Positions 1 through 64,000 of a stretch of DNA of 64,000 nt are shown piece by piece. Below the pieces are notes generated by a model that saw only the letters and a list, made by a program, of their open reading frames with translations, was not told the origin of the DNA and did not search any database. The DNA comes from Azolla caroliniana (taxonomy: Eukaryota > Plantae > Polypodiophyta). Where the stretch lies: the NCBI GenBank assembly GCA_043228905.1, contig JBHGNT010000007.1, positions 13,640,001 through 13,704,000 of the forward strand, read 5' to 3'. Each line of letters starts with the position of its first letter. The first letter of the stretch is position 1. A program made the position numbers and the translations under genes.

Positions 1-529
1 AACAAGAAGCAATGTGTTGTGTGTTATTTATGTATAAAATATATAGGGTGCGTGGAGGTTATATGTCAAATTGTGGTGCAAAATCTAACAATTGACGATG
101 ATCGATGTTGACCCTTCTGTGCCATTTATTTCACTCATCCTTTGCTAGTCGAGTTGATTATTGACAATAATCATCATCAATACAATATCATGATTACTGT
201 CCTTAATGAACACCTCAACCCTATGAGACCGCCATCAATTAACTAATGTAGTGTTTATGAGCTCGCGATATAAAAGGTAAGGGAGTTTCAACCATCAATT
301 AACTTAACTGATAGAGTGTTTATGAACTCACCATCGATTATAAGGCCACAGATTAACCACACACACACACACACACACGTGTTACAACAAGTGTTGGGCA
401 AAGTCGTAGGAACAATGTTAGTGTTCTGGTTATATATAGGTTGGGACTTTGGCCGGCCAATCATGTGGGGGACACCCGGACCAGAGTCTTCCCATTCCTA
501 GCCGGCTCATATTTTTTTGAACCGGCTAT

Positions 530-572
530 TTATACATATACATACATACATACATACATACATACATACATA
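530..572. repeat. (TACA)n microsatellite upstream of PIG-W
   Basis: Direct run of TACA/TATA units; a (CA)n run also lies at about 358-378. Confidence 0.9.
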
Positions 573-679
573 GTTTATATGTATGTAAAAAAGAAGAAGT
601 TGTTATGTTTTTGTGTTTTGAGTCATTTTCCCAGTTTCCCTCTTTCTGTTTTTTCTAAAAACAATCTTTGCGTCTGATT

Positions 680-891
680 TCCTGCTCGCTATGCTCACTG
701 CTCCTTCCTCCTTCGTCGCTGATCGCTGCTTGTTACTCACTGTTCGCTACGCGCTGATCCTTGCTCATTGATCGCTGCTCGCTGCTCCTGAGTCCTTCCT
801 CGCTGCTCATTACTCGCTGATCGCTGCTCACTGATCGCCGCTCGACAGTACGTTACTCGATGCTCACCGCTCGCTGCTCCCTATTGTGGGG
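680..891 (+). repeat. Degenerate CTCGCTG/GATCGCTG low-complexity tract; probable non-coding first exon of PIG-W
   Basis: Many imperfect CTCGCTG(CT) and TGATCGCT units, ending at a strong donor G|GTGAGT (GT at 892-893) followed by AT-rich intron-like sequence. The exon role is inference. Confidence 0.4.
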
Positions 892-2298
892 GTGAGTGCA
901 CATTTTTCAGTGTTAGGATCTTGTGATGGTATTCATGATCAAAAAATGATGCATTGATATAATTTGATTCAAAATGAGGTTATTATGATTACTCTATCAT
1001 ATTATTTGATTACCCTATGCATTAGGGTCTTGTATTCATAATTTGATTACTCTATGATATAATTTGTTTCATCCCAAAAGAATGCGTATAAGTACATCCT
1101 CCTAAAGGTTGGAATGTTTAAACGGTAGGAATGGTTTCTCATGTATCATGCATCTCATGGGGTTTAAATCTTGTTTTATAAATCTTTATAATATATCAGT
1201 GGTGCAAACAAAACATTGGGATGATTGATCACTATACTGGACACCCTTACAATAAAAAAGAGATGTTTTCCTTGTACACACTTTTAATAAAATAAATATT
1301 TTCCAAGTTTCTCTGATGCCTTTTCACATACGCACATACAACATATTTTCCTAAGTAGTGAGAGGCTTTTATAGTTTTTAGGTTGCAAAGCTCCATGCTC
1401 CTCATTATGGATTGTTTAGTCAATTATGAGAATTGAGAAAAGTTACGGATTTAGACGTATTTTCAGTACATAATCTTTTCCAACACACTTTTGCGACCAA
1501 TAATGTGGGTAAAGTTAAGGATTTAGAGCTATTTTCAATATGTAATGTGTAACATTTTTTTCTCTCTGTTTTGGATTTGGTATGCGCTAAAAAATAATTT
1601 GAACATGTTCCGGTTGACATTGTCGCTTGTAGGAACGTGGCCAGCTGAAAATTTAAAATTCTGGTTAGGCTCATAAGAAGTAGGAAAATTTCCGGTAGGG
1701 GCTAGATCCACATAAATTTTCAATTACATTATAGGTTATAATGGTGCATGCGATAGAAAGTTTCTAAAGGATGGTGAAGAATCAAAGAAAATATGTGGAT
1801 TACAAATATCTTGGAATGAAAAATAAATATTACACCCTTTGAAGTGGAAAAAAGACATGACTTGGTTAGTGTTGGTATAGAACCAAGGAAAAATATGTGG
1901 ATTACAATAAACTTGGAATGAAAAATAAGTCCCATAACCTTTGACGAGCAGTATATTAATTCATCGAGGAACACAAACCTGACAAAAAAAGAGTTTTCTA
2001 GAGGTTTTGCAGTTTCCCTTAAATGATTTCAAATCAAAGCAGATCACAAGCCATACAAACAAAGACCATCCGATTAGAAAGGATAAAAGAATTTGCTCAG
2101 TCCACTTTTATGGATAGTCTATAATGAATAAAGAAATAGTTTAGCTAGTTTTCCTTGTTCAAATTTAGTAATAAAGCTGTAATGGATGGATACTCGATGT
2201 AATTATATACTCTGAACAGCTACATAGTTAATGTGGGCGCATACAGGCCCAAATTTGAGTGACATATAATCAAGAGTCGAATGCATCAAAGTGTTGAA

Positions 2299-5200
2299 AT
2301 GGATCCAATCACTTATAAGCAACTCAAAGAACAGTAAGTTCAACCATATTTAAGTCTAAGATTTGCATGAATTGTCGAAATTGTTTGTAATTTCTGCTTG
2401 TCATATCCAGATTTGTAAGCGACTTATCAGGAACGACCATGTCAGAAATTGCTGCTCTTTCAGCTATTTTTCCTGTGAGTATGCACCCCTGATTTTGTGA
2501 TAGATTGCATGTGTTGTTTAATTCTTCTGAAGGATAGATGGAATGTTAGAATTAATGTGTTTTATTTCAGAAACATATGGCAGTTGAGGAGTATACCATC
2601 ATGATTAAAATTAGTTACTAATGTCTGCTGTTGTAATATGTGCTATATTTAATAGAGCATCTTATTTATATTTTTTTACAGGCATTCTTGCTTTTACGTA
2701 AATGGAGTCTGATTCTTTTCAGAGATGGTGAGTTGATGCATCCACAATACTTGGTATTCTTGATTTCATCGAAGTAGAAAATGTTATTGAATACCTCAAT
2801 ATGCTTTATAGGATAGAGTTTAGTATTTGCGATTGTTCTATGAGGAAATCTATATTTGTTTGGTGATACTTGTTTTTACTACTCTTTGGGTGATCTAAAT
2901 TTTGACACACTATTTCCAATGAGTCATAGGAGAAGCCATGCAACAAATTTCGATACACTAAGGGTGTTACAAGTACAGATAGATAATGAGATATTTCAAT
3001 ATAGGCTGTATTAGAAGCTAATCTCATAAAATGGGCGTTTGCTGTTATGTTGTATTAAAAACCGAATTAAATATGAAGTAGTTTTTATTTATTTATTGTC
3101 AAGGGGAGAATATTGCAATGATTGCAAACATGAACTTCTTTTAGTGATAACCTTTCAAAATACACTCTTCTTTAATTTTATTTTTAAACGCGTGATCTGG
3201 TTATCACCCATCAACAGACTTGATGGAATCAATGTAGCCATGCGTTTATTTTGAGGATCTGTAACATAAGCTACGGTTCAACTTGAAATGGTAAGGAGAT
3301 TACCCCATAAGCTCATAGTAATCTCCCAGACAGAACTTTGCTTTGCAAAGTACTCAGCAGCCACCGGGTGATTGTTGAATTTGAGTTCAGCATATTTTTG
3401 GTATGATAAGAAATAAATTGCATTGATCTAACTGCTGTTCTCTTTGTTATCATTTAAAAATCAAGGATTATTTTGTTGTAGCTTCACCTGAAGATTTAAC
3501 TTATTTGGATGTTGAACTAATAGGTGTATATCTTTTGGATCAAACCTGGAACCAATATCCCATGTTTTGGATAAATATATTTGAGTATTTAGAGTAGGTG
3601 TATTATATAACTTGGTAGGCACGAGACTTTCAAAATAAATTTCCATGCTTTGCTTCATCTTGATAGACTTGTATTTGCTCTGTAAAATCTTGTAGGATCT
3701 GAATGCTCCTCCCAGCCCTGGATCGGTTGCCTTCGGGATTTATCCCTTGATTTTATAATTGTTGTTATTCCTATTTTAACTGTTATAACTGTAAGTGCTT
3801 ACTTTCGTTGTTTTCATTTTTTATTGTTTATTTGATCTCCTCTTCAATGCATATAATGATTTCTATTAATTTGATTGCTTCTTTTCAGATTCTTGCTGAC
3901 AGAGTCTATCTAATTATGGGAGTCATTTTCTGCACAATTTCAATTATCTTTTGGATATTGAGGTAAAGAGTCAAATTCTATTCTAATAATTTTTATTGTA
4001 CACAACATCTGATACTGATTATCACACATTTTCATATTGTCTTTACATGGCTTCTACTTTGCTTTTGGGTTTTGATCTTTAGATTACTCTTAACAACTCT
4101 ATTTTGCATATGCACAAGCTACTAAAACTCAGAGCATTTATCACATAGGATAGAAGAAGTAAGACTAGCATGTAAATTAAGTTACAAAAAATGGACAAAT
4201 GTAGAATTGTTTAGCTCTAGAAGGAGAACTGATATGTGCAATAAATGGGAATTTGATTCTAAATACATACTCAGTTTATTTTCTTATTTTTGTTCTTAGA
4301 TGAAATCCATGCACATGTTTCCATTTCTTTTTAAACTTTGCCATCCATAAGATTGAATTCCTATTTTGTCTATCCTCTGGTGAAGCAATGATCTACATCA
4401 TTATGATATGTAATTATTGTGAATGGGAGTTGTCTTCCTTTTGATCGAAGTGTAAATATTTTTCACAGGAGCCGGTCACAAACATTTAATATCCCATTTT
4501 ATAAGAAGAAAGAATTCAAGTCATCTCGATTACAGTTTGTTTCATCTTATCGATTTGTAGTAGTACGTATGAAGAAGCATCAATGCATAATGTATCTTTC
4601 CGAAATCTGGTTCTTGAACCTTATGTTTCATATTAACTCTTATTCTGCCAGATGCTGCTGACATGCTTATCTATCCTTGCCGTGGATTTCAATATTTTTC
4701 CAAGGAGATATGCCAAGGCAGAGACATATGGAAGTGGTTTGGTAAATGTTTTTTAATTCACAGTACCATTACTTTTGTGAATTGAAATTCGGATTCTGAT
4801 GCATGTCTAAACATTTAGTTTTTCCTCATTAAATCTGTTCCATTTACCATTTCTGCAGATGGATATTGGTGTTGGATCATTTGTAGTTGTCAATGCATTG
4901 GTCTCAAGACAAGCACGCGGTGTCTTACAGGGGTACTAAAACAGTTCATTTTCTGGTTGTTGTAGCCAATATTCTTTCAAATGATACGGAGAAGACAATG
5001 AAATATCAAACGACTATTAAATCTATAATATGGGCAATGGTGGTGTATGTACCACAGGAAGGAGCGTGCTAGTATTTTTCGAAGTATATGCCCATTATTG
5101 TTTATGGGCTTTGCAAGGTTATGCCTTACTCGAGGGGTTGACTACCAGGCATGTAGAACAAACTCAAGGTTGTAATAAATATTGTGGCATTTCATTGGGT

Positions 5201-7018
5201 CAAAGATTAAGATATTAGAACCCATGGCTACTTTGAGTCAAAAAATGCCACCAATATCATTTAAATCAAGGAAAGCTAATTGCCATGATTTGATAAGAAC
5301 TCTTTGCATGGTCATAAAACCATTGTTTACTTTAGTTTGGCATGATATCCTTGATTATATCCTGAGATTATGTTCCATAAACACACGATCTTTACACCCG
5401 TATTTAAGGTGCTTTTTGTTCAATATAAGTGAATGAAATTGATGTTATTGTAGGTTCATGTGGGAGAGTATGGAGTGCATTGGAACTTCTTTTTCACACT
5501 ATCAGCTGTGGCTCTTTTGACAAATTTGGTTCAAATTCCACCTTATCTTTGTGGGACGCTTGGAGCATTTGTATTGTTTGGTATAATAAATATCCCCTTT
5601 TGACTTACTTGAAGCTGAAATTATTGTTTAATAGCTCGTAAATGTTTCCACAAAGTAATAATCTGTTGTCCCAATGGACAGTATATCAAGTTCTATTGCT
5701 CTATGGTCTGAGTGAGTACATCAATTCTACAAAAAGAGGAGTTAATCTCTTCAGTCAAAATAAAGAAGGCATATTCAGCTTGTTTGGTAGGTTTGAGGCA
5801 TAATTGAACAATAATTCAGTTTCAGATTCCTTGTAGTAAATAAAGAATGGTATTTTTTATATGATGATGGAATCTGTATTAAGATTCAATATATATTATT
5901 ATACTCTTGACTGCAGGATACTGGGGCCTATATCTTGTTGGTGTACAACTGGGGCATTACATTTTCAAACCAAAAGAAAATCCTGTGAAAGAGAATGGAA
6001 GATTGTCTTTCAGTTATGTGTCAAAGATCTGGAATCTTACTGCTCTGTTCTGGTAAAATAATAACTTTGACTCAGTGTAATCTCTTTGTTTATTGGTATT
6101 TTGAATCAGCTTTTCAAGCAATACATATATTGTTTGTGGATTTTCACAGGATATTGGCATTACTCTCCAACTCTTTTGTCGAAAGAATCTCTCGCCGAAT
6201 GGTAACGCAGAACAAAGAAACTGGAAAATAACTGCTATTTGATCATTTATCTCAAATATTTCAAAATATTTTAAATTTGAGGTTTTCCCGAACCTACCCT
6301 AAACTCTTTGATTCAGTGATCTTTCCTTACAATACTTTATTTTTTTTATGCAGTGCAACCTAACTTATGTCATGTTTACACTAGCTATAAACCTTGAGGT
6401 AATTGTCAGTAGATCACCATTTATATTCACCTGAAGTAGTATTAAGCTCAATTGAAAGTGAAAGAATTTTCCAATACGAGATTGTAATTGAGACAGTACG
6501 TGTAATCAAATGTGTAGATAAAGGAATTTATATCCAAAAAAGAAAAAAGTCAGAAGGTGAACAATATAAGTTAAAGACCTCATTTTATTGCTTTTGCAGG
6601 GTCTTGGTGTGTTAGCTTTATCTGAATTAATTCCTGGGGGAGTTGGACAACTTATTCTTGAAGATATTTTTACTGAGAACATGTTGGCAACTTTCCTTTT
6701 GGTAAGTCAAGGGATGCATATATTCGCCTATATATAAATATTAGAAAAATACAAATTAAAAAAATAACCCAAAAAATCTAGGCTCACATGCTATATGCTA
6801 AAGATCTAAAAGTCATAAAAATATTAAGATCTGATATATGTATATATTGCTTATTGTTTGAGTGAAAGGCGAACGTGCTAACGGGATTGGTCAATTTGAA
6901 TGTGGACACTTTATTTGCGTCAACGAGCATGGCTTATGGTATATTGGTTGCATACCTTCTGGTCCTAGTTGCGGGGATGGGTTTATTGAGAACTATGGGC
7001 ATAAAGATCAAATTTTAA
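2299..7018 (+). CDS. PIGW: GPI inositol acyltransferase PIG-W/GWT1, 16 coding exons
   Basis: Exons read by hand: 2299-2333, 2411-2474, 2682-2727, 3696-3790, 3889-3962, 4469-4562, 4652-4741, 4859-4932, 5058-5148, 5454-5580, 5682-5786, 5917-6052, 6150-6201, 6354-6398, 6600-6701, 6869-7018. They splice in frame to MDPITYKQLKEQFVSDL...[34 protein letters not shown]...[21 protein letters not shown]...QNKEGIFSLFGYWGLYL...ERISRRMCNLTYV...NMLATFLLANVLTGLVNLNVDT...IKIKF*, which are hallmark GWT1 motifs. Confidence 0.95.
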
Positions 7019-8119
7019 TTGAACCTTACTGATTTTTGCAATACTTTTATATATACAGTTCTTGGCAAATTTTTTAACTTGCGCCTCTAATCTACGTGTA
7101 ACCCTGAAGGCAAAACGGCAAATCCAATGCACTGTTAGTGTATTATGGCTAAACATATGTTGACTTTTGTTGTCCTATGTTTTCTTAAGAAGAAATTGAG
7201 GGCATTCAAAATATGTGTACGTAATACTTGAGGATAATTTATATGTATATTCAATGAGAAAATTATGCCTTTTGTTTATACCAAACTTCATGGAAACTTG
7301 AAAGTGAGGACGAGGGTTGTAGCTCATTGATTCTACTGGGAAAAAAAGTAAAAATATTGTAAACCCTAGTTCCGTCAAATTAAGTTGTTCTGACTTTTTC
7401 TTTGAAATGGCTTGAAGAGGCAAGTTGTATGAAACATGTGCTCCCAACTATTGTTATTTTTTGGAGAGCTAAAGTTGATTAGTGCTTTACATGATGATTG
7501 TAAATTGTGTAACATTCTTGCTAAATAATATGTTGAAGGAATAGTAATAAATAAGTCACTTGTTTTGTTAGTGTTGGAGCTGACTAGTGGATATAAAGGA
7601 TGGTGGGTACCTCATGGAAACTAAAATCGAATCATAATGTTACATGGTTATAAGTTATAACATTGGAAGGTACATTTCTTTTTCAGAAGGCAGCCGCTTC
7701 TTTATACCCAATAGTTAGTTATCGCATAATTGAGAGAACCCAAGTTCAATCCTCACCATGGGCTAGGCTAACCTTATAGATTGTTTGAGGCCCTCTTGTG
7801 GATCTTAAAAAGACTCTTTCTCTCACACACACAAGCACACTTTGAGTGCCAAGCTTGTGTTGGTATTACCCCATCTCCCTTGTTCTTTGTCTGGCCATGA
7901 TTAATGATTAATGATTAGACTTATCCCTTCCCTCCAAAATTATAGGTTTCAAATACTTTTCTTTGGCCCACTGAAATTATATAACCTTGGATTCGGGTGT
8001 TGAGCCAATGGTTAGGCCCACCCTTATTACCTTTTATATGTCTTTCTTCTCTATTTGCTCCTCATTCTTAGTACTCCTTGATGTTGTCCTTACTCTCCCT
8101 CATGCCTAGGGCCTAGATC

Positions 8120-8410
8120 CATTGAGAATCAACACAACTTGTTGAGACTTAGAGCCTTTGTGAAAATATCTACCACATGCTCATTGGTGACAATGCATTG
8201 GAGGCCATTGTCTCCGGCCAATATCGTCTCACCGATATAATGACAGTGCACCTTGATGTACTTAGTATGGGCTTAGAACACGAGATTCTTTGACAACTAG
8301 GTGTTGCTAAGATTGTTGCACTAGATCAATATTAGCCCGTTGGCTAATTTGTTGAAGTCTTTCACTAGTATTTTAAGCCATACCACTTTGCATGCAATTA
8401 TGGTTGTGGT
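8120..8410 (-). mobile_element. Degenerate Ty1/copia RNase H fragment
   Basis: Minus strand reads a decayed ...TKYIKVHCHYI...EHVVDIFTKAL, the copia RNase H C-terminus. Confidence 0.65.
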
Positions 8411-9083
8411 GTTGTGAGATACTGAGCACACATTAAAAATAGATAAAAGATTATAGGATAGGGCAAAAGTATGAGAAGATGAAAGGTTAGGGGTTCACGT
8501 CTTGTTTGAACTATGAGAGGCTAATTGAATGTTAACGGGATGAACCCGAAGATCAACATTTGCTCACACCAGGCGTTGGAAAAATCGAAATGGAGTATGC
8601 AAGGTGAAATATTGAAATGCATGCTAAAAAGATAGTTACTATTTTTATTTCAAAGTCGTCTGGCTAGTTGGTCCTCTCAGTCGAAAGTCACAGATATCCC
8701 TAAAGCTCTACCCGTATGTCTGAAATCTCTATTTTCTTTATCTACCTTTCAAGCCACTCCGTGAAATAAAGTTGAGAATTATCTCGCTTGTATCTTAATC
8801 AATCTTCCAATCCTTGATAAATTTTTCCCTTTTGATATTTACACAAAATTAATTTCAGAAAATGTAACAAGGATTGTTATAACAAATTTTGGTTTGTGAT
8901 TTCGAGTTTGAGGTGCAAAGCTACACACGATTTTGGATCACTGCCTAGGGAGACTTGGCACGGCGAAGCAAATATTCTGCCTCTATGGTTGCCATGGAAT
9001 TTCCAGATCTCACTTCCAACCTCTGAGCAAAAACTTACGCGGTAACATGTAAATTTTAGATGGCAAGAGTCGAACCCACTATG

Positions 9084-9930
9084 TGTTACCCATAGGGTTT
9101 ATAGTCGAAGGCCAAAAGGGTCGAAAGCCAAAATAAGAGGCATGCTTCATTGAGAGATATTTTTGGATATACAGTGTCGTTGTTTATATTTGCGTCTTTG
9201 GTGTATTTTGATTTCATATAATAAGTGTTGTGTTGTTAGTAGCCGATTCGGCTATAGTCGATTTGACGATTGACTTACTATTACGGTTCGGTTCATTACT
9301 ATTTTTCGACCACTACCTTTGGTGAAGGATATCTTGTGAGAAGATATCCGACCGTGTTATTGAGGGAGTAACACATTTTGGTGACCACGATTTGTTTTGT
9401 GAGACGCACTGAACAATGGAGAATGGATGTCATCCGGTCAGAGTGACAACAAACGAACTGCACGTGGCAGGAGGTCGCGTTCCTAACGTATTCGGCATGT
9501 AGCCGAATGAGCATTTTAGGGCAGACAACAATAGTGAAAACGAAGGCAACAATAATACGACTCACCTTGTGGCAACGGAAATGACCTTTCGAACACTAGA
9601 GGAGGATTCAACCACTTTCTCAAGCTTGGAGACCCTTAGCTAGCAATCACGGTTCTGACGAAGACATGTCCAACCACCAAACTATTCGTCCAATCAACCG
9701 TCATACGAGTGACACTTTTGACCCATGGGCAGCAGAGGCCCATGCACAATCACCACTAGACAGCCCGTGAGGCGAGGAAGAGGACATATAGTCGTACCCC
9801 TACCTAAAATACAACGATAACCAAACGGCCGAAGCACACATTCGGGAGTTCCTCATGAAATGGCAAGCCAACCATGTCTCACAGAGACTATTTGCGGTTG
9901 ACACTGATCCATCAAAGATTGTCGAAAGGC
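9084..9930 (+). mobile_element. Athila/Tat-like gypsy remnant: 5' LTR (9084-9373), PBS, truncated gag
   Basis: TGTTACCC...GGAGTAACA, then TGGTGACCACGA (tRNA-Arg-type PBS) at 9379. The gag remnant YPYLKYNDNQTAEAHIREF...SKIV is homologous to the gag at about 50000-50090 (PYSKFREGVDAKAHVRDF...SKIV). Confidence 0.7.
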
Positions 9931-9984
9931 CGATGGAGATGATGAGGAGGGTAGGGGTGAAGGGCGTGCCGCACGAGCATTGAG

Positions 9985-10318
9985 GAGTGCACATGCCATG
10001 TTGATGGTGGATCCAGGTGAATGTAGTAGGATGATGTTGTCACTTGATTTGGGTGTTCTGGTCTCTAAGTGGTATGTGATGAAGAGGGGTGGGATTAGGA
10101 TTGGCCATCCAATGGTTTGGAGGGTAGTGTAAAGCCGCCTTTGTTGGCCTTCTTGACCAAAATAGAACCTCGTTGCCACCCATGCTCCCATCAAGCCAAG
10201 TGCGTCCATGACACAAAATGTGGCCAATAGGATCCAATGGTTCAGCCGCTTTCCCGATATATAACCGCATAGCCCTGCCCACCATCGTTGGATTCTCGTC
10301 CATGGATATGATTTCCAT
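9985..10318 (-). pseudogene. Purine permease (PUP family) N-terminal fragment, frameshifted and truncated
   Basis: MEIISMDENPTMVGRAMRLY-(frameshift)-KRLNHWILLATFCVMDALGLMGAWVATRFYFGQEGQQRRLYTTLQTIGWPILIPPLFITY matches the PUP first-TM pattern (W-LL...RLYF..GG...LQ.AGWP). No downstream TM helices are present. Confidence 0.6.
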
Positions 10319-10659
10319 GTTGGATTTGTGCAATTCTCAGTTTGGTGCTCACATGATGATAAAGATGCAACTATTAAGTGCTTGTTGCCTGCAATGCACA
10401 AACTTGGCTTCACCAATCACATAATAAAAGCTCAACATAGCCACAAATCAAGCAAGCAAAGAAATATCCTTGTGTGGGACTGATGTTACCGAATCTATAG
10501 ACTTTGGCTCTATACTTTGGGTCCAACAAACTAGAATATCCTTGTGTGGGACTATAAATAATAAATCTATAGCCTTTACCCCTACCCATGTACTTTGGCT
10601 CATTGCAAAGTATTGACCTTATTTATGTAAAGAGGTCATCCTTAAATCCAATGAAGGTC

Positions 10660-11600
10660 TAGTGTAGAGAGGGAGGGAGAGATCATGCTCCTACGAACAA
10701 AAGGTGTACGAAAGAAAGAGCTTATTTCCAAATCCATCTTGGAACCTAGCAACGATCCTTGAGAAGACATGTATTTGTATATCTATAATACATCATACAT
10801 TTATATGGAGAGAGACTGCATGTGAACACATGGGACCAAGGTCTAATATCTTGGTTGCAAATGAAGGTGTGATGAACCTGTTGCATTATCACCACGATGA
10901 AAACTTCTTGACCTCCCCAAGGGTGTTGTCAAATGAGACCGCCTCATGGCGCCACTGATATCTTCGTCGGGGCCCAAGGCTCCGCACGCCTTCAAGTGTT
11001 GTTCGACCCTTTTTCTTTCCTGGTCACCGATGTCTGCTATGGTACAACCTTCGATGTCAAAGAACCAAAATTTCCTACCTATGGTAAAGGTGTGGGGTTT
11101 CTTTTGGCTGTTTGGACTATCGTAGCCCCACGACTTGATAGCCCTCTTTAAAAATCCTCTCGGCCTTTGCCGTTGAGAGAATCCCGATTCTGCTCGTGGT
11201 TCGGCCGGACCGTCAAGAACTGGATGAAGTGCCGACCGTCTTGACTCTTCACCCTTGCGTAGGTTGAACCGTTGTCCAACATCTTTGTCTCCATCCGAGA
11301 TGTCGTGATGTATGGTTCCGAGGATGACAGATGGGAAGATGTCTCCTGCACGAAGAAGTGTTGGTCAAATCTCTACATCCCCGACCTTTACCCAGACATT
11401 TGTACACGCTCCGTGTAGCTCTTCCGTGGCCCTGGTCGCCGCGCGTATCTTCCACCCGTGCTTGGTGTTGATGGGCCACTTTCCCTTCTTGTAGAAGTCC
11501 ATTGACATCATATTTATTTCCGACCTGTGATCGATCAGAGCTACTACCGGCTCCTTCACATCCCCGATCCGGACTGGCGTCTCCGTGGTAGCTCTTGCCT
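10660..11600 (-). mobile_element. Ty3/gypsy fragment (protease and start of pol), same family as 50737-56614
   Basis: KEPVVALIDHRSEINMMSMDFYKKGKWPINTKHGWKIRAAT and QFLTVRPNHEQNRDSL align with 51121-51958. Confidence 0.85.
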
Positions 11601-11619
11601 AGTGTGGTCTCATGTAGTG

Positions 11620-12965
11620 GCTTTCAGATGATATTATTAATGATCATCGTCCACAATTCATCTCAAAGTTTTGGAAGCACATGTTCAAACTTCTCCGAAT
11701 TTTTGCTAAGCTTTCTTCGGGCTATCATCCTAAGACTAATGGCCAAATTGAGTGTACCAACCAGACTTTGGAGCAATATCTTCGTTGTTTCATCAACTAC
11801 CAACAAGATGATTGGGTTGATTTTTTGCACTTGGTTGAATTCGCTTATAACAACTCAGTTCATTCTTCTACAGGATATTCCCCATTTTTCGCAAATATGG
11901 GTTGTCATCCTCGATGGACGATGAATGTGCATCCAGACGTTCCTACCAACCTTGTTGCTGAGGATCGTCTTAGTCGCCTCCAACAAATTCATGGTACCAT
12001 TCTCCACAATTTGCATGATGCTCAAGTTACACAAAAGAGGCTTGCGGATCGTCATCGCCTAGACTCCTCCAAAACATTATGTGTTGGGGATCGTGTATGG
12101 CTTCTCCACCACAACATCAAGACCACTCGGCCTTGCGATGATCACTGGTAAGATAAGTGATGTTGCATTTCATCTTGGCCTCCCTCCGCATATGCGTCTT
12201 CATTCGGTGTTTCATGTCTCCCTTTTGGAAGCTTACACCACAAGTTCAATTCCGGGCTGTCTTACAACTTCCCCACCACCTCTTGAGTTCTTGGAAGGAC
12301 CTGAATTTGAGGTTGTTGTCATTCTCGATTCTAAAATCGTGCACAACAAGTTGTATTACTTGGTTGATTGGTTAAGCTATACCCCCAATGATCGAACTTG
12401 GGAACCTGCAGCAAATCTTTCCAATGCCGCAGACATGGTCACCACATTTCATCACCAATATCCTCATAAACTAGGCCCTAGTCCAAACCCTACGACTCAT
12501 GAGACGTGTTGTCGAAGAAGGGGGATAGTGTCATGATGGCACTCATATTATGCCTCGAAAGGATTTGAGGAAAACCCACGACCTTGTTATACACATATCC
12601 AATCCTTAACCATTGTAATAATATGCTTATATGTGTAGTTGTTAGAATCTATAATCTAATATCATAACAATATTCTATCACTCTACATTTTAGAATGACC
12701 TAGAATATTCTAGAGTGTTCTATATACTAGAACCTTCTAGATTACTCTATACTCTAGAATGTCCTAGATGATTCTAGAGTGTTCTATATTACTCTACAAG
12801 AACTTATAAATAGGGATTTATCAATCATCCCAAAACCAAATTGGTTCAATGCCATTCTATAGCTCTCTTTTGCCTAGTCTTTGTAATCCTTCTTACAGTG
12901 CAATATAGTATTTTCCTTTCAATTCTCTCTCTCTCCCTCCCTCCTTCTCTCTCTTTGTCTTGACA
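11620..12965 (+). mobile_element. Chromovirus 3' part: integrase, chromodomain, PPT and 3' LTR (12529-12965)
   Basis: YHPKTNGQIECTNQTLEQYLRCF, HSVFHVSLLE and chromodomain EFEVVVILDSK...YYLVDWLSYTPNDRTWEP; purine tract GAAGAAGGGGGATAG, then TGTCA...TGACA. Confidence 0.9.
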
Positions 12966-12969
12966 CCAT

Positions 12970-13340
12970 TGTTACCCGCATAGGTGTATGGGAGGGTTAG
13001 GTATAATGTGGAAGGTGCAATGTGTAATGTGAAATGTGAATATGTGAGTGTTAGGTAGGGTAAGTAGGTGTAACTACCCCCACTCGGCTTTTTGTAATGG
13101 TGAGATCTTGTACTATTTAAACCCCACCCGTCTCTCTCTCATTCTTATTCTCATTCTTTGTGTGCATCTCTTTCTCCTTCTCTCCCTCACATTTAAACCC
13201 CCTTGGGGGGGAACGCCCTACCGCCTACCCCCCTTGAGAGGAAGTTTCTCTCTCTTTCTCCCTCTACTTCTTTGAGTTTCTGTGTCTGTATCTAAGTGTT
13301 GGTGCAGCCGACGAAATGGTGCGTGTTCCATGAGAGGAGC
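12970..13340 (+). mobile_element. LTR of the TGTTACC (Athila/Tat-like) lineage, 3' end decayed
   Basis: Starts TGTTACCCG. Shares ACTATTTAA(A)CCCC and AACCCCCTTGGG motifs with the minus-strand LTR 18566-19029. GTGTTCCATGAGAGGAG resembles the end of LTR 29895-30507. Confidence 0.55.
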
Positions 13341-13376
13341 TTCTTCAGTTTTCTCCACCCCACCTTCCCAGTGAGA

Positions 13377-13422
<46 letters not shown>

Positions 13423-13426
13423 CAGT

Positions 13427-14954
13427 TGTTGGGATGCCAACAATCCTTTGTGGGTTCTCTTTACTTCTACGCTGATATTCCTACATTCTCTCTTTCCCTC
13501 TATCTCTTCTAGATCCAAGAGTTTCGTGTGTTTCTAGGGTCACCCATTACCAGAAAATCATTCTGATTGCTTTTCTACACCTACATCCCCACACCCTCAT
13601 CTGTCTCGATTTCCTAAAACCCCTATAGACAAAGGAAGGAAAGAGACAAATGCTAAAAGAAGAAGTGCTCAGAAAAGGACATGCAAATGTATCTCCCATC
13701 AAAGTATTGTTCAGATCTTTAGAAGATATTTGTGGGCACAAAGATTAATGGGGTTTTCGTCTGAGAAGGAGAGGACATCACTAAAAAGTATCTACTAAGG
13801 AGAGTCAGCCGAGATGTGGCCAAGAAATGGCCGAGTGCTGGCCGAGCGGCGGCCAAGATGCGGCCGAGATGCGATGGCCAAGAGACACAGATAGTGACGA
13901 CCGCAAATGGCCAAGAGACAGTCGACAAAGCCAAGATTTGGCCGAGACATGGCCGAGTGGCAGTCGTGAGATGGTCGGGGGACGGGATGGCCAAGAGAGT
14001 CGGCCAAGCAACGGTCGAGGAACAGTTGGCTGAGAAGCCAAAAGCATGGCTGAGAACCTGATAAGCATAGACGAGCGTTGAGAAACGATGGCCGAGGAAC
14101 TTCGACAGAGTGCAGAGAGACACGGCCAAATAGACGGCCATGGCTAGACAACTGAGACCGCCGAACAATAGTGGCAGACAATGGCGGACGAGAGTACGAC
14201 ACAGCCAAGAAACTACCGAGATGTGGTCAAGACACGATTGTGAGAGGATCGAGAAACGACCAAGAGACAGTCGACCAAGCATTAGTCGGAGGACAATTGC
14301 GAAACAACTAAGAGATGGTCGAGCCACGGTCGCGAGACGGTTGAGAGATAGTCGGTCGAGAGCCATCTGTGTACCGTCCGAGAGACGGCTGAGAAGCCGA
14401 GGATAAGCTGAGATTCGGCCCAATCATGGCCGAGTGCGGGCCGAGATGTAACCGAAAAGCAACAACCGAGAGTCGAACGTCAACCGAGACATGGCCAAGC
14501 GTTGGCCGAGAAACAGCCGAGGGACAACCGGCCAAGCGTTAGCTGAGGGATGCCTGCGAGACGATCGCGTTGTCGTGATGTGGCATGCCGAGTGTGGGAA
14601 AAATGTGGTGAAAGGGGGTCAAAATGTGTATGTGCAATGTGTGTGCACACAAAGTCAATTAATTGTGCACATGGAAAAGAAAAGGAAAAAGGAAGGGTGC
14701 AAAGGAGGTATAGAAACTCTTGTAAAAGAGAGAGGAGATATGAAAAGTAAGAGAGAGGAGAGGTGAAAAGTAAGAGAGAGGGGAGATGAAAAGTAGAGAG
14801 GACATAGACTATGGATTTGTAAATTAATAAGATTATTTTATAAATAATAAAGAGTTAATGGGCTAGTGGATGGACATATTGACTCCTAGCTAAAGGTGCA
14901 TGGTTCAAATCCGGTCTGACAATGTAGCAAGATTTAAGGAATTTTGTTCCCTTT
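13427..14954. repeat. Unclassified TE-derived region with GC-rich TGGCCGAG-type degenerate repeats (about 13800-14580) and a tRNA-like module (14859-14912)
   Basis: Dozens of imperfect (C/T)GGCC(G/A)AG units. The overlapping ORFs are low-complexity artefacts. A (CT)n run lies at 13381-13418. Confidence 0.5.
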
Positions 14955-17727
14955 TGTTCAGCGGCAAGCTCAACCGGATCCGGATCGGCTGAATAAGCTT
15001 GACCTAGATCGTAGCCAAATCGGCATCCGGACGACATCCGGAAGGATGAGCCAGATCGATATCCGGATGGTATCAGGATACAACCGGCCGGATCAGGGAG
15101 ACGGATCAAAGAGCTAGATTCAAGTGCGAACCGGAAGCCTAGTAGTAGCCTTGACTACTAGGTAATCATTGTCTCGTAGTTACTGTCAATCGCACATAGG
15201 AATATTGATGTATGTTGTACTTTTGTCAGTCCTTTTAAGGACTTGTATAAATAGTGTTGTTGTAGCACATTGTGTGTACAGAGTGTCCTTATTATTTTGA
15301 ATCTAGTTTTCTACGTTCTGCTCTCTCTCTGTCTCTCCTGTGTATATTCTGTGTTAAGCTTTTCCATTAAACCTTCACTTATCCTCTGTTGCTATCTGGT
15401 TGAGTCGGTTTGTAATACGCTTATGCATGCTGACTTTTACATGGTATCAGAGTGCGAGGGTTGAGAACCTTTGTAGCCGACAGATGCTTTCGAAGACAAA
15501 CCCTAATAACCGGTAACAACAGAAAGAGAAAGGTATGGACAGAGGTATGGCGAGTTCACTTCCAACAGAGAAGCTCGACCGGAGCAACTATGCGTCCTAG
15601 TCATATAAAATGCACCAGTACTTGCTGGGGCATTGTTATTGGAGCTACATGGAAGGAACCAACCAGGTAGCACCAGAGCCAACACACAAAGACTTCTCGG
15701 CATGGGAGCAAGGAGCGGGCCGAGTATTGTACTGTCTCGCGTCCGGTGTGCACGATCAGATGCTCAGCTACATCAAATATGCAAAAACGCCAAGTATTGT
15801 ACTGTCTCGCGTCCGGTGTGCACGATCAGATGCTCAGCTACATCAAATATGCAAAAACGCCAAAGGAGGCCTGGGAAAATCTCTGGAAGATCTTCGCCAC
15901 TAGTACCACGACATGGAAGTTGCAGCTCCGACAAGAGCTCAACAATATCCGATAGAGGGATATGTCTGTGACCGACTACACCAAGATAAAGGAGATTTGC
16001 GACGCGCTCGGATCCATCAATGTGATGGTGGACGAAGACGAGATGGTTCAAATCTATCTCGGTGGTCTAGCACAATGGTACGGGCCAATCCGAACAACAA
16101 TATGCATGCAGGAGAAGCCACCATCCTTCTTCGACTTACAATCCATGTTGATGGTTGAAGAAAACCACGCGAGTGGTTCGTGGACCACTCAATCGGACAA
16201 CCAAATGTTGTACACGGGGGCGGATTGACCCCGTGGGCGTGGAGGACGAGGTGGGTCGACACACAATGGAGGCGGCCGACAAGACCAGAACCGAAGGCAC
16301 AGAGACAGTGCCGACAACAGTTCCAGACCCTCCACAAGCAGGGGGAGTCAAGTCGGAGCCGGAAACCGGTAGTCGAAAACCGACATGGAATGCTGGTACT
16401 GTGGCAAGAAAGGCCACACAGAGAGCGAGTGCTGGAAGAAGCATGCCGATTCGGATAAATCCGGATCCGACAAGGCCGGACAAGGGAACCGACAAAGCTC
16501 GCACTACGTAGAAGGATCAGAAGGATCCGGAACCGGGAAGACCGGTAAAGGGCCAACCTTTGTGATGAAGCACAAGGCTAACTCGATGAAGAAGACTACT
16601 TCCAAATCGGAGGAAGTATGGTACGTTGATTCCGGAGCGTCCAACCACATGACAAGCCATGAAGAGTGGTTCTCTTTTTTGGAGAAACCGGAGACGACAC
16701 CCCTCACCCAATTGTGCATGTTGGAGAAGTCCCTTTAAGCCATGTCGGACAAAAGGGGAAGCTGATGAACGTACTACACGTTTCAACTATCACAAAGAAC
16801 CTGGTGTCGGTTGGACAAATCATTGACCAGGGGATGCAAGTGCGGTTTACGCACTTCGGGTGCTTCATCGAGGAAGAAGGTCGGATAATTGCGCAAGGGC
16901 GCAGAAAAGGGAGGATGTTCATCCTCAACACTAATGAGGTCGGCACCGCCATGTTTGCCAAAGGACTGAAGATTGAATCGGATATCGATCTCTGGCATAA
17001 GCGAATCGGCCACGTCAACTACCGGAGGCTTCAAGATTTGCAATCGTAACAAGTTGTGTTCGGATTGCCAAAGTTTAGTGGACGGAAGGCCCAAATATGT
17101 GAAGCCTGCCAACTCGGGAAGCAACACCGGCTTCCATTCCCCACCGAACGAAACTAGAGCCGTAACAAGCTTGATCTAATCCATTCGGATGTATGGGGAC
17201 CGACACAGAACATTAGTCTTGGCGGGAGTCGGTATTTTGTCTCCTTCATCAACGAATACGGCCGACACACGTGGGTCTATCTCATCAAGAAGAAAAGCGA
17301 AGTCTTCAACTATTTATGGAACCTTCAAAGCTTAGTCGAAAGGGAAACATAGAGGAAGATCAAGTGCCTGCAGTCGGATGGCGGAAAAGAATACTTTTCC
17401 GACCAATTCAACAATTATCTGCAGTAGAACGGAATTCCGAGAGAATTTAGTTGCAGATACACATCGGAGCAAAACAGTGTGGCTGAAAGGAAGAACCGGT
17501 CAATTGTCGATGCGGCAAGGGCAATGCTGGAGGAGAAGAGCATGCCCCAATTCTACTGGGCTGAGGCGGTCCGGACGGTCGTCTACATCCAAAACCGGAT
17601 CGGAGACAAGGTGTCGGCACATGAGTTGTATTTCGTGCGGAAACCGAATTTGAGACACCTTTAGATATTTGGTAGCATAGCATATGTGCATGTACCGGAT
17701 GAGAAGCGGAAGAAGCTAGATTCGAAG
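14955..17727 (+). mobile_element. Ty1/copia 5' part: LTR (14955-15441), tRNA-Met PBS, gag-PR-INT, truncated
   Basis: TGTT..AAGCTCAAC start shared with other family LTRs; TGGTATCAGAG at 15442; zinc knuckle CWYCGKKGHTESEC, WYVDSGASNHMT, LWHKRIGH...CEACQLGK, AERKNRSIVDAARAML. Contains stops and frameshifts. Confidence 0.92.
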
Positions 17728-17729
17728 TT

Positions 17730-19029
17730 TCGGCCGTCGTTCTTCTTCGTTGTTCGACCACCCGTTGTCTTGCCATCCGGCCGTGTCAGTCAGTCATTCG
17801 CTTTGTCTGGCAGCCCTGTTCGGCCGCTTGTCTGGTTGCTAATTGTTGGCCACTCTTTTTTTCATCACTCTCGACCTTCTTGTCTTTCCGGCCGCCTCTC
17901 AATTGGTATATGTCACTTCATCCGTCATTTTGACTGTCGACCTCGACCGCCTCCGTGTCTTCTTGACCGTTTCCGTCATTTCCCCTCCGTCCCTTGCCAT
18001 TTATGTCCCCATCTTTGTCGTTGTCGCTTTTTGGCATTTTCTTCCGGCCATTGATTGTTTAGGCGGCCCATCCGACGTTTCTGGTTATGTCTTTCCGTCT
18101 TTTCGGCTGCCGCTGTGACCATTCGACCGTTCTTTCGTCTCTCTTCTTCGTTGATCGCTGCCATTCTCACGCTTTCCCACACACGCACATTGTCGCTATT
18201 TCCTGTGCACTCGCACATACGTAGTCGCCATTTCTCTCACGCTCTCTTACACATCGTCATCACATAGCATTCATCGATTTCCATTTCATGTTTTCTCGCA
18301 TATCGTCATTGCGTAGCATTCATCGATGTCTTCCAAACATCGTCACCATTTCCCGCACATTGTCCGTCGCCCCTGATTCCTCAACTTCGTCTCGCACATT
18401 GTCAATTCGATTCCTTGTTCCCACACATATCACATATTGTCGTTTTCCAAACATTATCGTCGTCATTACTCGTACATTTACGCCATTTCTCACACATCGT
18501 GCAACCACATATCCTTCTTGGTCTTCTTCTACAAAGGGATTCACCGTTGTGGTTGCCAAAAGAAGTGTTGAGGGGTTTATGGTGTTGATTGATGATGAAT
18601 GTTGATGGTGATGAAGATGATGAATGTTGCGGGGTGGTGGTGAGATTGATAAGCATTGTGGGGTGGGGGGTGGTGCCTAGAATGGCTCCACCCCCCTCCC
18701 AAGGGGGTTCAACGTAAGGCAAGGAGAGAGAGAGAGAGGGAGGGAGGGAGAACATCAAAGAGAGAGAGAAATGAGAGAGAACTTCTTCATTATTCATTCA
18801 TTCCCCATGAGGGGGTTAAATAGTTACAATGAGGTTAGATACATAGGGGTGCATGCCCCTCAAGACATCCACACACATCACTCACTCACACCCTTTCCTA
18901 TTTGTCCACTCACACTCACACTTACCTTCACACTCGTACTCGTATACATTTCACATACACAACAACAACATTATAGTCTTTCACCCTCACTCATAACACT
19001 AAAATCTCCGTACATCTCATACGGTAATA
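17730..19029 (-). mobile_element. TGTTACC-lineage LTR (18566-19029), PBS and degenerate leader
   Basis: Minus strand reads TATTACCG (decayed TGTTACCG)...CTCAACA, a 7-nt spacer, then TGGCAACCACAACGG (Arg-type PBS, 18558-18544). Confidence 0.6.
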
Positions 19030-19837
19030 ACTGATCCATAAGTTGAAAGAAACAAATTGGTGCGAAAAGAGGAGCAACAATCGACATCTTGCAAGAACTT
19101 ATTGGTAGCTCCCCAAACGTGTCCAAAACCCACACTGGAAAACCATAGAGAGGTGCAAGTTAGGCTAGGAGATGGTTGCCAATATGTGAGTGGGAGAAGG
19201 TTCAATGCTTGCATTGCAATGGCTTGACCTTGACAACAAGGGACTCGAATGCTAATTGCTGCAAGAATTGTGGCTGCATCTTGCCATCATCCTGACGTGA
19301 ACCATAATCTTTTCATCATCTTGGTTTAGGAAATTTGGTTTTGTACAATTTTTTATGTATGAAATATTTTGTGGTGGGGAAATTGTTAAGTCGTAAGTTG
19401 ATTTGTTATTTGAAGGTTTAAGTTTTAAGTTTGTCTAATTTTTAAAGTTTAAAGTTTTGAGTTGGTTTGTTATTTTAACTTTTAAGTTTTAAGTCCTGTG
19501 TAATTGCAAGATCTTGGAAGTTTTAAGTTTTCATTTTGTGTTAAGTTGATTTGTTATTTTAAATTTTGAGTTTTGAGTTTTGAGTTCAATGTAATTGGAA
19601 GATTTTGGTGGAAGTGATGCATATTGGTCTATGGTCTCGATGTCAAAAAGAAAATTCAAGTCTTACATTTTGGGTAGTTTTTGATGTCTTGCATTCGAGT
19701 TGGGCTTTGCCTCTGACTTGGTCGGGCGACTGATTTGAGTTGGGCGCCTGCTTTGTGAGAGTCGGGTGAGTTACGAATAGTCGGACGACAGAAGGTGTCA
19801 TAGGCCTCTTTATCATTTAGGAGCAAATAGACACGAG

Positions 19838-19960
19838 CATACATACATACATACATACATACATACATACATACATACATGCATACATACATGCATACAT
19901 ACATGCATACATACATACATACATACATACATACATACATACATACATACATACATACAT
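19838..19960. repeat. (TACA)n/(CATG) microsatellite upstream of ARPC2
   Basis: About 30 tetranucleotide units seen directly. Confidence 0.95.
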
Positions 19961-20083
19961 GCAATCTATGTCTGTCTCTTCTCTTCTGTCTTTCTTAGGC
20001 CTTCCTGCTTTTGAATTGCTTCTTTCTTCTTCTTCCTTCCATTCCTCTGGTTTGATTGCTTGCTAGCTCGTTCATTCATTATC

Positions 20084-23000
20084 ATGCTGCTGCTCTCAGC
20101 TCCTGCTCGCGTCATACAACAGATTCTCATCCATCGCATCCGATAGTAAGTAATCCTCGTGTATCCCCCCCCTTCATTTCTGGCGTCTATGTTTTTTTTT
20201 TCCCTTTCTCCTGTTTGTTGGTAATGCAAACATTCCTTTCCCTTTTCTTTAGAAAATGGATCTATCTATCCTATATGCATATCTATTCTTTTTCTAGAAG
20301 ATCAATGAGTATATATGATTGTGAAATATACCACTGCCATTGTTTTCCTGCTGAATTCGATGTTTCTGTCCATTTCCTAACTAATCAAATTACTTGCCCG
20401 TTGAGATGTTCTCATGTATTTTCGTATATAAACAGTTATATATACACACGCGCACACATTTGTGGGAATCTAGTATTGTGCAGAAAAATATACACATTCT
20501 TTAAACTCAATAAAAACTTCCTCAAAATCACTTTTCTTTTGTCTTTTGTAAAATTTGCATAGATTTTACCAGTTTTGGAAATCACAAATTCCTCTGAAAG
20601 CAAGTTTATGTTCCCCATTTTCAGCCTGTAAAATACATTATACCTCACCACACATCATGCATATTCAAAATCAAAGGAACTTTCCGAGTCCTAGAGGGCC
20701 GGTGCTATATAATGTTACCATATTGACCTTGTTTCTAACATAATTTAATGTAAAAACTCTCAAAATATTGTTCAATCTTTTGTTATGTGTAACAATTTTT
20801 TTACTTGTGGTAAGTTTATTTTTATTTCGGCCCAATGTTTGTGATGTTGTTTTTACATCTAGTTTGGACCGGGCAATTGAGCTCGACTATCATCTTGTGG
20901 AGTTTGATGATGTACGATACCATATTCAGGTGCGTGTAAGGGCTTATTTCTATGCTGTTCAAACCAAATGTTGATAACAAATAGTTTGGAGCCCAATATA
21001 GCTGGGATTGCACAAAATGATGATTCATGAAGTCCCAAGAGACTGTGTATGCATTCTGAAGCATCAAAATGGTGATGCTGATTCTTTGTTATTATGGCTA
21101 GTACTGCAATTACGAATGACTTTAAATTCTTTGCAGGCCTCATCAAATGATGCTAAAGTAATGCTTTTGTCAATAGCTCTTCCTTCTCCACCTCCTGAAG
21201 TTGTTCTTTCAGGAGGCCTTCCCTTTGGTGCAATAGATGCAGTTAAAGCTTCATGTGGCTCCATAGCACAAATTATCGACCCTCCAGAGTCTGGTTTTCA
21301 CCTTACTCTAAAACTTGACCTCTCCAAACTTCCAGCCGATGAAGGTACACAATGGTTATTTATTTTCACATCAATATAGATATGGAAAATCTCTCAAAAT
21401 ACCGCAAAATTTTCTCTGATTCCCCCAACTTACTTTATGTTTTTTTATTTCCTCAAATGTTCCTTGTCATCTCCAGAAAGACAGAAAAATGGAATAAATT
21501 GAGCATGTAAATTCTCACATAGCACACATCATTAATTGAGATGGGGCCGACAAGGAGCATTATGGGAAATAATGAAAATATAAGGGTATTTCCAGAGATT
21601 GAGAAAAATGCAATGTTATTCTGAAGTTTTCATATATATATGATTGCAAAATCAAATCTCACCAGTTGGTTTTTATTGTAGACGATTGCATCCAGTTGAT
21701 GATTAGAGTGGCTTGTTTGCGAGCAATAGTAATGGGTGCACCTTTAAGGGATGTCTTAAAGCACCTCTTAGCCAAAGTTGTTTCTCCTGAAGCAGATCGC
21801 TTGATGGCAGTATTGCATCGACCAACAGAATCTTTCTTTGTTATCCCACAGGTGATATACTAAAATATATATAATTACTTCCAAACATGGAAATAATTTG
21901 TTATGTTTAATAAAAGTACATGTAGCATAAAGGAAAAACATTTATGGTTACATTGCTTTACAAATTTAGCATGCTCAGTTATTATTAAGCCCTCAGTAAT
22001 AGATGAGGAACGAGATAGTCACAATAGCTCAACCACTGCCAGAAACCATTAGCACATGAGATAGGGAATACTTGTGATTTACATTGCTTCACGGGCCATT
22101 CAAATTCGTTATCACATGCTTTATATTGAGATTTTCATTATGCCCTATTGTTTGTATCCTTTGAGCTGGAATCAAGGAAGCTTTGTTCTATATTTTCATT
22201 CAGATATTGATTTCAGCTCATAAGCTTTTCTTCACGTACATGCAAACCTGAACCGGAATCTGTCATAACTTTTATTGTTAGGCAATCTATACTTCTTCAC
22301 AGACATGATTGATACCACCTTTCCCATGCAGCTTGTTATGGTTTCATGTGTCAGCTTCTTCGATTTAGGAGAGTTGTTGGCAATTTATGTCTCCCTAGAG
22401 ATATTGGTCACTCGCTCTCTCTTAAGAATTGCTGTTTTCTACCTCTCGTAAAAAGCCACAAAACCTTCCTTTTTCCCACTTGAGAAGATAGATTTGTTGC
22501 AATATATTGCATATCTAACACTAGCTCAGAAAGTAGTTTTGATGGGTATGCACATAGTATCTACTCCTGGTACTCCAAAAGTGATGATTGTGGCTATAGT
22601 CTAGATACAATAAAGTTCAAATCTGGTAGGGAATTATTGTTTGAATATCTTCTATCATGGAATCCTAATTTGGGCATGATACAAAGTTTTTATGTGGCAG
22701 CCAGACAAGGTGACCATTGTGTTCCCTATGCGGTTTAAGGATAATAATGATAGTATACTCGCAACATCCTTTTTGCAAGTAAGTTTATTATGTGTCTATT
22801 TTCTAGTTTCTGTGTTCTGTATGCGTATACCTTTGGCACCTTTTTGTTCAATAAATAAGTAGTATTTCATGTCAAAATTCATAGGAATTTATGGAAGCAA
22901 GGCGCACCGGGGGATTACACAATGCTCCTTCTTGTCAATGGTCTCCTCAACCCCCGGCAGAGTTGAAGGGTGCACCTACTTATGCACTTGATGCAAATGC

Positions 23001-25724
23001 GGGATTTGTTTCTTTTGGTAATGCACTCCACTCTTTACGTTGCTATCATTCCTTACAAGTATAATGCACTTTGTCTTATTTTCTTTCTAATTACATGTAA
23101 TGTAAGTACTTTCCCATTGATTCCAAATCTTGGTAGTATTCGACCCTACTTTAAAGCTGATGATTCTGAGGAAATGAAGTTTATCTGTTAATATAAAAGT
23201 TTTCGTTGTTATAAAGCTGTATCACTGAAACGTATGCATGTGCATGTGAACCCACATTCATAGAAAAATTGGAATGAATGTATTCATGAAATGCATTATA
23301 CATTTGTAATATTATGGATCATGCAGAAATACTTTTATAATGACATAAGGCCATCTACCATAACGATGTTGTTCAAAATAGGTAAATTTTATCATTAAAA
23401 AAGCGTGCCTTTAACTTCAGACTGCACTTATACCATGCATATGTTTCCAGAAAGCCTTTGTCACTATGTATTGAAGATTTTGGGTTGTTGATGGGTATAG
23501 CAGACATCAATGATTCATTGAATTGACTGGTGGTTCATACTGTCAATCAACTGTAGCTGGTGCCCTTTTTCTATTTTGGGCTCAATAGCCAAGATTCTGC
23601 AATTTCCCCTGCATGTATAGCTGCCAATGCAATGGAAGGACCATTCAGGAATCATAAGAGGCCTGATTCAGATTGATGTTTCTTTCAATACATGAAGTTT
23701 TCCACAATCAATGTATTGTTATCACAAGAAATGTGCACATAAACTTCCACCATTTCAAAATGTCACCTACTTGGAACATGGGATTAGCACACCTACCGCA
23801 AGAATCACTAAAGTAATTTTCTTGATTTAGATTTAGGGAATTGGCTTCAGAAACGGGTTGCAAAAGGGAAGTGAAAGAAATTTGGACAGTCACATTGAGA
23901 AAGGAGAATCCAAGTTGACTCTTTGTGCCACTAATTCAATGCCACCTCATAAAATGGAAGATAACCACATGAAGTTAAAAGTTTATAGTACATAGTATCA
24001 ATATTATGATGATGCAGTGCAGTAGTATGCACATAAGATCTCACATACTCAAAATAGAGATAACAGGTTACCAATACATTGAAGATAAAAGTATGTGTGT
24101 ACTCTTATGTAATTTGGATAAACTAAACATAGAGGAGCTGAACTTTATAAAGTGTGTAGAAGATAATAGCCTATCCGTAAAAAAGTTTTGGGGAACTTCG
24201 TTGCTTTTCAACATTGCAACCTCTCTCTAGGTCCATTGCAAAATCTCTTGTATCCGTACAAGAGCCCCATTGCACTTATTATACCCTCAATCAGGGTTTC
24301 ATAGTATATGGTCTTTTGTTTCCATCTGTGGTAGATATAGAGGTCTTTACTAAAAGAAACATCTTACGCCCTGGTTGATTAACACCCAGAATAAGTTCTT
24401 TGTGAACATATAAAATTCTCTTGTCAATTTGCATATAAAGAATTATTTTCTGTTTCTTGATTTATATGTCCTTACATTTGTTTTCTAATGGAGCACTTTC
24501 TGTTTCATTTTATATAGTGATACTTCCAAGGCACGTTGAGGGTGATAAGCTGGACAAGACTGTGTGGAACCTGTGTACATTTCATGCGTATGTGAGTTAT
24601 CATATAAAGGTATCTAAACATTTGGAAGTTTATTACCATGCTATTTGATTTCATACTACATTACTAGGTCATAATCATTCGGATCTTCTTAAGTTCTCTC
24701 TTACAATCATGATATCATATGATATTGATTACATAGTAAGAAATAATCTAGTGAGCAAACAACGATAACATTGAACAGGACTAACAGTGTTATGTGATAG
24801 TCATCGTGCTAGAAAAACCCAGAGTAGTCCAATGAGCATCATCTGAAAATGCCATTCATCAGTAAATGCCTCCTCATCAAAGGATTGTGGAGGAAGATTT
24901 TGAAAGCAAGTGATGATGGTCTGGATCTATCTGTATATCTCAATCTGCGCATAGAGTAAGGGCAGCACTCTTGTCTCTCTTAGAATGTGCATGGTAGACC
25001 CCTGATGCTCTCTTTAGAGTCACACCTTAACCTTCTTACAACTCTTATGTTGTCAGAATAACCAACGAGATCCAAAAAAGGTGAAATCTGAAAATCATCT
25101 CAGACATGGAGATGAAATCCATTAAAAAAGCTTCAGATTTTATGGGTTTTAGGTATTTTCTGCAGGCATGAGCTTTTTGGGGTTTTGTTTGCTGTTGTCA
25201 AGCTGTTTTAGGGTTTTGGTCTGTACATCCAAAGTTGTTGGCCCTACTTGGTTTGACACTTCTTGGGGTTCAGGGTAGTAAGTTAAATAACTAGAATGTA
25301 AGCTGCATTTTCCTGGTGCTAAGCAATTTCTGGGAAATATTGTACAATACATAATGTAGTTACTATATTTGCATTGTTTTATATTTTCTTTTTAATTGAA
25401 CATAGTCTCATGAAATAATGTAGAATTAGTCAGGGAGTGCCTTAGGATCTCTTTAGCTCAGTATGTTGGATTTCGTGATTTGGATTTAGTGGTCCTTTTT
25501 TCCAGTGTTCTAAAGCTTTCATGCATACAAGGATGAGAAGACGTATGGACACACTCATTCAGGTAAGGAAATGTGGTCCTTTGCTCCTTTATTGTGTATT
25601 TTTCCTAGGTTAAGAAGATGTATTCGTAATTTGAATTGATACATCGATGCAGACTCTGAATAAAGCCAAACCAGATGTTGAGGAGAAAACAATAACCCAA
25701 GGGCGGTCATTCAAAAGACTTTAA
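20084..25724 (+). CDS. ARPC2: Actin-related protein 2/3 complex subunit 2 (DIS2-like), 9 coding exons
   Basis: Exons 20084-20145, 20863-20929, 21137-21344, 21682-21851, 22701-22778, 22885-23017, 24518-24609, 25506-25562, 25653-25724, all GT-AG and in frame: MLLLSAPARVIQQILIHRIRYLDRAIELDYHLVEFDDVRYHIQ...DKVTIVFPMRFKD...EFMEARR...ANAGFVSFVILPRHVEGDKLDKTVWNLCTFHAYVSYHIKCSKAFMHTRMRRR...GRSFKRL*. Confidence 0.96.
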
Positions 25725-27252
25725 TAGATTGCCTTATCAATATAATTAGTAACCATCACTTCCTCCGTTTCTTCATTCTTTTGTGTTGATAATGCATCTA
25801 GTTGAGGACTTAAATGCAGAAAGGAAGATTTGGAAAAGTTACATTTGATATGTAAATTAGACTAGACTGTCTTGAAATATTTTCATAATGTCAAATTTAG
25901 TCCTGTTTGTATCTTAAAAATTAGTAATTGAAACTTAGGTCACCATGCATCAAAGATTTTCTACAATTTGAAGATCTTCAAAACCTAATTGCATGATAAA
26001 GCAAAATGTGATAACATTGTGTTTATGCATCCTACATGACTTTTTATTTTGCTAAAGCAAAATGATTGTTTGCTTCAAGGTTGCCTCATGATAATAATAC
26101 ATAAACTGTTATGTAAGGTACATTTAGTTGCAGTAGATTGAAAAATCAACCTTGAATCTCATTTTCGTCAATATCAAAGTTGAAAGAATAGAAACATGTA
26201 GAGAGAATAGATTCATTGAAGAACAACAGTTCATGTCATGTTGTCATGTCTAACATTGCTCCATGAGCACTCATTTATGGTGGATGTTCTTTTGGAACAA
26301 TTATGAGGTTATTCAAATTTAATTTATAAATAAAAGTGGTTTGACCTCCACAATGTTGGTATTTGTAGTGGTGAACTTTCTAATATTTCACTTCATTATC
26401 ATAAAGATGATTTTTTATACAATGATATCCTATTACATTCAATTTCAACACAATGTATTTGTTAGCAAAGTGACAGAATTTGGTTTGTCTAGTGTACTTA
26501 TGACTATCTATGCACCCATTCACATGATTTTCTAAGAGATATAATGGTAATCCCATGATAAACAAAAGCCAACATAATAGTTGCTTAAGCCTTGGAGAAA
26601 TGTTGCACATACAAAATATGCCTAACCTTAGAAGAGATGAAATTTCATGGTTTCATTCAAGATTGTTTTTGGTAACAATGTACTTTCTAGGCACATTAGA
26701 GAACGTAAATGAAGTTTGCACTCTCTAAGAATGTAGATTGCATTCTTTTACTTAGAGAAACAATGTCCTTTGTTTTTGTAACATTACACGTTAGAAGGGA
26801 GAATGAATATACATCATTTGATAAAAATATGAAAACAAACCAAAAATCTCTCTTTTGAAGTAGTTACATTGTTGAGGTTGAGCGCCAATCTTCTTCTTGC
26901 ATGATTGCATGGTGAGGTTAAGCTAGCCATATGCATGTTTAGGGAGATTTAGAACCTTGTACAAAGTTACATGGCCTATTGAGGATCCAATTGTTTCCAA
27001 GGAAACATTGTTAGGAAGGTACTTGAGAGGGTTGAATGAAAGAGACTTGTATAATGTTTTTTTTTTCTTTTCCAAAAAGAGACTTGTATAATGTGTAGAC
27101 GAGAACAATTTAAGGAAAAGAGAAGAGTTATGTGTAGGCCTATTCCCATGTAAGAGTACTTAAGACTATGATACACATTGGAACACGCTACCACCCTGCA
27201 CTATAAATATTTGGTTTGAGCTAGTGGCTTGGTTGCATGTGTTGGAACCAGC

Positions 27253-29280
27253 TGTCACGTGTGGAACAAGAATCAACACTCTTCCTATGAAGATCTCAAT
27301 TAGGTAGCAAACAATAACCGATTTTGTGAGTAAAGGCAACCTAATCAAAGACAAGATCAAAGAGAATACAAGGAGAAGAGAGACACCAAGTAGGCATAAG
27401 ACAATGTAACTATATTATTATGTTAAATGTTACAATGGCACAGTACAACATGAACAACCACCCAACTAGGTTACAAGAGTCAGTTTAAATACCAACTGAA
27501 TTAGGGAAACTGCTTTTTCCACTATTTACATAAATAGCCTAAAACCTAGTATGTCCAAATAGGATAGTGTGAATACGTCCATTATTTCCCATATTCGACA
27601 CTCCTCTATAATGGGCGTATACAACAAAAATCTATAATAAAAAGAATAAACAAAAAATACAAATTTATACAAAGGGTTGTCCAACAAGTCGGCTTTTGTC
27701 CAAATCGGCAACATCCGGGAACAAAATGCCGGGTCGGCCAAGGCCGGAAGAGCTAAAGCCGAATCAACTAGTTCGAAAGGGAATCCCAATCGGAGAGTTT
27801 TAAGTCGAGTTAGCTATGCCAATTGCTGATTGTCTGAAACCATCTTGAATGTTCAACTTAATGAGACAGATTCTTCGTTATGCCCATTTAGTGCTGAAGG
27901 GATCATAATCGATCCACCAAAAGACACTTGGTCATTCCATTTGCGGCATTATCAGTTGTAGATATCTTCTCGAGGCCAATTTTTCTTGAAATGATGCAGT
28001 CCTGAATGAAGTGATATCTCACGTCTATATGCTTCGAGGCGTTGTGCTTAACTGGATTTCTTGACAAAACAATAGTGCCTTGACTATCGTTATAGACAAT
28101 TGGAGCCAAATTAGAGTCTGCTTGTTGAAACATGTGCGCTAGCCGACCAAGTCACAAGGCCTCTTTCGCCGCGTCGGACACGACTACATATTTGGCCTTG
28201 GTCGTTGATGTAGCAGTGCACTTTTGAAGTTTCAACTTCCATGAGGTTGCCCGATTGCCGAATTTAAAACAATATTCGATTGTCGATTTTCGACTGTCCA
28301 CACAACTGACAATGTCTAAGTTGGTATAACCGATTATGCCTGAAGTATCGTTCGGGCCGAAAAGGATGCCATTTAGGCCGAATAGGATGCCATAGTCTTT
28401 TGTGGCCACGAGATATCTGAACGCATGCTTTATTGCATTCCAATGCGATCAGCCGGGATTGTGCATAAATATGTTGACGACTCCTATGACATGGGCTAAG
28501 TCCGGTCGTGTTGCAACCATTGCATAAATTAAGGACTCGACTGCCGGTGCGTATGGCACCGACTTCATAATTTTCCCCTTCAGGCCGGATGTTGGACAGT
28601 CCTTCTGAGATAGCCAAAGGCTAATTGGGAGTGGGGTCAAAGCAAACTTTGTGGATTGCATGTTGATGCATTCAAAGGCACGTCCAATATAGTCGGCTTG
28701 AGACAAGAACCACTGTCATTAAATTCTGAAGCCGACTTATCTTCATTCCTAAAATGTGTCTTGCCGGACCGAGGTCCTACATGGTGAACTTCAACCGCAG
28801 TTGTCAAACTCGTTCGGCGAGCTCTTCGGCATGCTGACCGAAGAGCATGTCATCCACGTTAATGATGAGGAAGATGGGCGATCCATCTCGAGTTGTTTTG
28901 GTGAAGAGACAATGGTCCTCATTGCTCTTTGAGAAGTTGACCGATAGGATGAAGTCGTCGAACTTCTTGTACCACTGTTTGTGTGCTTGCTTCAGGCTAT
29001 ATATATTCTTCCCAAGTCGGAAGACTAGATGTTCCTGGCCGGGTACCATGAAACCTTTCGACTTCTCCATATAAATTTCCTCCTCTAGGTCGCCATGGAG
29101 GAATGCCATTTTTACATCTAGCTAAATCAACTCCAAATTCTCGGTTGCCACGATGCTGAGCATAAAGCGTAAGGTCATCATTTTCACCACTAATGAAAAG
29201 ATTTCGTCGAAGTCAATGCTGTATTCTTGTTGAAACCCATTCGCTACTAGTCTGGCCTTAAATTTGTCTGTAGAGGGACT
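27253..29280 (-). mobile_element. Ty1/copia 3' part: RT-RNase H and 3' LTR (27253-27600)
   Basis: AFLHGDLEEEIYM, YAMVATRPDLAH and KHIDVRYHFI on the minus strand; short purine tract AGAGGAG before TGTCGAA; LTR bounded by TGTC...GACA. Confidence 0.85.
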
Positions 29281-29894
29281 TTGTCAGTCGGCAAAATGCC
29301 GATGTGTTCAACTTGGATAGAAATCCGGGGGGTTGTACCATGTACACTTGTTCCTCAAGCTTGCCTTGAACAAATGCATTCTTTACATCCATTTGATGTA
29401 GATGCCACCCATTTGTCGCGGGTACCGCTAGTAAGACACGAATGATCGTTATCTTTGTGACTGGCGCAAAATTCTCATCATAATCGATGTCGTGTTGCTG
29501 CGTGTAGCCCTAGGCCACCGGTCGGATATTGTATCGGTTGACAAAGCCATCGGTGTTGTAATTTACCTTGTACACCCACCTGCATCTGATCAACTTCACA
29601 CCCTTGGGGGCGTCAATCAGGTCCCATGTCTCATTCTCTGCCAATGTGTGCATCTCTTCCTTCCATAGTGGCACGCCAATTCGTGTCCTTCACCGCTTTT
29701 GCGTAGCTCTCCGGCTCACGCATTTCTGCCACCTTCACCATATACGAATAATGATGCGCCATATAGACATTGTATCCATATCAGATTACAGGGTTCTTCT
29801 AGCACGTGGATTGGTGCAACTTCTGGTTGGCCGATTTCAGGGCCCTCTTTGCCGATTTTAACCTCATTTCGGGAGGTCCATCTTCACTCCTAGC

Positions 29895-30156
29895 TGTTAC
29901 CCGGTGGGACAAGTGTGAGAGGTGTGAAACGTATGAAAAGGAGCCGACCACTAACAACAGAACAAAGGAAGCCGAATATCAAGGAAGGAACGTGTGGAAA
30001 GCGCCGAGCACAAGGGAGCTATATATATCGGGATTAGCGAACACAGAAGAAGGGGATCTAGAGAACTACGATAGGAATAGATTAATAGAAAGTGAGTGAG
30101 TGTTTATTGAATATACTTGGTACTTGTATCTATACCTGTATGCTACATTTAATCAG

Positions 30157-30187
<31 letters not shown>

Positions 30188-30507
30188 GGGTGACTTCCAT
30201 GTTCTGTTTTCATCTCTGTTCTCGTTATACATATAGATCTATATAGCGTTCAATTTGAGTTAAGGACGTGTATACAAATCATTTGTAGTTGTTTCTGTAA
30301 CGTATCCTTCTTGTTTCCCAATCGTGATCCTACCCCAAGTGGGACAGTCTGAATAACAAACACGGGCCCCAGGAAGTCATACTCCTCGTACGACCTGGTT
30401 AACGATCTCGGTAGGATGTCTTGGCCTCGACTCTCCTTTGCACTACAATACCTTGACCCGATTACTCAAGAGGAGTAAGTGAAGGTGTTCTCCATGAGGG
30501 AGAAACA
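29895..30507 (+). mobile_element. Solo LTR (613 bp), TGTTACC lineage
   Basis: TGTTACCC...AGAAACA with TSD CTAGC/CTGGC; flanking copia sequence rejoins; internal (TA)n at about 30156-30185. Confidence 0.85.
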
Positions 30508-30937
30508 CTGGCCACTTTGGATTCACTCCGATCCGATGCACTAGACTCGGTGCCGTACTCTAGCATCTTCATCTTCCCCTTCTCTTTGTGCGTAAACCGC
30601 GTCCTCGGTTTTTGACGGAGGTGACTACACGGCCGAGTCTCCACTACTCACCGGTCTTCATCCAACTAGTCATTCCGACTCAACCTCGGCCCACTTAGCC
30701 GAAATGAAATCAAACTCTCCTCAAGAGTACCGATATCTTCCTCAACCAGACGATTGACCTCATTGACCTCATGCTCAAAATTCGGAGCAGAGTTAATAGG
30801 GGTTGGAGGTGGAGGCAAGTATGACGAAGCCGACTTGTTGAATATGACATCTCGACTGATTGATACTTGTTTCGTTTCGGGGTTATAACACTTATAACCC
30901 TTCTGATCGTCCAAGTAACCAACCAAGATACACTTCT

Positions 30938-33900
30938 TGTTAAGGATTAGGTAATTAATTAAGGAATAATTATTACCTAATTATGTGATTACGTAGCGGA
31001 AGATTAAGTGGTATGTGCGTGTATGTGTGCGTGAGAGGAAGAGAGAGAGAAGTACACTTATGAACACAAAAACAAGATGGGGGATGATAAAGTATATTAA
31101 AAGGTAAATATCATCAACTATCATCAAATACAAAAATACCTTCAATGAGGTATATATAGGTTTCATGTGCAAGTTGAGCTTGATCTCTCAACACACCCCC
31201 TCAAGCTCAAGTGTGAGGCGTCCGACATCTGGCGTTGTTTGACTTTCAATGTCGGCTTCTGTGCGGCTTCCGTCCGGCCTTCGGCTTTGTTCGCCGTGGC
31301 AATCTCGAGTCCTCCCCCTCAAGCCGGCGACGAAGGCTTGTAGCGTGTGGGTGAAGGTCGACTACTTCCACCCATCGTGGGTTACGAGCTGCTTCGGTGG
31401 AGCTCTTGGACTCTTGTTCGGCCGCTACCTTCATTGTGAAGGCATAATGATGGGCCATATACTCGTTGTAGCCGAGCCGCATGATGGGGTTCTTAGCTCT
31501 AGATGAGCGTCGAAGTTTTTCGCTCGCCGATGTGAGCGCCTTCTTTACTCCAGGTGTACGCATGATGGGTACACCGAACTCACTGTCTAGTGAGGGAGCT
31601 GATCCATCCGAATCATTGTCGTCAGGGTGGTTGACTTCATATTCGGGCATCTTACCTTTGCCTTTGTCCAAGTTCGTACTTGGCCGCGACGTGCTTGTAC
31701 ACCTTCTTCTCGGACGAGTATCCTATGAGGATACATTTCTTCAACTTCGCGTCGGGCTTCTGTCGTTGTTTGTTTAGGATGCGTACATTCACAATGCTTT
31801 TGAACACTTTGAGATGCGACAGGATTGGCTTCCTTCCAATGAGGAGCTCGTATGGAGTTAGCTCATGAACTCCATTGGTGGTGCATCGATTCATGAGATA
31901 GACGGCCGTGGATGCCGCTTTGGCCCAATAGAAATTCGGCATGTGCTTCTCATGCATCATGGCGCATGCTACCTCGAGTATTTGCTGATTTTTCCTTTTG
32001 GTGACTCCATTTTGTTGGGGTGTGTGTCGGCATGAGAATTCTCTCCGAATGCCTTCACTTTGGAGGTAGGAGGTGAACTCGTCGGAGAAGTACTCCTTTC
32101 CTCCATCCGATCGTAGGCATCGAATGTGCCGACCGGTTTCTTTTTCGACTTGCCCCTTGAGCTTTTGGAAGTGGGAGAACACTTCGCTCTTCTTCTTCAT
32201 TGGGTAGATCCACGCGTAGCGCGAGTAGTCGTCGACGAAGGTTACGTAGTATCGGCATCCGCCGATTGTCGGCGTTTGAGCAGGTCCCCATACATCCGAG
32301 TGTATGATGTCGAGGAGGCCTTTGCTTGCGGAGCTCTCCTTCGGGAATGGGAGTCGATGTTGTTTGCCGAGTTGACATGCTTCGCATATTCGGTCGACTC
32401 GAATGTCGGAAGTTCGATGACGACTCCCTTTGTTTGCATAGCTTGGAGCCGTTGGAGGTTGATGTGGCCGATTCTTTTGTGCCAGAACTCGATGTTCATC
32501 TCGTTTTTGAGACCTTTAGCGTACATTGCCGATTTCCCCTCATTCGAATCGAGGATAAACATTCAGCCTTCTCTCCACCCCTTAGCTACGACTCAACCAT
32601 CTTTCTCGATGAAGCATCCTTCTTTGGTGAAGCGGACTTGCATGCCTTGCTCCACGATTTGGCCGACCGAGACCAAATTCTTTGTTATTGTGGGCACGTG
32701 CAAGACATTCTTGATGCAAGTTTGCTCGCCTTCTTTCCCGAATGGGACATTGCCGATGTGCCAAATGGGATGCGTGGTGTTGTCTCCCGTCTCTATAAAG
32801 CCGGGTCGATCCAGCGCTCGTAAATCGCGAAACCACTCTTTGAGGGATGTCATGTGATGTGATGCGCTGGAATCTATGAACCACACGTCTTTCGGATTGG
32901 AGATGCTTGCGGAGTCGGAGGCCGTCATAGAGTTCGCTCTATGCCGCATTACGAATAGTCCGCCGTAATCCTCGTATTCGGAGTTGTTGGCGTAGTTTGT
33001 GAGTTGTCGGCTTGTCGATGCCGACTCGCTTCTTTTCTTTCAACACTCCGCCTCATAGTGGCCGATTTTGCCGCAATAATTGCAAGTTGCGGGCCTCGTT
33101 TGCCAACCTTGTTCGGCTTGGAAGCTCCCCCTTCTTTCGAAGATTCCTCGATGGCTTCCTCTTCTACCGCCACGACCTCTTCCATGACCACCATCCGAAT
33201 TCGAGAAGAACATTTGTCCTTCCGGTGCCTTGCTTTTGGTTCAGACGTGGTTTTCTTCGACCAATAACATCGATTGGAGGTCGAAGAACGAAGGAGGGTT
33301 TTCTCCCGCCAAGATTGCCGTCCGTAGTGGATCAAATCGTTGTGCGAGGCCACCCAAGCATACTTGAACCATCTCGTCTTTGTCGACGTTTATGTTGATG
33401 GAGCCAAGAGAGTCACAAATGCTATTGATTTTGGCGGTGTAGTCTGACACAAACATGTCTTTTTGCCGAATGTTATTTAACTCTTGCCGGAGTTGAAGTT
33501 TGCAGGCGGTCGTGTTGGCGGCAGACATTTTCTTTAAGTTCTCCCACGCCTCTTTAGGCGTCTTGGTGTCTCGAATGTGGCTAAGCATATGGTCGTGGAC
33601 ACATGTTGCCAAGCAATACATTACCCGAATTGCTCCTTGCTCCCACGTTGGGTAGTTGGCATTTGTGTTGTTGGGCTTGTTCTCGAGTGCGCCATTGATG
33701 TAGCTCCAATACCCTTGGCCGACGAGGTATTGGGTCATCTTGTACTCCCAAGATGAATAATTGCTCCAGTCTAGCTTTTCGCTAGGGAGCGAGCTACCCA
33801 TTTGTGTATTCATGTTGTTTTGTGTCTTCCTTTTTGGCTCTTCTTTCTTCGATCATGTACTTGTGCTACGTAGCAGCACTATGGTAGCTGATAACTGGAT

Positions 33901-34425
33901 TTTGTCGTCGGCGTCTCGAACACACAATCACGGAGTCGGGTGGGCTGAGTGGATTTTCTAAACCACACGCTCTGATACCATGTTAAGGATTAGGTAATTA
34001 ATTAAGGAATAATTATTACCTAATTATGTGATTACGTAGCGGAAGATTAGGTGATATGTGCGTGTATGTGTGCATGAGAGGAAGAGAGAGAGAAGTACAC
34101 TTATGAACACAAAAACAAGATGGGGGATGATAAAGTATATTAAAAGGCAAATATCATCAACTATCATCAAATACAAAAATACCTTCAATGAGGTATATAT
34201 AGGTTTCATGTGCAAGGGTGCACATGTGCTAGGAGAATATAGGTACAACGTGTAAGTCCTATATTAAATGAGCACGGAGTGGTGGATCTACAATGCATCC
34301 CAGTCGAGTACAAAATCCTATTTAAGGCTTTACGGTCAACACACTAACTAGATTCTATCTAGGTAACTACTAAGTTACATGTGTTGACTAACTAACTCAA
34401 CTAAGTTGAGCTTGATCTCTCAACA
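30938..34425 (-). mobile_element. Two-LTR Ty1/copia element lacking RT/RNase H
   Basis: Perfect TSD CTTCT (30933-30937, 34426-34430); 5' LTR 33981-34425; PBS TGGTATCAGAGC; gag-PR-INT; PPT TGAGGGGGTG; 3' LTR 30938-31193. Confidence 0.95.
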
Positions 34426-36502
34426 CTTCTCGACTTTGGCATCTAGCTTCCTCCACTTCTCCTTCGGCACATGCACATATGAGATGCAACCGAACACCCT
34501 CAAGTGTGCCAAGTTAGGCTTCTTTCCGAAGTACAACCCTTGTGGCAAGACTTTTCCTCCATCTATAGATGTTTGATTCTGTAGGTAAATGGCAGTTCGA
34601 ATCTCTTTGGCCTAGTAGAACTTCGACATATGCTTCTCCTCAAGCACTGCCCGTGCCACTTCCACTATCGTCTGATTCTTCCGCTCGGCCATGTCGTTCT
34701 ATTGCGGCATGTATTTGCAAGAGAATTCTCGTTGAATTCCCTCCTTCTGCAGATAACTAGAGAACTGGTTGGAAAAGTACTCCTTCCCGCCATCGGACCT
34801 GAGGCACTTGATCTTTCTTCCTGTCTCCCGCTCAACAAGGCTCTTGACCTTCAAAAAACAGGAGAAGACTTCACTCTTCTTCTTGATCAAGCACGCCCAA
34901 GTGTGCCGAGTGAAGTCATCGATGAAGGTTACGAAGTAACGACTTCCACCGATGCTCATGTTCTGTGCCGATTCCTAAAGATCCGAATGGATTAAATCGA
35001 GCTTATTTTGTCTCCAATTTTGCTCATTCGGGAATGGAAGCCAAAGTTGCTTCCCTAATTGGCAGGCTTCACAGACTTGGCCGTTCCGGTCACTGAATTT
35101 CGGCAATCCGAAAACAATGTTCTTCGTCTATATTTCTTGAAGCCACGGGAAGTTGACGTGGCCGAATTGTGTATGCCAAAGGTGGATGTTGGACTCGACC
35201 TTTTGCCCTTCGGCGAACATTGCGATGCCTACATCGTTCATGTCGAGGATAAACATCCTTCCTTCTCAACATCCTTGCGCAATAATCTTTCCTTCTTCCT
35301 CTATGATGCACGGAGATGGGTAAATCAAACTTGCATGCCATGATCGACAATTTGTCTGAACGACACCAAGTTATTGGTGATTGTCGGCACATGCAAGAAA
35401 TTTCTCATGATTCCTCTTTGACCGACATGGCTCAAAGGGACATCTCCGATATGTTCGATGGGGTGAGGGGTGTCATTGCCAGTTTCGATGACCCGCGGCT
35501 ATTGTGGCTATTTCGTCACGTGGTTGGAAGCTCCAAAATCCACATACCACACGTTGTTTGATTTCGAGTTGCTCATCGCCATCAAGGTGGCTTTCTGCTT
35601 CATTATGAAGGCTAGGCCCGTTTTGGCTCGCCCTGAGCCTTCAGCGTAGTGTGATCTTTGACGCCTATCTACGTCACCTCAGCTCAATCCGTCTTGGTCC
35701 GAATCAACGTGCTTCTTCCAACACTCACTCTCTTTGTGGCCCTTCTAGCCACAGTACCAACAGTCCGCCCTTCCAGCATCGCCTTGACTCCCCATGCTCG
35801 TGGAGGGTCCGGAACTGTTGTCCACATTTTGATTATGCCTCGAATTCTGCTCCTATCGGCCCGCCTCTATTGCGTGCTTACCCACCTCGTCCACCACGAC
35901 CACGGGACCAATCTGCCTCCGTGTACAACATCTTGTTGTCGGCATGCATACTCGTCGACGCACCCGTGTGATTCTCCTCTACAAGGAGCATCAATTGTAA
36001 GTCGAAAAATGACAGATGTTTTTCTCTCGCGTAGATAGCCGTCTGAATCGGCCCGAATTTCTAAGCTAATCCACCGAGGCAGATTTGCACCATCTCGTCT
36101 TCGTCCACAGTAACACTGATGGACCCAAGTGCATCACAAATCTCCATGATCTTTGTGGTGTAGTCAGTTACAGACATACCTCCTTCGGTTGGCGGCAAAT
36201 TAAGGGTTGTGGTGTTGGCGGCAAATACTCTCTTCAGCTAGCATCCTTCGGCAACTTCGCGTCTCTTATGTACCTGAGCATCTGGTCATGGACAAACTAG
36301 GCAAGGCAGTACAGGACTCGACTTGTTGCTTGCTCCCAAGATGGGAAGTCTATACATGTGTTGGCTCTGGTGGTACTTTGTTTGCTCCTTTGACGTAACT
36401 ACAGTATCCGTGCCCAAGCAGGTACTGGTGCATCTTGTAGGACCAAGATGTGTAGTTGCTCCTATCGAGCTTTTTTGTAAGAAGTGAGCTTCTCATTCCT
36501 CT

Positions 36503-39500
36503 TGTAAAAGAATACCTGTGGAAGCTAAACAAATACAACTGGGTAACAACAGACGAAGACAAAGAAGATGAGGAAGGTTTAATGGAAAGCTTAATCATCA
36601 CAACGTACGTGGGAGAGATAAAGAGAGTAGAACATAGAAAACTCAATTCCAAAACAATACTCTAAATCTCTGTACATAGGATGTGCTTAGAGAGCACTTT
36701 TATACAAGTCCATACAGACTGACAGAAGTACTGACATGTACTACAATGCTCATCAATGAGCCTCTACACTAACTCCCAAAATATATTCCTCTGTGGAATA
36801 TCTGTCAAACGGCCTCCTGGTTTACGCACCGCTACGACCTCTCGTTGCCCACCCGATTTACGCACCTAGTCTAGGCATTGGTTTACATACCCAATGTTGA
36901 GCTCGTATCTCAACACTCCCCCTCAAGCTCAACTTGAGGTTCTGCCTGCTCTTCCGAATCTTTGCTCCAGCTTCTCCTGGCTTCATGCCTTGCTCACGCT
37001 CCTCGGCCCGTTAGATTCCGTGCGCCTCAACCCTTTCAGTCAGCTTGTCTGCTCATGCGGCCTTTCTCAGCTCCTTTGCTATCATGGTGTTGGTGCCTCT
37101 TCTGTTTCTCTTTCCTCCGCTTGGCCTTCAATTGATTTGGCATCTCCGAATCGAACATTCGAACCGAATCGGCTGTCTCCGATTCGTTTCCACTCTGGCC
37201 TGAAATGGTTGTCTCCAATTCGTCTTCTGTCTTCAGGCCCTTAACCACATCAGACCAAGTCTTGGTCTTGGCCTTCTTGGCTTCAACTCCCCCTTGTTCG
37301 GCTGACTCCAACTCTTCCCTTTGGTTGATGCCCTTGTTTCCACCTTCGGCTTCTTTAGCCGACCCGAAATTGAATTCTTCATCCGACTCAGCTTCGTTGT
37401 CACTTCCGCTCCTTTCCCACTCCCTTTCATGGTCTTTTCTCCCCCCCAAGTTCGGCACGTCGAGGTGCCACAAACCAAGCACACCCAAGAATACTAGTTG
37501 GTCCACGTCCACCTTGCCGGATGAACAATGAAGAGTCCGATTTGGATGTCGCAAACCCCATCCAACGCAGGCGTTGCTTGATCTTCGTGTTCCACGTGCG
37601 CGGGGCTTGTTTTAGTCTGTAGAGGGACTTCTTTAGTCCGCATACCGCGGAGGTGTTCTTTCCGGACTGAAATTCGGGGGGTTGTACCATGTACACCTAT
37701 TCCTCAAGTTCTCCTTGCAGGAATGCATTCTTTACATCCATCTTCAAATGTAAATGCCACCCCTTTACCACGGCTATTGGAAGCAGGACGCAAACGGTTG
37801 TAATCTTCGCGACAGGTGCAAAGGTCTCATCATAGTCGATGCCATGTTGTTGTGCGTAACACTACGCCACTAAACGGGCCTTGTAGTGGTTGATAGAGTC
37901 GTCAGTGTTGTACTTGACCTTGTACACCCACCTGCATCCAATTGGCTTTACACCCTTTGGAGCGTCAACTAGGTTCCATGTTTCATTTTCCACTAATGCG
38001 TGCATCTCTTCCTCCATTGCAACACGCCAAGTTGTGTCCTTCACCGCTTCTACATATATCTCCGGCTCACGCACTTTCTCCACTCGCGTCATGTACGCAG
38101 AATGATGCGCCATGTACTCGTTGTATCCGAACCGCACTACGGGGTTCTTTTGGTAGGTAGATCGACATAATTGCTCATTAGCAAATTTTGAGGCCCTCTT
38201 GGCCGATGCGGACTTCATTTCTGAAGGTTTGTCTTCATTATTCTCTGAGTCAGATTCACTTAGATCTGACTCGTCTTTATCAGTGCCGTACTCCGACATC
38301 TTTGTCTTTCCCTTCTCCTTGCGCATAAGCCGTCTCCTCGACTTCTGGCGTGGGGATTGCACGACTGAGTCTCCACTACTTGCTGGCTCTACGTATGACT
38401 GGTCATGCCGACTCAGTCGCTCATTCAACCCACTTAGCCTGAATGAGATCAGACTCTCTTAAGGAGCTTTGATTTCTCCTTCGTCTCGAGGCATTTTAGC
38501 ATCGTTGACCTCTTCATCAGAGTGTTGTCCGCCGGAATAGTAACCGATGGACAAGAGCGCAGTAATATGGAATAGAGTAATATTGTAAAGCATGTAAACG
38601 GTTTACGCGGGAAGCGTGAACGGCTAAAAGACCCTGCGTATATAAAGGGCAGAAAACCTCTGATAGAGGTAGCGTGTAATTTTGAATGTAAAAGGCGTAT
38701 CTTAATAGAGTTCTATCTTCTCTGATATCTGTCCGTATCTGTGGTTAATCTACGGTGTGTCTGTAATCCTTGATGGCATAGCATAGTCGTAAGAGCGTAG
38801 GCGTGATTAACAGTGTGTGTGTTAGCCCACTGTCTAAGGAGCTCGGTTGTAGCCGTCTCCCTTATACGCTGCTAGGTTACGGGAGGTATCCTACTAAGTA
38901 TTACGCACAGATGTTACCATTCGTTGTCACACTATCACTTTAAGGTCCAGGTCGAAGGATTGACCATAGACCGTGTTCCTAATCGGTAACATAGAGATTG
39001 AAATGGAGTAGTTTGGGGCGTCCAACTTCTTCCGTTTCTCCTTCGGCACATGCAAATACGCGATGCTATCGAAAACCCTCAAGTGTGCCAAGTTCGGCTT
39101 CTTCTTGAAGTACAACTCATGTGGCGACACTCCTCCATTGGTAGATGCCCGATTTTGGAGGTAGATGGCTGTTCTGATCGCTTCGGCCCAATAGAACTTC
39201 GGCAAATGCTTCTCTTCAAGCATTGCCCTTGCCGCCTCCTCTATCATCCGATTCTTCCTCTCGGCCACGCTGTTCTGCTGCGGCGTGTATCTACACGAGA
39301 ATTCGTGTCAAATTCCCTCCTTCTGTAGATAACTCAAGAACTGGTCAGAGAAGTACTTCTTCCCGCCATCAGACCTTAGGCAGTTGATCTTTCACCCAAT
39401 TTCCCTTTCCGCCTGGCTCTTCACTTTCAGGAAACACGCGAAGACTTCGCTCTTTTTCGCGTTCAAGTACGCCCAAGTGTGCCGAGTGAAGTCATCGATG

Positions 39501-40704
39501 AAGGTTATGAAGTAACGACTTCCTTCGATGCTCACGTTCTGTGCTGGTCCGCATACATCCAAATGGATCACATGGAGTGTATTTCGACTCCAATTACGCT
39601 CGTTGGGGAATGGAAGTTGGTGTTGCTTCCCAAGCTGGCAGGCTTCGCAGACTTGACCGTTCCGGCCACTAAATTTCGGCAATCTGAAAACAATGTTCTT
39701 CATCTACATTTCATGAAGCTGCGGGAAGTTAACATGGCCAAACCGCTTGTGCCAGAGGTCGATGCCCGCCTCAACCTTTTGCCCTTTCACGACTAGCGCA
39801 GTTCCAACCTCATTGGTGGTGAGGATGAACATCCTCCCTTCTCGACTCCCTTGCGCAATGACTTTGCTCTCTTCTTCGATGTAGCAACCAAGATGTGTGA
39901 ATCGAACTTGCATCCCTTGGTCGAAGATCTGTCCGACCGACACCAGGTTCTTGGTTATTGTCGAGACGTGTAGAACGTTCATGAGTTTCCCTTTCTGGCC
40001 GACGTGGCTGAGGGGAACTTCTCCGACATGTTCGATGATATGCAGAGTGTCCTCTCTAGTTTCGACCACTCCTTGTTTTTCCGGTTTCTCCAAGTATGAG
40101 AACCATTCCTCGTGACTCGTCATATGATTTGACGGTCCAGAGTCTACATACCACAACTTGTTTGGTTTCGAGGCGTTCACCGCCATCGAGTTGGTTGTGC
40201 TTCATTACGAAGGCTTGGCCCGATCCATTTTTCGGCTCGTTCGAAGTCCTCGGCGTAGTGCAATTGCTGTCGATTTCCTTGTTCGGTTCGCTCGGATCCG
40301 GATGCAGTTTTCTCCGAATCGGCATGTTTCTTCCAACACTCGCTCTCCCTGTGACCTTTCTCGCCACAGTACCAACATTCCGCGGTGGGTTTTCCTTGCC
40401 GGTTTCCGGCGCCACCTCGACTCCCCCTACTTCTAGAGGGTCTGAAACTACTGTTGGCATTACGACCATGCCTTCCATCTTGCTCTTGTTGGTTGTCTCC
40501 ATTGCGTGACGACTTGCCTCGTCCACCACGACCATGGGGCCTATCGTCCTCCGTGTACAACATCCTGTTGTCGGCATGCGTACTTGTTGACACACCCACG
40601 TGGTTTTCCTTTACTATGAGCATCAACTGTAAGTCGAAAAATGATGGCGTATTCTCCCTCGTACAGACCGCAATTCGGAAAGCTCTGAATTTCGATGCTA
40701 ACTC
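36503..40704 (-). mobile_element. Ty1/copia: gag C-terminus, PR, INT, partial RT, PPT and LTR (36503-36915)
   Basis: CWYCGEKGHRESEC, WYVDSGPSNHMT, CEACQLGK, IGCRWVYKVK...YKARLVA; PPT TTGAGGGGGAG before TGTTGAGA. Confidence 0.9.
38523..38991 (+). mobile_element. Solo LTR (469 bp)
   Basis: TGTTG...GGTAACA, TSD CAGAG/TAGAG, TATATAAA at 38639; homologous to the minus-strand LTR 56612-57070. Confidence 0.85.
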
Positions 40705-41231
40705 TGTTGTTCGGTCGACAATAACTATTGTCGACATAGTATAGGATGAACGTTGCTCACCAAATGTTCTATCAATGAATTGTGGTTTAGACGAATAGAT
40801 ACTAAAATGGTTGTAAACTTATCGATGTTCAGTAGGCATCGAGATTGCTATTTACGTAATAAGTTATAACAGAAAGGAAATAGATTGACAATGTGTTTCA
40901 TACACAGAGATTTCCTAAACTAACTTTATATTACTAAATAAAATGATGTCTCTTTACACTGCCTTCGGTTCCTTTTATAGGCAACCAGAAGGACTTCCTC
41001 ATCAAGAAAACATATTGCCAAACATGGCAAGAACTACAAAATCTTTAACTAACCTATAATTTCAATTTTACTTCGGCCATATGCTAACTCATCAATCCTC
41101 TATACCGATCCGAATCTGACTCCGACTCCGAACCTTCTTCATTTCCGATTCCAACACTTCCCCACTTGTCCAGGTAACACTTGGCACGTCCGTGGGCCAG
41201 GGCTTTGTCCGACGAACTCCATGGTATCCTT

Positions 41232-44200
41232 CTATTCCTGTTGTTCCCAAGGAAGGTCCTCATCTAATTCATCCTCTACGTCATCTTGCAGAATATCGAA
41301 CAATGAAGGTCCGGGTTGCTGCATGTCTTCTTTGTCTTTGTCTTCGGATTCTTTAAACGTGTTTGTATTTGTGGTCGACGGTCTTGGTTTCTCTGTTGCT
41401 GGCGCTTCAAGTGTTGGGGTCTGATCTCACCTTTCGGATTGAAGGTTATCTAGCTGGACAGCTATGTTGACATCATGTTTGTCGAATTCTTGCATAATTT
41501 GACTAACTTCCTCTCGGTGACACGCTGCTATTGTTGGGAAACAGGTCCCTCCGGATGGGAAGGGAGAAGAACAGTGCCGACGAACAAACTTGGCCGAGGC
41601 CGACAGGCCTCGGTATGAACCGGATGAGGAGTACCCGGCTACGGAGAGCCGGATGGTGCAAGCCCGGTATGAACCGGATGAGGAGTACTCGGCTACGGAG
41701 AGCCGGATGGTGCAGGCCTGGTATGAACCAGATGGGGAGTACCCGGCTACGGAGATCCGGATGGTGCAGGCTCGGTATGAACCGGATGAGGAGTACCCGG
41801 CTACGGAGAGCCGGATGGTGCAGGCCCGGTATGAACCGGATGAGGAATACCCGGCTACGGAGAGCCGGATGGTGCAGGCCCGGTATGAACCGGAGGAAGA
41901 GACATATTTGTAAATATGTTTCTGAGAGCCCATCGAGGCTATATTTGTAAATAGCCGAAAAGTCATATTAGTATAAATATGACTTAGGGCAAACTTTTAA
42001 GTATGATTATTCTTCCTTGTTGGTGCAAGAAGAAGAGTGAGAGCACATAATAGTGTACAGAGAGAGTGAGAGAGAGAAAGAGGTCATTGCCTCTGTTGTA
42101 ACCGCCGCCTGTGGCGAAGATCGTGAGACCGAGGTTGTTGCCTCCGTGTACTCACTGTTTTGTACATTCATACATAGTGACAGTTTGCAGCCTGTGGGCT
42201 GCCGTGGTTTTTCCCCTAGTTTGGGGTTTTCCACGTTAACCTCTTGTGTACCATTTCTCCTCTGTGTCGTGTTCTATTTCCTGTTTTTTTTGTGTATGAA
42301 AAGAATCTCGGTTGTGGCCGAGTCTTGCGCATAAGGAACGACAAGTTCCCGTCAGCTATCTCATCTATTTCATCCTCTACGTCATCCTGCAGAATATCGA
42401 ACAATGAAGGTCCAGGTTGCTGCATGTCTTCTTCGTCTTCGTCTTCGGATTTTGTAAACGAGTTTGTATCTGCGGTTGACGATCTTGGTTTCTCTGTTGC
42501 TAGCGCTTCAAGTTTTGGGGTCTGATCTCGCCTTTCGGATTCAAGGTTATCTAGCTGGTCAACTGTGTCGACATCATGTTTGTCGAATTCTTGCATAATT
42601 TGACTAAATTCCTCTTGGTGACACGCTGCTATCTCATACAAGTCTTTAGCAATATCCTCCTGAACGGTTGATATTGCTTCTTCTGTCATTTTGAAGAAAC
42701 CTTGGCCGTGAGACTTCCTATTGTATCTGTCAGCCTGTCACAACTGAAGTTCGACTACTTGTGCTGACCAGGTTTTCCAGGCCTTATCAATGGACTCATT
42801 CACCATTTTCAAGGTGTTAAGTTTATGGCGTCTTAGGATATCTTGAATTCTTTCCTCGGTTATACTTGCCTGAAACTGTGTTGCGGCCAATGTTCTTTGT
42901 AAATCATCAATTTGAGCATTATTTTCTACTTCTGTCTGCAACAACTTGTTTTGCGCGAGTAATAGGTCAAGTCGCCTTTTTTCCGACACAGCTTCCACTT
43001 CTGAACACCGTCTTTCCAGAGTTGCCCTAGCTGATTCCCATTCTTCCTGCTGTTTATTATATTTTTCGTTGATTTTGTTCAGCAAGGTGTCCTTTCCGAC
43101 CATCTCTTCTGCAAAATATTCTATTTGTACATTTACATACTCTTCAAGCTCCTCCACTTGTTCAGTCAGTGTTTTGGCGCGTGGCTTCTTGTTGCTGTGC
43201 TAACTTTCGGCGCAGTTGTTGAATTAATTCGTCCTTTGCATCAAGCAATTTTCCGATTTTCGTCTTTGCCAATTGTATCCTATCCTCCAGTTTCTTGGAT
43301 CGGATTTCGGCTTTTTCGGCTCTGGCTTCCGCCGCCTTGAATGCTGCTTCTACCTATTGTAGCTTTTGTTGCCATTCTTGATCAGCCTCTAATGGTCTGT
43401 TGGATTCCTTCTGCAACAGTTCTTCCCTTGTTTCTGTAGTTGTTCTTCAGCTTGTTGGAGTTGTTCCGTCAACTGCAGGTTTTCGGCTTTCATGTTTGTA
43501 CATTGTGTGTTTAGTACTTCCGATGCCGCTGATGATTTTTTGTATAAATCAGCCATATCTTTGGTTGCTCAGCTGGCCTTTTCATATTTTCGATGTACTT
43601 CCACCAGGGCCTCATGTAATGGTAGCATCTGGATAGCTTCGCCTTTATTTCTCGCACAATGCTGTCTGCCGATTCGATCCAATTCTTGTTGTTCTTCCAG
43701 GTTGACAACTCCACTCAATGACTTTTGGATCATTATCTGATCCTGGTGTTACTGTGCCATTCTCTCCGATACCTCCTATAATCTTTGTGCTAACCATTCT
43801 ACTAGCTCGTATGATGTGCCAAATTGTAGAATAGCTGCTAGTTCATGTGCTGCTAGAGGAATGTCGGCAAAGCCTACTAATGCTTCTCGCACTGTTGTTA
43901 TTGACGATTGCCCTTTTTGAACTTTGATCGTGTCATTAGGATTGACACGAGGTATTTGTGCACTCTGTGCAGCTTGATCATCGCGTCTTTGTTTCTTCTA
44001 TGCAGGTTCCTCCTGCTGAGGCTGAAAAAATCGTTGGGATTTTTGTTTCATCCTTCTTGGTTGTTGTGTCGACTGCTCAGCTCCAACCACTGTTGATTTT
44101 TGTTGTGCTTTTGACTGCAGTGGTGTAGTATTCCTAGGGTCTGATTGTTGTCCACATTCTAACTGCGTGGTCGGTTGTTTTTGAGGTTGTGGTGAGGCCG

Positions 44201-44850
44201 GTTGCTGTTCAGGTTCTGATTGAGTGGTGTCGATATGCGTTGAGTCTTCTTCCTGCCACTCTTCTCGTTGCACTTGTCTTCGGGGTCGGGGTGCTTGTGG
44301 CCGTGGCGGCCTTTGTTCTGGCGGTTGGCTTTCCGATCTTTGAGACGGAAACAATACTGACAACCATCGAGCAAATATCGGTTTTATGGGTATCCCTTGC
44401 TGCACCCCATACAGTTGCTCTCGTAGAGCGTCTGCTGACAACAACACCCAATCAAAAATTCACCCTCATATGTGGCGATTATGAATCCAGCCCGCTTCTT
44501 GGGCATACAATAAAACCTGGGATTGACCAACCCTACTTCCAACAAAAATTTTGCAACTTCATGAAAAAATTCATCTACGCCGCCTTGCGTTTGAAAAGCC
44601 TTCACAGAGGGAGAATATTCCCCAAAATGAGACCTGAGCACATCCTTGTCCATTTTCTAGACAACATCCAAACCTTCTCTTTTTATTCCAAAACAGAACG
44701 TACCTTTTTATTGGTGATTTTGGATACGTCGATTTGCTGCAGAATTTCTGTAGCATGAGGGTGTGGTTCTGCCTCTACAACTTTGATGAACCCTTGCAAA
44801 TTTTTGTTGGCGAGCCACTGTCGCATGTTGTCAGAAACATAAATCGCCAT
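41232..44850 (-). pseudogene. Disrupted extra ORF (about 930 codons) downstream of pol: globular N-terminus, Q/P-rich linker, coiled coil, acidic repeated tail
   Basis: ORF pieces 44683-45024, 44384-44653, 43998-44447, 43511-43714, 42738-43157 and 42216-42689 are collinear and in the same sense as pol. The start MAIYVSDNM at 44850 is assumed. Confidence 0.7.
41532..42354 (+). mobile_element. Solo copia LTR with 54-bp tandem array (41611-41895)
   Basis: TGTTGGGAAAC...CCCGTCA with perfect TSD GCTAT; homologous to LTR 61421-62182. Confidence 0.93.
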
Positions 44851-47800
44851 ATTCTCTTCGTCGACTGATGATTCGAAGTTCTGTGTTGGAGATAAATCAG
44901 AGCAGAGTTTTAGGTTAGAGCGAGAGAGAGCAGAAGCAGAAAATCTTTCAACACGTATACGCTTCTCTTTCTGTGGTGAAACAGACTTTGCAGAACTAGG
45001 TTTTAAGGAAATAGCGCATTGCATGATGCCTAGGGAATAGAAAAAATACTATTAATGAAAAAGTTAAGAATAGCAATAATGAGTGTGAGTTGCATGTCTC
45101 CACTAGTCCTTTACTTATAGTCTGTCAAACTAAGTCTTTTCCAAGATTTTCCTTTTGACAGTTAGTTGTTTTGGCCAAGATTTTCTATAGTTAGTTAGTT
45201 GTTTTTGTGTGTGTGTGTAACGTATGCCACCTTACTTTGCATTAATTTCGAGTTGAAATGGGTTTCCCGGCATTGGCCCGTGATACGGTTTAAGCTGGAA
45301 ACCATTTACCCATTTTGGTAAAATGTCGCTTGATAATGTACCCACTTGATACGTCCCATTCTTGCTATTGACAATCCACACTAGTCCTGTCCACCGAAAT
45401 CGTAATTTTCCCGACATTGCCCCATCTTAGTTTGGAATACTAGTACCGGTTTGCCAATTTCGAGATGTATTTCATTCTGACGTCTGTAACGATTTACAAA
45501 TGCCTTTGTTTGTCTTTGCTTGTGTTCCAAAGCTGACATGGCCTGTATTGTTTCTTCCTCGAATAGTAATAAGGCTTCTTTCCGAATTTGTTCCGACTGC
45601 ACTTTATTTAATTTTTCAGTTGCTTGTATTCGGAGTGTCGGAATTTGAAATTCTATTGGCATTACGACTTCTAATCCGAAAGCCATTTGGAAAGGAGTTG
45701 ATTTAATAGATGTCTTATAAGACGTCTGATATGCCCATAAAGCACTGTGAAGCTTTTGATCCCAATCTCTACGATTTTCATTGACTATCTTTTTTAGTGT
45801 TGTCTACAACGTTTTATTTGTCGATTCTGCTAATCCATTTGCTTGTGGATAGTGAGGAGTGCTCTTTTTATGAACCACCACGTAATATGTGGATAACTCA
45901 TGTACAATTTTATTAATAAAATGTATACCTTGATCGCTTACTAATTCTATCGGACACCCAAATCGACACCATATATTTTCATACAAATTTTTTGATGTTG
46001 ATGCTGCCGTATTGTCCTTGAGAGGTTTAGCTTCTACCCACTTTGTATAGTAATCTGTGACCGACAAAATACAATCCCCATTTTGAAATGGTTCCAATGC
46101 AAAACAAGTTGGAAAGGCATTCTGTCCTTTTCTGTGGGTTGCCCCAGTCTTTGACATAAATCACATTTTCGACAATAGTCCACTGCATCTTTCATTACTA
46201 TCGGCCACCATAGGCCACTGTTCCATATTTTTCGGGCTGTAGTTTCTTCGGCATAATGACCACTTGCAATACCACAATGAGATTCTCGCAGAATTATCGA
46301 TTTCTCAAATTTTCATTCTGTCCTTCTCCAAATTCCGTCTGCACCTTTATGATAGAGAGTATCATTCAAAAAACAGAAATTCTGACTACGAACAACTAAC
46401 CTTTTCCTTTCATCCGCCGATAGACGCTCGGGTGGTAACCCTGTCGTAAGAAAGATTGTCATCTCAGAGATCCAAGCATCCTTGCCTTCCTCATTTATTT
46501 CTTGTACCCATACTACTTCCACTCGTAAGAGTTGGCCATCTGGAAAATCATCTGGCACACCTATACCTTCTTCTCCCGACCCTAGTCGGCTAAGATAATC
46601 AGCAATCGCATGCTGTGCTCCTGGCCGATGTAAAATGTCAAACTCGAATTCTTGCAGTAATAATGTCCATCGTGCTAGCTTACCGGTTAATTCTTGTTTA
46701 GAGACCAAATAGAGAAGACCAGAATGATGGACATGGAATGTAAATTTCTTGCCCAAAAGGTAGTGGCGAAATTTATTGATACTATAAATCATTCCTAACG
46801 CTTCCCTCTCGGTTGTTTTCTTGCTGTCGAGAGTTTCCGACTAGCGTAATACACTAGTCTATACCAGTTTGGTTCGGATAACTGCATGAGTGCACTGCTG
46901 ATTGCTATATTAGATACATCAACGAACACATGGAAGGATTTATTCCAGTCAGGTGGTTGAACCACGGGAACTTTAGATAGCATTTTCTTGAGACACTCAT
47001 ACGCGTCCTGTTCTACACTTGTCCATTGAAAAAGAACTATATGCATCGCTGTGTGTAGAGGAATGGCCACATCCGCAAGATATCTAATCATCCTGCTATG
47101 CCATCTAATCTGCCCCAAGAACCGACTAAGGCCCTTAGCGTTTGTAGGTGGTGGTGCTTCTAATATGGTCCTGACCTGATCTGGGTCAACTGCAATTCCT
47201 TCTTGGCCGACAATATGGCCTAATAGTGTCCCACTAGTAACTCTGAACGCGCATTTTGCGGGATTCAAACTGAGCCGACCTTTTTGACATTGCTCCAAAC
47301 ATATTTGTAAATGTTCGAAATGTTCCACTTTTCGACTATACACGGCAAAATAATCTAGGAAAACTTGCATAAATGCGGGAATGTATTCCGCAAAGATTTC
47401 CTATATAACCCTTTGAAATGTGGCCGGAGCTGTTTTTAATCCGAACATCATTACTACTGCTACAAATACTCCCCATTCAATAACGAAGGTTGTCTTCTCT
47501 TGATCCTCCGGATGCATCCTTACTTGATTATATCCACTAAATCCATCCAGGAAACTATACATTTCATGACCAGCGACTACATCTAAAATCCCATCCGTAA
47601 ACGATAATGGAAATGCGTCCGTTACTGTTGCTACATTTAGTTTCTGATAGTCGACACATACTCGAATTTTTCCATTCTTTTTCGGAACAACTACAATCGG
47701 ACTTAGCCATGTAGCTTTTTTTACCAGTCGAATAAACGCTACTTTCAGGAGTTTATCTATTTCCTCTTTAACTTTAATTGCATGATTAGGATTTAAACGA

Positions 47801-50800
47801 TACCTACATTGTTGAACCGGTTTCGCATCTTTCTATAAGTTAATTTGGTGTTGACAGAAAGCCAAATCTAGCCCTTTCATGTCTTCAAAAGACCACGCAA
47901 AAACATTTTTATATTGCTTTAGTAAGCCAAGTAACCTTTGTTTATCCGCGACGCTCATATCTTTAGCCACCAACACTGTTTTTGGTTCACACTCATCATC
48001 TTCTGCCAAATTTACTTCCTCCAATGCCGAAGCTTGAACCCGTTGAGATACCTTCATTTCTCTTTCGGTAGCTTCTTGCGGCATTCGGATTTCCTTCATT
48101 GTTTGCTCATCTAATGGTAATTCCTCTTGTGCATCCATGTACGATGTCAGGGTTTGTAATATGTCTACTTCGAACAAAGGGATAGTTTTTGGGTTATCAT
48201 TAAAATAATGATTTTCTTCGACCTCATCTAGTCCTTCCATCATATTTACGGCCTCCACATGAATTGGCAAACATTGTTTGCTCGTCGTAATCTTATTCTG
48301 AGTAGACACCCTGATTTTCGTCTTGCCTTTTTGGAATGTTAATAAATTCTGATTCCAGTTTTGCTTAATATTAGCAGTTTTTAACCATGGTCTACCTAAT
48401 AGCAAAGGATATGCTCCAGGGGCTTCCAAATGAAGCACCACTGCTGATATTTGAAAAGTGTGACCTCTTAATACGACATTCAGCTGCCGCAGCAACCTGA
48501 TTGGTTGTACCGTACTAGTATTAGCCATCCTTAGCCAAAATGGGCATGCTTCCCATTTGGTAATGCCAAGCTTATCACAAGTAGTTCTATTAATTACATT
48601 CACGCTTGAGCCACCATCGACAATAGCACCTTCTATTTCGTGCACATGGATTATTACTTTAATAGAAGGATTTTGCTCATCCATAATTGAACGATTATTA
48701 CTCGACTGATTATAGTGAATGTCTACTTGTTCCGTCCCTTTTTGGGCAATTAACGTCACCACTTTCTCTGTGAACCTAGGAACTAATTTGAGTAACCTTG
48801 TCAAAGGTAATGATACTTGGCAATCCGCCAAGATTTTCCAAGTTTCTTCTTGTTTTGGTACGGCCATAACTCCAGGCAATTCATTAGCTTGATTAATCTC
48901 ATTTTCTTGAAGCACTCAAGACACATTGTTTTTATTTGCTTCTTCTACCCATTCCTTGGCTGCTTTCCGAACAACTTCCTGAATTTCCCACTCTGATTGT
49001 TTACTTTTACTTTTGGTGGTCACTTGCTGAATTTCCGGCATGACCATATGCACAGCCGGTGTTTTTCCTTTTCCTTTAGATGGACATTGATTTGCATAAT
49101 GGCCCTCCTGCATAATGTTCCACTCTCTTCGCCTCGCGCAAACTGATGATTTCCATCTTCATTAGAGTCTGAGGTTTGTTGAAATTGTCGTGACGCTTTT
49201 TGCTTATAGAATTTTTTATTCTTATAGAGATTTTGTTTAAACTGTCCTCCATTGTTTTGTTGATAGTCGTTATCTTGTGCCGCCGAAAAATCTTGATTCT
49301 GTTGATAATTATTTTGTCGAGCGGTTTCTTGGTACCCATTATTGAATATTTGTCGGTTATTCTCGTACCCATTTTCCGGAAAAAATTACCATACCGGTGT
49401 CGTTGTTTTGTTAAGAAGATTATATTCACATTGCTCGACCGAATGAAGTTTAGAATGATATATTGTGCAATGTGTTCGCAAACTACATTCTATTGCCGAA
49501 TGCCCAGTATTCAAACAAGTCGTACATTGAATTGCTTGCCGAAACTGCAACTCCTCCCGAGTTGGCGACGTATGATGTAATGCCGACATATCCATACTCT
49601 TTATATTTTTCGGATTCCGGCCCATAGTGATTGCTTTATCAATCACTTGCTTGATCGTCTGATTCCGGAAATCGAACACTACCAATGTTCGCAATGGTTC
49701 ACGAATTGCATCAAGGAATACATCCTTCAATTCATTGTTCGGAATAGGCCTGGAAATTTGGAGTTGTCAATTCTGAAAACGGATGACAAATTGAGACACC
49801 GTTTCATGTGGCTCTTGATACAACGCATAAAATTGCGCTATCAGATCCTTTTGAGGAATCTGACGATGAAATAATTGGAGAAATTTGGTATTTAACTGTT
49901 CAAATGTTTTGAACGCACAGAAACCATTTTGCGCAAACCAATTAGCGGACTGACCATCTAATGACAAAACAAACTTAACAATTTTAGATTTATCTTCGGC
50001 TATTGCACTGTTGTTGTCAAGAAATCCCTAACATGCGCTTTTGCATCAACACCTTCCCGAAATTTAGAATACGGGTAAGGCATATTGTCTTCACTCTAGA
50101 TATCGTAAAATGCTATCTCCTCCTCCTGATTCTCGTCTGACTAACAATCAGTTAAATCAGGGAGCGCAGACCACCTTCTACTTGTTTCTGGGTGTAACTC
50201 TACAACTGAATCTTTTTCTAGTATCTTCGTAATCGGACGTGTACGAGGACGTTTACAGTTGATTGGTGTATCTGGACCAGAAGACATCAATTCAACTTGT
50301 TCTCTGCTAGCTACAGATGTAACTGGGTGTGCCAAAATTATACTGTGTTGTTTGGTCCACAATAACTATTGTCGACACAGTATAGGACGAACGTTGCTCA
50401 CCAAATGTTCTATCAATGAATTGTGGTTTAGACGAATAGATACTACACTGGTTGTAAACTTATCAATGTTCAGTAGGCATCGAGATCGCTATTTACGTAA
50501 TAAGTTATAATAGAAAGGAAATAGATTGACAGAGCGTTTTGTACATAGAGATTTCCTAAACTAACTTTATATTACTAAATAAAACGATGTCTATTTACAC
50601 TGCCTTCGGTTCCTTTTATAGGCAACCAGAAGGACTTCCTCATCAAGAAAACATATTGCCAAACATGGCAAGAACTACAAAATCTTTCACTAACTTATAA
50701 TTTCAATTTTACTTCGGCCATATACTGACTCATCAAAACATGATCTGCTCGATTGAAACTTGAAGGCCCCTGCGGGTGAATTTCGGAAGAGGGGGAATGA

Positions 50801-51948
50801 AGAAATCTATGGAAGATGTTGACGGACTCATGTGGATGCGATGCACAATGCTGCAACGACCAGAATAAGAGTCAGGAAAGACAAAAATGAAGCTGCGAAA
50901 GGGGGAGCAAAATTTTGGTCTTCCGTTCTCGAGTATGAGAAGATGGGGAAGGTCACATCGAATGAGGTAGAGCTTGCGGACCGAAGCGTGCGAAGCATAA
51001 CCGGGTCGTCGGATCTGGTGGATGACAACACCATACTCGCGGAAGTGATGTGCGACAACCACGAGGTGTTCGTCAAAGAAAAGAGAAAAAGAATAGAAGA
51101 ACAAGACCCATCAAAAAGACATGAAACAAGGAACGCAAAAAAGAAAGAAGATGCCGAAACAAGTCGAAGAAACGGTTCGGCCCGTGAAGATTGGTGTTGA
51201 AGACCCCACTCGAAAGACAAGGACTATGCCTACTTATAAGCTAAGGTCGGACATAGAGCAGATGACAGACCTGAAGAAGATTCTCGAGGAATGCGTTCTT
51301 GATAGCCAGGTGACTTTGTCCTTAAGGGTACTACTCAGCATTACGAAGGAGTTCCACGACACGATCGTGGACCTTGTAAAGAGAAAAAGGCAACAATCAG
51401 ATGAAGAAGAAGAGAAGCCACTAAAAGCGAAAGCAAATGCCATAACGATGGTAAGAGACGAAGTTGATGAAGAAATGGTGGACAACTACTATACTCGATC
51501 TCATTTGGCACGAGCAACAACAGAAACGCCTGTGAAGATCGGGGATAAGAAAGAGACCGTGGTAGCCTTGACCGACCACGGCTCGAAGATCAACCTCATG
51601 TCAACTGACTTCTACAAAAAAGGAAGATGGCCAATAAATACAAATCACGGATGGAAGATTCGCGCAGCATCCAGCGACGGCGGAGGACTTGTACGGAGCT
51701 TGTCCCAATGTTAAAGTTGCAATCGAGGATGTGGAGATGGATCAACACTTCTTCGTGCAAGAATTGGTGTCGCATCCTATCATCCTAGGACAACCGTATA
51801 TCACATCATCTCGGATGGAAACCAAAGTGTTCGACAATGGTGCGGCATTTGCTCAAATAAAGAGTCTTTACAACAAAAGATCTGTTCAATTCCTAATGGT
51901 GCAAGCTAATCATGAAAGAAATCGAGATAGTCTTGGAGGCGAATCCTC

Positions 51949-52012
51949 GGATTTTTAGAACGGACTATTGGAGCATGGGGCACAAATAGTCTGAGCAATC
52001 ACAAGTCTCCAC
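51949..52012 (+). promoter_or_regulatory. Predicted -1 programmed ribosomal frameshift signal
   Basis: G GAT TTT TAG, 6-nt spacer, stem 51962-51969/51985-51992. The -1 frame is the frame of pol ORF 52129. The cassette is conserved at 11157-11092 (-). Confidence 0.75.
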
Positions 52013-55000
52013 AAGTAAATAGAGCACGTGGATTGTGAGGAGAAGCAACATGTGTCACACCTAGTGGCGCATGTAAACTAGTACTACCCCACAAGAAGGA
52101 CAAGCGTCGGATACAAGATTTCGAGAAGATGCTGAAAGAAGAAAACATAATAGAAGAAGAAGAGTTCGTGACTCATATTATGGAAGAAGCCTCATTTAAC
52201 GACACCATCGGCAAAATCAAGGCCATTGTGGACTTGAGCTATCTTCACGACCCACGAATGATTTTGGTTAACTCCGTCAACATGTACGCTATCATCGATG
52301 AATACTATCGTGGCATCTTGATGGAGGAAGTTGAAGTCAACACAAAATATAAAACGGTGGATAAGAAGATCAAGCCAGTTGCGGTTCCGCTACTGGAAGA
52401 TAGCTGGCAAAAGATGAAGGAAGTCGCTAATGATCCAAGCTTAAGGAATCCAAAGACAATAGGTCATGTCTTCACCGAAGAGATGAAAAGAAAGCTACAA
52501 GTTGGAAAGGAGGATTTCCTCCTCCCTGAAGAGGAGCGAAAGTTTCGTGAAATGCTTGAAAGGCATGGGAAAGCTTCGCGTTCTCTCCCTAAGAAATCGG
52601 ATGTGCCGACCCAAAGATTATAGAGCCGATGGTGATCTTCACGGTGTCGCATGTGCCTTGGAATTTGAAACTGATACCAGTTCCAAAAGCGCACCTTCCG
52701 AAGCTGATCGAGCTCTTAAAGAAGAAAGTGAATATGGGTATTCTAGAACCGTCGAATGCTCCTTACTCTAATAGGTGGTTCACGGTACCAAAGAAGAATG
52801 GATCATTGCGATTCATCCAAGATCTTCAACTCGTCAACAAGGTGACAATTCGAAATGTTGGAATCGATCCGAGCGTGGACGAATTTGCCGAGGCGTTTGC
52901 GGGCCAGTCCATCTACTCCATTGGTGATCTCTACTCCGGATATGACCAATTCCAATTGGCGATTGACAGTCGTGACAAAACAACCATGAGGACTCCGATC
53001 GGGCTCGTGCGGATGTGTACCTTACCTCAAGGTGCAACGAACTCGATGGCTCATATGGTGAATGCCATGAACAAGGTCTTGAAGGATTGCATCCCGGACA
53101 TCACGATGCCATGCTTGGATGATATTCCGATAAAAGGATGTTCGGATGAGGAGAAAGATGAATCGAAAGATAAGGAAGGGTGTAAAAGTTTGTTGCGGAT
53201 AATATGAAAGATTGCAAGAAGGTGTTTCAAAGGCTCGAAGATGCGAATTTGACATTTTCGGGAGAGAAATCTGCATTCGAGCAACCAGAGATCTTGGTGG
53301 TAGGTCACTTATGTGGAGCATACGGCCGGATGCCTTCGCCATCAAAGGTGAACGCGATCCAGGACATGAAAAAAGAATGCGTAAACCAAATGGAGGTTCA
53401 AAGGTTCCTTGGAGCATGCGCATTTTACCATATTTGGATTCCGCACTACGCCCATGTCGCCGAGCCTTTATATGGATTGCTAAAGAAAAGAATGAAGTTC
53501 GAATGGCGAGACGAGCGCATGAACTCGATGTGAAGATTGAAGAAACTACTTCTTGAAGCTCCAACACTAAGAAAAGCCGACTATACCGAAGGAAAGCGAA
53601 TTTATGTGACTATAGATACAAGCCCAACCGGAATCGGGTGGGTCATCAACCAAGAAGGAGAAGATAATGCGCGGTATGCCATCCGGTTCGGAGCAAAAGT
53701 TCTCAGCGAACGGCAACAAAGATACACCCAAGTCAAGCGGGAACTTTGGGGTATTGTGTCGGTAGTGAAGCCGGACAAAGATTACCTGATGGGGTCGGAA
53801 GTGATAATAGAGACAGATTGTCTCCCAATCCTCAGAATGATATGGGGATGTGCGACCCCAGATCTAGCTATGCTAAGGTGGATCGCCTATATCAAATCTT
53901 TAAGCCCAGAGACCCGCCACATTGCAGGCAAGAAGGATGACATGGCTGATATGATGTCAAGAGCAAGATTTGAAAGTGAAAGTGACATGGTTTCAGAAGA
54001 TGAAGATGTCACCCTCAACTTCTTCAAGATGGCTCGATTATCGGCGTAGGACAAGGACACACTAACCCTCCACACCTTCAATGAGGATGAGTACGAAGGA
54101 GAGTGGTTACTGATCGACAGATTCTTAAGAACAATGACGACAGATGCTTCGTTGACAAAGGAGGCTCTACGAATCCGGAAGAAAGCTTATCGATACTTCC
54201 TGAAGGGAGGCTTCCTTTGGCAACACCCAAAAAGAAGGACGGGAATACCACGCCGAGTGGTGGTGAAGAAAGAAGAGCAAGTGACATTGATGACCGAATT
54301 CCACGAGAGTGATTGGGCAGGTCATAGAGGAACATGGACGACGTTCGAAAAGTTGAAGGAAAAGTACTAGTGGCCAAGCATGTACAAAGATGTACTCCAT
54401 TTCGTGTCCACATGCGAAACTTGCCAAGTACATTCCAACATACGTCATCGTGATGAGCTACGACCAACATACCCACTCACCATACACTTCAAATGGATGG
54501 TTGATCTGGTCTCGATGCCAATGGGAGTGGGACAAATGAAGTACTTAGTGTTGGCAAGAGAAGACTTGACAAATCAAGTGGAAGGGCGGGCCTTGACAAA
54601 TAAGACGACGTTAGTTGTTTGCAAATTTCTACTTGAAGAGGTTGTCTGCCGATACGGATGTATGGGGAAGATAGTCACCGACCGAGGGGAGTTGGACGCA
54701 AACGAAGCAACAGAGCATTTCGAACGACTAGGCGTGAAGCTCTCCCTCATGACTGCCTACAATCCAGAAGCGAATGGGAAGATCGAGCAAGGGCATGGAC
54801 CCATCGTCAAAGCCATCATACGAGCATGCAACGGTCGAGTAAGGAATTGGCCATGACTATTGCCCTATGCCTTGTGGGCCGACTGAACGACACACAGCTC
54901 GGTGACAGGGTATATGCCAACGAAGCTTATGTATGGACAAAAGTCGGTGATACCCATCAAAAGGACGATCGCCTCATGGGTAGCGATACCATGGGAGAAC

Positions 55001-56109
55001 GAGATGAGCCGAGAAGGATTATGAGCGGCATGGATAAGGCAACTTGAAAGGAGACCTGAAGATCTAGAACATGCGCGAAAAATGATGGAGGCAGTCCGAG
55101 TGAAGAACAAAATTCGGTTCGACAAGACGCATCGACTGCATCCCGAGAAGATCGAAGAAGGAGATTGGGTATTGGTCTACGACAACAGCCTTGATATTCA
55201 ACACAGTACAACAAGACAGTTCGCAAGAAGATGGTTCGGACCGTATGTGGTGATAAGTGCCAATGACAATGCCACATACCACCTTGCGGAGCTAGATGGA
55301 TCAAGGTTGGCCATACCCATTGTGGGAAAAAGAGTAAAGTTTTTTCAAGAAAAGACAAGACGAGGATCCTAACCTCGATCACCTCGACGATGAAGATACT
55401 ACGACGGATGTGAATGAGGACGTCGTGGAATCTGATTGATCACCGTAGCCGAAATCTCACACTCTCTCTTCTTGGCACGTACTAGAGGACGTGCGGTTTG
55501 GTGGGGGTGGATGTCATGAAGATTTTCGGCAATGGTCTAAAAATCACATAAAACGAACGAAATTGAGTGTGATTCATATAAAACAATAATAGTGAAGATA
55601 CTAATTTTAAGTAAGTTTAATATCTTAGTAGAAAAAGATAGAGGTCTTGAAGAGCTTTCAGATACACTTTACTACATAAGAAACGGACATCTAAGTGTCA
55701 ACTTATGTGGGTAGGAAATTTGCAAAGACAAAGAGAAAATTAAAATTGTGAGATATCCCACATAGACAGGAAATAAGGATCTCACCATATATAAGGTAGA
55801 GCAAAAGCTATTATCTTTTTGTCTATGTGTGGAGCATGGAGAGTTCAAGGTGACTTGAACTAAGCTATTGGATGAATGGGTGTGGCCTGACTACTTGCAA
55901 AGGTTTTGGCCAACCAAAACCGGACCGGCGACAGAGCCAGTGGCAACCGGCATCTGGCGACGGAACCGGGATTCGACGACTGAACGGTAACTAGCATCCG
56001 GTGATGGAACCGAGATTCGGCGACCGAACAGTAACCGGTATCCGGCAACCGGTAACCGGCGGCTAGATGGATAAATAAATAAATATTTATACATATACAC
56101 AAGGAGGGA

Positions 56110-56172
56110 AAGTAAGGATTTGAACCTTGCACCTCCAAGTTGAGAGTCAACAGATTTACCACTAAGCCAACA
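56110..56172 (-). other. tRNA-like (A box/B box) module inside an LTR
   Basis: TGGCTTAGTGG (56169-56159) and GGTTCAAATCC (56126-56116), 32 nt apart; no convincing acceptor stem. Confidence 0.55.
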
Positions 56173-56611
56173 CATTTTCTCAGAATTATATTTTTATCAT
56201 TGTAACTTTAGATGTATATTCTCATACATGAGAGCTAAAGTGAGTGACATGGTTATCATGCACCACATGTAATACATGAGTGCCAAATGGCAAACATGCA
56301 TTTTATGCATGTCTTGTACCCTCAAATGCATGAGGCCATCTATAAAAGAGGGGAGGAAAAAGATGAAAGGACTAATGTAAAATATTTGGATGATCAAATA
56401 AGAGACTTGTAACCCTATTGTTGATGTATCTTCTCTCTCAAATCTAAAATCAAGAGTTAAATCTTTATTTCAGTATCTCTCTCTTACCATATCAATCTCT
56501 CTCAATCTATCTTAAATACTTTCTCGCTAAAACTAGCATAAACTTCGAATCCTTCCGGTCCAGAACCCCGGCGATTCCGCCTCACGATCGGCGCCTAGTG
56601 ACGGATCTTCA

Positions 56612-59447
56612 CGATACCGGTTAAGAACATGGCCTACCCTTAGTCCTTTAGGGTAGGTATCAAGGTGATCATGGTGCAAGGGGGTAGGGATACACATAAC
56701 CCGCTGGACGTAGTGACTTATATTGTTAGAACGTATTATCTAAGGGACTGAACGGGAGACGGCTTCAACCGAGCTCCTCATGTGCGTAACTATGCACCAC
56801 GTACTTACCTTATATGCTTACGCTTATGCAGTCACATAGAGATAACAAGGAATAGACAAGAGATACAATATCAGGGAGACAGAACTCTATTAATGACTAT
56901 GCTCAAAAAGGCGCTAGCTATTACACTATTCTTTTGCCCTTTATATACACAGGGCTTAGTCAGTTATGCTTCCTATGTGAACCATTGCACGTGTTACTTA
57001 CCGCTCCTAGTATAATAATACATTTCTTTCCCATGCATTATTTACATTTTTCCACCTCTAACACACAACACTTGGCAGGCCTATGGGACAGTGTCGTGGC
57101 ATGTCAGACCCACCCTCTTCTTAGTCATCATCCATAATGTCAAGAGTGTTCGACTTCGATCGCGCGTTATTGTCCGTTGGCATGACTTGAGTGAGGTTGA
57201 TGATATTCTCCTCTGTCGGTGCATTGTTTTCCGCATGGTCCTCTTCTCGCGGCGTCTCCGTGGTGGGCTCAGCTGGTACTCCGTCTGTGGGCGGGGAAAA
57301 GTCGTTTCATGGCGGCTCTATCGTTGGGCGTGGACAGATATTTGGGTGTGACTCTTCCGGGCCTGTTTCCTACGTGGGGGCCTCCGGCGTTGCGTTTACG
57401 AATTCTCGTTATGCAGTGGCTCTGTCGTTGGGCATGACTCTTTCGGGCATGTTTCCTGCGTGGGGGCCTCCGGCATGGCTGTTACCTACGGAGCATCATT
57501 AGGATCAGTTGGAGGCTCATTTTTCTCCGTAGAGTCATTGTCCTGTACGGTAATAGCCTCCACCCTTTTCAATTCCTCCGCCTTTTGATGCTCGCTTTTG
57601 ATCGCGCACAGCTAGTGGAAGATATCTTCCTGACTTTCGTTGAAATCTTCCAGCAATTGTGTTATCTCCTTTGCGTGTCGGTCGGCTAACGTGTGATAGT
57701 CCTGCGTTAGGTCTTCTCGTACCACGACGATGCTCTCTTCATTTAGCTTATAGAACCCTTTACCTTCTTTGCGTTGATTTTCCTAGTCCGCTCGGTAGGT
57801 GTGGAGTTTGGCCACTTGTTTTGCCCATCCGGCCCAGCCTTTGTCCAAGGCTGCTTGTAGCTGCGCCGTAAACCGTTCCTACTTTGTTTGGAGGTGTATG
57901 CGGATCCGGTCCGTCCGTATTTGGGAGCGGGCTTGTGACTCCTCCAAAGCCTTCTTTGAAGAGAATACCACGCGTAATATCAGTCGGCCACAACCGAGTC
58001 TTAGATCACTTCTTTGAGAATCAAACATAGAAATGGGGTTGGAGATTAGTACACGTACACACACAAACAATGGAGAGTACATAGGTTATTGTTGATGACG
58101 AGGTCGTAGACGAGGAGTGCGGAAATGGTGGATCATCGACGGGCGGAGGAGATATCGGAGAAGAGGAACACCAAGGTCAATTGAGCGCACCCGGATCGAT
58201 ATAGTGCTTGGTGTATATGAAGAGATAGGAGTAGGTATTAAGAAGAGGGCCAAGGGTAGGGGATTAACATACTAATTGAAAAATGAAAGAGAGGGAGAAA
58301 GGGGAAGGGGGGTGGCGGCTAAACATAAAAACTAATAAATTAAACCGTAAATAAATAAATAAATTAAAACATAACCCCAAGTGTAGCACAAGGTAAAGGG
58401 CGGGGTAGGAGGGATTAACCTATTAATTAAAAATAAAGTGAAAGAGAGAGAGAGAGAGAGATAGATTAAAACATAATAAACCTAAGATTAAAGATTAAAA
58501 ACGAGATTAAAACATAATAAACCTAAGATTAAAGATAAAAAACAAGATTAAAAACCTAATTAAAGTTTAAAAAGTGGGTTAAGGCGGAGGGAGGGGATTA
58601 ACATAAAAACTAATAAAATGATTAAACCGTAAATAATAATAAAATATAACCCTAAGTGTAACACAAGGTAATGGGAGGGGTAGAAGAGATTAACCTATTA
58701 GTTAAAAATAAATTGAAAGAGAGCGAGAGGGAGAGAAATTAAAACATAATAACCCTAAGATTAAAGATTAAAAACGAGATTAAAACATAATAAACCTAAG
58801 ATTAAAGATAAAAAACGAGATTAAAAACCTACTTAAAGTTTAAAAAGTGGGGTAAAGGGGGGGGAGGGAATTAACATACTACTTAAAATGAAAGAGAGAG
58901 GTACCATTTATAACTAAAAAACGAGATTAAAACATAATTAAAAGGGGGAGGGAGAGATAAAACAAAAGTAAAAACATAATTAGAAAAGGAGGAGAGAGAG
59001 AGAGAGATAAAACATGTAATTATCATTAGGGAAAATTACATTGGGTTTTTGGTGGGTGGGGGGGTGCATGGTCTTACGTAACCGGCAAACTAGTTTCGCC
59101 CCGAAGGGCTCATCAATGCCATAAGACCATGAGGGTGAGGGAGGGGATTTATATAGGATTTTAGGAGAGGGGTAGAGCGAGGGTGTGGGTTCCAAATAGG
59201 GAGTGGGGGGTAGGGGTGTGCTATGTGTATATGTGCACATTAAGGGATGGTAGTGGGGTGTAAGGTTTTTAAAGATAGGGAAAAGGGAATGGTGAGAGGG
59301 TGTAAGGGAGAAAAAAAAGGTAAGAGAGAGGGTAAAGGATGTGCACATGTGCACATGTGTATGTTGAGGAAGGAGAGGGTAATGGTAAGGGTGCTAAAAT
59401 ATAGGGAAAAAGGGAAGGTAACGTGGGCAAAAGTGTAGGGTCAAAAA

Positions 59448-59487
<40 letters not shown>

Positions 59488-59724
59488 TAAATATTTGGTT
59501 TAGAATAAGGGGTATAGGGTGGCTAAAGAAAAATGGAGGGGTAGAGCATTAAATAGGGGAAAAGTTGGAGGGGGGGTAGAGGCGTAAATAGGGAAAAGTT
59601 GGAGGAGGGGTAGATGATAAAAAACTTAAAAGTGGGAATGGAGGGGGTAGAGATAAAAGTGAGGGAGGGGTAGAGGTGTGATAATGAAAAGTGAAGGTTT
59701 AAAGGGGTAGGAGGGTAGGGGGTA
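56612..59724 (-). mobile_element. 3' part of an Athila/Tat-like element: low-complexity spacer, decayed coiled-coil/acidic ORF, 3' LTR (56612-57070)
   Basis: The LTR matches 38523-38991 in reverse (CCCTG.GTATATAAAGGGC, GGAGCTCGGTTG.AGCCGTCTCCC, CC.TGTTC.TAA.CGGTA). Decayed minus-strand ORF about 58030-57100 ends in an acidic tail. Confidence 0.65.
58322..58880. repeat. About 278-bp tandem duplication with internal about 41-bp subrepeats
   Basis: AACATAAAAACTAATAAA... recurs at about 58322 and 58600; GATTAAAACATAATAAACCTAAGATTAAAGAT occurs four times. Confidence 0.85.
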
Positions 59725-61420
59725 TGTGAAACCCTAATAGGGAAAAACCATGAGAGCCCACAGACTCCAAAATATCACTATATAAGAAAGGTACAATCAG
59801 AGACTCGGAGGCAATGACCTCGAGCTTTGTATCTTCGCCAAACAGTAGTATCGCTCTCTATCTCTCTCTATATATACAACAGTTATGCACATACAACAAT
59901 ATGACAACACACACACTTCTATGATTGCCCTAGGTCATATTTATACTCATATGAACTTAGTGCTATTTACAAATATAGCCTCAATAGGCTTACTCAAAAC
60001 ATATTTACAAATATGTCTTCTCTTCCGATTCTCACCGGGTCCATCCCATCCAGTTTCTGGATCTCTTCCAATTCTCACCGGGTCCTCTTCATTCATAATC
60101 GGATCCCATCAGGAGGGACCAACTTCCCAACAATCTCCCCCTTCACTCCGACATGGGATGCCTCGTCAACCCAATCCGCTTTCGGCACGCATCCAGCTTG
60201 TCGGTTGTCACCACCTTGGTCAACATATCCGACTCATTTTCCTCCATGTGGATCTTCATCAACATGTACTCTTGATCTTCTACTCTCTCCCAGATCCAGT
60301 GGTACCTCCGTTGGATATGTTTCGTCCGGGAATGGTAGGTTGTGTTCCTCGCAAGGTGGATGACACTTTGACTATCGCAGTAGAGCCGGTATTCCTCCTG
60401 TTGGATCCCTAGCTCTCCAATGAAGTCCTTCATCCAAATTATCTCCTTGTCGGCTTCCACAACTACCATGTATTCCGCCTCCGTGGTTGAAAACGCAACC
60501 GTCTTCTGCAGCCTCGACTGCGATGAAATAACTCCCCCTGCATAAGTCATGACATATCTAGATGTAGATTGGCTGGTATCCGCATTAGCCGACATATCCG
60601 AATCGGTGAAGCCTTCCAAGAGGGTTTACCTGAGCCGAATCGGAGGCACATACTCGAGGTACCTTTCAAATACCGGAGTACCCACTTTACCGCGTTCTAA
60701 TGCTCTCTTTCGGGATTGCTCATGAACCGGCTCACCACTCCGACTGCATATCCGATATCCGGTCGGGTACATACCATCGCATACATCAAAGCTCCCGAAG
60801 GCAGAAACATATGGTATCTTCATCATATCCGTCTTCTCTGCCTTTGTCCTCATACTTTGTTTTCCGAATAGTTTGCAGTTTGTTGGAAGTGTCGATCCGA
60901 CCGGTTTCACCTCTAACATGTTGAACCGTTGAAGCACCTTTTTCATGTACTTCTCCTGTGACAACCACAACAGCTTCTTCGACCGGTCCCAGATGATGTG
61001 CATTCCCAATATCTGTCTTGTCAGACCCAAGTCTTTCATTGAGAAGGTTCGGTTCAGAGCCTTCTTCAGCATCTGAATCTTGCCTTGGTCTCATCCGACG
61101 ATTAGCATATCATCCACATATAGGAGAAGTATTAGTAAATCTCCTCCGTCAAATTTCTTCACAAACAGGTAGTGATCGGCCTGCGTCTTGTTGTACCCTT
61201 GGTCGGTCATGAAGGAGTCGAACTTCCGGTAATATTGCCGGGGAGCTTGCTTCAGTCCGTATAAGTTCTTCTTCAGCCGGCACACCAAGTGCTCCTTCCC
61301 TTTCTTCTCAAATCCTTTTGGTTGATGCATTAAGATCTCTTCTTCGAGGTCGCCATGTAGGAATGCCATCTTGACGTCCAGTAGCTCTAGCTCGAGGTCC
61401 ATGCTTACCGTTATGCTCAA
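59725..61420 (-). mobile_element. Ty1/copia RT-RNase H, PPT and truncated 3' LTR (59725-60132)
   Basis: LDVKMAFLHGDLEEEI, LLLYVDDMLI, STTEAEY, HSRTKHIQRRYHW; GAAGGGGGAGAT before TGTTGGGAAG. Confidence 0.92.
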
Positions 61421-62410
61421 TGTTAGGAAACAGGTCCCTCCAGATGGGAAGTGAGAAGACCCAGTGAGAACCGGATGTGGAGTACCCGGCAATGGAAGAC
61501 CCAATGAGAACCGGATGTGGAGTACCCGGCAACGGAAGACCCGGTGAGAACCAGATATGGAGTACCCGACAACGGAAGACCCGGTGAGAACCGGATGTGG
61601 AGTACCCGGCAACGGAAGACCCGGTGAGAACCGGATGTGGAGTACCCGGAAAGGAAGACCCGGTGAGAATCGGATGACGAGTGCCCGGCAAGAGCCGGAT
61701 GGTGATGCAGGCCCGGTGAGGAGTGCTCACCGGCTGAAGGGACATATTCGTAAATATGTTTTTGAGAGTCCATTGGGGCTATATTTGTAAATAGCCGAAA
61801 AGTCAGATTAGTATAAATATGACTTAGGGCAAACTTAGTCAGTAGTAGTTGTCATTCTTGTTGGTGCAAGATTTGAGTGCAATCGTGTACAGAGAGAGAG
61901 AGTGAGAGACGAAGAGAACGTTGTCTCTGTTGTAATCGCCGCCTATGGCGAAGATAGTGAACAAGAGGTCGTTGCCTCTGTGTTCATCTATTGTATATTG
62001 TAACATAGTGATGTTTGCAGTCTGTGGACTGCCGTGGTTTTTCCCGTGTTTGGGTTTTCCACGTAAACATCTTGTGTACTCTTCTCTTTACTGTGTCATG
62101 CGTACATTACCCATTTTTCTGTGTTTGATCCTAGACTCGGTTGTGGCCGAGCGTTGTTTTTCGGGAGCGTGTAGTCCTATCAAAGTGGTATCAGAGCGAA
62201 ATGACACAAAAAATGGACGAATCGTTGGGAGGCATGTTCAAGCTCATCGGCTCCAATTACTCAGTGTGGAAGTCGAAGATGAGGGACATGCTCGTGGTTA
62301 AAGATCTTTTGTTGTCGGTTCAGTTCGGAGACAGTAGACCGGACAAAATCGATGCCACGATATGGGAGGTGATGCACATGAAGACAACGGCATACATACA
62401 GTGCTTCATT
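61421..62410 (+). mobile_element. Copia 5' LTR (61421-62182, 40-bp array), tRNA-Met PBS and gag start, truncated
   Basis: TGTTAGGAAAC...CCTATCA, TGGTATCAGAGC at 62186, MDESLGGMFKLIGSNYSVWKSKMRDML. Confidence 0.92.
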
Positions 62411-63100
62411 CTCCTCTCTCTTAGAGGGTATCTCCGTCCTTGGTTTTCGGCAACCGGTTCCTCTGTCTATTCCGAATCTGAATCTGATTCAGGATCTTGT
62501 CTAGTTCTAGTGTCTTCTTCTTTGTCGTCGTCGGTCGGTTTAGTTTCTTGTCCAAATCCGGCCGGTTCGTCGAGTGCCATCAAGTTATCGGCTAACATCC
62601 GGTTTTCAACCGGGTAAGTCCTTGTATCCTCAAGCTAGTTTTCATTGGATGATCCGGAGTTCATTGCCTTCATCTCCGACTCCCAATCGGCAATGGTCTT
62701 GTCTTCCATGAAGACTATGTCCCGACTCCGGAACACCTTCTTGTCGACCAGATCCCACACCTGGTAACCGAACTCATCATCGTCGTATCCAAGGAATATG
62801 CATGGCTTGAACTTCAGATTCAACCTGCTCTCTTGTCCTTTGCAACATGCACATATGCGAGACACCCGAACACCTTCAGATGTCGGTAAGACACGTCTGT
62901 ACCGGTCCATACTCTCTGTGGTGTGTCTCCGTCTAAGGGTGCTGAGGGTGATCTGTTTATCACATATGTCATTGTCATTAGCGACTCAACCCAAAACGTC
63001 TTGGGTAGCTTTGTATTTGTCAGCATGCTCCGGACTCTCTCCATCACGGTTCGGTTCATCCTTTCGGCCAACCCGTTTAATTCTGGCGTCTTTGTCATCT
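62411..63100 (-). mobile_element. Copia integrase C-terminal fragment
   Basis: TPELNGLAERMNRTVMERVRSML, HLKVFGCLAYVHV, CIFLGY...SRDIVFME. Confidence 0.9.
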
Positions 63101-63889
63101 GCCACTGCCCGGTGCAAGGCCCTCATCATCAATCCCACCATGCATGTCTTGCAGAGGTTTCTCAACAACAGAAAAACGACCAAGTCTAGTTGCAATAGGA
63201 GCCATGCCATTGGACACTTTTCGTTACCCTACTTCTCCGTACTCCTACAATTCAGCCATGCCAGCAAGAGGTTTTACTTTGCAAGTAAGTCTTTGTTTTG
63301 GGTCAACTTCAATACAATCCCATGCCTTGCTGGATTCTGGTGCATCTACTTGTTTCATCGATATCGTGTTCATCCGAGCACATAAAACCCTCACCGCCCG
63401 CACAACACAACCCATATCCGTTGAAGCTATCGACGGAGGGGTTCTCTCTTCGGGGGAGGTTACCGAACCCACTATCCCATTGATACTTTTAGTTGGGTTC
63501 CATCATGAGGTATTAACATTCTACCTCATTGCAACCCCTCAACTTCCAATTTTTTTAGGGCTCTTATGGTTGGGAACACACAATCCAACAGTAGATTGGT
63601 GCAGCCGCTCCTTCACTTTTCCACAAACACCAGCGCGGGTCACGACTCCCCACCCTGTTACTTGTGTGGGGGCTGCTTTCAGCTTGGGTGCACATTCTTC
63701 TGAATTCAACTTAGTCTCCGACACTGCTGATTCCTTTGTGGCCAATTCAAACTTGGTCACTTCTATGTTGGTTGTGTCACAGGACGTCTCTTTTCCTGTC
63801 ACCAATTTTCACGCAAGATATAGCGACTTTTTGGATGTGTACAAAAAGAGAAATGCAGATCGGTTACTGGCACATTGCCCCTATGATTG
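63101..63889 (+). mobile_element. Chromovirus-type gypsy protease region
   Basis: ALLDSGASTCFID...IFLGLLWLGTHNPTVDW...RLLAHCPYDC. Confidence 0.8.
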
Positions 63890-64000
63890 TGTTGGGAAAC
63901 AAGTCCCTCTAGATGGGAAGTGAAGAGCCGAGTTGATGAGTAACTCGGCCTCGGCCGAAACCTAAATCATGAATACATCCAACTCAGATGACTATACTTG
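63890..64000 (+). mobile_element. Start of another copia LTR (41532/61421 family), running off the window
   Basis: TGTTGGGAAACAAGTCCCTCTAGATGGGAAGTGA matches the other family starts. Confidence 0.88.

Follow-up and report, generated by a model that had tools for sequence, protein, structure and literature searches.

To our knowledge, LTR retrotransposons and retroviruses are regarded as almost always priming the plus strand from a polypurine tract (PPT). Sequence related to tRNA near the 3′ end has reportedly been found in Cer7 of C. elegans, which is said to encode its own tRNA-like primer, and in Drosophila micropia, which is said to carry a second PBS, in both cases without replacing the PPT. 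PMC6317226 describes a PPT before the 3′ LTR as usual in ‘most’ LTR elements. The bipartite PBS of Ty1 and Ty3 (PMC5371799) and the second, 3′ PBS of Drosophila Gypsy (PMC1635307) bind tRNA through its acceptor stem and T-arm, and in Ty1 a small internal loop lies between the two PBS segments (PMC5371799). In these two sources each such site is found on the sense RNA as a complement of the tRNA and works in minus-strand priming or in bridging, and the elements keep a PPT. The self-priming Tf1/sushi elements take their primer from their own RNA, but this concerns the minus strand of chromoviruses, whose PPT is retained (bioRxiv 2022.12.06.519325). Another case of LTR elements with tRNA-derived sequence is that of the Helenus TRIMs (Kojima 2024, PMC10886601), in which it lies inside the LTR as a Pol III promoter beside a kept PBS and PPT and had no priming role according to that paper.

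The locus described here lies in the window, the whole 64,000-nt stretch of Azolla caroliniana DNA that was analysed, and belongs to a minus-strand element of the Ty3/gypsy type (Table 1). Unlike the Ty1, Ty3 and Gypsy sites, its 3′ site reads on the sense RNA as the tRNA itself and not as its complement, which occurs only on minus-strand DNA, at the place of the PPT. In contrast to Helenus, the tRNA-like block is external to the LTR, has a CCA end and takes the place of the PPT, and the Helenus combination of a non-autonomous element, a tRNA-derived promoter in the LTR and a kept PPT was not found. Read from the sequence, the replacement of the PPT by a tRNA-3′-end block is a conserved feature of a plant Ty3/gypsy clade. 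Searches of open full-text papers returned no account of an element in which a copy of a tRNA end stands in for the PPT.

Table 1. Coordinates of the elements discussed, in positions of the window.
Feature	Coordinates	Strand	Basis and remarks
5′ LTR (9084–9373) and PBS of related family	9084..9390	+	LTR end and PBS type as L006
Solo LTR inside copia element	29895..30507	+	TSD CTAGC/CTGGC (4/5); about first 20 nt like the 41179 LTR
Solo LTR related to the 57070 LTR	38523..38991	+	TSD CAGAG/TAGAG (4/5); starts TGTTGT
3′ LTR, 475 nt, TGTTACC...AACAACA	40705..41179	-	Sequence; start by contig loose ends
2-nt spacer AG between CCA and TG of LTR	41180..41181	-	Sequence; no variant of at least 3% in three runs
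tRNA-3′-end-like block, 41 nt, in place of PPT	41182..41222	-	Sequence, contigs, window-wide scoring
Sense extra ORF, coiled-coil-like, 3.8 kb, broken by stops and frameshifts	41232..45024	-	Stop 9 nt before block
Later insertion in extra ORF	41532..42359		273-bp flanking direct repeat; 54-bp tandem array inside
gag-PR-RT-RH-INT, broken	45232..50287	-	Translation, Pfam; no additional RNase H, no chromodomain
5′ PBS TGGCACACCCAGT	50322..50334	-	12/13 nt to canonical plant PBS (L027/L030/L081); 11 nt after LTR end
5′ LTR remnant, first ~80 nt missing	50346..50736	-	21 mismatches in 391 aligned bases vs 3′ LTR
3′ LTR of second element, end approximate and decayed	56612..57070	-	Alignment to solo LTR
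Second copy of 41-nt block, diverged related element	57073..57113	-	Followed by AG, TGTTGTG; window-wide scoring
Extra-ORF remnant of second element	57121..57956	-	Stop 7 nt before block

The + strand reads AACA up to 41179, CT at 41180–41181 and TGGCACGTCCGTGGGCC at 41182–41198; both this junction and the PBS start at 50334 are as an earlier note on this DNA had described them. Because its 5′ LTR is truncated, the window element cannot by itself fix where the LTR starts. Public contigs from runs X1, X7, X11 and X12 were aligned to reference 41125–41244 and their loose ends tallied, and these place the start of the 3′ LTR at 41179, the position that the note had proposed. Behind 41179, loose ends were found in 11 contigs of run X7 (organism B; median 107 nt, agreement 0.44) and 10 contigs of run X11 (organism C; median 237 nt, agreement 0.43), with no row for this position among the 6 listed for run X1. 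Such low agreement indicates unrelated flanks, the pattern given by 5′ and solo LTRs. With the LTR starting at 41179, no purine tract precedes it: the 15 nt before the LTR hold 9 purines without a G-run in the window element and 8 in L006, a related element on a metagenome contig, as compared with 10–14 and G-runs in five controls. The PPT usual before the 3′ LTR of Ty3/gypsy elements is thus missing from the window element, as the note had stated.

The note had dismissed as weak the purine tract that precedes 41157, but GGACAAGTGGGGAAG contains four G and 12 of the 15 preceding bases are purines, which makes a serious rival of an ordinary element whose LTR begins at 41157 and whose likeness to tRNA is due to chance. 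A start there would also give TGTTG/CAACA as a 5-bp terminal repeat, and the absence of loose ends at 41157 rests on the 18 rows listed of 125. The flank-like loose ends sit at 41179, however, and both L006 and the second element of the window, with its LTR at 57070, carry the block and TGTT with no purine tract at an equal distance. In addition, the solo LTRs whose TSDs match at 4 of 5 positions (29895–30507 and 38523–38991) begin at the matching TGTT, and the end-to-end alignment of the 57070 LTR with the solo LTR starting TGTTGT fixes the LTR start of that family. An ordinary element starting at 41157 is by these observations already largely refuted, and we give it only the slightest chance. 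The related LTR starts that the note had cited in its favour are of unequal worth: the one at 9084 is related through gag, LTR end and PBS, that at 29895 shares about 20 nt, and that at 12970 has no link beyond TGTTACCC. A start at 41157 and an unconserved junction, either of which the note had named as fatal to its reading, were both looked for and neither was found; its interpretation as a whole is borne out in part.

In the sense strand the block consists of the 5′ strand of a T-arm and the start of its loop (41222–41213; GTGGG followed by a TTCG-like loop start), a 13-nt insert (~41211–41199) and a 17-nt tail (41198–41182) whose CCA end lies two bases before the TG of the LTR. It resembles the T-arm and acceptor 3′ strand of a tRNA, minus one base and interrupted by the insert. 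An extra A at 41218 in the window is absent from most contigs (loose ends behind 41217 and a deletion row). The note had recognized a tRNA 3′ end here, an identity borne out by window-wide scoring and by tRNA matches in viral contigs, but took the motif to be 17 nt long, overlooking the upstream T-arm block, and the copy at 57073–57113 is absent from it. When every one of the 127,918 41-mers in the window was scored for its match to the last 28 nt (3′) of a tRNA-Arg(tct) called by ARAGORN, the top two were 57113(-) at 33.9 and 41222(-) at 31.0, with the third at 26.6; both are followed by AG and TGTT, letters outside the score. The insert-free block pattern had 19 matches in viral contigs, each with one base more than the element, and 16 of the 19 are 3′ ends of ARAGORN-called tRNAs for Lys, Leu, Ile, Arg and Asn, so the motif alone cannot fix the amino acid. 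The 17-nt tail agrees at 15, 15 and 16 of 18 positions with the complement of the 18-nt plant PBS in the Tat/Ogre-type loci L027, L030 and L081, a PBS that we take to be of the tRNA-Arg(UCU) type, and from this resemblance the partner of the block is probably tRNA-Arg. In standard numbering the tail presumably covers tRNA nt 59–76 minus one base and is thus as long as a PBS; the block upstream of it would cover nt 49–57 or 58, which would place the 13-nt insert at the modified A58 (m1A58). In REXdb, 89% of Ogre elements are assigned tRNA-Arg (PMC6317226, Additional file 5).

Other searches returned little. ARAGORN called no tRNA in the window or in 45 retrieved loci, Rfam gave a single match that was taken as chance, and the junction pattern had no match in metagenome contigs. 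In viral contigs one further pattern had 4 matches, with no tRNA called in them, and another had none; two pattern matches in prokaryote genomes were treated as chance. A G-box or promoter reading was dropped, since the block extends into the T-arm and keeps a fixed distance from the LTR. Elsewhere in the window, back-to-back TGTTACC words enclose a 36-nt spacer (9048–9083) whose minus strand holds a stretch nearly identical to the upstream T-arm block of L006, with TGCCA 13 nt before the second TGTTACC; the spacer may be a fragment derived from a tRNA, or what a deletion has left of the block.

Conservation of the junction, which the note's reading requires, holds across subfamilies in the form ...GCYA-NN-TGTT. 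L006 shows the order extra-ORF end, block, two bases, TGTT, LTR ending GTAACA, PBS and gag, its putative LTR start being taken from homology. Its RT-RH is 77% identical to that of the window element, and its block agrees at 30 of 41 bases ungapped, as compared with at most 21 at the other 12,079 L006 positions. A CCA-type end lies 2 nt before TG in 3/3 junctions (41222, 57113 and L006), all three block copies are without one base relative to tRNA, and the three LTRs (41179, 57070 and L006) have no blastn match to one another. The extra-ORF remnant at 57121–57956 is 29% identical to the extra ORF of the first element over 124 aa (E 8e-19). The L006 block ends in CTA, not CCA, and the 57113 tail carries a transversion, both of which mismatch a tRNA, and the upstream block at 57113 departs from the T-loop at 2 of 5 bases; these two copies may be decayed. 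The 9084 family is tied to L006 by gag (45% identical, E 3e-10) and by LTR end and PBS (27 of 30 positions).

Contig depth in run X1 reached 19,900 over 41172–41197, with 3,393 over 41120–41145 in U3 and 1,019 over 41224–41249 upstream. A peak at the junction was present in 4/4 runs, and in 3/4 with reference 41125–41244, on which no X12 contig aligned. This peak indicates that many subfamilies share just this core, and in the contigs with loose ends before 41173 it is preceded by different U3 sequences on the LTR side. Within 41180–41198, variants of at least 3% comprised three CpG positions (1–9%) and 41189, where C made up 54, 91 and 49% of depth in three runs, with no indel, a low variation that is partly due to recent copies or amplification and to the 80% filter. 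Among the 80 related loci, which come from 8 of 64 parts of the collection, the block was found in L006 alone; L005 stops inside the integrase region, L007 continues for ~100 bases past pol before it ends and the other close relatives are shorter. Ordinary PPTs occur in L017 (43%) and in the Athila/Tat-like loci checked, so the feature is confined, as far as shown, to the 10-row clade described below.

The two LTRs of the window element are in direct orientation with TG...CA ends, and 395 nt of the 5′ LTR match the 475-nt 3′ LTR at 94%. Position 50736, which the note had given as the 5′ LTR start, is wrong, since the LTR is cut there; the outer flanks are unrelated elements, and this copy is therefore without a TSD. 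Related solo LTRs have 5-bp TSDs matching at 4 of 5 positions. The cut edge of the 5′ LTR adjoins gag-like sequence (50737–51100) that belongs to a gypsy element on the + strand; the join has no TSD and marks a deletion or rearrangement after insertion. The PBS, termed normal in the note, has 12 of 13 nt of the canonical plant PBS, but it is not a full match and stands off the LTR end. In this clade the 5′ PBSs are short, ~11–13 nt (window 50322–50345; 9374–9390; L006 918–936), and lie 5, 7 and 11 nt past the LTR end, in every case preceded by CA and a spacer rich in T; at its right end the cDNA may have over two additional bases. The extra ORF had no convincing Pfam match in the pieces scanned and no homologue among the longer proteins searched, which is weak evidence. 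A pyrimidine-rich run ending in TAG at ~45025–45075 (minus strand), right before the ATG of this ORF, resembles a splice acceptor from which a subgenomic RNA would be made. The 828-bp insertion at 41532–42359 starts TGTTGG on the + strand, matches 61421–62151 at 72% and is flanked by direct repeats (41259–41531 and 42360–42632, 92%) whose length well exceeds that of a TSD; it may have arisen by an aberrant, one-ended integration. The U3 of the solo LTR at 29895 opens (29899–29910) with CCCGGTGGGAC, which resembles the distal half of an Arg-type PBS (complementary to the tRNA on the sense strand), and a word similar to CCCGGTGGGAC recurs at ~30335–30347, reminiscent of a Ty3 U3 half-site. At 30938–34216 a young copia (236-bp LTRs, 98% identical) is nested in an older copia.

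The paired LTRs, PR-RT-RH-INT order and tRNA-type PBS after the 5′ LTR mark the element as Ty3/gypsy. An intact Gag-Pol relative, P0001, is 86% identical; the closest proteins are metagenome sequences (86–74%), and the named matches are from Riccia, Marchantia and Adiantum (mostly 44–48%) and pine (41–43%). For P0002, no relative was found in viral contigs. A quick tree of 51 rows (37 of 120 listed proteins, 13 of 80 loci and the window) that contains no REXdb references places the window and L006 on opposite sides of the first split in a 10-row clade (SH-aLRT 99), so that the common ancestor of the clade probably already had the block. Athila-like loci form another clade (99) with conifer and angiosperm rows, and L041, L058 and L071, Tat/Ogre-like by their PBS and PPT, are a separate branch. 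By this placement the RT belongs to an unnamed non-chromovirus clade near non-seed-plant sequences, apart from the Athila-like and Tat/Ogre-like rows. In two Athila-like loci (L015 6100–6700 and L017 8100–8700) the frame runs past integrase into an apparent second aspartic-protease motif (DTGA).

With the REXdb non-chromoviruses (Athila, Tat/Ogre/Retand, Phygy and Selgy; Neumann et al. 2019, PMC6317226) the element shares the order PR-RT-RH-INT and the lack of a chromodomain, and with the OTA superclade of the same source an extra ORF after pol. It also shares the PBS type of the Ogre/Tat loci, and solo LTRs here have a 5-bp TSD. In contrast to Tat, no additional RNase H was found in the translation or by Pfam in the window element or P0001, and in contrast to Athila the PBS is not of the tRNA-Asp/Asn type, differing from TGGCGCCGTTGCC. 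Phygy and Selgy (PMC6317226) have no extra ORF, a 4-bp TSD and a tRNA-Trp or tRNA-Ala PBS, whereas the element here has an extra ORF and an Arg-type PBS, and its related solo LTRs a 5-bp TSD. It differs from the plant non-chromovirus lineages in having its own 10-row RT clade and in the absence of a PPT.

The position of the block, its fixed two-base spacing from the LTR and the missing PPT make it quite probably a plus-strand priming site, whatever the primer. That the primer would be a host tRNA, probably tRNA-Arg, annealing to minus-strand cDNA and priming the plus strand two bases before TG is a proposal for which we see nearly even chances. RNase H would clear the template and expose the complement of the block on minus-strand DNA. 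tRNA nt 59–76 would then pair with the 17-nt site with one tRNA base bulged, as must be the case given one base missing in the block and no indel variant in reads, and nt 49–57 would pair with the upstream block while the 13-nt insert looped out at about A58. The result would be a split PBS like that of Ty1, yet on DNA, on which plus-strand synthesis would begin at the CCA of the tRNA, leaving two extra bases, as is usual, for integrase to trim. This proposal is favored by the retention of tRNA identity in three very diverged subfamilies and by its independence of the element's own PBS: the L006 motif keeps that identity despite a different 5′ PBS, which points to a partner in trans. The 41189 variant still pairs with the tRNA (G-C or G.T), and the split itself resembles the Ty1 bipartite PBS. 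With RNA:RNA parameters and a viral-contig tRNA as stand-ins for the DNA hybrid and the host tRNA, the pairing energy between the 3′ end of tRNA-Arg(tct) and the minus strands is -37.0 and -42.8 kcal/mol (shuffle means -22.5 and -20.2; best of 300 -32.1 and -32.8). Counting against a host tRNA are the fixed one-base gap and the tRNA mismatches of the L006 CTA and the 57113 transversion; moreover, a tRNA on DNA is a substrate of RNase H, and a second tRNA would need delivery. In its fullest form, a high-copy clade would have dropped the PPT and would prime both strands by tRNA through a split site present only on minus-strand cDNA, with some subfamilies using different tRNAs for the two strands, a proposal that we hold tentatively, at somewhat less than even chances.

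The block could instead, in the main rival reading, be the primer itself, a tRNA mimic in the element's own RNA that is spared by RNase H, cut after CCA and extended as a PPT would be; a primer made from the element's own RNA has a parallel in Tf1/sushi. Its tRNA look would then serve recognition by RT/RNase H and not pairing with a tRNA. We consider this unlikely, though well worth keeping in view, because the one-base gap, the mismatches of L006 and 57113 that keep the fold-back and the RNase H sensitivity of a tRNA on DNA all speak for it. The position and the 2-nt spacing are the same, no second tRNA is required, and the missing base and the insert are tolerated. The non-CpG departures in L006 and 57113 and the 41189 variant keep or improve a fold-back of the upstream block on the tail in the sense strand, which pairs 9/10 bases in L006 and 10/10 in 57113 in sense RNA and is poor on the minus strand. 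Yet no copy folds better than its shuffles (z 0.25, -1.29 and -0.61), L006 favors another hairpin (-12.7 vs -6.0), and the fold-back would pull the tail off the DNA to be primed. A self-templated primer need not keep 15–16 of 18 tRNA-end bases, and pyrimidine-rich RNA:DNA hybrids are normally degraded. A wobble-pair test of strand was mixed, the inner stem leaning to the minus strand and the fold-back to the sense strand, and three block sequences are too few for a covariation test. A stable hairpin as the explanation was rejected, as no fold beat shuffles on either strand.

Explanations that leave priming elsewhere fare worse. Conservation over 41 nt, beyond what a primer needs, would suit a signal with a structural, packaging or regulatory role, or a decoy that draws a tRNA-binding factor, the plus strand then starting from an overlapping atypical, non-purine RNA fragment. 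By the B-box consensus the insert breaks the B-box-like T-loop, making a Pol III promoter role unlikely. Precedent for poorly conserved PPTs with conserved bases just upstream exists (bioRxiv 2022.12.06.519325), but a CCA exactly 2 nt before TG in 3/3 junctions is left unexplained by a signal or decoy, which we judge improbable. Pairing of the tail with the element's own 5′ PBS to circularize the RNA had been the alternative offered by the note; such pairing might also gate primer loading. The two sites of the window element do pair (-14.7 kcal/mol), and 5′–3′ bridging is described for Ty3 and Gypsy (PMC5371799, PMC1635307). This alternative is weakened by L006, which retains the motif with a different PBS and pairs weakly (-8.0 kcal/mol), and by the 41189 variant, ~half of depth in two runs, which is an A.C mismatch with the PBS; it also leaves the missing PPT unexplained, and its probability is lower still.

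An immediate consequence of the junction is for annotation, as tools that require a PPT miss such elements or misplace the LTR start by 22 bases. With its intact Gag-Pol relatives (P0001), the clade would give a direct test system, in which a short substrate separates priming by a host tRNA from priming by the element's own RNA. If both strands are indeed primed by tRNA, this would be a third way to start plus-strand synthesis among LTR retroelements. A natural clade of this kind, abundant in at least three organisms, would show how far the primer rules of RT and RNase H can shift.
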